From Chryseobacterium gleum (lineage in GTDB: Bacteria; Bacteroidota; Bacteroidia; UBA10329): a stretch of 64,000 bases of DNA. Positions 1-64,000 of the stretch are shown one piece after another (position 1 is the first letter of the stretch; each line of letters opens with the position of its first letter). The notes under the pieces are model-generated. The model saw only the letters and a list, made by a program, of their open reading frames with translations. It ran no database searches and was not told where the DNA came from. Where the stretch lies: contig CAMDOM010000001.1 in assembly GCA_945903645.1 (NCBI GenBank), positions 118,491 to 182,490 of the forward strand, read 5' to 3'. The position numbers were made by a program, and so were the translations under genes.

Positions 1-755
1 TCTACCGCATCATGGTAGCTAATGTGTGGAATAAGCACCGTGTCGTCAAACCATTTGGGGTCGGCATTTAGCACACCTGGCACGTCTTTCCAAATAACCA
101 CTTCGGTTGCATCGAGACAATAGGCCAATATAGCAGCGGTAAAATCGCTTCCCTCACGGCCAAGAGTTGTTGTAAAGTTTTCAGTTGTGCCACCAATAAA
201 TCCTTGCGTTATGCACACTTTAGATTTGGTTAGCGCTTTATTGGTAGCCGCTTTTGTCATGGTTTGGGTGGTTTCCCAATCTATGCGCCCATCGCGATAA
301 GTGTTGTCAGTTCGAATCAAATCTCGGGCATCCAACCACACGTTGCTCACGCATTCTTGGTTGAGAAACATGCTTACAATTACGGTAGAAAGCATTTCGC
401 CAATGGACACTATTTGGTCGTAATAAAAATCGGGATGATGCTGTGGAGCCTCTTCCAAAATCCATTCGAGTTCTACTAACGTATTGTCAATGGCATCTAA
501 AACAGCGGCAGATTCTGAACTAAATAATGCTTTGGCAATGGCGTGATGTTCTATCCGAACCGCGTCCAGATGCTGTTGTGGATTATCTTGTTTCATAAAC
601 GCTTTCCACAAGAGTTCCAATTTGTTGGTGGTTTTTCCCATGGCCGAAACCACAACCATCACTTCATCATTAGGATAAAGCCGAAGAATGCGCGTCACGT
701 TTCTCACACCATCTGCATCTTTCACGGATGCACCGCCAAACTTGAAAACTTTCAT
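1..755 (-). CDS. aspartate kinase (partial; N-terminal part in window, continues past position 1)
   Basis: Reverse-strand translation from the ATG at 753-755 gives MKVFKFGGASVKDADGVRNVTRILRL...VVVSAMGKTTN...LGREGSDFTAAILAY. This is the amino-acid-kinase fold and aspartokinase signature. Absent from the ORF track because there is no stop codon inside the window. Confidence 0.85.
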   Translation of the reverse strand, partial: MKVFKFGGASVKDADGVRNVTRILRLYPNDEVMVVVSAMGKTTNKLELLWKAFMKQDNPQQHLDAVRIEHHAIAKALFSSESAAVLDAIDNTLVELEWILEEAPQHHPDFYYDQIVSIGEMLSTVIVSMFLNQECVSNVWLDARDLIRTDNTYRDGRIDWETTQTMTKAATNKALTKSKVCITQGFIGGTTENFTTTLGREGSDFTAAILAYCLDATEVVIWKDVPGVLNADPKWFDDTVLIPHISYHDAV

Positions 756-850
756 GTGTTACCTAAAATGAAGGTGCAAAGATGCGGGTTGGATTGAGGT
801 GATAGGTAATGGAAAAACCAAATTATTTCTTCCATTCTCCAGCGAAATTT

Positions 851-1921
851 TCACGGTAATTGCAGCGAGTCGAGCAGGAAATTGGCATAAACGCGATGCC
901 CCGAATTGTTCAAATGTGCATCTGGATAAGGAACAAAATGCTGTTCACTCACCTTTGGCCAACTAATGTGCGGGCCAAGAACAGGATGATGAAACAGTGC
1001 TTTGTATTTCACTTGGTATGCTTCTCGGCTCATATCAGCTTCGCGCAGTTCGGGAATAATGACCAGTTGAAACGTTGCCCCTTGCGCCAAAACTGCGTCT
1101 CGGACCCGCAGGAGATAACTTGCAGTGAGCGACACATCATGAATAGCGTTTTCCCAACGCTGTTTCTCTGCCCATCGAAAACGTACAGAATACAATCGCG
1201 ACAGCACCGCACTTTTGCTAACTAGCCATTCCAAGGCATTGCGATTTCCGGTAAGCCAATATTTGTCGTGCATCAAATGCGAGTAGGCCGCCTCTGCATT
1301 CGGAAATTTCACGCCATCAATCTCGCTTAGTATGGCACCAGCATTGGTGAAGAAGTAGAAATTCTCGTTCGGAACAGGAATTCTGTCATGCAATAGGATA
1401 TCGTTTCCTACGAAGAAAAAAAGCACCACCGCATCAGGTTTCAATTTGGGAATATAGCGCTCCGCAACTAAGGCATATTGCACAGGGTCAGCAGCTGGAA
1501 TGCCTAGATTATGAACATTTGCTCCCGATACTTTTCTCACAATATTGGCAAATGCGCTGTCGTTGGGTGAAGCACTCATTCCCCAAGTATAGCTATCACC
1601 AATAAGCATTAGTGTAGGCTGGGTGCTGTCCACTTTGGTAAATTCGGGTGAGTTGAATCCTTCACTGTTTACCGTTAGACCATAAACCTGATGATTAGCA
1701 GCATTTGCCACCAAAATCGCATCATCGTTTACTCGAAAATCATCATATACTATTAGCGAATCCACCGCTTTGAAATTGAGCCAATTGGGGCTTACATCGC
1801 CCGGAGCAAAGCCATACTCCCGTACGCCAAACTCCACCGCACCAAGCAACACCGCAGTAAATGCAATGCTAAAAAGCCAACGATTGGTTGTGTTTTCGAA
1901 CGTCATAGAATTAGGATACAA
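851..1921 (-). CDS. SGNH/GDSL-type hydrolase family protein with N-terminal membrane anchor
   Basis: N-terminal hydrophobic helix (WLFSIAFTAVLLGAV) and a GDS(Y) block (MLIGDSYTWG). Size is about 350 aa. AlgJ/AlgX-like SGNH fold is inferred. Confidence 0.55.
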   Translation of the reverse strand: MYPNSMTFENTTNRWLFSIAFTAVLLGAVEFGVREYGFAPGDVSPNWLNFKAVDSLIVYDDFRVNDDAILVANAANHQVYGLTVNSEGFNSPEFTKVDSTQPTLMLIGDSYTWGMSASPNDSAFANIVRKVSGANVHNLGIPAADPVQYALVAERYIPKLKPDAVVLFFFVGNDILLHDRIPVPNENFYFFTNAGAILSEIDGVKFPNAEAAYSHLMHDKYWLTGNRNALEWLVSKSAVLSRLYSVRFRWAEKQRWENAIHDVSLTASYLLRVRDAVLAQGATFQLVIIPELREADMSREAYQVKYKALFHHPVLGPHISWPKVSEQHFVPYPDAHLNNSGHRVYANFLLDSLQLP

Positions 1922-2002
1922 AGCAATGGAATGCTTTGGGAATTGGCGTAATGGGTTTTAGCCTTGGCATTGTCACTTTCCTAGTGGTATTTTCGCGGCA
2001 CA

Positions 2003-2785
2003 ATGCTACTATGGCGTGCCAAACAGTATGTGAACTACCTAAGACGGGCCAAAAACAGGCATGGCATCCATTCGCCTTTTGTCTACAGTTTGCTCGATAC
2101 GGTTATTTACAGTTCAGAGAATCTCGAAGCGTATGGCATTGCCGAAGGTCTGAAAGATGCCCTATTGCGCGACACTAGAACCATCACCATTACCGATTTG
2201 GGAGCAGGTTCAAGCATATCTACTTCAAACCAGCGCAAGGTGAAGAACATTGCTCGAAGCTCTGCTAAAGAGCTGAAATACGGACGGTTGTTACACCGTA
2301 TGGTTACTCATTTTCAACCCAAGGAAATGGTGGAGTTGGGTACTTCGCTTGGCGTTAGTGCGCTGTATCAGGCAACTGGAAATTCAACAGGAAGGCTTAC
2401 CACATTTGAAGGCTGTCCGGAAACCGCAACCATTGCGCGCGAAAATTTTAAGAAAACCAATTCTGCTAACGTCACGCTGATTGAAGGTAACTTCGATGCA
2501 ACGCTGCAATCACATCTAAACGCTATTCCAAAATTGGATTGGTTCTTTAACGATGGTAATCATCGCAAAGAACCTACGTTGCGCTATTTCGAGTGGTGTT
2601 TGCAAAAAGCTCATTCCGAAACCATCCTCATCTTTGACGATATTTATTGGTCGAAAGAAATGGCTGAAGCTTGGGAGATTATCAAAGCACACGAACGAGT
2701 TTCGGTTACGCTAGATCTTTTTCAGATTGGAATTGTTTTCCTTCGTGAAGGACAAGCCAAGCAAAATTTTGTAATTCGCTACTGA
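2003..2785 (+). CDS. class I SAM-dependent methyltransferase
   Basis: Motif I E-x-G-x-x-x-G (VELGTSLGVS) and an acidic motif II (LIFDDIYW). Size is 260 aa. Confidence 0.6.
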   Translation: MLLWRAKQYVNYLRRAKNRHGIHSPFVYSLLDTVIYSSENLEAYGIAEGLKDALLRDTRTITITDLGAGSSISTSNQRKVKNIARSSAKELKYGRLLHRMVTHFQPKEMVELGTSLGVSALYQATGNSTGRLTTFEGCPETATIARENFKKTNSANVTLIEGNFDATLQSHLNAIPKLDWFFNDGNHRKEPTLRYFEWCLQKAHSETILIFDDIYWSKEMAEAWEIIKAHERVSVTLDLFQIGIVFLREGQAKQNFVIRY

Positions 2786-2841
2786 TAAGCCCACCTCGAA
2801 CTTTGAACCTCGAACCTTAAACGTTGAACTAACTTAGCCCC

Positions 2842-3555
2842 ATGGCAGATGTAATTCGCACAGTAAACTTGGCAAAAGTCTATCGCATGGGCACCGAAGA
2901 GGTGCATGCCCTGCGCGACATTAGCATCACAATCAAAAAAGGGGAGTATGTGGCATTGATGGGACCTTCGGGTTCGGGCAAGTCTACCCTTATGAATATG
3001 TTGGGCTGTTTGGATACGCCATCATCAGGGCAATATTTCCTTAGTGAACAGGACGTTAGCCAGATGAACGACAATCAACTTGCGGAGGTGCGCAACAAAG
3101 AAATTGGGTTCGTTTTCCAAACCTTCAATTTATTGCCGCGCTCCACTGCGTTAGACAATGTTTGTCTTCCTCTTATTTATGCTGGCAAGGCAAAGAAAGA
3201 ACGCGTTGTACGCGGGCAGCAAGTGCTAGAGCAGGTAGGTTTGGGCGATAGAATGAGCCACCGTCCAAACGAACTTTCGGGTGGACAACGGCAGCGTGTG
3301 GCTGTAGCTCGGGCTTTGGTAAATCATCCTGCTATGTTATTAGCTGATGAGCCCACAGGAAATTTGGACTCGAAAACGTCCATCGAAATAATGGGCTTAT
3401 TCGAAGAAATTCACAGCAATGGCAACACCATTGTGGTAGTGACCCACGAAGAAGAAATTGCACAACATGCCCACCGTATTATTCGCCTAAAGGATGGATT
3501 GGTTGAAAGCGACACGTTGAACCAAAACATCACAACGGTGTTACACAAGGCATGA
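2842..3555 (+). CDS. ABC transporter ATP-binding protein (LolD/MacB-type)
   Basis: Walker [13 protein letters not shown] signature [15 protein letters not shown], Walker [12 protein letters not shown] and the H-loop. A 4-bp overlap with the next gene suggests co-transcription. Confidence 0.9.
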
Positions 3556-4100
3556 AGATTTATACGAAAACTGGCGATAATGGAACCACGGGTCTTTTTG
3601 GTGGTGCCCGTGTGCCGAAGCACCACATTCGCATCGAGAGTTATGGCACGGTTGATGAACTGAATTCCTACATCGGGCTAGTGCGTCATCGCGCCATTGA
3701 TGCGCATCACAGCACCACGCTAGGCGAAATACAAGACAGGTTGTTCACCATAGGTTCCATTCTAGCCTCCGACCCATCGAAGAATAACCTAAAAGTGCCC
3801 GATTTACATGAATCGGATGTGGCATTCTTAGAGCATGAAATAGATGGAATGAACGAGGCATTGCCCGAGATGCGGTTTTTTGTGCTTCCTGGAGGAAATG
3901 ATACCGTTGCTTTTTGTCATGTAGCCCGTTGTGTTTGTCGCAGGGCTGAGCGTTTGGCCGTTCTTCTTAATGAGAAAGAACCCATCAACCCGCTTGTAAT
4001 TATTTACCTCAATCGCCTCTCGGATTATCTCTTTGTGCTTGGCCGCAAGTTGGCGCAAGACGATAATGTTCAAGAAGTGCCTTGGAAACCTCGCCAATAG
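3552..4100 (+). CDS. ATP:cob(I)alamin adenosyltransferase, PduO-type
   Basis: N-terminus [15 protein letters not shown] is the hallmark of the PduO/MMAB adenosyltransferase family. Size is 182 aa. Confidence 0.85.
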
Positions 4101-4214
4101 GGGATTGTAGTTCCAATCTATTTTTTATTTGAGCTGGTTTATGCTATTGTATAATTTTTAGCTTTGCGCAAAATCCTAGGAGGTTACTTTTTTCCTCCGA
4201 TTAATGATTAACGC

Positions 4215-4436
4215 ATGTATTGGACTCTTGAACTTGCATCTCGTTTGGAAGATGCGCCTTGGCCTGCTACCAAAGACGAATTGATTGACTTTGCTATGCG
4301 CTCTGGTGCTCCGATGGAAGTAATCGAAAACCTTCAAGAAATTGAGGACGATAGCGAGATTTTCGAAAGCATCGAGGATGTTTGGCCTGACTATCCATCT
4401 AAAGAAGATTTCTTTTTTAACGAAGACGAATATTGA
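4215..4436 (+). CDS. DUF2795-family small protein
   Basis: 73-aa acidic protein with the WP-x-x-K-x-ELI-x-x-A-x-x-x-GAP-x-x-V-x-x-L pattern typical of DUF2795. A terminator follows. Confidence 0.55.
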   Translation: MYWTLELASRLEDAPWPATKDELIDFAMRSGAPMEVIENLQEIEDDSEIFESIEDVWPDYPSKEDFFFNEDEY

Positions 4437-4463
4437 CGCCAAGCGTCAACTCAAAATAGCGAA

Positions 4464-4497
4464 CGGCTCTGTCATGCGACAGGGCCGTTTTTGTTTG
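4464..4497 (+). terminator. rho-independent terminator (hairpin plus T-run), possibly bidirectional between convergent genes
   Basis: cggctctgtc-atgc-gacagggccg is a 10-bp stem with one G.U-type mismatch. It is followed by tttttgtttg. It lies between the DUF2795 gene (+) and the WYL regulator gene (-). Confidence 0.6.
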
Positions 4498-4509
4498 TAC
4501 TAGAAACGA

Positions 4510-5529
4510 TTATTTGTTGTAAAACGAGTCGGTCAAATTCAACGCCTTCACCACTTCTTCGCGCAATTTGCTGGGCGTTACCACTTCCACTTGATTTCCA
4601 TAAGAAAGAATGGTCATGGTCAGTTCTGGAGATGGAATAACACGAATGCGAACCACAATTCCATTTTCATCTTCGGCAATAGTTTCTTGTGTGGGATGTA
4701 GCGGCTGCGAGCGCACAAACAAACCTTGTTGCTTGGCAAACCGTAGCACCACATCTTCGGCCTGACCACCAGCAGTAATCCCGAAACTATGTCGAAACAA
4801 CGTTTCCGAATCAAAATCGGACGTCACCACAAAATAGCGAGGTGCGCTATGCAGATTGTCAATCCGATCAAGACCAAAAGTGCGTGTGGCATTGCGTTCC
4901 ACATCTCTACCAATCACATACCAACGATTACGATATTCCTTCAACAGATAGGGCTCCAACACCCGTTCCGATTTCGAATCGTCTAAATAAGAATGATAGC
5001 GAAACCGCACTTCTTGCCGTTGTTTTATGGCGGAAAGCAATTCAGGAAGTAAATCTGAACCTTGCGCCACGGGCGAAGTTTCAAACTGTACATGACGTTC
5101 TACGGCCTCATCTTCCATTTCGGGAGAAATGTTCATCCGGTCAAAAATCTTCTGAATGGCCGAGCCAAAGTCTTTGAACATCGCCATATCGCGAAACTGA
5201 AACAGCGTGGTAGCCGCCAGTTTTATCGCATCTTGCTCATTATCGCTAAGGCTAATATCTTTTATGGTGTACGATCCATCTTCATAATAATAGCCTTGTT
5301 CAAGCTTCGAGTATTTGATAGGCGCGTAGTAGCCCAACTCTTCCTCGGTGCGCATAGATTTTATGTCTTTCTCTATGGTGCTGCGTGATACACGCTCGTT
5401 GCTACTGCCATAAATGGCCTCTTCGCAAGCCTGCTGCAAATCTTCAATACTAGGAAACGGTCGATATTTATTGCTGATGCAACGGTCTATAACCCTATAG
5501 CGCAGTAGCGCATATTTATTCGCTGGCAT
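4510..5529 (-). CDS. WYL-domain transcriptional regulator (YafY/PafBC-like: N-terminal HTH, WYL, C-terminal WCX-like)
   Basis: N-terminal HTH (YALLRYRVIDRCI...), a central WYL signature (LLKEYRNRWYVIGRD) and a C-terminal beta-rich extension. It is co-directional and 25 bp downstream of the desaturase gene. Confidence 0.8.
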   Translation of the reverse strand: MPANKYALLRYRVIDRCISNKYRPFPSIEDLQQACEEAIYGSSNERVSRSTIEKDIKSMRTEEELGYYAPIKYSKLEQGYYYEDGSYTIKDISLSDNEQDAIKLAATTLFQFRDMAMFKDFGSAIQKIFDRMNISPEMEDEAVERHVQFETSPVAQGSDLLPELLSAIKQRQEVRFRYHSYLDDSKSERVLEPYLLKEYRNRWYVIGRDVERNATRTFGLDRIDNLHSAPRYFVVTSDFDSETLFRHSFGITAGGQAEDVVLRFAKQQGLFVRSQPLHPTQETIAEDENGIVVRIRVIPSPELTMTILSYGNQVEVVTPSKLREEVVKALNLTDSFYNK

Positions 5530-5553
5530 TGTGCCAAAGTTATTGCCTTAATC

Positions 5554-6666
5554 CTATGCCTTTACAGCAACAACTTTTAGTGGTTTTCCAAGCACATAAA
5601 GTTCTTTGGTATGATTCCAAATGGCGGCAAAGAAATTTCCATAAACATGGTAAGGAAGATTGTATTCCTCAGCTGTACGTTTCACAATTTTGCTCAAATG
5701 GCGGTAATGCACATGGCTCACATTCGGAAACAAATGATGCTCTATTTGGTAGTTTAGTCCGCCTACAAACCATGAGAAAACACGACTCTTTGGGCTAAAA
5801 TTGCAGGTGGTTTGCAATTGATGTACAAACCAATTGGTCTCCATTCTTCCGCTATCGGGCGCTGTGGGAAAATCTGCTTGGGGCATCACGTGGGCCGATT
5901 GGAAAATACTGGAAAGAATAATTCCTGCTATAAAATGCATACTCAAAAAGAACAGTAGCGTAACCCACCAAGAAACAGGAGAAAGCAGCATGGGCAGCAC
6001 CAACATCATCGTGTAATACACCAATTTGGCCATAGCCAATCGCGAAAATTGCCACGCAAAAATTCCTTTGCCTTTGGCGGTTAATCCCTTTGCCCTGAAT
6101 TCAAGAAATTGCTTAAAATCCTTTACCGTTGCCCAGTTTAGTGTCATCAATCCATAAAGAAACCATGCGTAGATGTATTGCACGCGGTGATAAAACCTAC
6201 GTTTGCTATGGGGCGAAAGGCGTAGAATTCCTCCCGTGTCAATATCACCATCGTGGCCATCAATGTTAGTATAGCTGTGGTGGAGCACATTGTGCTGAAT
6301 TTTCCAAACAAACGAACTTCCGCCCACAATATTGATGAGATAGCCAATCCATTGGTTCATGGTGGCACTTTGCGAATACGATCCGTGATTTGCATCATGC
6401 ATAATGCTCATGCCAATACCCGCCATCCCAAATGCCATAAAAACCCAAAGTATAAACAGCAGAGCAGGATGAACCACAACTCCAGTTAGCATCAATCCAT
6501 AGGGAATGAGGTAGATTGCCAAAAGCGTCACAGTCTTCATCACCATATTGGCATTACCATAGCGCGAAATGTCTTTTTGCTTGAAATACTCCGCCACACG
6601 GTCGCGCAGTGTATTCACAAATTCCATGTCGTTGGTAGTAGAAAATTTGACGCGTTTAATGGTCAT
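5554..6666 (-). CDS. membrane fatty-acid desaturase, front-end/Delta6-like family (often annotated linoleoyl-CoA desaturase)
   Basis: Three histidine boxes HDANHGSYS, HNVLHHSYTN and QIEHHLFP. The Q-x-x-HH third box is typical of front-end desaturases. Multiple TM helices and no cytochrome b5 fusion. Confidence 0.85.
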   Translation of the reverse strand: MTIKRVKFSTTNDMEFVNTLRDRVAEYFKQKDISRYGNANMVMKTVTLLAIYLIPYGLMLTGVVVHPALLFILWVFMAFGMAGIGMSIMHDANHGSYSQSATMNQWIGYLINIVGGSSFVWKIQHNVLHHSYTNIDGHDGDIDTGGILRLSPHSKRRFYHRVQYIYAWFLYGLMTLNWATVKDFKQFLEFRAKGLTAKGKGIFAWQFSRLAMAKLVYYTMMLVLPMLLSPVSWWVTLLFFLSMHFIAGIILSSIFQSAHVMPQADFPTAPDSGRMETNWFVHQLQTTCNFSPKSRVFSWFVGGLNYQIEHHLFPNVSHVHYRHLSKIVKRTAEEYNLPYHVYGNFFAAIWNHTKELYVLGKPLKVVAVKA

Positions 6667-6809
6667 AGCGTTGGGATGGTTGGAGTAGGGCGAAGGTAGT
6701 TTTCGCTTTGAGGATTCGAGTTGTCAATAATCAATTCTGGCCATGATATTTTGAGGGAATGCTCATCCGGTTTTAGGATTCAATTTTAAGCAATGAGTAC
6801 CTTTCGCCC

Positions 6810-8504
6810 ATGCTATGTGTAGTTGCTTTTCTCTGTCTTTTGCTACCTTTTGGTCTCGCTGCCCAACAAACCGAGCACAACCAAAATATCTGGTACGGAG
6901 AAACGGTCTATCAAATTTATCCGCGCTCGTTTTACGATACGAATGGAGATGGCATTGGTGACCTCAATGGCATCATCGCCAAACTCGACCACATTCAGCA
7001 ACTGGGCTTTGGCGCAATTTGGATTTCGCCTTTCTTCCTGAGTCCGCAGCAAGATTTTGGGTACGACATCAGCGACTACCGTAGCATTGCACCCGAGTAT
7101 GGCGATATGCAAACCTGTGAACAGCTTATTGTCGAAGTACACGAGCGGGGTATGCGCATCATTTTCGATTTGGTAATGAATCACACTAGCAATCAACACG
7201 CGTGGTTCAAAGAATCGACCTCATCGCGCACAAATTCTAAAGCCGATTGGTATGTATGGCATGATGGCAAAGGCAAATCGGGCAAGCGCCCTCCAACCAA
7301 TTGGAAAGCCTCGATTGGTGGCCAAGGTTGGCAGTGGAACGAAACACGAAAACAATTTTATTGGGCATCTTTTCTACCCTTTCAACCCGACCTCAATTAT
7401 CAAAACCCAGAGGTGAAAAACGCCATGCTAGATGTGGCGCGCTTCTGGCTTGCCAAAGGAGTAGATGGCTTTCGGCTCGACATTTTTAACTCTATATACG
7501 AAGACAGTGCCCTGCTCAACAATCCTCCAAGTCTGCGCATTATTCCAAGCGAAGAAAACCCCGATGGCTTTTTTCAGCAAGCCAAATACAACGTCAATCA
7601 GCCGCAAAGCTTTGTTTTTGCTACCGAATTGCGTGCCGTGGTCGATTCGTTCACAAGTCCACCACGGTTTCTTGTAGGCGAAGTGTTTGGCAACACCGCC
7701 ACTATCAAGCAATTTTGCGAATACAAAGGCAAAAGCGGACTGCATTCCGTTTTTCTCTTTCAAACACTTGGAACGAAGTTTAGCGCCAAAGCTTGGCATG
7801 AAGTGGTAAGAGGTTTCGAGCACGATTTTCCAGCTCCGCTCATTCCTACCTACGTGTATAGCAACCACGACCGCAAGCGCAGCATTACATCTGTGGGCAA
7901 CGACCCCGCGAAGGCCAAACTTCTTGCTTTAATGCAAATGACCTTGCGTGGCATTCTGTTCACCTACTATGGCGAAGAACTGGGAATTCCCAAGCCTATT
8001 TTACCCATGCGCTCGGGTCTCGATCCTTTGGCGCAAAAGTATCGCTCCATTCCGCAGTTCATGGTGAACATGACGGGCGAATCCTTGAATCGTGATGAAT
8101 GCCGTACACCCATGTTGTGGGACAGCACAGCGAATGCAGGATTCACCACAAAGGCCACGCCATGGCTTCCTGTTTCCGAAAATTATAAAGAAATAAACGC
8201 TTCTGCTCAGTGGAGCGACAGCAACTCATTACTTCGTTTCTATGCCGAAGTCCTAAAACTGCGCAATGCTACCAATGCCTTGCGTTTCGGCACGTTGCAA
8301 ATAGCAGAAAACCGCTGCGATAAGGATGTGTTTGCCTACTACCGCACTTTGGGCAATGAGACTTTCCTTGTTTTGCTCAATTTCTCGAAGCATGAAAAAA
8401 CATTCGTGGTGCCCAACGGAATCATTGAACTAACCACAGTGACTCTTCCTAAACAGAATATACTACAATCTTTTGAGGGAAGGGTAGTGAAATTGTATAA
8501 GTAG
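6810..8504 (+). CDS. glycoside hydrolase family 13 alpha-glucosidase / oligo-1,6-glucosidase-like, secreted
   Basis: Signal peptide. GH13 conserved regions I (FDLVMNHTS), II (GVDGFRLDIF, nucleophile Asp), III (VGEVFG, acid/base Glu) and IV (YSNHD). The N-terminus YQIYPRSFYDTNGDGIGDLNGI is typical of the oligo-1,6-glucosidase subgroup. Confidence 0.9.
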   Translation: MLCVVAFLCLLLPFGLAAQQTEHNQNIWYGETVYQIYPRSFYDTNGDGIGDLNGIIAKLDHIQQLGFGAIWISPFFLSPQQDFGYDISDYRSIAPEYGDMQTCEQLIVEVHERGMRIIFDLVMNHTSNQHAWFKESTSSRTNSKADWYVWHDGKGKSGKRPPTNWKASIGGQGWQWNETRKQFYWASFLPFQPDLNYQNPEVKNAMLDVARFWLAKGVDGFRLDIFNSIYEDSALLNNPPSLRIIPSEENPDGFFQQAKYNVNQPQSFVFATELRAVVDSFTSPPRFLVGEVFGNTATIKQFCEYKGKSGLHSVFLFQTLGTKFSAKAWHEVVRGFEHDFPAPLIPTYVYSNHDRKRSITSVGNDPAKAKLLALMQMTLRGILFTYYGEELGIPKPILPMRSGLDPLAQKYRSIPQFMVNMTGESLNRDECRTPMLWDSTANAGFTTKATPWLPVSENYKEINASAQWSDSNSLLRFYAEVLKLRNATNALRFGTLQIAENRCDKDVFAYYRTLGNETFLVLLNFSKHEKTFVVPNGIIELTTVTLPKQNILQSFEGRVVKLYK

Positions 8505-8555
8505 AATCCCGAGCCTGTTAGGGCTCTATTTGGGTATGTTGTCACATCCTTCTCT

Positions 8556-8577
8556 AGGCTATAAAAGCCTCTTTTTC
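8556..8577 (+). terminator. weak candidate terminator after the GH13 gene
   Basis: aggct-ataaa-agcct is a 5-bp stem, followed by ctttttcc. Confidence 0.3.
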
Positions 8578-8698
8578 CTATCATATTTCCTGACCAATAG
8601 TAATCACCAATACCCCCAAGATTTGTCAGATTTTGGTTGCTATCGCTCTCTACTATCGCTAAATGCTAGTGGTATCTTTGCGTGAAATCAAAATCCCA

Positions 8699-10003
8699 AT
8701 GCGCACTTTTATACTTGCTTTGTGTTTAATTCTAGCGTTTGGCGCTCAGGCCCAACAATCGCCCATCAAACCAACTGCACCAGTGTTGGTGAGTTACGAA
8801 TTGGTGAAGTCGCATACTTCGTCCACCTTAAAAACCCTATGGAAAGAAAAAGGTGTTCCCCGTATCGCCCTACCGGTAAAACTTGGTGTTGACATCTACG
8901 AAGTGGTATATCAAGTGCCTTGGATAGATGGAACCATGCGCCAAGCTTCTGGCATTTATTTCGTTCCAAAAACGGATAAAGCGATGCCTTTTATGATGTA
9001 TGGTCATGGCACTCGAATAGATAAAAACCGAGAGATTACTGACAAAGATGCCCAGCAGTTCATCTGCACCGCTTTCGCTACCGATGGTTATGCCACCATG
9101 TTTCCAGACTACTACGGCATTGGCAAAGGCGAAGGCAAGCATCTGTATCAACATGCATGGTCAGAGGCCCAATCATTTATCTACATGTTGTATGCAGTTG
9201 ACGAAATGAATAAGCAAATAAATGTGAAGCACGATAGTCAGCTATTTCTAACAGGCTATTCGCAAGGTGGCCATGCCTCTTTTGCAGCGCACAAATATTT
9301 AGAAGAGCTAAACGACCCACGATTCAAAATCACGGCATCTTCCCCCATGTCTGGTGCATACGATATGACTGGCGCTCAAGAGAAATACATGTTTCAAGAA
9401 TACCCACGTCCGTTCTATCTCCCATATTTGTTATTGTCCTATCAGCATGCCTACAACATTTTGGATTTGAAAAATCCGTACGAGATTTTTAGGTCTCCTT
9501 TCGATACGCTGTTTCCACCCTACTTCGAAAACAATGCTACGCGCACGCTGGAAGAGCTCAATAAACACATGCCCAAAATCCCTAAAGACGTAGTGAAGGA
9601 AGTATATGTCGATGCCTACGTTAACGACCCCGACTTTGCATTCAGGAAGCGCTTGATGGAAAACAACCTCACCGATTGGAAACCTGTCGCTCCCGTGCAG
9701 CTTTGCTATTGCAAAGGCGATAGAGAAGTGAACTATCAAAACTCGGAAGTGGCGCACCAAAAAATGACCAGCCTAGGTGTAACCACCGTTAAGCTCCTTA
9801 ACCTAAGTGACGAGCTCGACCACAATACCTGTGCTGCATTTGCCATGTTGGCTACCAAAGGCTATTTCGACCGTTTTAAGGACAAAGGAGATAACCCGAA
9901 GATGAAAAACATATCAGGATTCAAGAAATTCCTTATCGGTTTCATAAAACGTAAGGAAGAACGGAAATACAAAAAAGAGCATTCAGATAAAGGTTACATT
10001 TAA
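8699..10003 (+). CDS. secreted alpha/beta-hydrolase, LIP-like lipase family
   Basis: Signal peptide MRTFILALCLILAFGAQA, so the start is probably 8699 rather than the track start at 8663. Nucleophile elbow G-Y-S-Q-G (TGYSQGGHAS). A Lys-rich C-terminal tail. Confidence 0.6.
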   Translation: MRTFILALCLILAFGAQAQQSPIKPTAPVLVSYELVKSHTSSTLKTLWKEKGVPRIALPVKLGVDIYEVVYQVPWIDGTMRQASGIYFVPKTDKAMPFMMYGHGTRIDKNREITDKDAQQFICTAFATDGYATMFPDYYGIGKGEGKHLYQHAWSEAQSFIYMLYAVDEMNKQINVKHDSQLFLTGYSQGGHASFAAHKYLEELNDPRFKITASSPMSGAYDMTGAQEKYMFQEYPRPFYLPYLLLSYQHAYNILDLKNPYEIFRSPFDTLFPPYFENNATRTLEELNKHMPKIPKDVVKEVYVDAYVNDPDFAFRKRLMENNLTDWKPVAPVQLCYCKGDREVNYQNSEVAHQKMTSLGVTTVKLLNLSDELDHNTCAAFAMLATKGYFDRFKDKGDNPKMKNISGFKKFLIGFIKRKEERKYKKEHSDKGYI

Positions 10004-10037
10004 ACTGGAATTGTTTTAAGAAGGCAATTTCCACTGA

Positions 10038-11030
10038 ATGAATCCCATAATTCCTCTCAAAATGAAATTCCTCGCTCTCGCGCTACTCCTGTCGCTTTCA
10101 TTCCAAAAAATCTTCGCGCAAAACCCCTGCGATGAACTCGCCATAGTGTCCATTCAATACAGCCCATTCACAGATACCCTCATTATTGTGGAGGTAATCA
10201 ATGCCAGCGAAGAGCTATTCAGTTATCCAGGTTTTGTTCTCATAAATACCAATGGCGATACCTTGGCCAAAGAAGTAGTCAACTATTTTGGCATTAGCGG
10301 GCCATCGGTGCATCTTCTCACGGTGCGCCCAGGTGTGGCCAATCCACTCGATAACTTTCAGGGAACACTAGAACTCCACACTGACTTTTTCGGAAGCTTA
10401 GCCTGTTCTTGGCCAATCAACCAAGGATTGTGTGCATCCCAAACCTGTGACGATGTTGTAATTAAGTTCGAAAACTGGGGCGGTGCCCTCGTGCTTGGTG
10501 ATTTTGACTGGAGCGTGGCCGATAGTCTAGGAAACCAAGTAGCATCAGGCACACTAACCATGACTGTCGAAGAGCAGTATTGGAGCAACACCCTATGCCT
10601 CCCTCCAAACAGATACTGCTATCAGCTGCAAGCCCTAGGCGAACCATCTGGCGGAGGTCCAACCATGTTCGTGCAGTCAGGCGAATGGTTTGGCCATCAA
10701 TCCATATCGCAATACTTCAGTTGGGAAGACGGTACTACAATGCAGGTGCCCTTCTATCTGCATTGCATAGCGCAAGAGCCAAACGCCATCAGCGAAACCA
10801 CCATTCAATCGCAACCAATAATTCTCCAAAACGGGGCATCTACCACCGTCCAATCAAGCGCTCCGATTACAACGTTGCTGCTCTTTGCCACTGATGGAAA
10901 GCTAATTGAACGCTGGAGTCCGAACAGAACCGCATTCACTATTCCAACCCCACTTCCCACAGGATTGTACGTGCTTCAAGTACATACCACTTTGGGCAAT
11001 GCTGCTATGAAATTGGTGTTGGGCCAATAA
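10038..11030 (+). CDS. secreted protein with T9SS type-A C-terminal sorting domain
   Basis: Signal peptide; an alternative start is at 10062 (MKFLALALLL...). C-terminal roughly 80 aa ending GLYVLQVHTTLGNAAMKLVLGQ match the Por_Secre_tail pattern. The 3' end abuts the IS3 remnant. Confidence 0.6.
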   Translation: MNPIIPLKMKFLALALLLSLSFQKIFAQNPCDELAIVSIQYSPFTDTLIIVEVINASEELFSYPGFVLINTNGDTLAKEVVNYFGISGPSVHLLTVRPGVANPLDNFQGTLELHTDFFGSLACSWPINQGLCASQTCDDVVIKFENWGGALVLGDFDWSVADSLGNQVASGTLTMTVEEQYWSNTLCLPPNRYCYQLQALGEPSGGGPTMFVQSGEWFGHQSISQYFSWEDGTTMQVPFYLHCIAQEPNAISETTIQSQPIILQNGASTTVQSSAPITTLLLFATDGKLIERWSPNRTAFTIPTPLPTGLYVLQVHTTLGNAAMKLVLGQ

Positions 11031-11040
11031 CTTTATTCAG

Positions 11041-11229
11041 CTTCGTCCAACTTTTGCGCTTCATCGGCAATTATCTGATTGTGGGCCTTGGCCATTTCCT
11101 TTATCTCTGCACCCGATAGCAATTCTGCGTTTATCACCGCGTTGTGGGCATGGAGCAAAGCCAAGTATAGTAGCTACTTCTACTCATCTTCAATGTTTTA
11201 CACATCTTCTCAATGGAATACTTTTTCAT
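11041..11229 (-). pseudogene. truncated IS3 transposase OrfB fragment
   Basis: ATG at 11227-11229 on the reverse strand, then MKKYSIEKMCKTLKMSRSSYYTWLCSMPTTR followed by a stop. The reading frame continues after a frameshift for about 40 codons (…LLSGAEIKEMAKAHNQII…) and ends at 11041. The DDE catalytic domain is absent. Confidence 0.55.
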
Positions 11230-11237
11230 ATTTTCTC

Positions 11238-11546
11238 TTATGAATTGGTATGCCTTCCATCGCTCTTGGAGAAGATGCCGACCGCCTTTTTTAAGATATC
11301 GCGCTCTATACGAACATCATTAAGCTCCTTTTTCAAACGGGCAATCTCACGCTCGTGCTCGGTCATTTTCTTCTTCCCGTTGCCAGGAAAACTGCCTTTA
11401 TCCAAGATGGCAAACTCTGTGCGCCAGCGATAAAGTATTTTAGGCACAATCCCAAGCTCTTGCGCCAGTTGGCGAATATTATCGCGTTGGTAACTCATCT
11501 CCACTGCTTTCAATTTAAAAGCACGGTCAAAAATCCTTCTTGTCAT
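11238..11546 (-). CDS. IS3-family transposase OrfA (InsN/InsE-like)
   Basis: MTRRIFDRAFKLKAVEMSYQRDNIRQLAQELGIVPKILYRWRTEF..., an HTH followed by a leucine-zipper-like C-terminus. Size is 102 aa. Confidence 0.8.
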   Translation of the reverse strand: MTRRIFDRAFKLKAVEMSYQRDNIRQLAQELGIVPKILYRWRTEFAILDKGSFPGNGKKKMTEHEREIARLKKELNDVRIERDILKKAVGIFSKSDGRHTNS

Positions 11547-11957
11547 GGTTTTTAAGGTTGTGAATCTTTACAGTCTATCCCTTAACTGACTGTCCTGTCA
11601 AATGTAGCAGGTCCAAGTAGCAGGAAGGCCACTTTGAATAAAAGTGTGCCAAAGGTATAAGTTAATGATACACCGTCCATTTTAATTCAATTAGTTAAAT
11701 GTGTCCATGCAGTATAACTAAAAAGAGTTAGAAGAATTGGTTGTTATTTAAACAAAACTCAGTGGTAAGGGAAATTTGAGTTGGCTTAAGGTTTGAAAGC
11801 CTCATTCAAGTTTTGCGCCACCCAGCGAAAGCCCTTCACCATCACAATCGTCCTGCTACCTGCGCCTTTCGTAAGCCTATGTTTTGCCCTCCAGTTACCA
11901 GCAATTTTTTAACATAAAACGGGTTTCGCCCATCCAAATTCGTTTTATTTTTACCCC

Positions 11958-12758
11958 ATGGCATCTCTCGCTCTCATTTGGCTCAAAGTATTTCTATTCA
12001 CAGCCTTCCGCTACCTCGTTTTTGCATCCGTAGCCTTTTTCCCAGTCCGTTGGATGAAAGAAAAACTAGCTTGGCGAAAAAATCAAGAGCGTTTCCCCAA
12101 ACCCGAAGACTACAAGCGCGAAGTGGGCTACTCATTTGGCACCTTCATCATTTTTGGGATTACAGGCGTAGTCATTCACACGATTAAGGATTATACCCTC
12201 ATCTACCGCGAATTCAGCGACTATCCAATGTGGTGGTTTTTTCTCAGCATCCCCGTAGCATTGGTTATCCACGATGCTTATTTCTACTGGACCCATCGCA
12301 TTATGCATCATCCAACATTGTTTAAAACCATGCATTTGGTGCATCACAAAAGCACAAATCCAACGCCTTGGGCCTCCTTCGCCTTTCATCCCTTAGAGTC
12401 AGTGGTAGAAAGCAGCATCATCTTCGTTTTGATATTTGCTATACCCATGCATCCGCTGGCCATTTTGGCTTTTCTTCTAATAATGACAGCCGAAAACGTA
12501 ATGGGCCACCTTGGCTACGAGTTTTATCCCCGTTGGCTCACTAAAAGTTTCGCAGGCAAATGGCTCAATACAAGCACTAACCATAACATGCACCATCGCT
12601 ACTTCGAAGGAAACTATGCGCTCTATTTTAGATGGTGGGATGTATGGATGGGAACCACCCATGCCAAGTACGAAGCCACCCTATTGGAAATACAAGCCCG
12701 TAAACCCGCGCCCCAAGCATCTCCCGAAGCCACCATGTCAGGTTCGGTCCAGGCATAG
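11958..12758 (+). CDS. sterol desaturase / fatty-acid hydroxylase superfamily membrane protein
   Basis: His boxes HRIMHH, HLVHHKS and HNMHHRY in the spacing of the sterol desaturase/FA hydroxylase family. Multiple TM helices. Confidence 0.8.
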   Translation: MASLALIWLKVFLFTAFRYLVFASVAFFPVRWMKEKLAWRKNQERFPKPEDYKREVGYSFGTFIIFGITGVVIHTIKDYTLIYREFSDYPMWWFFLSIPVALVIHDAYFYWTHRIMHHPTLFKTMHLVHHKSTNPTPWASFAFHPLESVVESSIIFVLIFAIPMHPLAILAFLLIMTAENVMGHLGYEFYPRWLTKSFAGKWLNTSTNHNMHHRYFEGNYALYFRWWDVWMGTTHAKYEATLLEIQARKPAPQASPEATMSGSVQA

Positions 12759-12870
12759 GTCACGCAATTAGTTCCGTTTTTCTTCTCTTCCCGACACTTC
12801 TCCATGCACTGCTTTAGGCATGTTTATCTAATTTCGGTGCACTGTTTATATCACCACAAACCCACTAAAA

Positions 12871-13977
12871 ATGCAGACCGACAGGGTCAAATTTCCCCGC
12901 GATAAGGATGTAGAGTTCACCAAAACGCTCAATGCGCGGGTGAACGCCTACTTTAAGGACAATGGCATTTCCAAACATGCCAATGCCACCATGGTCATTA
13001 AAACGTTGGTAATACTGGCTGCCCATCTCATTCCTCTTGGGTTGATGCTTTTTGGTTTCACCACCACTCCAATAGGCGTATTATTTTCTTACACCATTAT
13101 GGGATTTGCAATTGCAGGCATTGGCATGGCAGTGATGCACGATGCCAACCATGGCGCCTATTCCACCAATCAATCCGTGAACGATTATGTTGGATACCTT
13201 ATCAATCTTGTAGGTGGCAGTGCCGAAAACTGGAAAGTGCAACACAACATTCTGCATCACACCTACACCAATATTGAAGGTTTAGATGCCGACATCACTA
13301 CCTTTCCCATGCTGCGCTTTTCGCCCTTTGCCAAGCGCAGAGCGGTGCATCGCTTCCAACACATTTATGCGTGGTTCTTTTATGGACTAATGACGGTTAG
13401 TTGGGTCTTTATGAAAGACTTTAAGCAATTGGTAGATTATCACTACAGTGGCATGACAAAGAGCTACACCAAGGGTTTCGGGGTGGTTATTGCTCGTGTG
13501 TTATTGCTCAAGGCTGTGTATTTCACCATTACCCTTGCGCTTCCCATTATTTTGTTGCCAGTGGCATGGTATGTTACCGTAGCTGGGTTTTTTTTCATGC
13601 ATTTTATTGGTGGTGTTATTCTCGGCATGGTTTTCCAAGCTGCCCACATTATGGAAGTTTGCGATTATCCATTGCCTGATAACAATGGCAAAATGAATGA
13701 TAGCTGGATAGTACATCAACTGCGCACTACCACTAACTTTGCTCCCCACAATCAAGTGCTCAATTGGTATGTCGGTGGGCTCAACTATCAAGTAGAACAT
13801 CACCTTTTTCCGCGCATTTGCCATGTGCATTATCCCAATATCGCTCCGATAGTTCAAAGTACCTGCCGCCAGTATGGAATACCGTATCAAAGCATTCCCA
13901 CTTTCGTTGGCGCGGTGCTGGGTCATGGTTCCATGTTGCGCGCTTTGGGTAGAAAAGAGCAGATGGCTGTGGCCTGA
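12871..13977 (+). CDS. membrane fatty-acid desaturase, front-end/Delta6-like family (paralog of 5554..6666)
   Basis: HDANHGAYS, HNILHHTYTN and QVEHHLFP. Clearly collinear with the 5554..6666 protein along its full length (same N-terminus ...TLNARVNAYFK vs ...TLRDRVAEYFK). Confidence 0.85.
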   Translation: MQTDRVKFPRDKDVEFTKTLNARVNAYFKDNGISKHANATMVIKTLVILAAHLIPLGLMLFGFTTTPIGVLFSYTIMGFAIAGIGMAVMHDANHGAYSTNQSVNDYVGYLINLVGGSAENWKVQHNILHHTYTNIEGLDADITTFPMLRFSPFAKRRAVHRFQHIYAWFFYGLMTVSWVFMKDFKQLVDYHYSGMTKSYTKGFGVVIARVLLLKAVYFTITLALPIILLPVAWYVTVAGFFFMHFIGGVILGMVFQAAHIMEVCDYPLPDNNGKMNDSWIVHQLRTTTNFAPHNQVLNWYVGGLNYQVEHHLFPRICHVHYPNIAPIVQSTCRQYGIPYQSIPTFVGAVLGHGSMLRALGRKEQMAVA

Positions 13978-14007
13978 ACATTCAGCATAATCTGCTGTTA
14001 GTTCAGA

Positions 14008-14685
14008 ATGAAAAACGTAATTATTATTGGCGCCACCTCTGGAATAGGCAAGGCAAGCGCACAACTATTAAGTAATCAAGGTTGGAATGTGTTATCTTTT
14101 TCGCGCTCCGCAGACGCTAGTGGAGGCTCTGTTTGGGATAGCACTACTGATGTTCCAGATTTTACACATCTACCAGACGAGATTCATGCCTTAGTTTACT
14201 GTCCCGGCACTATAAACCTTAAGCCTTTCAAACGACTAACCACTCAGGACTTCCTCCACGATTTTCAGGTGAATGTGTTGGGCGCTGTAAAAATCATCCA
14301 AGCACTCGAAACGCATCTCAAAGCAGGTTATGCTTCCGTAGTATTATTTAGCACTGTGGCTGTGGTCCAAGGTATGCCGTTTCATGCTTCCGTGGCGGCC
14401 GCCAAAGGTGCTGTAGAAGGCCTTAGCCGTAGTTTGGCAGCAGAATATGCGCCAAAAATCCGGTTCAATTGCATTGCTCCATCCCTCACAGATACCCCAT
14501 TAGCCGAAAAACTGCTGAATACCGATGCAAAGCGCGAAGCATCTGCCCTACGCCATCCTTCAAAGACAATAGGAAGAGCAGAAGATGTGGCCGCTATGGT
14601 TGCTTTCCTTGTGTCGGACAATGCAGGGTTCATTACAGGCCAAACCATTGGAATGGATGGTGGTATGAGCACCGTTCGCGTTTAA
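14008..14685 (+). CDS. SDR-family short-chain dehydrogenase/reductase
   Basis: Rossmann motif IIGATSGIGKA (TGxxxGxG), an NAG-like block, and a catalytic region consistent with classical SDR. Size is 225 aa. Confidence 0.8.
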   Translation: MKNVIIIGATSGIGKASAQLLSNQGWNVLSFSRSADASGGSVWDSTTDVPDFTHLPDEIHALVYCPGTINLKPFKRLTTQDFLHDFQVNVLGAVKIIQALETHLKAGYASVVLFSTVAVVQGMPFHASVAAAKGAVEGLSRSLAAEYAPKIRFNCIAPSLTDTPLAEKLLNTDAKREASALRHPSKTIGRAEDVAAMVAFLVSDNAGFITGQTIGMDGGMSTVRV

Positions 14686-14712
14686 TTTGAGTTTCTTAGC
14701 CTAACCCCAACT

Positions 14713-16026
14713 GTGAACAGCAACAAACAAGAAATTGCCCTCTTTTGGTTTCGTAGAGACCTTCGTGTGAATGACAACGCAGCTTTATATCACGCACTTC
14801 GTTCTGGCTTGCCTGTTGTTCCAATCTTCATTTTTGACCAAGACATTTTAAATCGATTGGAGGACAAGCGAGATGCGCGCGTTCAATTTATACATCAAGC
14901 AATTGTTAAGCTAAAAGGCGATATCGAAGCTGCTGGTTCAACCCTTATTGTGCGGCACGGAAAGCCTTTTGATGTAATCAGCAACTTCCTTAATGAGTAC
15001 AACGTTCGGGAGGTGTACACCAATCACGACTACGAACCTTACGCCAAGCAGCGCGATGCTGCTATTGCAACCTTTCTTGCTCAAAAGAATAGTGCCTTTC
15101 ACACGTTTAAGGACCAATGTATTTTTGAAAAAGACGAAGTGCTAAAGGATGATGGGTTGCCATACACCGTTTTCACTCCTTACAGCAGAAAATGGAAAGC
15201 TAAACTCAATCCATTTTATTTAAAACCGTATCCCAATCACAAGTATTTGGATGGATTTGCCAAAATGCCGCATGCACCGTTGCTTTCTCTTGCTGCGCTA
15301 GGGTTTTTAGATTCCAGCATTCAATCGCCTTCCATGGAAGTAGGGGAGGAGGTCATTAAAAAGTATCATCTCACCCGCGACATTCCTTCAATTGCGGGAA
15401 CTTCTCGTCTAAGTGTTCATCTTCGTTTTGGAACAATAAGCATCCGTGCTTTAGCAAGTAAAGCTCAGCAGCTCAACGAAACGTATCTGAATGAGCTTAT
15501 TTGGAGAGATTTCTATATGATGATTCTATGGCATTTTCCGCATGTCGCTACATCTGCATTCAGACCTCAGTATGAGCGCATACAGTGGGAAACCAATACC
15601 AAGCATTTTGAGGCATGGTGTCACGGTCAAACTGGTTATCCCATTGTGGATGCAGGTATGCGCGAGTTAAATGCTACGGGCTTCATGCACAACCGTGTGC
15701 GTATGGTGGTGGCCAGTTTTCTCACCAAACACCTATTGCTTGATTGGCGGTGGGGGGAGGCATACTTCGCTTCTAAACTAATCGATTTTGATTTGAGTGC
15801 TAACAATGGCGGTTGGCAATGGGCTGCAGGTACAGGTTGCGATGCTGCGCCATATTTTCGTGTGTTTAGTCCCGATGCTCAAACCTTGAAGTTCGACCCG
15901 CAATTGAAGTACATCCGAAAGTGGGTTCCAGAGTTTCAGGAGCTTACATACACTCGCCCTATAGTTGACCATAAGTGGGCCAGAGAACGTGCACTTATCC
16001 GATACAAAGAAGGATTATCCAAATGA
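14713..16026 (+). CDS. deoxyribodipyrimidine photolyase / cryptochrome-family protein (GTG start)
   Basis: N-terminal FWFRRDLRVNDNAAL. FAD-binding domain TGYPIVDAGMRELNATGFMHNRVRMVVASFL...WGEAYF...NNGGWQWAAGTG. Size is 437 aa. Confidence 0.85.
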   Translation: MNSNKQEIALFWFRRDLRVNDNAALYHALRSGLPVVPIFIFDQDILNRLEDKRDARVQFIHQAIVKLKGDIEAAGSTLIVRHGKPFDVISNFLNEYNVREVYTNHDYEPYAKQRDAAIATFLAQKNSAFHTFKDQCIFEKDEVLKDDGLPYTVFTPYSRKWKAKLNPFYLKPYPNHKYLDGFAKMPHAPLLSLAALGFLDSSIQSPSMEVGEEVIKKYHLTRDIPSIAGTSRLSVHLRFGTISIRALASKAQQLNETYLNELIWRDFYMMILWHFPHVATSAFRPQYERIQWETNTKHFEAWCHGQTGYPIVDAGMRELNATGFMHNRVRMVVASFLTKHLLLDWRWGEAYFASKLIDFDLSANNGGWQWAAGTGCDAAPYFRVFSPDAQTLKFDPQLKYIRKWVPEFQELTYTRPIVDHKWARERALIRYKEGLSK

Positions 16027-16099
16027 TATAGTGGTGTAGACCAAGAAGGCCCATCATAAAACATGCTAGGCCCTCTTGTTTATACAATAAACTGAAGAC

Positions 16100-17893
16100 T
16101 TATTTATTTTTCTTCAAACTGTTTTCAATGTCTAATGCATCTTCAATCTCAATCACAGCGTTATTGAAACGTGCGGTAATTGCAGATTCTTTCACACCCA
16201 TGTTTTGAACTTCTCTTTGCAATTTCTCCGCCTCGTCTTTAGAAGAGAACGAACCAATGGTATACACTTTTACGCCACCTGTGGTCAATTTCATTTCTAC
16301 ACCATACTGACCAATTAGCTTAGACAACTTGTTAAGTTCAATACGCAAACGGTACTCCCTCAATTCAACACAGTAGGTAACCTCATCTTTATCCTCAAAT
16401 CCTTCAATAACCGGGCGTTCGTAGAACGTTTCACCCGGAGTTCCAAGAGCATTTAAGTCTTCAGCTACTTTGTTTACTGATTTTTCAGATACACCAAAAG
16501 CTTCTGCTAAACCTTCTTCGCGTAATTGATTTTGTTTTTTCTCCGCTTCAGAGAAATCGCTGTATGTACCAACGGTGAACACTGAAGTAGAATCATTGAT
16601 TTTACGTTCCACCAAACCAGGCATTTGGCTCAACTTCATTTTCAATTGAGTTGGGATGTCCTGATTTGTGAATGTTCCCAAGTGAACGGTGTAGTTAGGG
16701 TTCTTAACTTTTTGTGAATACAAGAAATCGCCAGAAACTTCGGTGCGTTTGAGAGAAACGGAATCTTTGCCAAATGATTTATAAATGTCTTGATAGCTTA
16801 ATGAAACCCCATCCGGATTAACTAAAGCACCTGGAGGGGTGTTCAATTGCTTGTCTTTAAAGTCAGCAATACCGTCATAGTCAAGGTCAAATGGACATCC
16901 CTTAGAATCTACTGGAATGCCAAGTGGAGTAGCAGAACATTGGTCCAAGAAATCGACAATACCATCGCTATCAGAGTCTTTATTTTCAAGTTCTGAAAAA
17001 TTTGAATAGTTTGCATTTTCCAAATCCAATTTTGGAGCTTTCTTTTTAAATGGGTCGAAACGATAGTACATAGAGAGACTGGTTATTAAAAAACCATCAC
17101 TCATTCCGCCTTCCGAAACATTGTCAATTAAATCTGTGGTTGTAAAGTAGTATGTTGCGCCTAGACGAATGGCCACCTTGCGCGAAGCATTAAAATCAAA
17201 ACCTAATCCTACTGGAAATGCAACTGTCGTAACAGGGGATTTACTCAGTTTCGTTTCATAATCATAATCGCGATAAATAACTTTCTTATCAGACGATTCT
17301 GAGGCTTCGCTCACATCGTAAATCAGTCCGTTGTTCCAATAATTATAAGTGCTTCCATTAGCATCTACCAAATCAGTATAAACATTATAATCAGTATAAC
17401 TGGCCCCCACGGAAATATATGGAGTCATTCCAACTGGGCTTCGCAACACATTATGAAAGTTGTAGGTTAAACTGAAACCAACGCCAAACATTTGAGCTTC
17501 AAAATTGCGATGGGTTCCGAAGTTGTTTTCGTTACCATTTAATGAGCCATACAAACCATCAATATTCAGTTCCAAATAGTTGGTAACGCTTGCACCTGCA
17601 CCAAAACCAAAGGCTGGTCGATTTCCAATGGTATGTACTGTAACGTTATCCTGATCTACAACCTCACCAAAGAATCGCACAATTCCAATGCCGCCATGCA
17701 CGTTGGCCATAAATCTATAAGGTTCTTTTTCTCTTGGAATTCTTACACTTTTCTCTTTGGTTGGTTTTTCTTCTTTCGTAGGTTCAGCAACAACATCTGA
17801 GGTGGTTTCTGTTGGAGTTTCAGAAGAAACCTGTCCAAATGCATTTAAATTGACATATAAAATGATAAGAAATAGCAGGGAAAAGTACTTCAT
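16100..17893 (-). CDS. outer-membrane beta-barrel protein with TSP type-3 Ca-binding repeat and two C-terminal SPOR-like domains (array member 1)
   Basis: Signal peptide. Gly/aromatic-rich beta-strand N-domain sharing ...YNYWNNG...RDYDYETKL... with the paralogs. TSP3 motif DSDSDGIVDFLDQCSATPLGIPVDSKGCPFDLDYDGIADFKD. C-terminal repeats YTVHLGTFTNQD...VFTVGTYSDFSEAEKKQNQL and YCVELREYRLRIE...VYTIGSFSSKDEAEKLQREV match the SPOR pattern Y-x-V-Q-x-G-x-F. Confidence 0.6.
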   Translation of the reverse strand: MKYFSLLFLIILYVNLNAFGQVSSETPTETTSDVVAEPTKEEKPTKEKSVRIPREKEPYRFMANVHGGIGIVRFFGEVVDQDNVTVHTIGNRPAFGFGAGASVTNYLELNIDGLYGSLNGNENNFGTHRNFEAQMFGVGFSLTYNFHNVLRSPVGMTPYISVGASYTDYNVYTDLVDANGSTYNYWNNGLIYDVSEASESSDKKVIYRDYDYETKLSKSPVTTVAFPVGLGFDFNASRKVAIRLGATYYFTTTDLIDNVSEGGMSDGFLITSLSMYYRFDPFKKKAPKLDLENANYSNFSELENKDSDSDGIVDFLDQCSATPLGIPVDSKGCPFDLDYDGIADFKDKQLNTPPGALVNPDGVSLSYQDIYKSFGKDSVSLKRTEVSGDFLYSQKVKNPNYTVHLGTFTNQDIPTQLKMKLSQMPGLVERKINDSTSVFTVGTYSDFSEAEKKQNQLREEGLAEAFGVSEKSVNKVAEDLNALGTPGETFYERPVIEGFEDKDEVTYCVELREYRLRIELNKLSKLIGQYGVEMKLTTGGVKVYTIGSFSSKDEAEKLQREVQNMGVKESAITARFNNAVIEIEDALDIENSLKKNK

Positions 17894-17931
17894 AATTTAA
17901 AAGGTTAGTTTTCTAAAATACGTCAAGTAGT

Positions 17932-19905
17932 TTAATCCTCGAAGAATAGGTCTATGAGATCATTAATGTCGCTTGTGGTATATTTTGATTTACCCGATTT
18001 GAATTCTGCAATGGCTCGGTTTACCTCATCAGGGGTTAGTTTTCCGTCTCCGCTATAATCAACCGATTGGAATTTTTTAACCAAGAATCGTTCATTGTCA
18101 GTAAGACCATCATCTTTATAGTTTTCCAGAATATTAAGTTTACCTTTTATGTAAACTGCCGAAGTACCTCCAAAGTCAACCACACGAGCATCCTCCATAT
18201 TTTCTTTGTAGAAATCTATCAAACCATAGACTTGACCTGCACTGAGGTTTGAATTCCCATCAACTGATTCTTCAATAGAGCGCAATACTTCATCTGCAGT
18301 AAGTAATCCATCATCATTAAAATCTACTGACTTGTAAACTGCTGGAATCAAATCACCAGTGTTTGAATTACGGCTAATGTTCAACTCTGTTTTCGAATCA
18401 ATCCTGCCATCATCTACCATTTTGCCATAAACCCGGTACGCTGCGTTGTACACTTCATCCACATTGGAAGCTTCTTTAGCAGTGCCTTTGAAAATTTCTT
18501 TCGCAATTTCGTCCATAAGAATGCTGGTTTCGGTAACCTTATTGGCATTCTGAGCAATGGAATTCATCATTTCTGATAATCGAGCTGCGTCAGTTTTATT
18601 AGGGGCAGTTGTCGAATTTTCATTGAGGTTTGACGTATTTTCTTTAACTGCACTTTCAGTTTTCGAGCTGGCAACCTCGGGTGCTGCAGTTAATTGGGAA
18701 TTTGCTTTTGATTGAGCAAAAGCTTTGGGTTGAATTTCGAGAATACCGCTTGGGTAGATACTATTCATTTTGGCCCTATTCGTTCCCACAGAATCCGAAT
18801 AGCTCTGTAACATCATTTCATCTGTAAGCCCAACTCCTTCAAGATTGGCAATCTTGTCAACACTTGTAAACTCTTCTTTGTCTCTAAAGTCTTCTACTAT
18901 ATCACGATCCGTGTCTACAGGGCAACCATTCTCATCCACAACTGCTCCTTCTGGAGTTTTTGCACACATATCATCAAAGTCATTTACGCCATCTGCGTCC
19001 GCATCTGCAAGAGAAAGTGCATAAAAGTCAAACTCCTCAAAGTAATTGGACTTCTCAGTTTTAGTATAACCACTTTTAACTCCAATGCTATACGCCACAG
19101 AAAGTGAAGTGTATAGGAACATATCGTTTGCTTTATTGCCTTGACGTGCTCCATTTCCTCTCCACGTAAAGTCGTCAATCAAATCAGTAAAGGTGTAATA
19201 GAATGAAGAACTTAATCGACCACTCATTTTTCTACCCATTTTGAAATCTAGACCTAGACTAACTGGAATCGAAAAAGTGAATAAATCATATTTTCCTAAG
19301 CCATCATTGTCCTGTTTTCTCAAATCTGTTTCGAAAGTGTAATCGCGTTGTAATGAAACCGCTTGATTAGCCATTTCACTATCCTCTGCAACATTCATAA
19401 TTGATCCGTCAGACCAATAATGGTACTCATTTCCATTAGCATCCTTCAAATCTGTTTTACTGTCAAAATGAATAAATGCAACTCCCACAGAGATGAATGG
19501 CTGAACAATTCCAGGCTTTTTGTAAAGGTGATTGAAGTTGTACGTTACCCCAACTCCGCCAATAAAAAGTTCTGATTTGAAGTTTAAGTTTCGGGTTGTC
19601 GTACGTTCGTTGACTGTAATATCACCGTAGATGATATTTAAATCGATGTCAAAATAGCGTGAGATATTTGCAGACGAACGCCCTTCAAATCCCCAACTGC
19701 TTGTGAACGGATGGTTAAGATTGTTGTCTTTTACGTCTCCGAGGTAAGTGAAGAAACCTGCTCCAACTCCAATTCGCGGAGCTAGAAGGGCGTCTTTACC
19801 GCGATTGTCGAGATAGTATATGGAGTCGCTCTGCGCAAAAGTGCTTACAGCACATGATATTACGAGAGAAAATGGAAGTAAAATTCTTATCATAGGGTAT
19901 TGCAA
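17932..19905 (-). CDS. outer-membrane beta-barrel / TSP3-repeat / C-terminal EF-hand protein (array member 2)
   Basis: Signal peptide. N-domain motifs ANGNEYHYWSDGSI...LQRDYTFETDLRK. TSP3 DADADGVNDFDDMCAKTPEGAVVDENGCPVDTDRD. Canonical EF-hand loops DFNDDGLLTADE and DYSGDGKLTPDE. The C-terminus is DLIDLFFED. Confidence 0.6.
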   Translation of the reverse strand: MQYPMIRILLPFSLVISCAVSTFAQSDSIYYLDNRGKDALLAPRIGVGAGFFTYLGDVKDNNLNHPFTSSWGFEGRSSANISRYFDIDLNIIYGDITVNERTTTRNLNFKSELFIGGVGVTYNFNHLYKKPGIVQPFISVGVAFIHFDSKTDLKDANGNEYHYWSDGSIMNVAEDSEMANQAVSLQRDYTFETDLRKQDNDGLGKYDLFTFSIPVSLGLDFKMGRKMSGRLSSSFYYTFTDLIDDFTWRGNGARQGNKANDMFLYTSLSVAYSIGVKSGYTKTEKSNYFEEFDFYALSLADADADGVNDFDDMCAKTPEGAVVDENGCPVDTDRDIVEDFRDKEEFTSVDKIANLEGVGLTDEMMLQSYSDSVGTNRAKMNSIYPSGILEIQPKAFAQSKANSQLTAAPEVASSKTESAVKENTSNLNENSTTAPNKTDAARLSEMMNSIAQNANKVTETSILMDEIAKEIFKGTAKEASNVDEVYNAAYRVYGKMVDDGRIDSKTELNISRNSNTGDLIPAVYKSVDFNDDGLLTADEVLRSIEESVDGNSNLSAGQVYGLIDFYKENMEDARVVDFGGTSAVYIKGKLNILENYKDDGLTDNERFLVKKFQSVDYSGDGKLTPDEVNRAIAEFKSGKSKYTTSDINDLIDLFFED

Positions 19906-19929
19906 CTTAGCGCTAAAAATAGATAAAGA

Positions 19930-21939
19930 TTACTCTTGGTCGAAATAGTAGTCAATTAGGTTTTGAATGTCTTCAACAGTCAATGTGCCATCACCATCAA
20001 AAAGGCTATCTATAAAGTAAAGCACTTCCGTTGCAGTGATGTTTCCATTCTCATCACGGTCGGCCCAATGGAAGGTGCCTGTAGCCTTTGGCGAAACCTG
20101 TTGTAAATCTTTTAAAGTGATTTGACCATTATTCGATGAAGTTTTTTCGTCTTGATAATTTTTGGATATACTCGAAGCGATGTTACCAGTTTTAGACGAT
20201 TTTGTTTGATTCGCTTGATTTTGATTTGATGAATTAGAAGTAGTGATTTCCTGATTGGACTGATTAGATTTAGTCTCATTCGGATTAGAAGAATTTACAT
20301 CTTCTGGTTTTAAATGTGCGTTTGTTTGTAACGACTTGTTTTCTTCCGAAGGAGTTAAAGTTGTATCTTTAATTGTCTGTTTAGCCTTGTCATTTTCAGC
20401 TAATGCAGCAGAATTACTTTCAGTGTTTTCCGCCCAAGTAGTTCTTGCTTTTTCTTCCGAAGTCAGCTCATTTGAATTCCTAGATTCGCCTGTTTTACCT
20501 TCATTGGAATTCTCTGAATCTCGACTCGCGGAAATTGACTTGACATTAGCGTCATTTTTAATGGGTGCAATATCTTTATCTGAGTCTTTCTTTGCCTGAC
20601 TGTTTTCGCTTAGACTATCTGGGAGTGATAAATTCTGATTTGTGCCTGTTACATTGGATTTCGTGCCATTTGCAAATTGAGTAATTTCCGCGCTGTTATT
20701 CTTGGTTTTAGTTAATTGTGTATTATTTTTTACAGTAGAGTCCGCAATGGATGTCGCATCAGTGCTTGCTTTAGAAGTAGTAATCACTACATCACCTTGC
20801 TCGTTATCAATGGATTTTTTATTGGCAATTGTATCGGAGTTCCCCTTAGATGTTACTTCAGCGTTTTCTGAAGAATTAACACTCACTGCACTGCTTTGAT
20901 TGTTTTCAGCCGATTGAATACTGGTTATTCCATTAGAGTTTCTGGTTGAAAGCTCATCCAAACTTCCTGAAGCGTTAACTAACTCAGACACTTCAGTTTC
21001 AGGTCTAGATGATTTGCTATTTGATTTTTCTACTGATTTATTAGAGCCCCAACGATTAGGTGTTGTGGTAGCCAACGTTTGCTCAGTGTCCCGAATACTA
21101 GTTGTACGCTTTGCGCCCAGAAACACATTAATTCCGATTGACCCAAAAATATGATTGTCGTTCCCACTTGCACTTTTGCGTGTTCCGATACTACCAGCAC
21201 CTGAATTATCCAGCATTTCTGAAAAGTTCAAAGCATAAGTAAATGCCGCATTCACACCAAAATGTTTGGTTATTTGAAAGCGAATCCCAGCATTGATGGG
21301 AATAGTGAAAGTAGTTTGTGGATATTTTCTTAATCCATCTAGGTTGGCGTCTCTTAAATCACTTTCGTAATTGAAATCACGCTGTAGAAGTACCGCAGAT
21401 TCAGCATAGGCATCATTTTCTGCTATGCTACGAATTGTTCCGTCCGTCCAATAGTTATATGTTTCTCCAGCAGATGATGTCAAGTCACCTTTGGAACGAA
21501 AAAACATTGCTCCAAGACCAAAACCAATATATGGTCGTATCAATTGCTTTCCTTGTGCGTTTGGTTTTAAAAGTGGATAGAAATTATATTCCACACAAAG
21601 CTGTTGGCTGAATAGGGATGTGCGATAATTTAAGTTATAAAACCCACGTATTTCTTCCCCGTAGACTGTTCCCGTAAATAGATTCAGAGAAACATTAAGG
21701 AACTTGGCTATTGGTTGCGTAATGTTCAGTTGGAAGCCAAACTGAGTAAAAGCACTTGGACCGGATTGGTTAAGTGCAACATCCGATAACATATTCACAA
21801 AACCAAGGTTTACACCTATTTCAGGTAGATTAATTTGTTTATTGTTTTTCGATGCAATGGTATCTATGCTCTGCGCATCCACATGGAAAGTGAAAATCAC
21901 AAGTGAAGCAACAATCCCAAAAAGACATGGGCTTTTCAT
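19930..21939 (-). CDS. outer-membrane beta-barrel protein with about 300-aa S/N/T/K-rich disordered region and C-terminal EF-hand module (array member 3)
   Basis: Signal peptide. N-domain SAGETYNYWTDGTIRSIAEN...LQRDFNYESDLRD. Long low-complexity Ser/Asn/Thr/Lys/Glu segment with no TSP3. C-terminal EF-hand loop DRDENGNITATE, then ...LIDYYFDQE. Confidence 0.55.
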   Translation of the reverse strand: MKSPCLFGIVASLVIFTFHVDAQSIDTIASKNNKQINLPEIGVNLGFVNMLSDVALNQSGPSAFTQFGFQLNITQPIAKFLNVSLNLFTGTVYGEEIRGFYNLNYRTSLFSQQLCVEYNFYPLLKPNAQGKQLIRPYIGFGLGAMFFRSKGDLTSSAGETYNYWTDGTIRSIAENDAYAESAVLLQRDFNYESDLRDANLDGLRKYPQTTFTIPINAGIRFQITKHFGVNAAFTYALNFSEMLDNSGAGSIGTRKSASGNDNHIFGSIGINVFLGAKRTTSIRDTEQTLATTTPNRWGSNKSVEKSNSKSSRPETEVSELVNASGSLDELSTRNSNGITSIQSAENNQSSAVSVNSSENAEVTSKGNSDTIANKKSIDNEQGDVVITTSKASTDATSIADSTVKNNTQLTKTKNNSAEITQFANGTKSNVTGTNQNLSLPDSLSENSQAKKDSDKDIAPIKNDANVKSISASRDSENSNEGKTGESRNSNELTSEEKARTTWAENTESNSAALAENDKAKQTIKDTTLTPSEENKSLQTNAHLKPEDVNSSNPNETKSNQSNQEITTSNSSNQNQANQTKSSKTGNIASSISKNYQDEKTSSNNGQITLKDLQQVSPKATGTFHWADRDENGNITATEVLYFIDSLFDGDGTLTVEDIQNLIDYYFDQE

Positions 21940-22019
21940 GGCCGTATCCTAGAGTTCAAATGAAAAAATAACCCCGCCAAAGCAGGGTTATTTACAGTTA
22001 TATATTTAAACAGGTTAAA

Positions 22020-23177
22020 TTACTGACCTGCAATATTCAAAGCTTCTTGCACTGTTATACGAACTCCATTGTTGTAGGCAGTTACGAATGGTCCAGCTAC
22101 ACCGTTTGTATCACGCAACTCATTGCTGTACGTTTTGGCAGGGCGGTATGAACCAAATTCACCAACAACATACTTGCTTAATCCTTCGTGATTTTCTACA
22201 GAAATGGCGTCTGAAATATTGTGTTTGGAAGCAAACAAAGCTGATTCTGTGCTTTTTGGTCCAGCTGCAATCTGAACTCGGAAAACTAATCCTGGTTTGC
22301 TTTTCAATTCAGAAGCACTAGAAGAAGCTCTGGCAGGTTGCGATTTAACAACTGGTTTGGATTCTTGTGCTTTAGCTTGTTCCGCTTGTTTGCGCTGAGC
22401 TTCTTGGTCTGCAGCAGCTTTGGCGTCTTGCGACTTCTTTACTTCGGTAGCGCGTTTTTCTTCTGCAACTTGTGCGTCTGCTGCAGAAGTGCTGCTGGCA
22501 GGTTGGCTTGAAGACTCTTGTGTTGAAGTTGACTCAGCTGCTGTGTTGGATGCTTCTTGTGCATTAGTATTAGTTGATTCCGCAGGTTTGGCTACTTCTT
22601 GAGATGTGGCTATTTCAGCAGGTTTAGCAGCCTCCTCGGCTTGTGCTGCAGCTCTAGTAGCCGCAGCAGCTTCCTCTTTACGTTTTTGGTCTTCCATTGC
22701 TTGGTTAGCAACAGCAGCGTTTTGTGATGCAGCGGTTGGGTCAGAAGAAACTACAATGATGTCCTTCGGAAGTACAAATTTTTCAGTTTCGTTATTACGA
22801 ATAAAGGAGAAGTTACCCTCCATAATTTGATTTCCGCTAACGCTTGCATCAACTACCACTTTATACGACACTTTTATGTCTGTAGTTGAAGGTAAGGCCA
22901 TCCATAGAAATTTCACTTTTCTATCCTTAAAAGAGAATGTTGAATTTGCACTTTCTCCTGGCATCGCTGTAAATCCAGTGGGTAAATCCTGCTGCAATTT
23001 TGCAAAACCAGTTACATCACCTTTGCTAATATTTAGCTCTACATTAAATTCACCTCCTGGCTTTACTGTAGGGGGAATCTTTGTGGTGACAGACACCTGA
23101 GCCAATAATGTGACTGTAGTAAGGCCGGCAAATACAATGGTAAGTAAAGATTTCTGTATCATTTCTTGAGATGTCAA
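22020..23177 (-). CDS. SPOR-domain protein with N-terminal beta-rich domain and Ala/Glu/Gln/Lys-rich linker
   Basis: Signal peptide/anchor, an N-domain of about 140 aa, and a roughly 150-aa A/E/Q/K/S low-complexity linker. The C-terminal roughly 75 aa (LVFRVQIAAGPKS...KYVVGEFGSYRPAKTYSNELRDT) match the SPOR peptidoglycan-binding pattern. Confidence 0.6.
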   Translation of the reverse strand: MTSQEMIQKSLLTIVFAGLTTVTLLAQVSVTTKIPPTVKPGGEFNVELNISKGDVTGFAKLQQDLPTGFTAMPGESANSTFSFKDRKVKFLWMALPSTTDIKVSYKVVVDASVSGNQIMEGNFSFIRNNETEKFVLPKDIIVVSSDPTAASQNAAVANQAMEDQKRKEEAAAATRAAAQAEEAAKPAEIATSQEVAKPAESTNTNAQEASNTAAESTSTQESSSQPASSTSAADAQVAEEKRATEVKKSQDAKAAADQEAQRKQAEQAKAQESKPVVKSQPARASSSASELKSKPGLVFRVQIAAGPKSTESALFASKHNISDAISVENHEGLSKYVVGEFGSYRPAKTYSNELRDTNGVAGPFVTAYNNGVRITVQEALNIAGQ

Positions 23178-23206
23178 TTTTACGGGGGCGAAGGTATTAT
23201 TATTTG

Positions 23207-24610
23207 TTATTGTTCAAAGAAGTAGTCAATTAACTCGGTAAGTTCAACTACTGTGACTTTTAATTCACCATCAAAGAACTGATCGATTGCTGTGTAAACT
23301 TCATCCACACTTATTTTGCCATTTCGATTGAAATCGAATGTTTTTAGGATTTGAGCACCTTCAACTGTTATTGAGGCTGTCTTTTCCTCTTCACGAGTTT
23401 TATAAAGTGCAATGAGTTCCGGATAAATTTCAAACATTTTAGCCCGAACGGTTCCTACGGTGTCCTTCGTTGGAATCATTTCATCAGTGTAACCAACGCC
23501 AACCATATTCACATTCAATTTAGCATCCGTAGCCGCCTCATCGTCCAAATGGTCTTCCACTCCATCTAAGTCTGAATCGGTAGGACAGCCAAATTCATCC
23601 ACTTTTGCTCCTTTTGGAGTTTCAGGACAGCGGTCGTTAATGTCTTGTATGCCATCTCCATCTGGATCACCATCTAGAGATTCAAATTCGAATGCTGCGA
23701 ATTGATTATCCTTGGTTTTATCTTTTTTAGGAGTGAAGAAATCGTAGTGATATGAAATCCCCGTGTACATAAAAAAATCATTTGAAGCATCGCCAACCCT
23801 ACCTGGCTTACCATCTCGAGTATAACCATCAATTAAGTCAGTAATTGTGTAGTGGAAAGTTGTGGTTAGCTTGATGTTTGATCGCGGAGATACTTTGAAG
23901 TCTAACCCAAACGTGAATGGAATGCTTAGCGCAAACTCAGGATAGTTGCCAAGGCTATCAAGGTTGGACTTACGCATATCTGTTTCATAGTCATAATCTC
24001 TACGAAGTATTTCTGCGTTTTCAGAGTTTAATGCGCCTTCTGCAGCGCTGCGCAATGTTCCATCACTCCAACTATTGTAAAGACGGCCTTCAGAATCCCG
24101 CAAATCACTTTTTGTAGTAAAGTTAAACGCTCCGATACCCACAGCAATAAATGGGCTTAAAAATCGCTTTGGAGGTAGAATACCAGCAAAATTGTAGGTT
24201 CCATGGATATCAAATGCAATTAAGTCAGTTGAGAAATTCACATTTCTTTCAATTGAACGCTCGTGCGCTGATATGCGACCATATGTTACATTGAATTGCA
24301 TTCCAAAAGAAGGCGTGAAATTCTTGGTAGCTACGAACTGCAACCCCAAGTTATGAAGCATCACATTGGAACGGTCATTATTTGTGATTTCTCCGAAATA
24401 ATTCATAAAACCAGCCCCTACCCCAATAATTGGATTATATATTGTATTCTCTTTGTTCCATAGTTTGCGTTCTGCATTCTTGGAATCGCGAATTGCTTTT
24501 TTCGCTTCCGCTTCTGCGCTAGCAGCAACTTTGGCAGTGTCAGACTGTGCCATTCCAACAAAAGGCAAGCAACACAAGAGTAAAAGATAAAGAGTTCGTA
24601 GGTTCATCAA
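23207..24610 (-). CDS. outer-membrane beta-barrel / TSP3-repeat / C-terminal EF-hand protein (array member 4)
   Basis: Signal peptide. N-domain SEGRLYNSWSDGTLRSAAEG...LRRDYDYETDMRK. TSP3 DGDPDGDGIQDINDRCPETPKGAKVDEFGCPTDSDLDGVEDHLDDE. EF-hand loop DFNRNGKISVDE. The C-terminus is ELIDYFFEQ. Confidence 0.6.
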   Translation of the reverse strand: MMNLRTLYLLLLCCLPFVGMAQSDTAKVAASAEAEAKKAIRDSKNAERKLWNKENTIYNPIIGVGAGFMNYFGEITNNDRSNVMLHNLGLQFVATKNFTPSFGMQFNVTYGRISAHERSIERNVNFSTDLIAFDIHGTYNFAGILPPKRFLSPFIAVGIGAFNFTTKSDLRDSEGRLYNSWSDGTLRSAAEGALNSENAEILRRDYDYETDMRKSNLDSLGNYPEFALSIPFTFGLDFKVSPRSNIKLTTTFHYTITDLIDGYTRDGKPGRVGDASNDFFMYTGISYHYDFFTPKKDKTKDNQFAAFEFESLDGDPDGDGIQDINDRCPETPKGAKVDEFGCPTDSDLDGVEDHLDDEAATDAKLNVNMVGVGYTDEMIPTKDTVGTVRAKMFEIYPELIALYKTREEEKTASITVEGAQILKTFDFNRNGKISVDEVYTAIDQFFDGELKVTVVELTELIDYFFEQ

Positions 24611-24613
24611 GGT

Positions 24614-26032
24614 TTACTGCTCGAAGAAGAAATCAATCAAATCGTGTAACTTATCTGCTGAGAAATCCAATTCGCCCTCGAAGAAAGCGTCAATGGCCCA
24701 TGTAATCTCATCGGCTGAAATGAATCCATCATTATCTCTATCAACAACTACGAAATCGCCAAGGGTGGTAGCTGCGCGATAGGTTTCTGGAGCTTCCAAC
24801 GAATATAAGCTTTTGGCGGGTTTGCCTTGAATACTCGGGAAAGCCAAATAACGTACGTCCCTGTTTACTGCTATCGTGTCAGATTTTAGTAGCTCATCTT
24901 CATTCACTGTCACACCAAGTTTGTCAACCACTGCATCTGCAGCGCTATTACCTTCTTGGTCGTTGTAGTCGGCAATACCATCACCATCGCCATCTTTCGG
25001 GCAACCGAACAAATCCACTTTTACGCCATCTGGAGTGCCAGCACACAAATCTTCCAAATTCCTTACTCCATCACCGTCATCATCTCCTTTATCCAACGCC
25101 AAGAAGTCAATAGCATCAAACTGTGAAGGTGGTTTTTGGGTCTTTTTCGCAGCGATATTGTACCCAAATCCTATAGATGTAAACAAGATGTGATCGGATT
25201 GAGAACCATTCTCAAAATTGTCTAAGTAGTCCGTCAAACTCCAATAGTACGTGGCTTTAACATCTCCGTAGAATTTATTGGAAAACTTATAACGTAATCC
25301 AACTCCAAAAGGAATTGTAATGGCATTTCTTGAATACGTACCTCCTGAAACAGCTGGGTCGTTGGAATAGGCTTCTTTTAACTCAGTTTCGTATTTGCGG
25401 TCAAGCGATAGTGTTTGGGCCACACCCAAATTCTCAGGGTTTTTAACTCGATCGCGAATAGACCCATCATCCCAATAGTTGTAAGCGCGGCCTTGATTAT
25501 CGAGTAGGTCAGCTTTGGGAGTGAAGTTTACAATATATCCTACACCACCAAATAAGTATGGGGAAAATTTAGAAGAGCGATTGATGAACAAATTATTGTC
25601 TAAATAGACCTTCACATGCATGTCAATTTGCATGAACGTGGTTTCCACATTGCGATTTAATAATGCAACAGGAGAACGTTCGTTTTCAGATACTTGTCCA
25701 TACAGGAAACCCAATGAAAAACCAACTGCACTAAATGTACGATGCTCCAAACCACCATAAATACCCCAACGCCAGTTGGTAGTATTGTAAACTTTCAAAT
25801 CTTTCGAAATATCGTCTGCCATCAACGATAAATTTCCTCCACCTATATATATGGAAGGCATTTTATTGTCATAAAATGGAGGACGGGGCTTTTTTTCTTT
25901 CAGAACTTTAGGCTCCTTTTCAGGTTTTTCCGTCTTAGCTTTCTCTTTCGTCTTGCCTTCTACTTTTTCCTGCGCGGCTAGAGGAAGTGCTAGATTTGTT
26001 AAGAAAATACAAAGTAAAAGTTTAAGCTTCAT
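24614..26032 (-). CDS. outer-membrane beta-barrel / TSP3-repeat / C-terminal EF-hand protein (array member 5)
   Basis: Signal peptide. N-domain NQGRAYNYWDDGSIRDRV...LDRKYETELKE. TSP3 DKGDDDGDGVRNLEDLCAGTPDGVKVDLFGCPKDGDGDGIADYNDQE. EF-hand loop DRDNDGFISADE. The C-terminus is DLIDFFFEQ. A 3-bp gap separates it from the next gene. Confidence 0.6.
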   Translation of the reverse strand: MKLKLLLCIFLTNLALPLAAQEKVEGKTKEKAKTEKPEKEPKVLKEKKPRPPFYDNKMPSIYIGGGNLSLMADDISKDLKVYNTTNWRWGIYGGLEHRTFSAVGFSLGFLYGQVSENERSPVALLNRNVETTFMQIDMHVKVYLDNNLFINRSSKFSPYLFGGVGYIVNFTPKADLLDNQGRAYNYWDDGSIRDRVKNPENLGVAQTLSLDRKYETELKEAYSNDPAVSGGTYSRNAITIPFGVGLRYKFSNKFYGDVKATYYWSLTDYLDNFENGSQSDHILFTSIGFGYNIAAKKTQKPPSQFDAIDFLALDKGDDDGDGVRNLEDLCAGTPDGVKVDLFGCPKDGDGDGIADYNDQEGNSAADAVVDKLGVTVNEDELLKSDTIAVNRDVRYLAFPSIQGKPAKSLYSLEAPETYRAATTLGDFVVVDRDNDGFISADEITWAIDAFFEGELDFSADKLHDLIDFFFEQ

Positions 26033-26114
26033 CCGATACTGAGTTTACGCTTGCAGGGCTGTAAGTTGGCGGGTAAAAATAGAATAATTATCCCAACGCG
26101 AAACTTTTTCGGGA

Positions 26115-28007
26115 TTAACTCAAAAAATGCCTTTTCCACCATGTTTGAAAAACAATGAGGTTCCAAACATGAGTTGCTGAATCATCAGGGTCATTCGAAT
26201 TTAACTGCGCTAAAATTTGCTTTACCTTGGTTTGAGAGAAAATTCCCTGCTCTGCAATCAAAGTAGGATTCAATAAGTCGTTTTCGATTAAAGGCCGGAG
26301 TGAAGTTCTAAACCAAGTTAGCAACGGTACTTCGAAGCCGTGCTTAGGGCGCTGATACAATTCTGGAGGCAACATAGAGCGAAAAGCATCTTGCACTATG
26401 CGTTTGCGCATAGTGCTATTTATCTTGTAATCTTCGGGAAGTGAACATGCAAATTCTACAATTTCATGGTCCAAGAACGGAACTCGCACTTCCAAACTGT
26501 TGGCCATGCTCATCAAATCTACTTTGGTAAGCATGTCGTTGCGCAACACTTGATGCAAGTCGGTGTAAAGCATATCGTCTAAACCAAAGCGTGCAGTTAT
26601 TTCGGACGTTAACGCATGTTTTCGTGCGGAATATTCCTCCGAAAGATGAATTTCGGTGTTCATCAATTTAGCTACATCATTAGGCACCATAAACGAAGCC
26701 CAAGTCCAATACCGTTCTTGCGGAGAAAGGCGTAATCCACTGGAAAACTTCTGCAATTGGCGCACTTTGTTTCCCCAAGATGAATTTCGAGAAGCGGGCA
26801 TGAACTTCCATAAAGGTCCAAGTGCGGCCAGCGCACCATTTATAACTCCGCCATGACGCGCGCGATATTCCGCTGCATGTTTGTTATACCCGGAGAAAAG
26901 CTCATCAGCACCATCGCCCGATAGTGCTACAGTAACATGCTTCCTAGTTTGCCTGCATAAAATATGAACTGGAAGAGCAGAGGAGTCTGCAAAGGGTCTA
27001 TCGATATAGTCCAATACTTTATGCAGACTGGAAAATAAATCTTCGTTAGTTAACTTAAATACGGTGTGTTCTGAACCAATGCGCTTAGCAACCAGTTCGG
27101 CATATTTGGTTTCGTCAAACAATGGTTCGTCTGCATACCCAATGCTGAAAGTCTTGAGTTTATCTGTGCATTCGGAAGCTAATGTGGCAATAACTGAGGA
27201 GTCAATTCCTCCGCTAAGAAAAGAACCCAACGGCACATCGGCCACCATTCTTCGCTGCACCGATAGTCGCATCAATTCTACCAGGCGTTTTTGAGCGGCA
27301 TCGTACGAGAGCGTTGTTTCTGACGCAGATGGTTTTGGAATACTCCAGTAAATGGATGATTGATGATTGTCGATGGATGAGCCTATGCGCATCCAAGTTC
27401 CTGGTTCCATTTCTTTCACCCCTTCAAATATGGTATGCGGAAAAGGAGTGTAGTTAAACTGATGGTACAAAAACTGAGAAGTTATGTCAATCTTTTGAGG
27501 AATACCAAAAGCCATTAAGGCTTTCATTTCGCTTCCAAACACAACAACATCCTTATCCTGGTATACTAAAAGAGGTTTTATTCCCATGCGGTCGCGGGCA
27601 AGGAACAAGGAGTCTGTTTGGTTGTCGAAAATTGCAAGGGCAAAGAACCCGTTGAGTTTTGTCAACATCGCTTCACCATACCTTATATACAGGTGCAGTA
27701 AAACTTCGGTGTCCGATGTGGTAGTAAAGTTTACGTCAGGCAGTTCTAACTTGAGGTCTTTGAAATTGAAAATCTCTCCATTAAAGACAATGGTGTAGCG
27801 CCCTGTTGGATCGCTAAATGGCTGGTTGGCTCCAGCAGTAGTATCAATAATAGATAAACGTGTGTGACCTAAAGCAACACTCCCTTGACAAAAGGTGCCA
27901 TTGGCATCGGGCCCACGTAGTTTGAGGGTGTTTACCGCAGCATTTAACCTATCGAAATAGGTTATCCCAACGGGGCTAAACGCAAATGCTCCAGTTATGC
28001 CACACAT
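26115..28007 (-). CDS. asnB: asparagine synthase (glutamine-hydrolysing)
   Basis: N-terminal MCGITGAF with the Cys2 nucleophile of the class-II glutamine amidotransferase domain. The AsnB synthetase domain has the PP-loop-like SGGIDSS. Size is 630 aa. Confidence 0.85.
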   Translation of the reverse strand: MCGITGAFAFSPVGITYFDRLNAAVNTLKLRGPDANGTFCQGSVALGHTRLSIIDTTAGANQPFSDPTGRYTIVFNGEIFNFKDLKLELPDVNFTTTSDTEVLLHLYIRYGEAMLTKLNGFFALAIFDNQTDSLFLARDRMGIKPLLVYQDKDVVVFGSEMKALMAFGIPQKIDITSQFLYHQFNYTPFPHTIFEGVKEMEPGTWMRIGSSIDNHQSSIYWSIPKPSASETTLSYDAAQKRLVELMRLSVQRRMVADVPLGSFLSGGIDSSVIATLASECTDKLKTFSIGYADEPLFDETKYAELVAKRIGSEHTVFKLTNEDLFSSLHKVLDYIDRPFADSSALPVHILCRQTRKHVTVALSGDGADELFSGYNKHAAEYRARHGGVINGALAALGPLWKFMPASRNSSWGNKVRQLQKFSSGLRLSPQERYWTWASFMVPNDVAKLMNTEIHLSEEYSARKHALTSEITARFGLDDMLYTDLHQVLRNDMLTKVDLMSMANSLEVRVPFLDHEIVEFACSLPEDYKINSTMRKRIVQDAFRSMLPPELYQRPKHGFEVPLLTWFRTSLRPLIENDLLNPTLIAEQGIFSQTKVKQILAQLNSNDPDDSATHVWNLIVFQTWWKRHFLS

Positions 28008-28014
28008 TCAATTC

Positions 28015-29403
28015 CTATAGATGAATCACTTCGCCATAGGCTGCAGCAGCCGCTTCCATGATGGCCTCGCTCATGGTTGGGTGCGGGTGTATAGTTTTTA
28101 TCAGTTCGTGACCAGTGGTTTCCAGTTTGCGTATTGCCACTATCTCGGCAATCATTTCGGTTACGTTGGCACCTATCATATGGGCACCCAGAAGTTCGCC
28201 ATACTTGGCATCGAAAATCAGCTTCACGAAACCGTCTTTGGCGCCTGCCGCACTGGCTTTTCCGCTTGCCGAGAACGGGAACTTGCCCACCTTCAATTCA
28301 TATCCTGCTTCCTTTGCAGCAGCTTCGGTCATCCCAACTGAGGCTACTTCTGGACTGCAATAGGTGCATCCTGGAATGTTGCCGTAATCCAAGGGATCAG
28401 GATGGTGGCCAGCAATTTTTTCTACACAAATGATTCCTTCCGCGCTTGCCACATGGGCTAGGGCTGGGCCAGGAACGCAATCTCCAATGGCGTAAACACC
28501 AGGAATGTTGGTAGCGTAAAACTCATCTACAAGGATGCGCCCTTTGTCTACAACAACTCCAACTGTTTCGAGGCCAGCATCTTCAAGGTTGGCCTGGATG
28601 CCCACAGCAGAAAGAACGACATCGCATGCTACAATTTCTTCGCCCTTTTTGGTTTTGATTGTAACAATGCAACCCGAATCGCTAGTGTCTACTTTTTCTA
28701 CACTGCTTTCGGTCATTATTTTCATGCCTGTCTTTTTGAAGCTGCGCGCCAGTTGCTTGCTCACTTCTTCGTCTTCAACAGGAACAATATTGGGCATATA
28801 TTCAACTAGTGTTACTTCGGTGCCGAGGGTGTGATAGAAATAGGCAAATTCAACTCCTATAGCTCCTGAACCTACTATAACCATACGCTTGGGCTGATTA
28901 GGAAGCGTCATGGCTTCGCGATAACCTATAATCTTTTTGCCGTCTTGCGGAAGATTGGGTAGTTGACGCGAGCGAGTGCCCAACGCCAAAATGATGTGTT
29001 TGGCCGATACTTCGGACGAGGTGCCGTCTGCTGCGGTGATGCTTACCACGCCTGCGCCTTTGAGGCGACCATGACCTGCAAGGTGTTCAATCTTGTTCTT
29101 TTTGAGTAAGAATTGGATGCCTTTGCTCATGCCATCGGCTACACCGCGACTGCGCTTCACCATGTCGGTCATATCTGCTTGGGGTGCTGGCACCGTGATG
29201 CCATAGTCGGCAGCGTGAGAGATATACTCAAACACTTGGGCGCTTTTGAGTAACGCTTTGGTAGGGATGCAACCCCAATTGAGGCAGATGCCACCGAGTT
29301 CGGCTTTTTCCACAACGGCCACTGTCATGCCCAATTGTGCTGCTCGGATGGCGGCTACATAGCCCCCAGGACCGCTACCTATCACAACTAAATCGTATGT
29401 CAT
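28015..29403 (-). CDS. lpdA: dihydrolipoyl dehydrogenase
   Basis: FAD motif DLVVIGSGPGGYVAAIRAAQLG, redox-active disulfide GGICLNWGCIPTK, an NAD-binding GxGxxG, and a C-terminal dimerisation domain with HPHPT-type His. Confidence 0.9.
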   Translation of the reverse strand: MTYDLVVIGSGPGGYVAAIRAAQLGMTVAVVEKAELGGICLNWGCIPTKALLKSAQVFEYISHAADYGITVPAPQADMTDMVKRSRGVADGMSKGIQFLLKKNKIEHLAGHGRLKGAGVVSITAADGTSSEVSAKHIILALGTRSRQLPNLPQDGKKIIGYREAMTLPNQPKRMVIVGSGAIGVEFAYFYHTLGTEVTLVEYMPNIVPVEDEEVSKQLARSFKKTGMKIMTESSVEKVDTSDSGCIVTIKTKKGEEIVACDVVLSAVGIQANLEDAGLETVGVVVDKGRILVDEFYATNIPGVYAIGDCVPGPALAHVASAEGIICVEKIAGHHPDPLDYGNIPGCTYCSPEVASVGMTEAAAKEAGYELKVGKFPFSASGKASAAGAKDGFVKLIFDAKYGELLGAHMIGANVTEMIAEIVAIRKLETTGHELIKTIHPHPTMSEAIMEAAAAAYGEVIHL

Positions 29404-29860
29404 TTTGATTGTTTAATGCTGAGATAAATGCAGCGATTATCGCCTACAAAAGTAAGGAAGCCGATTGAAGCATTGACGAGAATTGATTGACGATTGTGGA
29501 AGCAGAAATGCAGTTGAGAAAAGGCGGTGGATTATTAAATATCCATGTCGCAAACTCACTGAATTGTTCTTTCAATACTGCCAAGGATTTTTAATCAAGT
29601 TCTTCCAATACCAAAGTAGGCATCGCCACACAAAACTGCGTTGTTCAGGTTGTCAGCTCTTTGTGCTTCTGGCAATGGTTCAGGTTTTATATAGACATGT
29701 CTTTACAGGCTGTACCTTTTTAGGAAAGACGATGTGGCATTACGGAGAACAAGAACAACATTGGTGGTTAGGAAGCTACCGAATAATAAGCCCTAGGTAA
29801 AGACCCTAAATCCAGCTTCGGGCACGCTCGCTCGGGTGGATCTGTATAAGTCCATTTTTA

Positions 29861-30790
29861 TCACTTACTTAAATTTTTTTCAAGTTGGTCTACAAGTTTC
29901 TTTACACCGAGCTTTGTGTTTAATGTTAAACCCGCTTTTAACCAGTTGAGGGCCTTTTCATCTTGTTTTAGGTCAGCATAAATTTCACCAATTGAACGAT
30001 AATAGTTTGCAATGGTTGATTCACTCAAATCATACTTTTCCGAAAGAATCTTTTCAAAAGTGCTATCCATTTTGCTCAATTGGGTCGCTTTGTAATACGC
30101 GTTTCCCAATGCAAATAGAGTATCTATTCTAGCGTAATTGAACAGATTATTCTTTTCAAGTATCTCGCTGATAAGTTTTTCTTCAAACTGAAAGTCAAAA
30201 AAGTTGTTTTTAACTTTTCTTGCAAGATTTACAGTGCAAAAATTTAAAGCTGGGTAATAGGATTTTATTTTTTCCGCACCATTTTGATTTGTGTCGGAAG
30301 GTCTTTCTGATATTTTGGCAATGCCATCGCTTTCAAGTTTTGTAACAATAAAAGACTTAAAAAGAAGGGTGTTTGTAAATAGGGGAATAAGTGAATTCCC
30401 TGAATTAGAATTATAGTCAGCGAGTTTTTTTTGGACCGCGACATAGTCCATGTTGTCTTTAATTTCTAATTCAGAAATAATCATTTTGATTGTTTCAATA
30501 TATTCTGATTTTGCTTCATCATTTTTGAAGTGAACTAAATCAATATAAGTATAGTCAAAGCCGGCAAATCTGCTTTGAACAGTTATTTGCGTTGCACTGT
30601 TGGACTGATTAGTCTTTTCGCTTGGGACACCAATCTCTGGAGTTTCGGCTACTTTATTCTCCGTTTTATTTTGAAATATTTTTTTCAGCCAATTCATTTT
30701 AGCGTGTTCATTTAATGTGTACCAGCTTATTAAAACTGTTTCTAAACAATCAATGGCCTGCCGTTGCTTGGCAATAAGTTGGTGAAGCAA
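29861..30790 (-). CDS. hypothetical protein in a low-GC island
   Basis: 309-aa ORF with no recognisable motifs. Local GC is about 35% against about 48% in the flanks. Lys/Asn-rich. Confidence 0.45.
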   Translation of the reverse strand: MLHQLIAKQRQAIDCLETVLISWYTLNEHAKMNWLKKIFQNKTENKVAETPEIGVPSEKTNQSNSATQITVQSRFAGFDYTYIDLVHFKNDEAKSEYIETIKMIISELEIKDNMDYVAVQKKLADYNSNSGNSLIPLFTNTLLFKSFIVTKLESDGIAKISERPSDTNQNGAEKIKSYYPALNFCTVNLARKVKNNFFDFQFEEKLISEILEKNNLFNYARIDTLFALGNAYYKATQLSKMDSTFEKILSEKYDLSESTIANYYRSIGEIYADLKQDEKALNWLKAGLTLNTKLGVKKLVDQLEKNLSK

Positions 30791-30872
30791 CTCTACTTGT
30801 GTTTGCTCTTGCTTAATCGCGTTGTCTTTTTGCCCCTCGCTCGGGTAGGCTGGTCAGAAAGAAGTGACAATT

Positions 30873-31604
30873 TTACCAGTCATCTTGGGGCTTTGTTCTT
30901 ACAAATTTTTCAAGTGAAGCTATAAGTCCTTTCACGTCTAAATCTATTTGGGCCCGAATCTTATTACAATTCTCTTCACGCCACGTGTTCCATGTTTCAA
31001 GAGGTGCATCGACATTGTTTGCAGGCATACCTCCTGCGGCAGGGACGTAAAATTTCACTTTAAAATCTGTAATCTCATATTTGTATCTTCCATCTTTAAC
31101 CTGAATCTTGATTGTTTCATGAATATTAATTCCAATTCCACTATAAAATGTTGATTGCCAGTATGTTTCAAAAAATCCTTTACCGATAATCTCACCATTT
31201 TCCTTATCATCCAGTTGAATTACATCCTTACCAGAATTATACGTCTCAATGAACCAACGCTTTGTTCTTTTATATAGTTCTTCTGAACTTAGACCATCTA
31301 TTTGTACCACACCTCCATAGGTGATTTTTCCATCAACAAGTGGGAGCTGTAGCAGGTTGCCTAACTTTCTAAAACGATCAAAGCATTCAGGTGCTTTTAT
31401 TCCATCTATGCTTTCAATAATACTTTCATCAACAGTAGACACACGACCACTTTCTAATTCTATCCTCCACTTTGTTTCCTCATGTCCTAGAATCTTGCAC
31501 TTAGTTTCTGCACCAGAAGTTGTTTTAACAAGAACTAATGCCGCATTTTGGGCATAGCAAGTGGTAGCAGCAAAAATTAATAAACTTAAGAAAAGTGTTT
31601 TCAA
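30873..31604 (-). CDS. hypothetical secreted protein in a low-GC island, possibly DUF4468-like
   Basis: Signal peptide MKTLFLSLLIFAATTCYAQ. Size is 243 aa. Local GC is about 37%. The family assignment is tentative. Confidence 0.4.
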   Translation of the reverse strand: MKTLFLSLLIFAATTCYAQNAALVLVKTTSGAETKCKILGHEETKWRIELESGRVSTVDESIIESIDGIKAPECFDRFRKLGNLLQLPLVDGKITYGGVVQIDGLSSEELYKRTKRWFIETYNSGKDVIQLDDKENGEIIGKGFFETYWQSTFYSGIGINIHETIKIQVKDGRYKYEITDFKVKFYVPAAGGMPANNVDAPLETWNTWREENCNKIRAQIDLDVKGLIASLEKFVRTKPQDDW

Positions 31605-31958
31605 AACGCGAGATTGTTTTTTTGTTCAAAAGTAAGTAACCATCAAACCTAAAACGCGACTTAAAAGAATAATGAAAGAACAAAAGCCCGAATTGGAAAC
31701 CAGTTCATTAACCAAAAAGAACTTCGTGCGTGTCTATTTACTCAAAATGACGGTGGGCAACATCATTTTGGTAGAGGCTCATGATTGGACGTGGAAAACT
31801 CCCTCATCTGCGTGCCTGTGTCTTAGTGTGGAGGAACAAACCAATTGGAAGTTTGATTGCGAAAAGGTGCTAACCCCACTGCGGGTTGGGTGATTACTCG
31901 CGTGAAGTAAAACGCAAGTAATAATACCAAGAGCAAAACTTCCAACTTTTTCCTGAGC

Positions 31959-31993
31959 CAAGGCCATTTTAATCGGGTGGCCTTTTTTGTTTT
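31959..31993 (+). terminator. rho-independent terminator on the plus strand in a minus-strand gene neighbourhood
   Basis: aaggcca-ttttaatcggg-tggcctt is a 7-bp stem, followed by ttttttgtttt. No annotated plus-strand gene ends here except a 73-aa sORF (31672..31893). Confidence 0.55.
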
Positions 31994-32022
31994 ATGTAGC
32001 AACCCAGATGCTTCACCAAGCA

Positions 32023-33348
32023 TCAAAACGTCCTTCCAATTCCCAGCACCCAGCGCCATTGCCAAGGTTCGGGTTGCAGAGCAGCTTGGCGGCTTAGGTA
32101 AAGCGGCATATCGAAGCGAATGGTGAGGGGTTTTAGTTTTTCAATCGGCCCCCATTGTTTTATGGTGAGGGCAATGCCAAGGCCAGCATCGGCACGCGGC
32201 ATAGCAAATTGGGGCGAGGTGCCATCGGCATTCACGCTCAGTATGCCCAAATCGCCAAACAGGTAGGTGTTGAGCCGCAGGTACTTGCGCGCAGGCCATT
32301 TATCGCTACCCAAAAGGCGGTCAAAATCTAGCTCGGCACTAACAGATGCTCCATTGCTGCCGCTGTAGGCCAATAGCTGTTGGTCGCCAAGCTGCTCGGG
32401 CGAGAGATAGCCCGCATAGCCCCGCAAATTAAGCCCTCCACCATGATGAAAATGATTTGTTACCAAACCATACGTTCCCCAACTGGCAGGGAAAATGCCC
32501 GCAGCACGGGTAAACTTATTGTCCATCATTTCCTCGGGCGAGGCTTTGTCTACAAACAGCGAAGATTCGGCCCCCCAATTGGTGCCATAGCCCAATTGCA
32601 AAAACACCCGTGAATGCAGGGTAAGCAACCACATATCGGTGTGGTTTGCAGCCGTGGCTCGCAGGTAATGGTAGTTGGTTTGGCTGCCCAATGCACTGCT
32701 GCGTAGGGATACATTCACAGTTCCAGTTCCGTTGGTGTAGGCATAGCGGTGGTCGAAGGTGAGGTTGAAGGAATTGTTCCATTGACCCGCGTCCCAATTT
32801 TGGCGGTCGAGTAAATAGGGGATGCCGTTGGTTGCACTTCGAATCATCGACTTGAAATAGAACCCATAGGTGGTGGTGCGCTTGGCATTTTGCTTTTCTA
32901 GCTCAATTTGATAGCCATACAAACCATCGAGTGCACGACCCGAAAGGGCAATGTCGAAGTTTTTCCAAAGCTTGGAAAGGCTTGTTCTATAATCGGCCAT
33001 AAAGGAAACAGGCATGAACCCCCGCGTGTTGGTGCCTTTGGGCAAGCCATATTGTCCCACTCCCGAATTTCCCCAGGCGTACACATTAAACACATGGTGG
33101 GTGGCGCTTTTTCCACCGCGCAAATGAATCCCAAATTTGAGCCCATCGTAGGCATTATACCACAAGTCGGGACTGGCCTCTAGCACATAGCGCAACGAAT
33201 CGGGGTTGGGCGTTGGCGTGTTGGGGTAATACATAAATCTCACACTGATGTTGGCCGAGCTGGTGTCTAATGCTTCAATGGAATCTTGGGCAAAAACAGC
33301 CCACGGAAGTCCAACAATAAGTAGCACTATCCACAAAACTCGACTCAT
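32023..33348 (-). CDS. putative outer-membrane beta-barrel protein
   Basis: Signal peptide. Size is 441 aa. Alternating aromatic/Gly beta-strand-like segments. It ends in ...GIGRTF, the C-terminal Phe typical of OMP barrels. No specific family recognised. Confidence 0.4.
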   Translation of the reverse strand: MSRVLWIVLLIVGLPWAVFAQDSIEALDTSSANISVRFMYYPNTPTPNPDSLRYVLEASPDLWYNAYDGLKFGIHLRGGKSATHHVFNVYAWGNSGVGQYGLPKGTNTRGFMPVSFMADYRTSLSKLWKNFDIALSGRALDGLYGYQIELEKQNAKRTTTYGFYFKSMIRSATNGIPYLLDRQNWDAGQWNNSFNLTFDHRYAYTNGTGTVNVSLRSSALGSQTNYHYLRATAANHTDMWLLTLHSRVFLQLGYGTNWGAESSLFVDKASPEEMMDNKFTRAAGIFPASWGTYGLVTNHFHHGGGLNLRGYAGYLSPEQLGDQQLLAYSGSNGASVSAELDFDRLLGSDKWPARKYLRLNTYLFGDLGILSVNADGTSPQFAMPRADAGLGIALTIKQWGPIEKLKPLTIRFDMPLYLSRQAALQPEPWQWRWVLGIGRTF

Positions 33349-34340
33349 GCTTTTTCGGGGTCACCTTGCACAATGGCTTTCTCGAGTGATAGGCCCAGCG
33401 TGGTTTTGCTGTCTTGTTTGCCCATGCGATTTGCTTTTTCAATACTGGCATTAAGTTCGAAACCTATGAGCAATACTGTGGAGTTGATAAGCATCCACAG
33501 CATTACCACCAGCAAGGTGCCAATAGAGCCATAAAGCGTATTGTAGGTGCCGAAATTTTCCACGAAAAAGCGAAAAACAAGCGATGTGGAAATGAAAAGA
33601 ACCGTTGCCAAAGTGCCGCCAGCACTAAAAAGTCGCCACTTGGTGGTTTTGGCAGGGCCAAAGGAATACAATACGGAAAGCCCAAAGAAAATGAGCAGCA
33701 GAATGGCGCACCACCGCGTTATGTGCAGGGCAATAAGCACGCCCAATCCTCTTATGTAGCCCGTAGATTCCCAAAACGAAAGGCCCACCTGCCCAAAAAG
33801 AATAAGCCCAATGGTAATAATGGTAATGAACACCAACACCAACATAATGGCCAGCGCAATGCCCCGTTGTGCAATAAACGGGCGTTTTTCCATGGTGTGA
33901 TACGTGGCATTGAAGCTGTCTATAAGCGAACTGATGCCATTGGTAGAGAAATACAAAGCCGAAATAACGGTGAGCGAAAGGAGTCCACCGCGCTGTTGGG
34001 TAATGACATCTTCGAAGGTTTCGCGCACCACTTTATAGGTGTCGGAAGGCAAAAACTCTTGCATAAGATTGAGCAATTGCTCTTGAAATCCGGCATAAGG
34101 AATGTAGGCCAGCAGCGTGAACAAGAATATTATTGCTGGAAAAATGGCCAGAATAAAATTGAACGCCACCGAAGATGCGCGGATATTGAGCGAGCCTTTT
34201 TGAATACCGAGAATGAAAAAGGTGAGTACATCATAGAGCGGAATGCCATCGAATCCGGGAAGGCGCACCTGCTTGCTAAAAGCAATAAGGCCGCTAATAA
34301 TGGGCAAATGCAAAAAACGTACAATCCACCTACGCACCAT
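33345..34340 (-). CDS. YihY/BrkB-family inner-membrane protein
   Basis: Six predicted TM helices. The overall YihY pattern (…AFNFILAIFPAIIFLFTLLAYIP…) and a C-terminal hydrophilic tail. 4-bp overlap with the upstream gene. Confidence 0.75.
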   Translation of the reverse strand: MVRRWIVRFLHLPIISGLIAFSKQVRLPGFDGIPLYDVLTFFILGIQKGSLNIRASSVAFNFILAIFPAIIFLFTLLAYIPYAGFQEQLLNLMQEFLPSDTYKVVRETFEDVITQQRGGLLSLTVISALYFSTNGISSLIDSFNATYHTMEKRPFIAQRGIALAIMLVLVFITIITIGLILFGQVGLSFWESTGYIRGLGVLIALHITRWCAILLLIFFGLSVLYSFGPAKTTKWRLFSAGGTLATVLFISTSLVFRFFVENFGTYNTLYGSIGTLLVVMLWMLINSTVLLIGFELNASIEKANRMGKQDSKTTLGLSLEKAIVQGDPEKA

Positions 34341-34341
34341 T

Positions 34342-35175
34342 TTAGAATGCTTTGAGACTCAAATCGAGGCTCTTGATGTTGTGCGTTAGCGCCCCAACAG
34401 AGATGTAATTCACGCCAGTTAGGGCATGGCTTTTTATAGTGGCCTCTGTTATTCCTCCAGACGACTCGGTTTCGTACGCTCCGTTAATGCGTTTTACTGC
34501 AACGGCAAGTAATTCGGGGGAAAAATTATCCAGCATTATGCGATGAAATCCACCAAGACTCAAGGCTTCTTCCAGTTCGTCCATAGAACGCACTTCAACC
34601 TCAATGCGCAAGTCTTTGTTTATGGCAAGTAGATGTGTTCTAACGCGGTGTAGGGCATTTTCCAATCCGCCCGCCATGTCAATATGGTTGTCTTTTATCA
34701 TTACCATATCATATAAACCAAAGCGATGGTTGTGGCCTCCACCCAATTTAACAGCTATTTTTTCCACTTCACGAAGCAATGGCGTAGTTTTTCGGGTATC
34801 CAGTAGCTTGGTATTCGTGCCTTCAATGAGGCGACACAACTGGCGCGTTCGGGTGGCAATGCCGCTCATGCGCTGCATAAAATTGAGTACCAAGCGTTCA
34901 GCTTTCAGTATGGAACGCGAGCTGCCTTTTACGGTTAGCACAATATCTCCAATATGAATATCGGAGCCATCTGCAATAAAAGTTGTAACCACCAGGTTGC
35001 TATCCACCCGATTGAAAATGCGCAGAGCAAGGTCAACCCCTGCGACTACGCCATCTTCTTTCACCAAAAGTTTAGCTTTTCCGAGCGCATCTTTAGGAAT
35101 ACAGGCATCAGAGGTATGGTCTCCATCGCCAATATCCTCGCGAAGCGCCTCGTCAATAATCTGATCGAGGGTCAT
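34342..35175 (-). CDS. nadC: nicotinate-nucleotide diphosphorylase (carboxylating), quinolinate phosphoribosyltransferase
   Basis: Size is 277 aa. Conserved blocks ...RIMLDNFSPE... and a C-terminal GGI...G. N-terminus DIGDGDHT. Confidence 0.85.
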   Translation of the reverse strand: MTLDQIIDEALREDIGDGDHTSDACIPKDALGKAKLLVKEDGVVAGVDLALRIFNRVDSNLVVTTFIADGSDIHIGDIVLTVKGSSRSILKAERLVLNFMQRMSGIATRTRQLCRLIEGTNTKLLDTRKTTPLLREVEKIAVKLGGGHNHRFGLYDMVMIKDNHIDMAGGLENALHRVRTHLLAINKDLRIEVEVRSMDELEEALSLGGFHRIMLDNFSPELLAVAVKRINGAYETESSGGITEATIKSHALTGVNYISVGALTHNIKSLDLSLKAF

Positions 35176-35178
35176 GGG

Positions 35179-35568
35179 TTATTCGCTTACTTCGAAACGC
35201 AGTTGTTGAATTTTGGCTTTATCGCCTTCGCCTTTGGTAAGCACATAGGTTCTATATGTACCCGAGGAGGTCACTAGGCTACCAATAACGTATTGCGCAC
35301 CATCGCGCGATTTGCCACGGTGAATGACCTGATAGCCCGACACTTTATTTTTCTCGAAGAAGTTTTTGATGATAACCTCGGCTTGCGACTTGCTGTAGCT
35401 GTTCTCTTTGCTGAGTACAGCCATATCCACTTTTGCATCGAGGTGGCGCGACACATCTTTGAAACTGCCAATGCGTATGGCATTAGCAATGCTTTCGTCT
35501 ACCGATTGGGCAAATGACGCTGCGGTGATTAGAATGGAAAGAAAAAAAGTGGTGAGGAGATGTTTCAT
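35179..35568 (-). CDS. DUF4783-family secreted protein
   Basis: Signal peptide. Size is 129 aa. The pattern matches DUF4783, which is frequently next to nadC in Bacteroidota. Confidence 0.5.
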   Translation of the reverse strand: MKHLLTTFFLSILITAASFAQSVDESIANAIRIGSFKDVSRHLDAKVDMAVLSKENSYSKSQAEVIIKNFFEKNKVSGYQVIHRGKSRDGAQYVIGSLVTSSGTYRTYVLTKGEGDKAKIQQLRFEVSE

Positions 35569-35739
35569 GGTGTAAAGTTCAGCGCATTATTCAACAATCA
35601 AGCCACAAATAGCCTTTTAACGTTGGACAAAGTAAGGGCTAAAATAGATGCGGACGCGCTGCAATTGGGTAAATGTCCATTTTTGAAGCAACCGACATAC
35701 CCAATTTCCTAGCCAAAATCAATTTGAGTTGCCGAATTC

Positions 35740-35770
35740 TTGCGGAACATAAATATCCCCCGTAAGTTTG
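35740..35770 (+). promoter_or_regulatory. Bacteroidetes-type sigmaA promoter candidate (-33 TTG, -7 TAnnTTTG)
   Basis: TTG at 35740-42. Exact TAagTTTG at 35763-70, a 20-nt spacer. It lies 22 nt upstream of the ATG at 35793. Confidence 0.4.
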
Positions 35771-35792
35771 GACATTGACAATAGAATAACGC

Positions 35793-37604
35793 ATGGAACC
35801 AAATAAGCTACTGGAAATACGCAATCTTGTCACCGAATTTCGCACCGAAGGCAAGGTGCTAAAGGCCGTGAACGACATCAGTTTTACTCTAAACAGGGGC
35901 GAAACAATTGGCATAGTGGGAGAATCGGGTTCGGGCAAATCGGTGACTTCCCTTTCGGTAATGCGGTTAATTCCAAATCCACCGGGAAAGATTTCTGGGG
36001 GCGAATTGCTGTTTCATTCGGACACACGCGGCACTATCGACTTGTTGAAACTTTCGGAAAGCGAAATGCGCGCCATTCGTGGCAACGACATCGCCATGAT
36101 TTTTCAGGAGCCAATGACTTCCTTAAATCCTGTGTTTACTTGCGGAAATCAGGTAATGGAAGCTATTCTTTTGCACCAAAAGGTGTCGAAGAAAGAGGCC
36201 AAAGAAAAAACCATTGCGCTGTTCAAAATTGTTCAACTGCCCCGCCCTGAGGCTATTTTCGATTCGTATCCCCACCAAATATCAGGTGGACAAAAGCAAC
36301 GGGTAATGATTGCAATGGCCATGAGTTGCAATCCAAGTATTTTGATTGCTGACGAGCCCACTACCGCACTTGATGTGACGGTGCAACAAACCATTTTGGA
36401 CTTGATGCTGAAACTGCAGCAAGAGAATGACATGGGCATTCTGTTCATAACTCACGACTTGGGTGTGATAGCCGAATTGGCAGACAAAGTGGTGGTGATG
36501 TATAAGGGTAAGATTGTGGAGCAAGGCCCTGTGTTGGAGATATTTCAAAACCCAAAACATCCCTACACCAAAGGATTGTTGGCGTGCAGACCCCCATTGG
36601 AAGTGCGTTTAAAGCGGTTGCCAGTGGTTTCTGATTTTATGGATTTGGATGCAGAAGGCAACATTCGCGAAATTGACCAAAGCATAGCAGATGTGCGCAA
36701 TAATGCCATTGAAACAGACGCAGAGCGAAAGTTGGCTCACGAAAAATTGTATGCCCAAGAGCCCATTCTACGCATCAAAAATCTGAAAACGTATTTTCCT
36801 ATGAAGGCCAACTTCTTTGGAAAAACAACCGATTGGGTGAAAGCCGTGGATGATGTGACCTTTGATGTGTATCCAGGCGAAACATTGGGTTTGGTGGGCG
36901 AAAGCGGCTGCGGAAAAACAACCTTGGGCCGTACTGTGCTGCGGTTGATTGAACCCACAGGAGGCGAAGTTATTTTTAACGGGCATCCGTTGCATAGCAT
37001 GACTCCCACAGAACTGCGCGCCATTCGCAAGGACATTCAAATCATTTTTCAAGACCCTTATTCATCGCTCAATCCGCGCATTACGGTGGGCGATGCTATA
37101 ATGGAACCCATGCAAGTGCATAAGCTCTATGCTGATGATGCCGAGCGCAAAGCCAAAGTGATTGAACTACTGGAACGCGTAAATCTTTTGCCGGAGCATT
37201 TTTACCGCTATCCGCATGAGTTTTCGGGAGGTCAGCGGCAGCGTATCTGCATAGCGCGGGCGTTGGCACTTCGTCCCAAGTTTATTATTTGCGATGAAAG
37301 TGTATCTGCGCTAGATGTTTCGGTGCAGGCGCAAGTGCTAAATCTATTGAACGAACTGAAGCGCGACTTCAATTTTACCTACATCTTCATTAGCCACGAT
37401 TTGAGCGTGGTGAAGTTTATGAGCGACCGTATGGTGGTGATGAATCAAGGGCGTATTGAAGAAATGGGCGATGCCGACCAAATCTATTCCCATCCCAAAA
37501 CGGAGTACACCAAAAAACTCATTGCTGCCATTCCCAAAGGCCGACTGGAGGATATTATTGCCTCCATCAAACTGAAGCAGGACTACAAGAAAGAGTTGGC
37601 TTAG
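35793..37604 (+). CDS. ABC transporter ATP-binding protein with duplicated ATPase domains (YejF/GsiA/DppDF-like)
   Basis: Two complete ABC cassettes: GESGSGKS...[13 protein letters not shown]...ADEPTTALD and GESGCGKTT...[13 protein letters not shown]...CDESVSALD. Oligopeptide-type C-terminal extensions. Confidence 0.9.
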
Positions 37605-37612
37605 GCCAAAAT

Positions 37613-37826
37613 TATTCTCCCGTAATCACCAGTTTGGTGGTTTGTACATCACTATCGGTAGCTACTCGCACGAGGTAATTGCCGTTGGCAATACCGCTGA
37701 CGAGCACCAAGTTTGGTAGGGCGGTCATGGAATGCTCCCAAACCTTATAAAGCACCATCCCACAATCGTTATTTATGGGGTTGTTCGCAGCATCATTCCA
37801 TAATGCGAGAATTTGCCAAAACTAGA
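37613..37826 (-). pseudogene. orphan T9SS C-terminal sorting-domain fragment
   Basis: Reverse translation gives ...MVLYKVWEHSMTALPNLVLVSGIANGNYLVRVATDSDVQTTKLVITGE then a stop. This is a Por_Secre_tail-like C-terminal domain with no upstream cargo domain. Confidence 0.4.
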
Positions 37827-38019
37827 ATAGTAGGTTGGAATTGCTCCGGGAAAAAGGATTGGGTTTGGGCGAGCCATGAGGGTAAGCGTTTAACCCCATG
37901 GTAGAGCCCGCAGAAATAGTAAGAAATCAAAAAAGATGAAAGCACTTCATTTGCATACTTTTAGACGGTTCTAAAGTATAACGCTTGGAACCAACAGAGT
38001 TTGACTTTTTTACTTAATC

Positions 38020-41000
38020 GTGATTTTTCTGAACCGTTTTCTTTCACTTCGATTTTTTGCCGCTGTGTTGCTCTGTTTCAGCGGGATAGGTGCGATTGGG
38101 CAAACCTATGACTTCCAAAATTTCACTACCGAAAATGGGTTATCCAAATCTCAAATACTTGCACTTTTTCAGGGCGAGGAAGGCGAAATGTGGATGGGAA
38201 CCAATGCTGGTGGAGTGAACCGCTATAATGGAGCGGGCTTTAGCTATCTGAACAAGGAAAATGGCTTGCCCGACAATACCGTTTTCGCATTTGCAAAAGA
38301 CAAGCTTGGGCGATTACTTATAGGCACCAACAATGGCCTAACGGTAATGAATGGCATCCGCATCGATACCGTTACAATTGCGCAAGGGCTAACGCACGAG
38401 GCCATTCATAGCCTTCATGTGGCCAAGAATGGAACCATTTGGGTGGGCACGCGCAAAGGAGTTTGTACCCTAAGTGGACTCAAAATCACACCCTTTTTGG
38501 GCGATACCAATTTGCTTAATTCTACGGTGCTCAACATAAGAGAAGGTGCCGATGGCGGCATTTGGTTTTGTACCGTTCAGCATGGATTGTTCCGATTTGA
38601 AGGAGGGAAATTGAAGCAATTTAGTGTGGAAAGTGGTCTGCTTCGCAATTACGTGTATGATGCAATGCCGCAGCAAGGGGGCAAGGCTTGGATTTTTGGA
38701 TACGATGGATTGTACCACACGCAGGGAGACACTGCCAAGCTACAAACCGTGGCCGAAGTGCCCAAGGGCACTTCGTTCTATACCTATCAGCGCGATCGCT
38801 CGGGCAATATCTGGATAGGAACATCGCGTGGAGTATTGAAATTCAAAGACAATAGCTACACCCTATTGAACGAGTCGAATGGGCTTGTGAACAACGATAT
38901 ATGGAAAATACTGCAAGACCGTGAAGGCAATTTGTGGTTTGGGTCGAAGGTGAATGGCGTTTCGAAATTGAATAGCGAACGCTTTAAGCTTTTTGGCTTG
39001 GATTCGCTTACGAAACAAGATGTGAATGCAGTGCTTAAAGACAGCAAATCGAGGGTGTGGCTTGGTACTAAAAAAGGGCTTGTGCTTTGGGGCGACAATA
39101 AAGTGCAACGGGTATTTAAGTTTTCGGATGGATTGTCTACCGAAATTGTAAATGATTTGAAGGAGGATGTTAGCGGCAATATTTTCATTGCCACAAATTA
39201 TGGCCTCACCATTTATGACGGTAAAAAACTTAAGGCTATTGAATCGCCTGATGAGATTCTGAACGAATGCTACACCATATTGTTGGAAGATTCGAATGTG
39301 TGGGTGGGCACCAAGGGAGGAGTTGCACGCTATGAAAACGGAAAGCTAGAAGCGGTAAAAGAAGCTACCACATTTAGGCGCGAGGTTTTTCATGTCTGCA
39401 AACTGGAGGATGGAATTTGGTTTGCCTACGAAGATGGTTTGCTACATTATGATGGTAAGACATTTCGGCAGTTGAAGGCGAAGGATGGCTTTACCGATGG
39501 GCGAACCCGAAGTGTAATAAATGGGCCAGATGGCCATCTGTGGTTTGGTAATACAGATGGAGTATTTAAGTGGGATGGAAAAAAACTGACTCGATTTGAC
39601 CAAAACAACGGATTGATGGCAAATGGTGTCAATTCGTTGATTTTTGACACGAAAGGAAATTTGTGGGTGGGCCAATCGAAGGGTTTGTGCAAAATGACCT
39701 TTAGTGGCGATAGCCTACAATCGGTGATTCGCTACTCGCGAGAGCAAGGCTTTTTGGGGCTTGATTGTAACACAAATTCTATCATGATAGATGAGGATGG
39801 TGTGCTATGGGTTGGCACATCAAACGGGCTTATTTCGTTCGACCCGCGGTTGGACAAAGGCGAATACCACAAGCCGTTGACCCGCATCAACGAAGTGAAA
39901 CTGTATTCGCAATCGGTAAACTGGCAACTGTTTACTGATTCGCTAACAGACACAGGTCTTCCAAGAAACTTGGAACTGGACTACGATAAGAACCACCTCA
40001 CTTTTGTGTTTACGGGAGTTAGCCTTACCACACCTGAAAGCATCAACTACATCTATTTCTTAAAGGGATTTGATGATGAGTGGTCGCCTGTGAGCAACAA
40101 CAACGAGGCTACCTACGCCAACCTGCCGCCCGGAAGTTACACTTTTATGGTGCGGTCGGGCTATGGCAACGAAATATGGGATAACGAAGCTGTTGAATTC
40201 AGTTTTACCATTAAGCCGCCATTTTATCGCACCACGTGGTTCTATATCTTAATTGGATTGATAGCTGCGGGTATTGCCTATTCCTATTATGCCATTCGGA
40301 GGGCCAATGTGAAAATCACCGCTCAAAATGCATTTATCGAAGGGCAAAAAGGTGAGATTGAGAAGAAGAAGGACGAGATTGAGAAGAAAAACCGGGAGAT
40401 GACCGATAGCATCAACTATGCGAGCACTATTCAATCGGCCATATTGCCATCGGACGAACTTTGGTTTAAGTTGTTGCCCGATTCGTTTGTGTTTTTTCAA
40501 CCTAAAGATATTGTAAGTGGCGATTTTTATTGGTTGGAAAGCCGCGATTCGGAAGTGTTTTTTAGCGCAGTAGACTGCACTGGGCATGGAGTGCCAGGGG
40601 CATTGATGAGTATTATTGGAAACAATGGGTTGAACCAAGCCGTGAACGAACACAGGTTAATGAATCCTGCCGAAATCCTGAATTACCTCAGCGTGAGCGT
40701 CAACGAATCGCTACGCAAATCAGAGCGCAGCAATTACGTGAAAGACGGGATGGACTTGGCGTTTTGTCGGCTCAATTTGCAGACCCGCGTGTTGCATTAC
40801 GCTGGCGCCTACAACCCATTGGTTATTATTCGCAATGGAGAATTAATGGTAACCAAAGCCGACCGCTTGGCCATAGGCTCTATGGACAATGTGGAAAAGA
40901 GTTTTATCAATCACGAGCTGCAATTGCAACCGGGCGATTGTGTGTATGTGTATTCAGATGGTTATGCCGACCAGTTTGGCGGGCCGCTGGGCAAGAAGCT

Positions 41001-41148
41001 GAAATCGGCACCGATGCTCAACAAACTGGCAGAAATAAGTAGCCTCCCCATGACCAAGCAGGGCAATGAACTGCGTAAGTTCTTTCTAGAATGGAAGGGC
41101 CAGCTAGAACAGGTGGATGATATTTGTATTATCGGGGTGCGGGTTTAG
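38020..41148 (+). CDS. periplasmic two-component-regulator propeller (Reg_prop repeats plus Y_Y_Y) sensor fused via a TM helix and coiled coil to a SpoIIE/PP2C-family Ser/Thr phosphatase (GTG start)
   Basis: About 12 repeats of the G-x-W-x-G-T-x-x-G-L pattern (WMGTNAGGVNRY, IWVGTRKGV, IWIGTSRGVLKF ...). A Y_Y_Y block, a TM helix WFYILIGLIAAGIAYSYYAI, and the coiled coil EIEKKKDEIEKKNRE. PP2C/SpoIIE motifs SGDFYW and DCTGHGVPGALMS, with a terminal acidic motif. Confidence 0.8.
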   Translation: MIFLNRFLSLRFFAAVLLCFSGIGAIGQTYDFQNFTTENGLSKSQILALFQGEEGEMWMGTNAGGVNRYNGAGFSYLNKENGLPDNTVFAFAKDKLGRLLIGTNNGLTVMNGIRIDTVTIAQGLTHEAIHSLHVAKNGTIWVGTRKGVCTLSGLKITPFLGDTNLLNSTVLNIREGADGGIWFCTVQHGLFRFEGGKLKQFSVESGLLRNYVYDAMPQQGGKAWIFGYDGLYHTQGDTAKLQTVAEVPKGTSFYTYQRDRSGNIWIGTSRGVLKFKDNSYTLLNESNGLVNNDIWKILQDREGNLWFGSKVNGVSKLNSERFKLFGLDSLTKQDVNAVLKDSKSRVWLGTKKGLVLWGDNKVQRVFKFSDGLSTEIVNDLKEDVSGNIFIATNYGLTIYDGKKLKAIESPDEILNECYTILLEDSNVWVGTKGGVARYENGKLEAVKEATTFRREVFHVCKLEDGIWFAYEDGLLHYDGKTFRQLKAKDGFTDGRTRSVINGPDGHLWFGNTDGVFKWDGKKLTRFDQNNGLMANGVNSLIFDTKGNLWVGQSKGLCKMTFSGDSLQSVIRYSREQGFLGLDCNTNSIMIDEDGVLWVGTSNGLISFDPRLDKGEYHKPLTRINEVKLYSQSVNWQLFTDSLTDTGLPRNLELDYDKNHLTFVFTGVSLTTPESINYIYFLKGFDDEWSPVSNNNEATYANLPPGSYTFMVRSGYGNEIWDNEAVEFSFTIKPPFYRTTWFYILIGLIAAGIAYSYYAIRRANVKITAQNAFIEGQKGEIEKKKDEIEKKNREMTDSINYASTIQSAILPSDELWFKLLPDSFVFFQPKDIVSGDFYWLESRDSEVFFSAVDCTGHGVPGALMSIIGNNGLNQAVNEHRLMNPAEILNYLSVSVNESLRKSERSNYVKDGMDLAFCRLNLQTRVLHYAGAYNPLVIIRNGELMVTKADRLAIGSMDNVEKSFINHELQLQPGDCVYVYSDGYADQFGGPLGKKLKSAPMLNKLAEISSLPMTKQGNELRKFFLEWKGQLEQVDDICIIGVRV

Positions 41149-41156
41149 ACTAGCTT

Positions 41157-41735
41157 TTAAGCATACCGCTCATCCACAGCAAACCTTTCGGGATGTTTGG
41201 GTGGAATGTCACGATAAAACGCCACTATTTCGCGCATGTCTTTATCAATATCGCCTGAAGGGAACACGATTTTTCCCACACCAGCGCGTTTTCGTTTATA
41301 ATCCAAATAGCCTAAAGCAATAGGCACTTTGGCATTGAGGGCCACGTAGTAAAATCCAGTTTTCCATTCGGTTCTGCGTGAGCGCGTTCCTTCTGGAGTC
41401 ACCATCATGGCCAATCGTTCGTGATCGTCAAATAGCACTACCATGGCCTCAGTCATGCTTTTGCGCGGTTCGCCCGGTTGCTTTGGTCTGCGGTCTATGC
41501 CTATGCCGCCTAAGGCGCGGGTCAACGGGCCAAAAGGAAAGCGTAACCATTCGTCTTTTATAGTGAAACGAAGCGGTACTCCCATTAAGAAGAATGCTGC
41601 ACGGGCATACACCAAATCCCAATTGCTGGTGTGGGGCGCGGCTATTATCACGCAGCGGTTCACATCTTTGGGCACATCCTCATCCTTGGTCCAACCACTG
41701 ATTGCGAAAATTAACTTGGAAATAAACTTGCCCAT
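41157..41735 (-). CDS. 1-acyl-sn-glycerol-3-phosphate acyltransferase (PlsC family); start moved to an internal Met
   Basis: H(X)4D acyltransferase motif HTSNWD, then GPLTRALGGIGIDRR and PEGTRS blocks. The track start at 41858 would overlap the divergent neighbour by 48 bp, so MGKFISKLIFAISGW at 41735 is the more plausible start. Confidence 0.75.
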   Translation of the reverse strand: MGKFISKLIFAISGWTKDEDVPKDVNRCVIIAAPHTSNWDLVYARAAFFLMGVPLRFTIKDEWLRFPFGPLTRALGGIGIDRRPKQPGEPRKSMTEAMVVLFDDHERLAMMVTPEGTRSRRTEWKTGFYYVALNAKVPIALGYLDYKRKRAGVGKIVFPSGDIDKDMREIVAFYRDIPPKHPERFAVDERYA

Positions 41736-41810
41736 AGCGCTTTTTTGAAGGGTTGATGGGGGCGAAGATACTACAGACCTTTCTCTACCTTCGCGCCAAA
41801 ATCTAAAAGC

Positions 41811-42785
41811 ATGACACGCGGACCAATCTCCCATTTCATTGAAGAACATTACCGACACTTCAATGCAGCAGCACTAGTAGATGCTGCTAAAGGATACGAA
41901 GCCCACCTAGCGGAAGGCGGCAAAATGATGGTTACTATGGCTGGTGCTATGAGCACAGCAGAGTTGGGTCGCTCGTTTGCTGAGATGATTCGTCAGGGCA
42001 AAGTGGACATTATCTCGTGCACAGGAGCCAACTTGGAAGAAGACCTGATGAACCTAGTGGCGCATTCGCACTACAAGCGCGTGCCGCACTACCGCGACTT
42101 GAGCCCCCAAGACGAATGGGATTTGTTGGAGCAAGGCTTTAACCGCGTAACCGATACCTGCATCCCCGAAGAAGAGGCCTTTCGCAGATTGCAGAAGCAT
42201 ATTTATGAGCTTTGGAAAGATGCCAACGCCAAAGGTGAACGCTATTTTCCGCACGAATACATGTACAAAATGTTGCTTTCGGGTGTGTTGGAACAGTACT
42301 ATGAGATTGACCCCAAGAACAGTTGGATGCTAGCCGCTGCCGAGCGCAACCTGCCGATAGTTTGCCCAGGATGGGAAGACAGCACTATGGGTAACATTTT
42401 CGCTAGCTATTGCATCAAAGGCGAATTGATTAGCACCACCATGAAAAGCGGCATCGATTATATGGTGTGGCTCACGGGCTGGTATCGCGAGAATAGCAGT
42501 GGCAAAGGCGTAGGCTTTTTCCAGATAGGTGGCGGCATTGCGGGCGATTTCCCTATTTGCGTAGTGCCTATGATGTACCAAGATTTGGAGTGGCATGATG
42601 TGCCGTTTTGGAGTTATTTCTGCCAAATTAGCGATAGCACCACCAGTTATGGTTCGTACTCAGGAGCGGTTCCCAACGAGAAAATCACGTGGGGCAAACT
42701 CGACATCCATACCCCAAAATTCATCATCGAGAGCGATGCCACCATCGTTGCCCCGCTGGTATTTGCTTGGGTGTTGAAATGGTAA
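41811..42785 (+). CDS. deoxyhypusine synthase-like protein (DHS/homospermidine synthase family)
   Basis: Size is 324 aa. The NAD-binding Rossmann-like core and conserved DHS-like blocks (…MVTMAGAMSTAELG…DIISCTGANLEEDL…) are present. Confidence 0.65.
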   Translation: MTRGPISHFIEEHYRHFNAAALVDAAKGYEAHLAEGGKMMVTMAGAMSTAELGRSFAEMIRQGKVDIISCTGANLEEDLMNLVAHSHYKRVPHYRDLSPQDEWDLLEQGFNRVTDTCIPEEEAFRRLQKHIYELWKDANAKGERYFPHEYMYKMLLSGVLEQYYEIDPKNSWMLAAAERNLPIVCPGWEDSTMGNIFASYCIKGELISTTMKSGIDYMVWLTGWYRENSSGKGVGFFQIGGGIAGDFPICVVPMMYQDLEWHDVPFWSYFCQISDSTTSYGSYSGAVPNEKITWGKLDIHTPKFIIESDATIVAPLVFAWVLKW

Positions 42786-43077
42786 TACGCTATTGTTCGC
42801 TATCAATTCGGTAGCTACTTTTGCGCACGTTCTTTGCATTCTTACTTATCCAGAAAGACGGAGGGATTAGGCCCGCTGATGTCTTGGCAACCCCAATTGT
42901 TGGAAGGTGCCAAATCCTGCTCTAAGCGAAAGCTAGGAGAGAGATAGGTTGTAGCTCCACTGTGGACTTCTAACTTGACACCATCATGCCCATCCAACAC
43001 CCATTGGAAGGGCATTTTTGTTTGGAATAAGTGATGTGTGATGCGCGAAAAATGATGTGAATCTTAATTTTTGAACA

Positions 43078-44112
43078 GTGAACAGAACAGAACTTTTACA
43101 AGACGCCCTCAGCAAACGCATCCTTGTGTTGGATGGAGCGATGGGCACCATGATACAGCGCCACACGCTAACGGAGGAGGATTTTCGTGGCGATCGGTTC
43201 AAGTGGCATTCCCATCCGCTGAAAGGCAACAATGACCTGCTTAGCATCACGCGGCCCGACATCATCAAGGGTATTCATGCTGCGTATTTTGAAGCAGGGG
43301 CCGACATTGCCGAAACCAACACGTTTAGCGGAACCACCATCGCGCAAGCAGATTATCATTTGCAAGATGCGGTGTATGACATCAACTTTCAAAGCGCTAA
43401 AATTGCCCGAGAGGTGGCCGATGAGTTCACCGCTCGCGAACCGCACAAGCCGCGCTTTGTGGCGGGCAGCATTGGCCCAACCAACCGCACGGCCAGCCTT
43501 TCGCCCGATGTGAACGACCCAGGGTTTAGAGCCGTAACCTTCAACGAGCTGAAGGATGCCTACATCTTCCAAGTGAAAGGGCTGATGGATGGTGGCGCAG
43601 ATATTCTGATGGTGGAAACCGTGTTCGATACGCTCAATGCCAAAGCCGCGCTCTTCGGCATTGAGGAATACTTCGAGCAGATTGGAAGGCGCATTCCCAT
43701 CATGGTATCGGGCACCATTACCGATGCCAGCGGGCGCACCCTAAGCGGACAGACCACCGAGGCATTCCTTATTTCCGTATCTCATATACCACTGCTTTCG
43801 GTTGGTTTGAATTGTGCTCTTGGTGCTTCTGCACTGCGCCCCTATTTGCAAGTGTTGGCCAAGAACGCCCCCTTTGCAATAAGCGCCCACCCGAATGCTG
43901 GCCTACCCAACGAATTTGGCGAGTATGATGAGACCCCAGAAATAATGGCTCCCCAAATAGAGGATTTCCTAAAAGAGAATCTCATAAACATTATCGGTGG
44001 TTGCTGTGGCACCACTCCCGACCACATTCGGGCCATTGCTAAAGTTGCGGCCAAGTACAAACCAAGGAAGAAGTCAGATATCAGTAGTCAGATGTCAGAG
44101 GCTACTGGGTAA
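43078..44112 (+). CDS. metH: methionine synthase, N-terminal homocysteine S-methyltransferase (Hcy-binding) module, encoded as a separate ORF
   Basis: Collinear with E. coli MetH residues 1 to about 340 ([11 protein letters not shown]; C-terminal Zn ligands GGCCGTTP). The ORF runs into the inserted element and stops at the TAA at 44110-12. Confidence 0.85.
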
Positions 44113-44561
44113 AAAATTAGATTTCAGATGTCAGACATTGGATGTCAGAGTAATACGTTAAGCAAATGCACCATTTAGAACAACTCAAGGTTTGGAAATT
44201 GGCGATGGAGATTGCGAAGGATGTGTATATCATCACCAAAGATTTTCCTTCTGAAGAAAAATTTGGTTTGACATCACAAGTTCGAAGGGCGGCTGTTTCT
44301 ATTGCCAGTAATATCGCAGAAGGAGCGGGCAGATATTCAGATAAGGAATTTGCCCAATTTCTTTCCATCGCATCAGGATCTTCTTTTGAAGTTAGAACTT
44401 AGCTCCTCCTTTCTGAACAACTTGGTTTTTCTTCCAATGAAAATTTAATAGATGTATTGAACAAACTTTCAGAACTAGAACTCATGATTCTAGGACTTCG
44501 TAAATCATTAAATACCCCATAATAGGCCATTTTCCAAGACCCATTTAATCTGACATCTGAT
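44088..44561. mobile_element. about 470-bp insertion in the metH interdomain linker, flanked by a 12-bp perfect inverted repeat, carrying an Avd-like gene
   Basis: tcagatgtcaga occurs at 44088-99 and 44124-35, with a partial third copy gatgtcagag at 44141-50. Its exact reverse complement tctgacatctga occurs at 44549-60. The ATG of the downstream metH ORF (44560) lies at the edge of the right repeat. Confidence 0.55.
44166..44513 (+). pseudogene. four-helix-bundle protein (23S rRNA intervening-sequence protein / Avd-like family) with an in-frame TAG
   Basis: MHHLEQLKVWKLAMEIAKDVYIITKDFPSEEKFGLTSQVRRAAVSIASNIAEGAGRY...FEVRT-[TAG at 44400-02]-QLLLSEQLGFSSNENLIDVLNKLSELELMILGLRKSLNTP. The full-length family pattern is present if TAG is read through. 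Confidence 0.65.
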
Positions 44562-47262
44562 GTCTGAAATCCATAACTCAATGTCTGAATCTAATATACC
44601 ACCATTGCAACTCTCGGGACTGGAACCTCTTCAAATCTATGAGGGGTCGAACTTCATCAACATAGGGGAGCGCACCAATGTGACCGGGTCGCGCATGTTC
44701 CTCCGTTTAATAAAGGAAGGAAAGTATGAAGACGCGCTGGTAGTGGCCCGCGACCAAGTGGAAGGAGGTGCTCAAATTTTGGACGTGAACATGGACGAGG
44801 GCATGATCGATGGCAAAGAGGCCATGGTCAAGTTCCTGCATCTTATTGCTTCAGAGCCCGATATTTCCCGCATTCCAATTATGATTGACAGCTCGAAATG
44901 GGAGATTATCGAGGCAGGGCTGCAATGTGTGCAGGGCAAGAGTGTGGTTAATTCCATCAGCCTGAAAGAAGGCGAGGAACAGTTTATCCATCACGCCAAA
45001 TTGGTCAAGCGTTATGGTGCGGCAGTAATCGTCATGGCGTTTGACGAGGCTGGTCAAGCCGATAGCTATGAGCGTAGGATAGAAATCTGTAAACGCTGCT
45101 ACGACATTTTGGTGAATGTCGTGGGCTTCCCGCGTCAGGACATAATCTTCGACCCGAACATCTTTCCTGTGGCTACGGGCATGGAGGAACACAACAACAA
45201 CGCTGTAGACTTTTTCCGCGCCACAGCTTGGATAAAGGAAAACTTGCCAGGGGCTAAAGTAAGTGGAGGCGTCAGCAATGTATCGTTCTCTTTCCGCGGC
45301 AACGACCCTGTGCGCGAGGCCATGCACTCGGCTTTCCTCTACCACGGCATCAAAGCGGGCATGGACATGGGCATCGTGAACCCGGCCATGCTCGAAGTGT
45401 ACGACCAGATTCCGAAAGAACTTTTGGAGCGGGTGGAGGATGTGCTGCTCAACCGCAGGGCCGATGCCACCGAGCGTCTGCTCGAATTTGCTGAAAGCTA
45501 CAAAGGCGTAAAGAAAGATGCCAAAGAAGACCTCGAATGGCGGTCTTTGCCCGTTCGCGAAAGATTAAGCCACGCCTTAGTGAAAGGTATTGTGGAATTT
45601 ATTGAGCCAGATGTGGAGGAATGTCGCCTGTCGATGGCCAAGCCATTGCATGTTATCGAAGGCCCGCTGATGGATGGAATGAACATCGTTGGCGACCTTT
45701 TTGGAGCAGGAAAGATGTTCCTGCCGCAAGTAGTAAAAAGTGCACGGGTGATGAAAAAGGCTGTCGCGTATCTCCTCCCATTCATGGAGCAAGATGTGGA
45801 CGGTTCGGCATCGAAGTCGGGCAAAGTGCTGATGGCCACCGTGAAGGGCGATGTGCATGACATCGGAAAGAATATCGTGGGAGTGGTGCTTGCCTGCAAT
45901 AACTACGAGGTGATTGACATGGGTGTAATGGTGCCCGCAGAGAAGATTCTTGCGGAGGCCAAGGCTCAGAATGTTGATGTCATCGGGCTTAGCGGTCTCA
46001 TCACACCTTCGTTGGACGAGATGGTGCATTTGGCAAAAGAGATGCAACGGAGTGGCTTCACCATACCATTGCTCATTGGTGGTGCAACCACTTCAAGGGT
46101 GCATACAGCGGTGAAGATTGACAGTCATTACACCAACGATCAGGCTGTGCACGTGCTCGATGCTTCGCGGGCGGTGACGGTGGTAGAAAGGCTTCTTAGT
46201 GCCGACAAGAAGGCTTATGTGGACGGCATCAAGGCCGAATATGCCCAAATGCGCGAGACCCATGCCCGCAAACAGGGCGAGAAGAACTACGTGACGCTTG
46301 CCGATGCCCGCGCCAATCGTTTCCCTATCACGTGGAAGGCTGAGGACATCCATCGCCCGAATAAACTGGGCATCACAACGATGAGCGACTTCCCGCTTGC
46401 TGAATTGGTACCCTACATCGACTGGACACCCTTCTTCCAAACGTGGGAGCTGGCTGGCCGCTATCCGCGCATCTTAGAAGATGAAGTGGTGGGAGAGGAA
46501 GCCAAACGGCTATTCGCGGATGCACAGGCGATGCTCAACAAGATTGTTTCGGAGAAATGGCTCACCGCAAATGGAGTGATTGGCCTTTGGCCCGCCAATG
46601 CCGTGGGGGATGATATGGAGGTTTATGATTCCACCGACCCGACAAAATCCATCGGTAAGTTCCATTCCCTCCGTCAACAAGGCAAGAAGGGCACGGACGT
46701 TCCGAACATCGCATTGGCCGATTATCTCGCTCCAAACGAAACGGGACTTAAGGACTATTTGGGCGGATTTGTGGTCACCACAGGCATCGGCATTGAGGAG
46801 AAGCTGACCGAGTTCGCTGCCGACCATGACGACTACAGCAGTATCATGCTCAAGGCGCTGGCCGACCGATTGGCCGAGGCATTTGCCGAGAAACTGCACG
46901 AGATTGTACGCAAGGAACTTTGGGGCTACGCTTCGGATGAGTCATTGGACAACGAGAGTCTCATCAAGGAAAAATACCGTGGCATCCGTCCCGCGCCCGG
47001 TTATCCCGCCTGTCCGGATCACACCGAGAAACCTGAGCTGTTCCGACTGCTTAATGCCACAGAGAACACGGGTGCCATCCTCACCGAATCCATGGCGATG
47101 ATGCCAGCAGCGGCTGTAAGCGGTTGGTATTTCGGGCATCCCGAATCGAAATACTTCGGCCTTGGTAAGATTACCAAAGATCAGGTGGAGGATTACGCCT
47201 GGCGCAAGGGAATGACATTGGACGAGGCAGAGCGGTGGTTGAGTCCTGCGTTGAGTTATTGA
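44560..47262 (+). CDS. metH: methionine synthase, pterin-binding + cobalamin-binding + AdoMet-activation modules, encoded as a separate ORF
   Basis: Collinear with E. coli MetH from ...RLSGLEPLNI onward (here [11 protein letters not shown]) to the C-terminus. B12-binding D-x-H-x-x-G ([11 protein letters not shown]). Reactivation domain ...[15 protein letters not shown]...VSGWYF. Confidence 0.9.
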
Positions 47263-47263
47263 G

Positions 47264-47944
47264 CTAAACTAGTCTGCGCAGTGCCTCCCGCTTAGAAAGT
47301 AAATGCATAAGCGTTTGGTTTACAAACTGTTTCACGGCCTCAGGATTGGTCTTGGCATATTCGCGAAGCGCCCAATCGATGGCCTTGTTAATGAAAAATT
47401 CCTTACTCCTCAGGTTGAGACGGACATAGTGAAACAGCAGATTTACATCCGTTTTTTCCTTGTAGCCCAATTGGCAGATGATGCTTGCCCTGCACAGCCA
47501 TATGTTATCGTGAACGGCCCATTGGTCGGTTATCTCTGCTTTGTGTTCGGGAAATTTGAGGAAATACGGCCCGCAAATCCAGGATGAAAGACCATCCACC
47601 GTGTCCCATCAACTATTGGTTACTATGAATTCTTCAATCAACGACAGGTCGCTTTCTTTGATGGAGCGGATTTGCTTTTCCATGATGTCAACGGCATTGT
47701 GGTGAAATCCACGATGAGGTGCATTCCATAATCTGCGTAGTACTTCGGGGTCGAAGGGAGTTTGCATTCCATGCTCCTTCAAAAAAGCAGATAGCAACGC
47801 TCTGCGGTGTGTGGCCTTAATGCCGAAAAAAGGAAAGTCCCATTTCATGTAAGCCTCCATGGCTTTGGCGTTCTCGGCATCTGCATGCTGTTCGAATGCT
47901 TCGCGAGGCGGGATTAGATAGGGTATAATAATACCTGTTATCAC
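47264..47944 (-). pseudogene. DNA alkylation repair protein (AlkC/AlkD HEAT-like repeat family) interrupted by an in-frame TGA
   Basis: Two adjacent 111-aa ORFs are in the same frame: ...IEEFIVTNS-[TGA at 47608-10]-WDTVDGLSSWI... The family consensus at this position is S-W-W-D-T-V-D, so TGG became TGA at a conserved Trp. Confidence 0.6.
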
Positions 47945-47950
47945 TTTTCT

Positions 47951-49177
47951 CTATTTCCCCTTAACGTCATCCCAAAAGGTAATTTGCTGCTCCTTATTGA
48001 TGCTCATGCGGGGTTTGCCATCATAAACAGTCACTTCGCCTTTTACACAAATCGTTTTGCCAATGAGTTCTTTTTCGGGATTGTAGCTAAAGTTGTTTTG
48101 ATTGTTTTTCCAGATGGTGGCATAGAACGGGCTGTTGGGATACTTGCGGTCGAAGTTGAGATAGACAGCCTCCTTGCGGCTCTTTTTGCTAGAAACGATG
48201 GTGCCGCATATATTCACATCCTTTCCCGATTGATATTTGGCCTGAATGGAATTAAAGTATCCCTTAGGCAATGGTGCTTTTAGGGGCGTTGCTTCGCCAA
48301 AATCTGCCGCTTCGGTGTGAATCCAAGGGGCAATGGAATTCATGCTTTCCAATTGCTCTTCTTCCACATCATTTAGCGAAGCGAAAAAATCTAGACCTGT
48401 CATTCGTTCTACTTCGTTGATGGTGATTGCATAGGAGGCAACAGGATATTCATTCACGCCATTGGTCATTACAAATGCGATGCCCTTGCGCTCTGAGCCA
48501 TTTAAATCCATTACAATTTTGAAGTAACGTTTGGGGATGGTGACTTCGTTGGGGCCAAGTTTTGATAAACCTGCATCCCTAAGAATTCCTCCAGTCACAA
48601 CAAAAACGGGTTCGCGAAAATCGCCTACGTATCTGCGCACCCAACCTTCCAAGTTTGACCACGATTCGCGGTTGAACTCTGGTTTTTGAGGGCTCATGTT
48701 GGAATAATAGAACGATTCACTCACAGCTTTTTCCGACCAACGAAAATCTGCCGAAGGCGCCAAATGCCCACGGTCATAGCCCGATTCCCAATAGTCGGGC
48801 TTGTCGGCCGAGCCTGTTGTTACTTGTTTATCTACCCGAAAATCATTGGTGCGGGTCACATTACCAAATTCCACTGCGGGCAATACGACATGTATTACCC
48901 AAGTGGGTTGTTCATCTTTTTCGCTGTAGCAAAGCGACATGGCAGTGTGATGCACAAGTTGCTCGCCATCATTCACGGTTGGAAATCCTACCCGGTCGAG
49001 CTCGCTGCGCACATAGCGCAACTGCAGTTCCTCCATTTCACTATAAATTTTTTCCCGTTCATTGTCTAAATCATCCAATCTATCTTCGAGGAGGAGAAGT
49101 TGATTTTCCAGTTGGTTTTGCCCAAAACTGGAAAGCGAACAAGCGCAAAGCACTATTACTAAAAGTATTCGAATCAT
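47951..49177 (-). CDS. secreted DNA/RNA non-specific endonuclease (NUC / Serratia-nuclease family) with C-terminal OB-fold-like domain
   Basis: Signal peptide, an N-terminal coiled coil, and the catalytic D-R-G-H motif (GYDRGHLAPSADF). A roughly 100-aa C-terminal beta-rich extension. Confidence 0.8.
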   Translation of the reverse strand: MIRILLVIVLCACSLSSFGQNQLENQLLLLEDRLDDLDNEREKIYSEMEELQLRYVRSELDRVGFPTVNDGEQLVHHTAMSLCYSEKDEQPTWVIHVVLPAVEFGNVTRTNDFRVDKQVTTGSADKPDYWESGYDRGHLAPSADFRWSEKAVSESFYYSNMSPQKPEFNRESWSNLEGWVRRYVGDFREPVFVVTGGILRDAGLSKLGPNEVTIPKRYFKIVMDLNGSERKGIAFVMTNGVNEYPVASYAITINEVERMTGLDFFASLNDVEEEQLESMNSIAPWIHTEAADFGEATPLKAPLPKGYFNSIQAKYQSGKDVNICGTIVSSKKSRKEAVYLNFDRKYPNSPFYATIWKNNQNNFSYNPEKELIGKTICVKGEVTVYDGKPRMSINKEQQITFWDDVKGK

Positions 49178-49319
49178 GGGGCAAATATCGGAGTACTTGG
49201 AAGCATGTTTTGAATTAAGAATATATGAAATCTATGTTTTATACACAAATTTTTAAGGGGGTAATTTAAGTGAAAAAAACAGACAAATTCTTATTTTTAC
49301 TAGCTTTCTTAAACAACCT

Positions 49320-52160
49320 TTGTCAACTAATTTCGTCACCTCGATTGTGGAAGTCAGCGGGAAGATAGTGCGGTATTTGTTTTATATTTTGGCTGTACTA
49401 CTCCAGATTGAGATGACGGCATTTTCGCAAGTACCCGAGCAAGATTGTATGAATGCTATAGCGCTCTGCTCCCCCAATTATGCGCAGAATACAGCTTTTA
49501 ACGGAATAGGTGATGTTGAGGATGTTCCTCCAGGATCTTCGTGTCTTTCGGGCGGAGAGGTCAATTCGGTGTGGTACACCTTCAATGTTGCGCAAGATGG
49601 TCAATTGACGTTTCAGCTCAACCCAGTGAATGCTGCTGATGACCATGATTTTGCACTCTATCCGCTGACGGGAGAAGGGTGCGCAGATATTGCAGCTGGC
49701 ACAATCCCTCCAGTTCGCTGCAACTACTCGTCTACACCAGGAGCAACAGGATTGAGCAATGGCGTAACGGGAACATCCATTGGATCTGGAGGTGTGAACC
49801 AATGCGCACCGCTTGTAGTGGTGGCTGGCGAATCGTATGCCTTGCTGGTGACCAATTTTACAGCATCGCAAGGCGGATATCAACTGAATTTTGCAGGCAG
49901 TGCCAGCATTGGTGATCAGGTTGCAGCCGCCATAGACTCTGTGGATATGCGTTTGGTGTGCAATCCGAACCGTGTTGACTTGTGGCTTACCGACCCTATT
50001 CTGTGCAGCAGCATTGCCACCAATGGTTCGGACATTCAGATTACAGGGCCATCGGGCGTTACAATAGCCTCGGCAGCGTCCATTACGTGTACACAGGGTG
50101 TCACATCGCGGATACGTGTTATGTTTTCGCAAAAGATTATGGTGCTTGGCACCTACACTATAACCATAATTTCGGGTACAGACGGCAATGCTTTTACCGA
50201 TGCTTGCGGCAATCAAACTTCCGCAGGCACATCGGCAACCTTCACCGTAAGTGAATTGGGTCCCAATGTGGTGGTCAGCAATATCATATCCAGCTATTGT
50301 GGGCAGACCAATGGTGGTGCTGATGCGGTGGTGAGCGGTGGTGTTGCACCTTACTCGTATTATTGGAATAGTGCGCCACCTCAAAACACTTCTTCTGCAA
50401 CCGGATTGCCACCAGGCAACTTCTATGTTCGGGTAATCGATGCTAATGGATGCAGGGAGGTAATTACTTTTACTGTGACGAACAATACGCCTATCACGCC
50501 TAATCAGACGTTGGTAAGTCCCGTGAGCTGTAATGGGTTAATGGATGGTAGTGCGCAGGTGGCGCCATCCGGTGGTCAGGCTCCATATACCGTTTCTTGG
50601 AACAGTATTCCACCGCAGAATGGCCTTGTGGCAACGGGGCTTCCAGCGGGCAACGTTATCGCGACCATTACAGATGCCACAGGTTGTGTACGAAATGTGA
50701 CCGTGGCGGTGACCCAACCGCCCATTATCAACACCACCATCACAAGGGTGCGGCCCGACTGCGGAATGAACAATGGAGAACTGACAGCTGCGGCTACTGG
50801 TGGGGTAGGTGGGTTCACCTACTTATGGGGCACACAGCCTGTGCAGACCACCGAAACATTAAGTGGGTTGTTTGCAGGAGTGTATTCACTAGCTGTTACA
50901 GACCAGAATGGCTGTGCTATTACATCACAGGTGAACCTTACGAACAACTTTGCACCTGATGCGGGTATTCTTTCTACCACTCCTGATTGTGGGCAGGGCA
51001 CAGGGGCGGCTACGGTGCAAGTGACAAGCGGACAGCAGCCCTTTACCTACCAATGGAATACACAACCCGTGCAGACCAACCCAGAGGCTACTGGACTTGA
51101 AGAAGGCGATTACTATTGTATCGTTGCGGATCAAACCGGTTGTATTCAAATCATAAACGTGAAGATTGATAGTGTTGCACCTCCTCAGCTATCTGTTTCC
51201 ATTATCGATTCGGATTGTGGAATGGACAATGGACAGGCGCTGGCCGAGGTGGCAGATGGCATTGCTCCTTATACTTATGCTTGGAACGGGTTTCCGCAAA
51301 TCACTTCTCCATTGCTTGAATCTCTTGCGCCTGGGACGTATGAGGTAAGGGTGACAGATTCGATAGGATGTGAGGATATGGCACAGTTCACCGTGGAGCA
51401 ACTTGCGCCTGTCTCCTTCTTCACTGCTAATGCCGTTTGCCTTGGCGATGCGTTGCAATTCTCGTTCACCACTACATCGGGTGCTACCAACTGGGTGTGG
51501 GATTTTGGCGATGGGATGCAGTCTGACGAAGCGGCACCTACCCACACGTACACCACAGCTGGCACGAAGCCTGTAACCTTAGTGCTGATAGGCGGATGTG
51601 CTGATGATACCTTATCTGCCACGGCCACTATCCATCCATTGCCTGAGGCTGCATTTACCTATTCGCCAGAAATACCGACCACGCGAAGAACAGTGACGTT
51701 CACATATACTGGAACATCAGTGAACAGCTATGTGTGGAATTTAGGCGAAAGTGCAACATCGACAGCGGTGGAGCCAACGATGCAGTATGCAATGGAAGGC
51801 GAACAGACGGTTTACTTAACCGTAATGGATGCGAATGGTTGCATTGATGTGACGCAACAGACCTTTGAGGTGCTAATTAACCCAACACTTCTTTTTCCCA
51901 ATTCATTTGTCCCAGAGGGCGTAAATCAAACTTGGCGTGGAGATGGTGTAGGTATAGCGGAAGTGAAAGTGGTGATTTACACCCGTACAGGTATCTTGAT
52001 GTGGGAATGCAATAGCCTAGAGCAATGCCTTGCTACTGGCTGGGATGGTACTTATGAGGGGGAGCCCGTGCCGCAGGGCGTATTTGCCTATCGAGCAAAG
52101 GCGAAGTTCTACAACAACATGGAGTGGGAATATGTGGGCACGCTAACCCTCATTCGCTGA
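49320..52160 (+). CDS. large cell-surface protein with SprB repeats and T9SS type-B (gliding-motility-associated) C-terminal domain
   Basis: At least 6 SprB-type repeats (C-x-G...GG-x-APY-x-Y-x-W-N...GL-x-x-G-x-Y-x-V-x-V-x-D-x-x-GC). A PKD-like segment (WVWDFGDG). The C-terminal roughly 90 aa ...FPNSFVPEGVNQTW...WDGTYEG...GTLTLIR match the T9SS type-B sorting domain. Confidence 0.75.
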   Translation: MSTNFVTSIVEVSGKIVRYLFYILAVLLQIEMTAFSQVPEQDCMNAIALCSPNYAQNTAFNGIGDVEDVPPGSSCLSGGEVNSVWYTFNVAQDGQLTFQLNPVNAADDHDFALYPLTGEGCADIAAGTIPPVRCNYSSTPGATGLSNGVTGTSIGSGGVNQCAPLVVVAGESYALLVTNFTASQGGYQLNFAGSASIGDQVAAAIDSVDMRLVCNPNRVDLWLTDPILCSSIATNGSDIQITGPSGVTIASAASITCTQGVTSRIRVMFSQKIMVLGTYTITIISGTDGNAFTDACGNQTSAGTSATFTVSELGPNVVVSNIISSYCGQTNGGADAVVSGGVAPYSYYWNSAPPQNTSSATGLPPGNFYVRVIDANGCREVITFTVTNNTPITPNQTLVSPVSCNGLMDGSAQVAPSGGQAPYTVSWNSIPPQNGLVATGLPAGNVIATITDATGCVRNVTVAVTQPPIINTTITRVRPDCGMNNGELTAAATGGVGGFTYLWGTQPVQTTETLSGLFAGVYSLAVTDQNGCAITSQVNLTNNFAPDAGILSTTPDCGQGTGAATVQVTSGQQPFTYQWNTQPVQTNPEATGLEEGDYYCIVADQTGCIQIINVKIDSVAPPQLSVSIIDSDCGMDNGQALAEVADGIAPYTYAWNGFPQITSPLLESLAPGTYEVRVTDSIGCEDMAQFTVEQLAPVSFFTANAVCLGDALQFSFTTTSGATNWVWDFGDGMQSDEAAPTHTYTTAGTKPVTLVLIGGCADDTLSATATIHPLPEAAFTYSPEIPTTRRTVTFTYTGTSVNSYVWNLGESATSTAVEPTMQYAMEGEQTVYLTVMDANGCIDVTQQTFEVLINPTLLFPNSFVPEGVNQTWRGDGVGIAEVKVVIYTRTGILMWECNSLEQCLATGWDGTYEGEPVPQGVFAYRAKAKFYNNMEWEYVGTLTLIR

Positions 52161-52165
52161 GGGCA

Positions 52166-53233
52166 TCAGCCCCAAACTTTGGCGCCCTCGGTGCAGTTTT
52201 TACAAATGTCTATTTCGCTGCGCGATTTAAAGAGCGATTCGCGAAACCTGCCATACTTCTCGCCTTGCCAAATGGCGGAGAAGTTTTCGTGCTTCAAATC
52301 GCCCAACTGATGGGTGGCATCTTTATCAAAACAACAGGGCACCACAAGGCCATCCCAAGTAATTACGCAGGCATGCCAAAGTTTCCAGCAGTGGTTTAGC
52401 ATCTTGTTTTTTACAATCACTTCCCCATTTTTATCTCGCTTGTAGCGACTATACTTCTGGTTTTTTGGAATGAGCTGATTGGGGTCGTTCTCGTAGTCAT
52501 ACACCTGCGCGGTTTTGAATCGCACTTCGTCCACTCCAATTTCGTTGCCCAAGCGTTGCACCTCATCCAATTGATGCTCGTTGTGGCGCACTACTAGAAA
52601 CTGAAATATAATATGGGGAGTGGCAGATTTTAGCTCCTTTTTCCATTTCACAATATTGCGTGCGCCCTCTAGCACCTTGTCTAAGCGTCCGCCAATGCGG
52701 TAGTTTTCATAGGTTTCTTGAGTAGTGCCATCTATGGAAATAATGAGTCTATCCAAGCCGCTTTCTACCGTGCGCTTGGCATTTTCATCTTTCAAATAAT
52801 GGGCATTAGTGCTCGTGGCGGTATAGATGCCACGGTCGCTGGCATACTTCACCATATCCAAAAAGTCGGGATTCAAATAGGGCTCTCCCTGAAAATAAAA
52901 GATTAAATACAGCAAATCATACTGCAATTGGTCTATCGCTTCGCGGAAGAAGGAATTGCTCAACATGCCCGTAGGGCGGGTAAACTGGCGTAAACCACTA
53001 GGGCATTCCGGGCAGCGCAAGTTGCATGATGTGGTGGGCTCAAAACTAATGCTCATTGGCACGCCCCATTGCTGAGGCCGCCCAGTCCATTTACTCCAAT
53101 AATAGCTGGCTAGCACCTTAACGGCATTCCAGGCCCTGCGCAAGGTAAGCTTACGCATAAAGTTCAATCCGTCTTTCAGTCCTCCCTTAAATTCGAGCAT
53201 AGCTGGTTTTGCGCGAGCGAAGGTAGCAACCAA
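52166..53233 (-). CDS. radical SAM / SPASM-domain protein
   Basis: CX3CX2C cluster TSCNLRCPEC, a glycine-rich SAM motif, and a C-terminal Cys-rich SPASM-like region (DGLVVPCCF...ICKNCTEG). A roughly 60-aa N-terminal extension. Confidence 0.7.
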   Translation of the reverse strand: MVATFARAKPAMLEFKGGLKDGLNFMRKLTLRRAWNAVKVLASYYWSKWTGRPQQWGVPMSISFEPTTSCNLRCPECPSGLRQFTRPTGMLSNSFFREAIDQLQYDLLYLIFYFQGEPYLNPDFLDMVKYASDRGIYTATSTNAHYLKDENAKRTVESGLDRLIISIDGTTQETYENYRIGGRLDKVLEGARNIVKWKKELKSATPHIIFQFLVVRHNEHQLDEVQRLGNEIGVDEVRFKTAQVYDYENDPNQLIPKNQKYSRYKRDKNGEVIVKNKMLNHCWKLWHACVITWDGLVVPCCFDKDATHQLGDLKHENFSAIWQGEKYGRFRESLFKSRSEIDICKNCTEGAKVWG

Positions 53234-53405
53234 AATTTGCCCTGATTCCAGTACCGAAAATTGGTTAAAAGTTGTTTCTGGGTAATTTATAGTTGCTTAA
53301 ACAAAAAGTGTAAGATTGAACTTCACTATAAAATTGCATTTCGCTGAATTGGTAAAAACATGTTACAACTGCTAACTACTTTTAGCAATCAAACCCATCA
53401 AACAT

Positions 53406-54464
53406 ATGAGGAAAGTAATAGGTACTACCGCAGGAGCCCTGCTGGTCTGGGTAGCGCTTCCGTTTATGCTCGCCATTCATTCCGATTTGGGGGCATTTCT
53501 TCATCGCGAATTGGCATACCGCGTTATAAGCAATCGGTTAGTCACTGGCCTTGCAACGGATGAGGAAAAAACCCGCGCCATAATGGCCTTTTTTTATTTA
53601 AACGAAGCCCAGTTTAACGATTGGGCATTGGCGCATGACAGCAATTTGTTGAACGACTTGGTGCGAAACATTGGGTGGAGCGACCAAAAGGCCAACGGCA
53701 TGACCCATCTGCTCGACAAGCAAGGCATTGCAGCGCGAATGGTTATGTTTCCGTGCCATTCGTTTGCCGAAGTGATAATTGACGGCCAGCCACGGGTGTT
53801 CGACCCAGAGTACAATGGCAATTTTGTGACGAAAAATGACCCCAATTCCATAGCCACGTTACAAGATGTGGTGCAGCATTCTAATGAACTGACCACTGGC
53901 TATGGACAAAGTTTTGAAGACTACCCAAAAAAAGAAGTGCTAACATGCGGAAAACCTCAACGTTGGAACTATTTGCACGAAACACGTTCGTTTGCCAAGA
54001 AAGTGCTTATCCAACTCATGAACGTACATTTTGCATTTGGCGGAAATCATTTTGCTTGGATGTTTCAAGACTGGTATTTGGCAGTTTCACCTCCAGTACT
54101 AAAAGACACTATGGAGCAAGAACATTTTCGTGCAAGGTGCTTAAATCTTTTGGGCCGAACTGATAAAGCGATAGAAATATATGGCGAGAATAAATCTCCA
54201 CGTTCGCAGTATTTTCTCTTTAAGGCATTGCTAGAATCAAAACGCTTTGCCGAGGCGCAAGCTGTGTATCAGCGCAACACCAATTCGCTAGATGCTATAA
54301 ACCCCAAAAAAGATGCCGAATATGTGCTACTATTTGCCAATTATATTGCCAAACTACAAGCCATGAGCAATGCAGATATCAGTGCTGCATTTCACCTGTC
54401 GGAAGAAGAATTATTGGCATTCAACACAGTGATGCGAAGCCTACAGGCAGCGCCCAAAAACTAG
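53406..54464 (+). CDS. hypothetical membrane-anchored protein, possible transglutaminase-like Cys-protease core plus TPR-like C-terminus
   Basis: N-terminal TM helix, candidate catalytic Cys in MVMFPCHSFAEVI with downstream His/Asp (VFDPEY), and a C-terminal helical repeat region. The assignment is tentative. Confidence 0.35.
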   Translation: MRKVIGTTAGALLVWVALPFMLAIHSDLGAFLHRELAYRVISNRLVTGLATDEEKTRAIMAFFYLNEAQFNDWALAHDSNLLNDLVRNIGWSDQKANGMTHLLDKQGIAARMVMFPCHSFAEVIIDGQPRVFDPEYNGNFVTKNDPNSIATLQDVVQHSNELTTGYGQSFEDYPKKEVLTCGKPQRWNYLHETRSFAKKVLIQLMNVHFAFGGNHFAWMFQDWYLAVSPPVLKDTMEQEHFRARCLNLLGRTDKAIEIYGENKSPRSQYFLFKALLESKRFAEAQAVYQRNTNSLDAINPKKDAEYVLLFANYIAKLQAMSNADISAAFHLSEEELLAFNTVMRSLQAAPKN

Positions 54465-55474
54465 ATGTTGAGTTTCACCCTCAAATATACGGGTTGATGG
54501 TCGGAATGGGCGAAGTTTTTGTTCAAAACCCGAACATCTTCTACTTCTAACCCTGGACTGACTAGGAAGAAGTCGATTACAAAAGTGGCCGTTTCGCCAG
54601 CTTTATAGGCAGCTTTTAAATCGCGATTGGTGCCAAACGATGTGTCGAAGATCCATTTCCAACCAGGCATATACTCTGGATTTACCTCGCTAAATCTCGT
54701 GCCCGGAGCGCCTTGGTTCCAGTCGCCACCAACAACCACATAATTTCCGTTGGCTTCTTCTTTTAGCAAATACGCTTTTAAGTACGCAAGCTCCGCTGCC
54801 TTCAAGGTGCCCTCTTTGTCGTATGCCGAGTTGTGGGTATTCACCGCAATAAGTTCCTTGCCGTTTGCCAGCGGAATGCGCTGTTCCAAAAAGCATCTAT
54901 CCAAAAAATAAATGCTATTTGGCCAAGGAAAACTGGATGGAAACTGATGGCGCGAGGTGCCTGAGGTAGCAAATCTGCTGTAGGTGCCCAGCCCCGCCAT
55001 CACTTGCCCCATGGGGTCGAGAAACGGAATGGGCACAAACCCCACGTTGTAGTTCAGCGCAAAACTGGCGTTGTGTTGCGGCAATGTTTGCGCCACAAGC
55101 GTATGCTCGTTCACCCTCCACGACCGCTTTGCCAGGGTGTCTATTTCTTGTATTAGAAACACATCCACCGTGTCTAGCCCTTTCAATGTTTCCAAAATGC
55201 CCGATTTGTTTTTGCTTACAATGGCCTCGGGCATACGCACAGTGGTGCCGCCATCATAAAAAAAATCGCTTTCTTGTCCCAGTCCAGCGTAGCCAATATT
55301 CCACGTTATGAGCGATACAATACTGTCTGGAACAGCAGTTTGGGCCTGTGACACTGTTACTTGTTCTATCTCCTCAGGTTCAAAATCGGTGATGGTGCCA
55401 TAGAGCAAATGCCCACCCACGTACAGCAACGGCAATAAAATAAGTACACCCCCAATTTTTAGAACAGTTTTCAT
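54461..55474 (-). CDS. endonuclease/exonuclease/phosphatase (EEP) family protein
   Basis: N-terminal anchor. The C-terminus ...NFAHSDHQPVYLRV is the typical EEP SDH-x-P catalytic His block. An N-terminal WNIGY block. Confidence 0.65.
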   Translation of the reverse strand: MKTVLKIGGVLILLPLLYVGGHLLYGTITDFEPEEIEQVTVSQAQTAVPDSIVSLITWNIGYAGLGQESDFFYDGGTTVRMPEAIVSKNKSGILETLKGLDTVDVFLIQEIDTLAKRSWRVNEHTLVAQTLPQHNASFALNYNVGFVPIPFLDPMGQVMAGLGTYSRFATSGTSRHQFPSSFPWPNSIYFLDRCFLEQRIPLANGKELIAVNTHNSAYDKEGTLKAAELAYLKAYLLKEEANGNYVVVGGDWNQGAPGTRFSEVNPEYMPGWKWIFDTSFGTNRDLKAAYKAGETATFVIDFFLVSPGLEVEDVRVLNKNFAHSDHQPVYLRVKLNI

Positions 55475-55599
55475 AATAGTTCAGATTAGCAACCAAAGGT
55501 AGGGCAATAGAAACGGCAGCAACTCATGGTTTTTCGCCTCATTTCAATCTCTAGCTATTCTGTTTCTTTGTAGCTTCAAAAAACCAAATCTCAGTTTTC

Positions 55600-56262
55600 A
55601 TGAAATCATTTCCACTAATTGCCTTCTTATGTTTCACATCAATGGCCTTTGCCCAAAAGAAAATTGAGGTTATAGAAGTGAAAAGAGTTTTTTCGACTGG
55701 AAGTCAGAATGCGCTCTCGTTTGTGATTTATAACGGCAACTTAAAAGACGTGAGCAAAGCTTGGGAGAAGCAGCTAAAAGAACTCAACGGAAAAGTGAGT
55801 AACAAAAAGGAATTTTTCGCTGACAATTGTTTAGTGAAAGAGATGGGAAATAACAGGTTTGATGTGTACTCAACTCTGGAAGAGTCTCTAGGAGAAGGGG
55901 TTAGGGTTTATGCTGCTTTCGATTTAGGAGGGGCTTATCTTTCACTGGCTTCGCATTCCAATCAATTTACGGTAGTTAAAAACATCTTGCATACGTTTGC
56001 TGTGGAGCAAAACAAAGCAGTTGTGAATGCTGAAATTGAGGTAGCAAATAAAGTCCTAGCAAATAAGGAGGCTGAATTGATGTTATTTGCCAAATCACAA
56101 TCCCAATTAGACGCAGAAATTGCAGACTGCTTGAAGAAAATTGAAGATTCCAAGGCGGCAATTATTGGTTTGGGTCAATCGCAAGTGGTTAAAAAGACGG
56201 AGATTGATGCTCAAAAGGCGGTAGTTGTAGGTTTGAATGAAAAGTTGAAAGCAGTGAACTAA
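55600..56262 (+). CDS. hypothetical secreted protein with C-terminal coiled coil
   Basis: Signal peptide MKSFPLIAFLCFTSMAFAQ. Size is 220 aa. Heptad-like C-terminal half. Confidence 0.45.
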   Translation: MKSFPLIAFLCFTSMAFAQKKIEVIEVKRVFSTGSQNALSFVIYNGNLKDVSKAWEKQLKELNGKVSNKKEFFADNCLVKEMGNNRFDVYSTLEESLGEGVRVYAAFDLGGAYLSLASHSNQFTVVKNILHTFAVEQNKAVVNAEIEVANKVLANKEAELMLFAKSQSQLDAEIADCLKKIEDSKAAIIGLGQSQVVKKTEIDAQKAVVVGLNEKLKAVN

Positions 56263-56269
56263 TTTGTAG

Positions 56270-57085
56270 ATGCGGCTACACAAAACTCTTCTTGTTCTTT
56301 TTGCAGCATATTTCTGCGTGGCGCCTTGTGTTGCCCAAGAGGAGGCCAGTCCGTACAATTTTAGATGGAAGCGCGATGCTATGTTTTCTTCTGGAGTTGT
56401 TCTTTTTGCGGGGATTGGTTATTTTACTAAGCAACAAGTTACTCCTTATTCAAAGAGCACAGTTTTGGCCTTGGATAAGTACAAACTTCCTGGCTTTGAT
56501 CGTAGTACTGTCGAAAATTGGCGACCATCATCGGACAAAGCATCCGATTATATCGTGTATGCCTCGGCAGCTATGCCATTGCTAATGCTGGCAGATAGGC
56601 GAGCCCGAAAAGACTGGCTTGGCCTTGCGTTTATGTATGTAGAAGTGGCTGGAATTACCATTGGGCTTACCGAACTTTCGAAAGGGGTGGTAAGCCGTGC
56701 CCGCCCCTATGCTTACAACCCCAACGCACCCATGGAACAGCGCTTGACTGCCGATGCCCGTATGTCCTTTTTCTCTGGTCACACCTCTGTTGCCGCAGCT
56801 ATGTGTTTCCTCACGGCCAAGGTTTTCTCCGATTATTCTGACAATAGAACTGCCGAAGCCTTGGTTTGGACAGCTGCTGTAATTACTCCAGCTGTGGTGG
56901 GTTATTTAAGGGTTGATGCTGGCCAGCATTTTCCTTCGGATGTTATTATAGGCTATTTGGTTGGTGGAGCCATAGGAACACTGATTCCAGAACTACACAA
57001 AAAGAAAAACCTACCCAAAGGTCTTACCATTGCGCCTTTTGGTTCTTCAAATGGAACGGGAATTTATCTTAGCTATAAACTATGA
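56270..57085 (+). CDS. PAP2-family (type 2 phosphatidic acid phosphatase) membrane phosphatase
   Basis: Three PAP2 motifs: K-x6-RP (KGVVSRARPY), PSGH (FFSGHTS) and SR-x5-H-x3-D (RVDAGQHFPSDVIIG). Confidence 0.85.
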   Translation: MRLHKTLLVLFAAYFCVAPCVAQEEASPYNFRWKRDAMFSSGVVLFAGIGYFTKQQVTPYSKSTVLALDKYKLPGFDRSTVENWRPSSDKASDYIVYASAAMPLLMLADRRARKDWLGLAFMYVEVAGITIGLTELSKGVVSRARPYAYNPNAPMEQRLTADARMSFFSGHTSVAAAMCFLTAKVFSDYSDNRTAEALVWTAAVITPAVVGYLRVDAGQHFPSDVIIGYLVGGAIGTLIPELHKKKNLPKGLTIAPFGSSNGTGIYLSYKL

Positions 57086-57474
57086 GAAAGTTAATCTTTT
57101 TAATGATGCCAGTGCTATTCTTCTCCTGCGAAGGAGAGGATATTGTGGATAACTCAACCCCAGATTATCGCGATGAGTTTGTAGGTAACTATTCTGGATG
57201 GCGCCATAGTAGCAATTGGCAAATGGGCCAACCTACCGTTGTCACTTACGATGGTCCTGACACCTACACCGTTGTGGCCGTGGGCGACTCATTTATTTCA
57301 CTCAATGGAAGTGTTTCCATACCAATTAGTCCAAGTGGAGAATTCACAAATTTTTCTGGGGGTTCATCATTTTACAGTGTCATATTTGTGGCTCCAGATA
57401 GCCTCAAAGTGACCAACAATAGTGGTGGACTCGGTGGAGGAAGCACTACCAATTTTAGAGGAAAGAAGAACTGA
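57082..57474 (+). CDS. hypothetical lipoprotein
   Basis: Lipobox-like MRKLIFLMMPVLFFSCEG. Size is 130 aa. 4-bp overlap with the PAP2 gene. Confidence 0.4.
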   Translation: MRKLIFLMMPVLFFSCEGEDIVDNSTPDYRDEFVGNYSGWRHSSNWQMGQPTVVTYDGPDTYTVVAVGDSFISLNGSVSIPISPSGEFTNFSGGSSFYSVIFVAPDSLKVTNNSGGLGGGSTTNFRGKKN

Positions 57475-57477
57475 GCC

Positions 57478-58359
57478 TTACTTTCCTAGCAGTTCCATCA
57501 AATCGTCCAGTTTTGGAGAAAGAATAATCTCCGTTCTGCGATTTTTGGCTCTTCCTTCAGCAGTTTTGTTTGGAGCAATGGGGCTAAATTCACCTTTTCC
57601 AGAGGCTGTGATACGCTCAGGAGCAATGCCTTTTCCGTTGGTTAGAATTCGCACCACACTGGTAGAACGTGCTCCACTCAAATCCCAGTTGTCCCTAAAC
57701 CGCGTTGTAGCGATTGGAATACTATCGGTATGACCTTCTATCTGAATATTGATGTCGGCATTGCGCTGTAACACATCACCCAATTTGTTTAGTGCTTCAA
57801 TGCCTTTGGCCTCCACTGCATCGCTTCCCGAGCGAAACAAAAGTTTGTCAGACATAGAAACATATACTTTTCCATTGCGGGTTTCTACACTCAGTTCATC
57901 CGCATTAAACCCTAAAAGTGCTTTTTTAATGCGATCCGATAGGGCATTCATAAGCTCATCCTGTTTCTTCACAATATCTTCCAACACCTTAAGGCGTGCC
58001 TCTCTGTCTTTCAGTAATTGCTCTTTACTGGCCAGTTCCGATTCTTTGGTCATTAAATGATTACTCAGATTATCCACTTCTTCGCCCGAGTTTTTCATCA
58101 GAACATCATACCGTTTCTTTTGCTCCACCAAATCTTCATTCAGTCCTTTTTCGCGAATTAAACCAGCGCTCACTTCTTCCTCTAAACTTTTTGTTCGGGT
58201 ACACAACGAGTCGCGCTCGGCCAGCGAAGCCTTGTATTTTTTGCTTTGCAATCCTGCTTTTTGGTCGGTTTCTATTCCGCAAGGAATATGGGTGGCACAC
58301 GAAACCAATAGCACAGATGTGAATAGAGCAAGCAAAGCAAGTGGATGACGTAGAATCAT
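57478..58359 (-). CDS. OmpA-family lipoprotein (coiled-coil plus C-terminal OmpA-like peptidoglycan-binding domain)
   Basis: Lipobox LLVSC, a long coiled coil, and the C-terminal OmpA domain with NRRTEIIL and TD-x-x-G...N-x-x-LS-x-x-RA-like blocks. Confidence 0.8.
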   Translation of the reverse strand: MILRHPLALLALFTSVLLVSCATHIPCGIETDQKAGLQSKKYKASLAERDSLCTRTKSLEEEVSAGLIREKGLNEDLVEQKKRYDVLMKNSGEEVDNLSNHLMTKESELASKEQLLKDREARLKVLEDIVKKQDELMNALSDRIKKALLGFNADELSVETRNGKVYVSMSDKLLFRSGSDAVEAKGIEALNKLGDVLQRNADINIQIEGHTDSIPIATTRFRDNWDLSGARSTSVVRILTNGKGIAPERITASGKGEFSPIAPNKTAEGRAKNRRTEIILSPKLDDLMELLGK

Positions 58360-58440
58360 GTTTTTTAGTTTTTGTAATCGATGTGCGCAAAGCTAACCAA
58401 CCTTAGGGCGTTCCAGTCTTTATAGATAGCTTCGCCCATT

Positions 58441-59490
58441 GTGCCACTGCCCATGCGAACTGTTGCCATTACCGAATTTCTTCAACTCAATAAATCGATT
58501 CCAGCTGTAGACGTGCGTTCGCCAGGCGAGTTTTCGGCTGGACACATACCCTATGCCAACAGCATTCCCGTGTTTACAAATGATGAGCGCGCGGTGGTTG
58601 GAACCCTATACAAACAGCAAGGAAAGAAGGAGGCAATCGAGAAAGGACTGGAACTTGTTGGCCCCAAAATGTTGGCCCTAGCCAAGCAAGCCGAGCACAT
58701 TGCTAGTGATGGTGAATTATTAGTGCATTGCTGGCGAGGTGGCATGCGTAGCAATCGTATGGCGTGGCTTTTCGAGCAGCTTGGGTTGTCTTGCATTGTG
58801 CTCGAAGGAGGCTATAAAGCTTATCGAAATCACATACTGCATTCGTTAACAGCGCCTTTGAATCTCATAGTATTATCGGGCCCAACTGGCACTGGGAAAA
58901 CCGATGTGTTGCATGCCATGAAAAGTTTGGGTGAGCAAGTATTGGATTTAGAAGGATTGGCCAACCACAAAGGTTCTGCATTTGGAGGCCTTGGAATGCC
59001 AGCTCAGCCAAGCAGCGAACAGTTTCAAAACAACATATTTGCCACCACGCAAAGCCTCAATCCTCAAAAGCGGATTTGGGTAGAAAGTGAAAGCCTAACC
59101 ATCGGAAGAGCCTATTTGCCCGTAACGCTTTGGGACGCCATGAATACAGCACCATCTGTTGAACTTATCGTTCCCAAACAAATTCGCATACAGCATCTTG
59201 TTAACCAGTATGGAACTGTTGATATTCAATTACTGGCCGAATCCATTAAAAGAATACAGCAGAATTTTGGTGGAAATAGGGTGAAAGAGTCCCTCGAACT
59301 GCTTGAAGTGGGCAATCTTGCCAGTGTGGCCGATATGCTGTTGGACTATTACGATAAGCGCTATCAATTTGGAAGAACCAAGCACGCAAGGGCAAGTTTA
59401 GTTTCGCTAGAAAGCCCTAGTGGCGATGCTCTAGTTAATGCAAAAATGATTTTAAATCATATCAATAACCTAAATGGACCAACCCATTGA
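58441..59490 (+). CDS. mnmH: tRNA 2-selenouridine synthase
   Basis: N-terminal rhodanese domain with active-site Cys (LLVHCWRGGMRS), then the P-loop VLSGPTGTGKT. The start could be 58453 (MRTVAI...). Confidence 0.85.
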   Translation: MPLPMRTVAITEFLQLNKSIPAVDVRSPGEFSAGHIPYANSIPVFTNDERAVVGTLYKQQGKKEAIEKGLELVGPKMLALAKQAEHIASDGELLVHCWRGGMRSNRMAWLFEQLGLSCIVLEGGYKAYRNHILHSLTAPLNLIVLSGPTGTGKTDVLHAMKSLGEQVLDLEGLANHKGSAFGGLGMPAQPSSEQFQNNIFATTQSLNPQKRIWVESESLTIGRAYLPVTLWDAMNTAPSVELIVPKQIRIQHLVNQYGTVDIQLLAESIKRIQQNFGGNRVKESLELLEVGNLASVADMLLDYYDKRYQFGRTKHARASLVSLESPSGDALVNAKMILNHINNLNGPTH

Positions 59491-60517
59491 ACCCATCAAA
59501 TTAACTGCCTTCTCACACGGTTCAGGCTGTGGATGCAAAATAGCGCCTGCTGTGCTCAGTCGAATATTGGGCGAAAATGCTTCAACCCAATTGTTCCCCA
59601 ATCTGCTTATTGGTAATTCTACAAGAGATGATGCAGCTGTTATGGCTATTGATGACGAGCTCGTCATTATTAGCACCACTGATTTCTTTATGCCCATCGT
59701 GGACGACCCGTTCGATTTTGGCGGTATCGCGTCAGTCAATGCCATATCGGATATCTACGCTATGGGCGGAAAACCACTTATGGCAATTGCCATTCTAGGT
59801 TGGCCCATCGACAAATTGTCACCTGAAATTGCAGCTCAAGTTATGGATGGTGCGCGGGCGGCTTGCGATAGGGCAGGAATTCCACTCGCTGGTGGCCATA
59901 GTATCGATTCGCCCGAACCTATATTTGGTTTGGCAGTTACGGGTATTGCCAACAAAGTTTTTGTAAAAGCCAATAGCACTGCAACCTTGGGCTGCGAACT
60001 TTACCTCACAAAACCACTGGGTATTGGCATATTAGCAACTGCAGAAAAACGTGGAAAGTTGCGCGAGCAAGACCTCGGAAAAGGGGCGAAACTCATGCTC
60101 CAGCTAAACAACATTGGCGAACAACTTGGAAAGCTAGAATCGGTGAAAGCCATGACGGATGTTACTGGATTTGGATTTCTTGGTCACCTAATAGAAATGT
60201 GCGAAGGCGCAAATCTTAGCGCAGAAGTCGATTATTCTAAGGTGCCACTTATCGATGGAATAAAATTCTATTTGGATCAATTCATCTATCCGGATATGAC
60301 CATGCGCAACTTTCAATCCTACAGTTCTAAAGTTTCTACACTTACCGGGGAACAACTTTTCACGCTTTGCGATCCTCAAACAAGTGGAGGTTTGCTAATA
60401 GCAGTAGAGCCAACAGGAAAAAACCAGTTCATTCAGCTTTGCGCGCAGTTTGGATTGGAATGTACAGCCTTAGGTAGTATGGTTGAAAAAGGGGAAAAAT
60501 CGGTTCGTATGGTTTAA
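59474..60517 (+). CDS. selD: selenide, water dikinase (Cys-type)
   Basis: N-terminal ...SHGSGCGCKIAP, with Cys at the Sec/Cys position. AIR-synthase-related fold blocks (DDAAV, GGKPL). It overlaps the mnmH 3' end by 17 bp. Confidence 0.85.
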   Translation: MDQPIEPIKLTAFSHGSGCGCKIAPAVLSRILGENASTQLFPNLLIGNSTRDDAAVMAIDDELVIISTTDFFMPIVDDPFDFGGIASVNAISDIYAMGGKPLMAIAILGWPIDKLSPEIAAQVMDGARAACDRAGIPLAGGHSIDSPEPIFGLAVTGIANKVFVKANSTATLGCELYLTKPLGIGILATAEKRGKLREQDLGKGAKLMLQLNNIGEQLGKLESVKAMTDVTGFGFLGHLIEMCEGANLSAEVDYSKVPLIDGIKFYLDQFIYPDMTMRNFQSYSSKVSTLTGEQLFTLCDPQTSGGLLIAVEPTGKNQFIQLCAQFGLECTALGSMVEKGEKSVRMV

Positions 60518-60637
60518 TTATAATTCGCATTAATGGGGCAACTTTGGCATAATGGTATCGTCAAATGCAAGTCGATTGAAATTGCGTTATTGTTTCGATA
60601 ATTCGGTTTTAGCGAGAGTTATTCATTAAAGTAAAAA

Positions 60638-63600
60638 ATGCCTTCGAACTTCTTCGGTAAGCTATTGGGATTTTTGGCGCTTGTCATCATTTCCGCTTCT
60701 GCTTTGGCGCAGCAATGTGGAGTGATTTATATATCACCGAGCGGTGCGGCTAGTGGTGCGGCAGGCACTCGCGCTAATCCAGCTTCACTGACTTACGGAC
60801 TCAGTTTAGCATCAGGGACCAATACCATCATTTGGATGGCAAGTGGAACATATCCAATCAACACTTCCTTGCAGATACCATCTGGAGTTACCTTAGAAGG
60901 TGGTTTTAATCCAGCAACTTGGATAAAGAGTAATAGTGCGCCAAGTATTATCAGTCGGTCGCCAGCCAATGTGCTGCCAGCGCCAGCTAATGCTTTGGTG
61001 GGGTTGTTTGGTCTCAATGCTACTGGATTTCGCCTTCAAGATTTAACTATTGAAGTTGGAGATGCTACTGCTGCGGAGGTTTCTGTTTATGGCATTTATT
61101 TAACGGGTTGTTCAAGTTATGATATTGTCCGTTGTGTAATAACTACTGGCGCTGCTGGTGCTGGTTTGACTGGTCAACCGGGAGTGGCGGGAGCCCCAGG
61201 TGGCGCAGGTGGCAATGGGCAACCTGGAGCTTCTGAACCCAACTTACCACAAGGTGGAGTAGGAGGAATTAGTTCTTCAGGAAATAATGGAGGTCTGGGT
61301 CAAAATGGTGGACGCCATTCTGGTGGTACAAATCCTGGTCAAGGATTAGCTGGTCTTACTGCTAGTTGCGGAGGAGCTGGTGGTGCTACTGGTTCTGGAC
61401 CTACTAATTCGTTTTTCAATCAAACTCCAGGTTGTGGTAGTGTAACCTCTGGTCAGCCAGGGCAACTTGGTGGAAGTGGCTCTGCGGGAGCTGCAGGTGC
61501 TCTTGGAGGTGCTGGATCAATTGCTGGTGGATACTACACTGTTGGAGGAGCTGGTGGTGCTGGCTCAACGGGTGGTGCTGGTTGTGGCGGTGGCGGAGGT
61601 GGTGGCGGAGGTGGTCGACAATTAGGTGGTTCCGATGATTATGGAGCTGCTGGTGGTGGTGGTGGTGGCGGAGGTGCTGGTGGCGGTGGTGGAACTGGAG
61701 GAACTGGTGGTGGAGGTTCCTTCGCTGTATTTTTGGTAAGCAATGGCGCAGGAGGCTCAATTATCGATTGCGATTTGAATCCTGGCCCTGGTGGAGCTGG
61801 TGGAGCTGGTGGAGTAGGTGGAGCTGGAGGAGCTGGAGGTGCTAGCGGGTTGGGTGGTCCAGCAACAGCTTGTGGAAACAGCTTTGGCGGTGCAGGCGGT
61901 GCTGGTGGTGCAGGCGGTGCAGGCGGTGCTGGTGGCACTGGAGCTATTGGACCTAGCGCTGCTCTCACCGAGAATGGTGGTACTCCAATTTTTCAGCAAA
62001 ACATTACCTCAGTACCAGGCAATCCACCAGTTATTTATGTTGATAATTATGGTTGCACCGATGCTGATGTTATGTTTTCAGCCGCAGGAGGTGGAGCATG
62101 GAATTTCGGTTCGGGTGCTACGCCAGCCGCGGCAAATGGAAGTGGACCAATAGCCGTAAGCTATGCCACACTAGGACGAAAAACTGTTACATTGAATGGA
62201 ACGGTATTCACCGATTTTGTGGTCATTTTTACCAATGGACCTACAACGCCTTCTATCACACCTGACAATGGAACTGTGGATGCAGGATGCCCTAACGATT
62301 TTTCCACTTCGCTAGTTGGAACCAATTACGATTGGGATTTTGGTCCAACGGCAAATCCATCCACTGTGTCTGGAGTTAATTTGAGCGTAGTATCCGATAT
62401 ATTCTTTGGAGGCCCTGGTACATACACCATCTATGTCACAGTTACTACTCCATGTTGTGGGCCAGTAACCGATTCAACTACGGTAATAGTACAGCCCAAC
62501 AATTTTGATGTGAACCTTACGGTGAGTGCTGCTCAAATTTGCGATGGCGATGCATTTTCTGTCATGGCCGATGGAAATTATCTCAATTATGCATTTTTCT
62601 TAAACGGAGTTATTGCCCAAAACGGAGCTTCGAATGTTTATAGCTCTTCCTCACTTCAAAACGGTGATTTGATAAATGTGGAAGCCTTGGTGGGGACGTG
62701 TTTTGCCAATCCCAGTGATACTATCGAGATGATTGTGAATCCTATTCCCACTGTTGCATTGAGCTCTTCGGATGCGGATAATCAAGTATGCCATGGGGAG
62801 TTACTCACCATGACAGCTATTCCAGCGGGGTACGATAACTATGAATTTTTCAACGGAGCAAATTCCCTTCAAAGCGGGGCGAGCAATATTCTTTTTGGAA
62901 GCCTATTGCCGAATAATATCATTTCCGTTGTTGCCACTAGTTTGGGCTGTTCTAGCACTTCAAGCAATGCCATTGTTACGATTATTCATCCTATTCCATT
63001 ACCCGTGGTAACGAGTTCCGATAACAATAATTCCATTTGCGTTGGAGATAATATCACTTTCGTAGTGTTGCCACCAGGCCTAGCCGATTACGAATTTTTT
63101 GAAGGAATTGCATCAGTGCAATCGGGCGCGGGCAACACCTATTCTACTACTGCTTTGGTTGATGGTACTGTTGTAACCGTTATTGCTACTAGCGCACAAG
63201 GGTGCGTCAGTGATCCAAGCAACGCAGTAACCACAGCAGTTAATCCATATCCTAGTGTTACCATGAGCACCTCAGATGCGGATGACACGATTTGCGAAGG
63301 AGAGGAAATAACGTTTACAGCGGCACCTTCTGGCTACGATAGTTATGCCTTTTTTGATGGGGCAACTCCGGTTCAAACTGGTGCATTGGAAAATTGGATG
63401 ACTAGCGGGTTAGTTACGGGCAATAGTGTGACAGTAGTGCCTACTCATTTGGGATGCACTGGAACAGCAACTCCTGCTATTTCAATAACCATAATTCCAT
63501 CACCTGTAGTTGACCCAGGAATCGATTTCGCGCTTTGCGTAGATGCTGCGGATGTTACCCTAAGTGGGTTTACGCCAGCTACAGGCACTTGGAGTGGAAC

Positions 63601-64000
63601 TGGAATAACGAATGCGACAGGGGAGTTTTCGCCATCGGTTGCAGGTGCGGGCATACACACGCTTTCCTATGCAGTATCCAATGGCAACTGCACAACAGCT
63701 GAAACAATTGAAGCAACCGTGAATGCATTGCCACTTGTTGCAGCTAGCCCATCGCGCGCCATTTGCCTTGGCGAATCGTTAGATTTAAGTGCCGTTGGAG
63801 CCCAAACGTATGTTTGGTCACCTGCCTCTGGGCTTAGCAATCCCACAAACTCGAATTCAACAGCTACACCAACAGCCACAATTACATACACCGTTTCGGG
63901 CACCGATATAAATGGGTGCGTCAATATAGCTACAACCATCGTTACAGTTGAACCTGTTCCAACAGCTCAGTTTTCCTCCACCTCGGTATGTGTGGGTGAA
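60638..64000 (+). CDS. very large secreted adhesin-like protein (partial; continues past window end): beta-helix N-domain, Gly-rich tract, PKD-like and about 80-aa Cys-containing Ig-like repeats
   Basis: Signal peptide, and a parallel beta-helix-type N-terminus (YISPSGAASGAAGTRANPASLTYGLSLASGTNTIIWMASGTYPI). A roughly 270-aa Gly/Ala tract (GGAGGAGG...). A PKD-like YDWDFGP. At least 5 repeats of N-P-x-P-x-V...C-x-G-E...F-x-A-x-P-x-GYD-x-Y-x-FF-x-G. No stop before position 64000, so absent from the ORF track. Confidence 0.7.
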   Translation, partial: MPSNFFGKLLGFLALVIISASALAQQCGVIYISPSGAASGAAGTRANPASLTYGLSLASGTNTIIWMASGTYPINTSLQIPSGVTLEGGFNPATWIKSNSAPSIISRSPANVLPAPANALVGLFGLNATGFRLQDLTIEVGDATAAEVSVYGIYLTGCSSYDIVRCVITTGAAGAGLTGQPGVAGAPGGAGGNGQPGASEPNLPQGGVGGISSSGNNGGLGQNGGRHSGGTNPGQGLAGLTASCGGAGGATGSGPTNSFFNQTPGCGSVTSGQPGQLGGSGSAGAAGALGGAGSIAGGYYTVGGAGGAGSTGGAGCGGGGGGGGGGRQLGGSDDYGAAGGGGGGGGAGGGGGTGGTGGGGSFAVFLVSNGAGGSIIDCDLNPGPGGAGGAGGVGGAGGAGGASGLGGPATACGNSFGGAGGAGGAGGAGGAGGTGAIGPSAALTENGGTPIFQQNITSVPGNPPVIYVDNYGCTDADVMFSAAGGGAWNFGSGATPAAANGSGPIAVSYATLGRKTVTLNGTVFTDFVVIFTNGPTTPSITPDNGTVDAGCPNDFSTSLVGTNYDWDFGPTANPSTVSGVNLSVVSDIFFGGPGTYTIYVTVTTPCCGPVTDSTTVIVQPNNFDVNLTVSAAQICDGDAFSVMADGNYLNYAFFLNGVIAQNGASNVYSSSSLQNGDLINVEALVGTCFANPSDTIEMIVNPIPTVALSSSDADNQVCHGELLTMTAIPAGYDNYEFFNGANSLQSGASNILFGSLLPNNIISVVATSLGCSSTSSNAIVTIIHPIPLPVVTSSDNNNSICVGDNITFVVLPPGLADYEFFEGIASVQSGAGNTYSTTALVDGTVVTVIATSAQGCVSDPSNAVTTAVNPYPSVTMSTSDADDTICEGEEITFTAAPSGYDSYAFFDGATPVQTGALENWMTSGLVTGNSVTVVPTHLGCTGTATPAISITIIPSPVVDPGIDFALCVDAADVTLSGFTPATGTWSGTGITNATGEFSPSVAGAGIHTLSYAVSNGNCTTAETIEATVNALPLVAASPSRAICLGESLDLSAVGAQTYVWSPASGLSNPTNSNSTATPTATITYTVSGTDINGCVNIATTIVTVEPVPTAQFSSTSVCVGE
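61150..61960. repeat. degenerate trinucleotide (GGT/GGA/GCT/GGC) repeat tract encoding the Gly/Ala-rich segment
   Basis: Long runs such as ggtggtgctggtgg, ggtggcggaggtggtggcggaggtgg and gctggtggagctggtggagtaggtggagctggaggagctggagg. These produce the spurious antisense Pro/Ala-rich ORFs (61639..61968 and 61416..61760). Confidence 0.8.

Follow-up and report, generated by a model that had tools for sequence, protein, structure and literature searches.

Intervening sequences (IVSs) that carry an S23p ORF of the PF05635 family are found in the 23S rRNA of Coxiella burnetii, and also of Leptospira, Xanthomonas and Brucella (PMC4990558). The Coxiella IVS combines this ORF with a terminal inverted-repeat stem of 28 bp, which is cleaved by RNase III in vitro, and, just upstream of the ORF, with a GACAGAT heptamer that is repeated in tandem three to four times, the number being variable (PMC4990558). 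How IVSs originated, how they spread and what they do has been a standing question for about 30 years (PMC4990558). PF05635 is also the family of the Avd proteins of DGRs, and 2GSC and 4DWL have been stated to be homologous (PMC10053308). Tandem heptamer arrays are known as TAACTGA arrays in Beggiatoaceae, Cyanobacteria and some Bacteroidetes and as GGGAATC arrays in Xanthomonas, where each genome holds 70-75 convergent (inverted) heptamer pairs (PMC4679880, PMC4692102).

Here we analysed a PF05635 gene that lies, together with inverted heptamer arrays, between the two genes of a split methionine synthase in a stretch of 64 kb (the window). This cassette and the Coxiella IVS are alike in their PF05635 gene, in their size of about 0.4-0.5 kb, in an ORF that is sense to a highly transcribed essential host transcript and in an inverted-repeat stem that loops out the ORF, which in the window is a prediction. 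In both, the host product is functional though physically split, and in some strains the ORF shows decay. Their heptamers can be compared as GACAGAT in Coxiella and TCAGATG in the window or, in another register, as CAGATGA and CAGATGT. They differ in that the IVS is hosted by helix 9, 25 or 45 of 23S rRNA and the cassette by the junction of a protein-coding operon, and in that the cassette gene has been under long purifying selection whereas the Coxiella ORF is thought to be unexpressed (PMC4990558). Cleavage of the stem by RNase III was observed in vitro for the Coxiella IVS and is proposed by analogy for the cassette.

Results

A PF05635 gene between heptamer arrays at the metH junction

The features of the locus are the following.

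43078..44112, forward strand: metH-N, the homocysteine-binding (Hcy) domain part of the split methionine synthase (PF02574)
44068..44595, forward strand: block swapped for 40 nt (gttatggaaactgttgccgccTAATGagtttagagatgaaa) in locus L187, as seen when the window and L187 are aligned
44074..44101, forward strand: left array A, four TCAGAnn units (TCAGATA, TCAGTAG, TCAGATG, TCAGAGG), inside the 3' end of metH-N
44117..44151, forward strand: left array B, five units (TTAGATT, TCAGATG, TCAGACA, TTGGATG, TCAGAGT)
44166..44522, forward strand: PF05635/TIGR02436 four-helix-bundle gene of 118 codons, from profile matches and orthologues
44549..44590, forward strand: right array, six in-phase TCTGAnn units, two of them degenerate (TCTGACA, TCTGATG, TCTGAAA, TCCATAA, CTCAATG, TCTGAAT), reverse complement of the left units
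44560..47262, forward strand: metH-C, with the pterin-binding, B12-cap, B12-binding and activation domains (PF00809, PF02607, PF02310 and PF02965, each matched with a strong E-value)

An earlier note on this DNA had described perfect 12-bp inverted repeats, and these are present: TCAGATGTCAGA occurs exactly at 44088-44099 and 44124-44135 on the forward strand, and its reverse complement at 44549-44560. The third, partial copy (ggatgtcaga) also exists, at 44140-44149, one base away from the 44141-50 given before. No further exact copies were found in the 64 kb window, and when up to two mismatches were allowed all nine matches in the window fell inside 44074-44567. The 12-mers are portions of arrays with a period of 7 nt, formed by four and five TCAGAnn units on the left and six TCTGAnn units on the right. 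These arrays reach into the host genes, with array A, plus the bases that follow, encoding the final 13 codons of metH-N and the right array containing both candidate start codons of metH-C (44560 and 44581); in locus L083 metH-C is called from the second ATG (893 aa). Array B is bounded by the metH-N stop and the start of the PF05635 gene. In the orthologous loci L089 and L094 there is a single left array, the counterpart of array A and likewise within the coding end, and the number of units varies among orthologues. Heptamer arrays are also seen in cassette-free spacers, at 2793-2830 of the window and in L010.

The assignment of the gene to an Avd-like four-helix-bundle family was borne out by profile matches above cut-off, to PF05635 (E 1.3e-38; 131.9 bits, cut-off 33.8; profile positions 1-104 of 106) and to TIGR02436 (126.2 bits, cut-off 24), both computed with an in-frame TAG read as Gln. 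At the sequence level, residues 5-98 match PDB 2GSC_A (XCC0516), a solved four-helix-bundle pentamer, with an E-value of 2e-23. The frame runs over 44166-44522 and does not end at 44513 as had been annotated. The in-frame TAG, at 44400-44402, was missed by the earlier note; it is a change from CAG to TAG at a codon where the intact orthologues carry a conserved Gln. It leaves a product of 78 aa in place of the about 115-125 aa of an intact ORF, and this truncated product is recorded on two contigs, while intact orthologues of 118 aa have 95-98% identity and orthologue lengths range from 116 to 118 aa. Judged from its sequence, the window copy appears to be a pseudogene of a PF05635 family member, which the nonsense mutation would have knocked out just recently. 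Stop-codon reassignment was considered as an explanation of the TAG and rejected, as 10 of 42 ordinary ORFs terminate at TAG; a second nonsense codon nearby (47610), which is TGA, also counts against it. Searches found no other PF05635 genes in the window, no known defence system (PADLOC) and no match to a known RNA family in 43900-44750 (Rfam, E <= 1).

The split of metH and the cassette-free site

metH-N matches PF02574 over positions 1-282 of the 283 of the profile (E 1e-98), and its dN/dS against orthologues is 0.03-0.06. No terminator-like site was found on the forward strand between metH-N and metH-C. The idea that an insertion had split metH had to be abandoned, because two genes are already present where the cassette is absent: in L187, whose MetH-N is 95-96% identical, they abut at an overlapping TAATG junction, and in about 25 relatives they are separated by spacers of 16-100 nt with stop and start codons. 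These comparisons indicate that the split of metH is ancient and that the cassette is not its cause. The flanks of the window and L187 share 86-87% DNA identity; between them, a block of 528 nt, which contains both arrays, the PF05635 gene, the tail and stop of metH-N and the start of metH-C, stands against 40 nt of unrelated sequence, in a linker that is hypervariable, with no recognisable duplication. The L187 junction has no array, which indicates that at this site the arrays were gained and lost together with the gene.

Persistence and turnover of the cassette

PF05635 proteins that are 96%, 88% and 72% identical to that of the window all lie in the gap between metH-N and metH-C, at loci where MetH-N identity is 98.8, 86.7 and 81.2% and where TCAGAnn/TCTGAnn arrays of differing copy number are present. 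The cassette has been resident at this gap over a range of 98% to 72% protein identity, and the long-range dN/dS of its gene is 0.08-0.10. In this lineage the cassette has been passed down together with metH, under purifying selection on the cassette, and in close relatives it has been lost or replaced. At locus L007 (MetH-N 80.6%) the same gap is filled by a PF05635 gene of 45% identity, whose arms are TGGCTAC/GCCAnnn; at the loci L003, L058 and L082 it is filled by GxxExxY genes, with arms of the CACAAAG/CTTTGTG type; and L008 and L013 have a metH gap without a cassette. The gap is occupied, in relatives of similar MetH divergence, by different PF05635 lineages and even by another family (GxxExxY). 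Between the window and L083, synonymous divergence (pS) is 0.08 in the cassette vs 0.32 in metH-N. The low value in the cassette resembled a recent transfer; a sliding-window comparison of the two loci showed that the locus is generally mosaic, with other stretches equally similar.

Cassettes with the same layout in other Bacteroidota operons

The generality of the layout was assessed in 76 metagenome loci with a PF05635 gene, with 79 flanks as controls. The best autocorrelation lag was 7 in 62 of the 76 upstream and 70 of the 76 downstream flanks (82-92%) vs 30 of 79 control flanks; since 38% of the controls show this periodicity, the arrays are not exclusive to cassettes. Inverted alignment of a locus's own pair of flanks scored at least 30 at 45 of the 76 loci, as against 12% of cross-locus pairs. 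Direct rather than inverted arrays, which cannot form a stem, were found at 6-12 of the 76 loci and in L103. The neighbouring genes are co-directional with the cassette gene in 69 of 71 and 66 of 70 cases (about 96%), and in all 13 metH-linked cassettes on both sides, with median spacers of 67 and 48 nt. This near-universal co-directionality makes a phase-variable inversion between the arms unlikely. The arrays are polarised with respect to transcription, with C exceeding G in 54 of 55 right arrays and G exceeding C in 46 of 53 left arrays.

The host junctions, with neighbour families assigned by clustering and a Pfam scan of representatives, include fadJ|thiolase, thiolase|ACAD, sdhA|sdhB, sucA|sucB, nrdB|nrdA, atpD|atpC, mraY|murD and metH|metF, so that relatives of the cassette occupy many Bacteroidota housekeeping operons, fad and mur operons among them, and PF05635 proteins that are 80% identical were found in different operons. 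Cultured bacteria that carry such cassettes include Pontibacter flavimaris (LVWA01000004) and Adhaeribacter rhizoryzae (VWSF01000012), both at thiolase|ACAD, and Ekhidna and Chryseolinea sp. H1M3-3, at metH. As the layout recurs between the subunit genes of many operons, the window would hold one copy of a cassette and not a gene-breaking transposon. Across operon contexts, arm type correlates with the phylogeny of the gene (rho 0.28, p 2e-23), a correlation that could stem from lineage-specific repeat preferences and not from co-mobility. No 23S rRNA signatures were found in 185 loci (L001-L185, of which L001-L002 are the window's own contig). In the literature searched, whose coverage is incomplete, we found no account of operon-borne PF05635 cassettes that have inverted heptamer arms; the cassette type is widespread in Bacteroidota and apparently without a prior description. 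The recurrence of the gene with its arms, the gain and loss in one gap over evolutionary time, the relatives across operons and the empty L187 site together fit a selfish or hitchhiking cassette.

Predicted pairing of the arms

The minimum free energy (MFE) of the window cassette was -144.1 kcal/mol (z = -3.8), a stability reached by none of 100 shuffles, and the pair table of the MFE fold predicts a long-range stem in which 44108-44150 pairs with 44545-44600, with array B as its 5' arm and the right array as its 3' arm. Long-range helices between the arms, of 19-66 pairs, were predicted in 15 of 15 folded cassettes with unrelated arm sequences; with the inverted alignments at 45 of 76 loci, this supports the earlier proposal that the gene forms a recurring unit with the inverted repeats on either side. 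In the orthologous pairs L004/L009 and L104/L105 both arms have changed and complementarity has been kept. About 15% of the aligned arm positions are mismatched, and on the sense strand G.U is not more frequent than A.C (38 vs 57), so these mismatches do not demonstrate selection on a sense RNA helix.

Discussion

We consider it probable that the locus holds an intercistronic, IVS-like cassette with arms that form base pairs in the mRNA, its function at the RNA level being inferred. An apparently promoterless PF05635 gene lies, co-directionally, in the junction of two presumably co-transcribed host genes, here the metH halves, with a G-rich 5' array and with a 3' array, its C-rich reverse complement, directly ahead of the next host start. 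In the polycistronic mRNA the paired arrays would make up a stem about 35-45 bp long, which would loop out the ORF, bring the metH-N stop beside the metH-C start and bury the latter. RNase III might then cut the stem, by analogy with the 23S rRNA IVS of Coxiella, excising the cassette RNA and freeing the downstream leader, or ribosomes finishing the upstream gene might melt it; either way the downstream host gene would still be expressed despite the 0.5-kb insert.

Pairing may also play no part, and we leave a small share of belief to a neutral or selfish hitchhiker at the DNA level, whose arms would have no RNA role, whose 7-nt units would come from replication slippage, and whose arm complementarity would be maintained not by helix selection but by concerted evolution, through template switching or gene conversion between the arms. 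The absent G.U wobble bias, the copy numbers that shift between orthologues, the arrays that lie in spacers without a cassette (2793-2830 of the window, and L010) and in 38% of the control flanks, and the heptamer SSRs and inverted pairs of heptamer arrays known from other phyla (PMC4679880, PMC4692102) all agree with such a hitchhiker; however, the strict strand polarity (54/55 and 46/53) is hard to explain without a constraint at the transcript or translation level, the arms of orthologous pairs stay complementary as their sequences change, and the experimentally processed Coxiella IVS shares the layout. Improbable, in our view, is that the arrays serve the host as TAACTGA-type elements of translation control, that is, G-poor heptamer leaders bound by a regulator, with the PF05635 gene merely lying between them, the inverted left array acting as an anti-leader that tunes the downstream gene, and no excision. 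Right arrays are indeed G-poor, lie directly upstream of starts and have the form WCTNANN in common with TAACTGA (= ACTGATA), the direct-array class has such leaders on either side, and the right array of the window (44549-44590) is, like a leader array, tandem with 7-nt units, upstream of a start, forward and G-poor. The described arrays and those of the window are alike in their tandem 7-nt units in co-directional spacers, often at a start codon and variable in copy number, and the window unit TCTGATG resembles the ACTGATA of TAACTGA arrays, although the TCTGAnn unit differs from TAACTGA and the cassette unit sequence is locus-specific, whereas that of TAACTGA and GGGAATC arrays is genome-wide. 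The papers on these arrays (PMC4679880, PMC4692102) link them neither to PF05635 or GxxExxY nor to a gene enclosed by an inverted pair. The cassette-free L187 junction without an array, and an arm type that tracks the gene across contexts, count against host leaders, an explanation that overlaps with the ribosome-melting branch of the IVS-like reading and does not exclude that branch.

The earlier note had favoured a miniature DNA transposon with perfect 12-bp TIRs that entered metH with the Avd-like gene and split the host gene. The perfect inverted pair of 12-mers, the presence of the cassette in the window and its absence from L187, and the related PF05635 genes in different operons are what such an element would leave, and MITEs and small TIR transposons are likewise short, with inverted termini and presence or absence between relatives. 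Against it, metH is already split in the cassette-free L187 and many other relatives, the arms are not conserved, being tandem arrays that differ among loci and vary in copy number, a host start codon lies inside the right arm, no target-site duplication could be recognised or defined in the comparison with L187, the 12-mer is absent from the rest of the 64 kb, and, unlike MITEs, the cassette is almost always co-directional with its host operon and has stayed at the same site down to 72% protein identity. The classical transposon or MITE was rejected on these grounds and on the lack of a transposase among the 43 long ORFs of the window that were checked; the transposon reading is already largely refuted, and we regard it as very improbable. 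Of the mobile or selfish element that had been proposed, the recurring unit that is gained and lost stands, but its 12-bp TIRs are locus-specific 7-nt arrays and not transposon ends. The report that the window has neither reverse transcriptase (RT) nor transposase agrees with our Pfam check, in which none was found among 43 of the 44 long ORFs (all but 60638-64000). A DGR remnant, an Avd that lost its reverse transcriptase, we find scarcely credible. The cassette gene and bAvd do belong to one homologous four-helix-bundle fold family (PF05635, the family of the DGR Avd, PMC10053308; 2GSC match with E 2e-23), and precomputed matches of orthologues to PF22296 (bAvd) exist, marked as faint or weak. 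The 43 ORFs, however, include no RT (RVT family), and the window has no target gene and no TR/VR (template/variable) repeat pair, its sole repeat of at least 40 nt being a Gly-rich coding repeat at 61.3-61.9 kb; orthologues sit in the same gap without any DGR parts, and dozens of relatives lie in housekeeping operons. Without RT and TR/VR pair, the DGR reading is effectively refuted for the metH locus.

Returning to the IVS-like cassette, we tentatively raise a wider possibility, namely that PF05635 and GxxExxY/TIGR04256 genes with inverted heptamer arms make up an unrecognised IVS-type class of selfish cassettes, at junctions of subunit genes in essential, highly transcribed operons as well as in 23S rRNA, and that the host would put up with them because, thanks to the array stem, its transcript can be processed, or its translation re-coupled, around them. 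If this is true, rRNA IVSs would be only one habitat of a far larger element family, the origin and spread of IVSs would become testable in protein-coding operons, and the Avd-like protein may have a role in cassette propagation. Where the very abundant stand-alone 'four helix bundle' genes come from, how they spread and what they do is likewise a long-standing question. The loci described here, with sites that are empty, series of orthologues and a junction that was re-occupied independently, would give a handle on how inserts of 0.5 kb are tolerated between coupled subunit genes, on the role of the heptamer arrays and on whether these genes are selfish. For annotation, they would explain the PF05635 genes that interrupt operons of split or multi-subunit enzymes, and they warn against blaming gene fission on them.

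Heptamer arrays bracket a PF05635 gene between the metH halves

The earlier note had placed a 12-mer, TCAGATGTCAGA, as a terminal inverted repeat around an Avd-like gene (Avd, DGR accessory variability determinant). The sequence at 44060-44600 agrees with this placement, with exact copies at 44088 and 44124 and the reverse complement at 44549; beyond these three the 64-kb window has no exact copy, and all 9 matches with at most 2 mismatches fall inside 44074-44567. The 12-mers are not isolated termini, but pieces of arrays of 7-nt units. The enclosed gene matches PF05635/TIGR02436, as expected for the proposed Avd-like or 23S rRNA intervening sequence (IVS) family, and the nearest solved relative of its product is 2GSC (E 2e-23).

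Features of the metH region in the window

43078-44112, metH-N, Hcy-domain gene, upstream neighbour
44074-44101, left array, four TCAGAnn units
44117-44151, second left array, five 7-nt units
44166-44522, frame of the PF05635/TIGR02436 gene between the arrays, broken by TAG at 44400-44402
44549-44590, right array, six TCTGAnn units in phase, two of them degenerate
44560-47262, metH-C, pterin/B12/activation gene, downstream neighbour
47264-47944 (-), DNA-alkylation repair gene (PF08713), in-frame TGA at 47609-47611

The combination of repeats and gene is real and non-random. No further PF05635 gene and no TR/VR-like repeat were found in the window, the cassette matched no Rfam family, and there was no PADLOC match. 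The reported lack of a reverse transcriptase or transposase was borne out in the 43 of 44 long ORFs with Pfam data (all long ORFs except 60638-64000). The ORF at 60638-64000, which continues past the window end, carries a long Gly-rich coding repeat (61343-61951) with 9- and 27-nt periods. Separately, no defence genes were recognised among scanned ORFs beside a WYL-WCX domain regulator gene (4510-5529, minus strand).

The metH split predates the cassette

Eighty loci from other species were sorted by metH junction type. Distant relatives have metH fused, in frame and with no stop, with 21-39 nt between aligned blocks (90 nt in one, L063), and in most of the nearer Cytophagales and Flavobacteriales metH is two genes, either separated by a short spacer (16-100 nt) or with a stop and a start codon that overlap. 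In the close relative L187 (identity to the window 95-96% for MetH-N and 86-87% for the flanking DNA), which decides the question, the cassette is absent, the junction reads ...gccTAATGagt..., and 40 unrelated bases replace the window block 44068-44595. Since L187 is split but cassette-free, the split is older than and independent of the cassette, and the proposal that the insertion had divided this housekeeping gene does not hold. At another locus, L186 (GCA_964500205.1; MetH-N 92% identical), the halves are unlinked and an opposite-strand TPR gene follows metH-N (L186:3001-4125).

The window copy has recently been inactivated

Intact 118-aa orthologues of the cassette protein are on record at 95-98% identity, and the 78-aa truncated product of the window is recorded on two contigs. 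Cassette proteins at 96%, 88% and 72% identity all lie in the metH-N/metH-C gap of genomes with MetH-N identities of 98.8, 86.7 and 81.2%, and all three loci retain left TCAGAnn and right TCTGAnn arrays that vary in unit number and in the two variable bases. The related loci L089 and L094 have one left array only, within the coding end of metH-N; in L094 the cassette ATG follows directly on the metH-N TAA, and the right array contains the ATG of metH-C. Over this long range, at which synonymous sites are saturated, dN/dS is 0.08-0.10. In this lineage the cassette gene is functional; a CAG to TAG change has recently inactivated the window copy.

TAG and TGA are ordinary stops in this genome. 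The DNA-alkylation repair gene, 3.2 kb from the cassette TAG, has a TGG to TGA change (...VTNS*WDTVD), and its orthologue in L083, the relative with 98.8% MetH-N identity, is called whole (221 aa). The two nonsense changes within 3.2 kb reflect either local genome decay or assembly errors. Compared with L083, window 41780-47470 shows mosaic DNA identity (0.77-0.98 per 150-nt window), with values near the top of the range in the cassette gene (0.96-0.97) and near the bottom at the metH-C start (0.77-0.81), a pattern that suggests frequent homologous recombination in the population.

The metH junction is a hot spot for small insertions

Relatives with MetH-N divergence like that of L094 differ in the contents of the metH gap.

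Contents of metH junctions in related loci

L007: PF05635 gene, 45% identical, arms TGGCTAC x8 / GCCAnnn
L011, L025, L031, L045: separate PF05635 subfamily, GTCGAnn-type arms
L033: very divergent PF05635 gene
L003:3459-3830, L058:6074-6460, L082:4815-5189: GxxExxY genes (TIGR04256, PD-(D/E)XK-like)
L010: heptamer arrays alone
L008, L013: empty
L004, metH/metF junction: PF05635 gene, arms GTGTTTA/TAAACAC
L009, metH/metF junction: PF05635 gene, arms GTGTTGA/TCAACAC

In the orthologous pair L004/L009 both arms have changed together. The GxxExxY genes lie between inverted heptamer arms (CACAAAG/CTTTGTG or CACAGAG/CTCTGTG), so the cassette layout is shared by a second family of small proteins, unrelated to the first.

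Other contents were also seen. Two Flavobacteriales/Flammeovirgaceae MAGs carry a QueF-II-like gene (TIGR03139, 84.5 bits; cut-off 86.9) in the gap (L035:6192-6632, L049:5989-6426), which may be a functional partner or a different kind of insert. In the gap at L005:5987-7319, copies of the palindrome TTTGGCAGACAGTGTCTGCCAAA flank a 355-aa ORF without an NCBIfam hit; the palindrome occurs without an ORF at L020:5975-6077, and GC-rich REP-like palindromes occupy the gaps of L026 and L036. For small insertions in general, this junction is a hot spot. Elsewhere in the window, an intergenic array (2793-2830; ACCTCGA ACTTTGA ACCTCGA ACCTTAA ACGTTGA) encloses no gene and resembles the array-only spacer of L010; it is flanked by genes for a methyltransferase (2003-2785) and an ABC ATPase (2842-3555).

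Similar cassettes occupy many operon junctions

Next in similarity to the window protein are homologues at 56-61% identity, which lie at murE/mraY/murD, atpD/atpC and thiolase/acyl-CoA dehydrogenase junctions, each bracketed by heptamer arrays. A metagenome scan gave 80 more PF05635 loci, of which 76 had sufficient flanking sequence. Autocorrelation was strongest at lag 7 in 62/76 upstream and 70/76 downstream flanks versus 30/79 control flanks, neighbours were co-directional (69/71 and 66/70), and median spacers around the gene were 67 and 48 nt. Upstream flanks aligned to their own downstream reverse complement with a score of at least 30 in 45/76 loci, against 12% of cross-locus pairs; a minority of 6-12 loci, together with L103, have direct rather than inverted arrays. 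Host junctions, including fadJ/thiolase (24), thiolase/ACAD (8), sdhA/sdhB (6), sucA/sucB (3) and nrdB/nrdA (2), mainly separate subunit or pathway genes.

PF05635 proteins as similar as 81.5% were found in different operons, and across contexts arm type correlates with how closely the genes are related (rho 0.28, p 2e-23), a signal that fits joint movement of gene and arms and could also arise from lineage-specific repeat preferences. The dcw cluster of L099 holds two different PF05635 cassettes (799-1173, murE/mraY; 2501-2860, mraY/murD) with GAATTTT and TTAGATn units, respectively, so arm units are not uniform within one genome.

A proposed IVS-like cassette in an mRNA

Known PF05635 proteins include those of IVSs and the Avd of DGRs (PMC10053308). 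The closest precedent for the window cassette is the Coxiella 23S rRNA IVS, in which an S23p (PF05635) ORF accompanies a 28-bp terminal inverted-repeat stem that is cleaved by RNase III in vitro, with a variable number of tandem GACAGAT heptamers just 5' of the ORF (PMC4990558). The architecture is common to both, whereas the cassettes sit in protein-coding operons. TAACTGA arrays upstream of start codons in Beggiatoaceae, Cyanobacteria and a few Bacteroidetes (PMC4679880), and convergent pairs of GGGAATC arrays in Xanthomonas (PMC4692102), are not linked to PF05635 genes in those papers. No description of PF05635/GxxExxY operon-junction cassettes with inverted heptamer arms was found in literature that mostly excluded subscription papers, where an earlier one is possible.

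The folded window transcript is predicted to pair 44108-44150 with 44545-44600, looping out the ORF (MFE -144.1 kcal/mol, z = -3.8), with the metH-N stop at the base of the stem and both candidate metH-C starts in its 3' arm. Helices of 19-66 pairs between the arms were predicted in 15/15 folded cassettes, whose arm sequences are unrelated. Array polarity relative to transcription is strict (C>G in 54/55 arrays on the downstream-gene side, G>C in 46/53 left arrays), which indicates a constraint acting on the transcript or on translation. From the predicted stem, this polarity, the lack of a terminator-like site between metH-N and metH-C and the Coxiella precedent, we interpret the window locus as an IVS-like cassette carried by an mRNA, in which RNase III would cut the stem, or ribosomes finishing the upstream gene would melt it, and the downstream gene would stay expressed. 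Among arm mismatches, G.U was not enriched versus A.C (38 vs 57), giving no sign of selection on a sense RNA helix, and the direct-array minority cannot form a stem.

Of the small mobile or selfish element that the earlier note had envisaged, a recurrent, selfish-looking unit is supported, and a transposon that split metH is wrong in its specifics. The window copy is an inactivated member of what looks like a widespread cassette class, and the interest lies mainly in what that class could reveal, less in this decaying copy.
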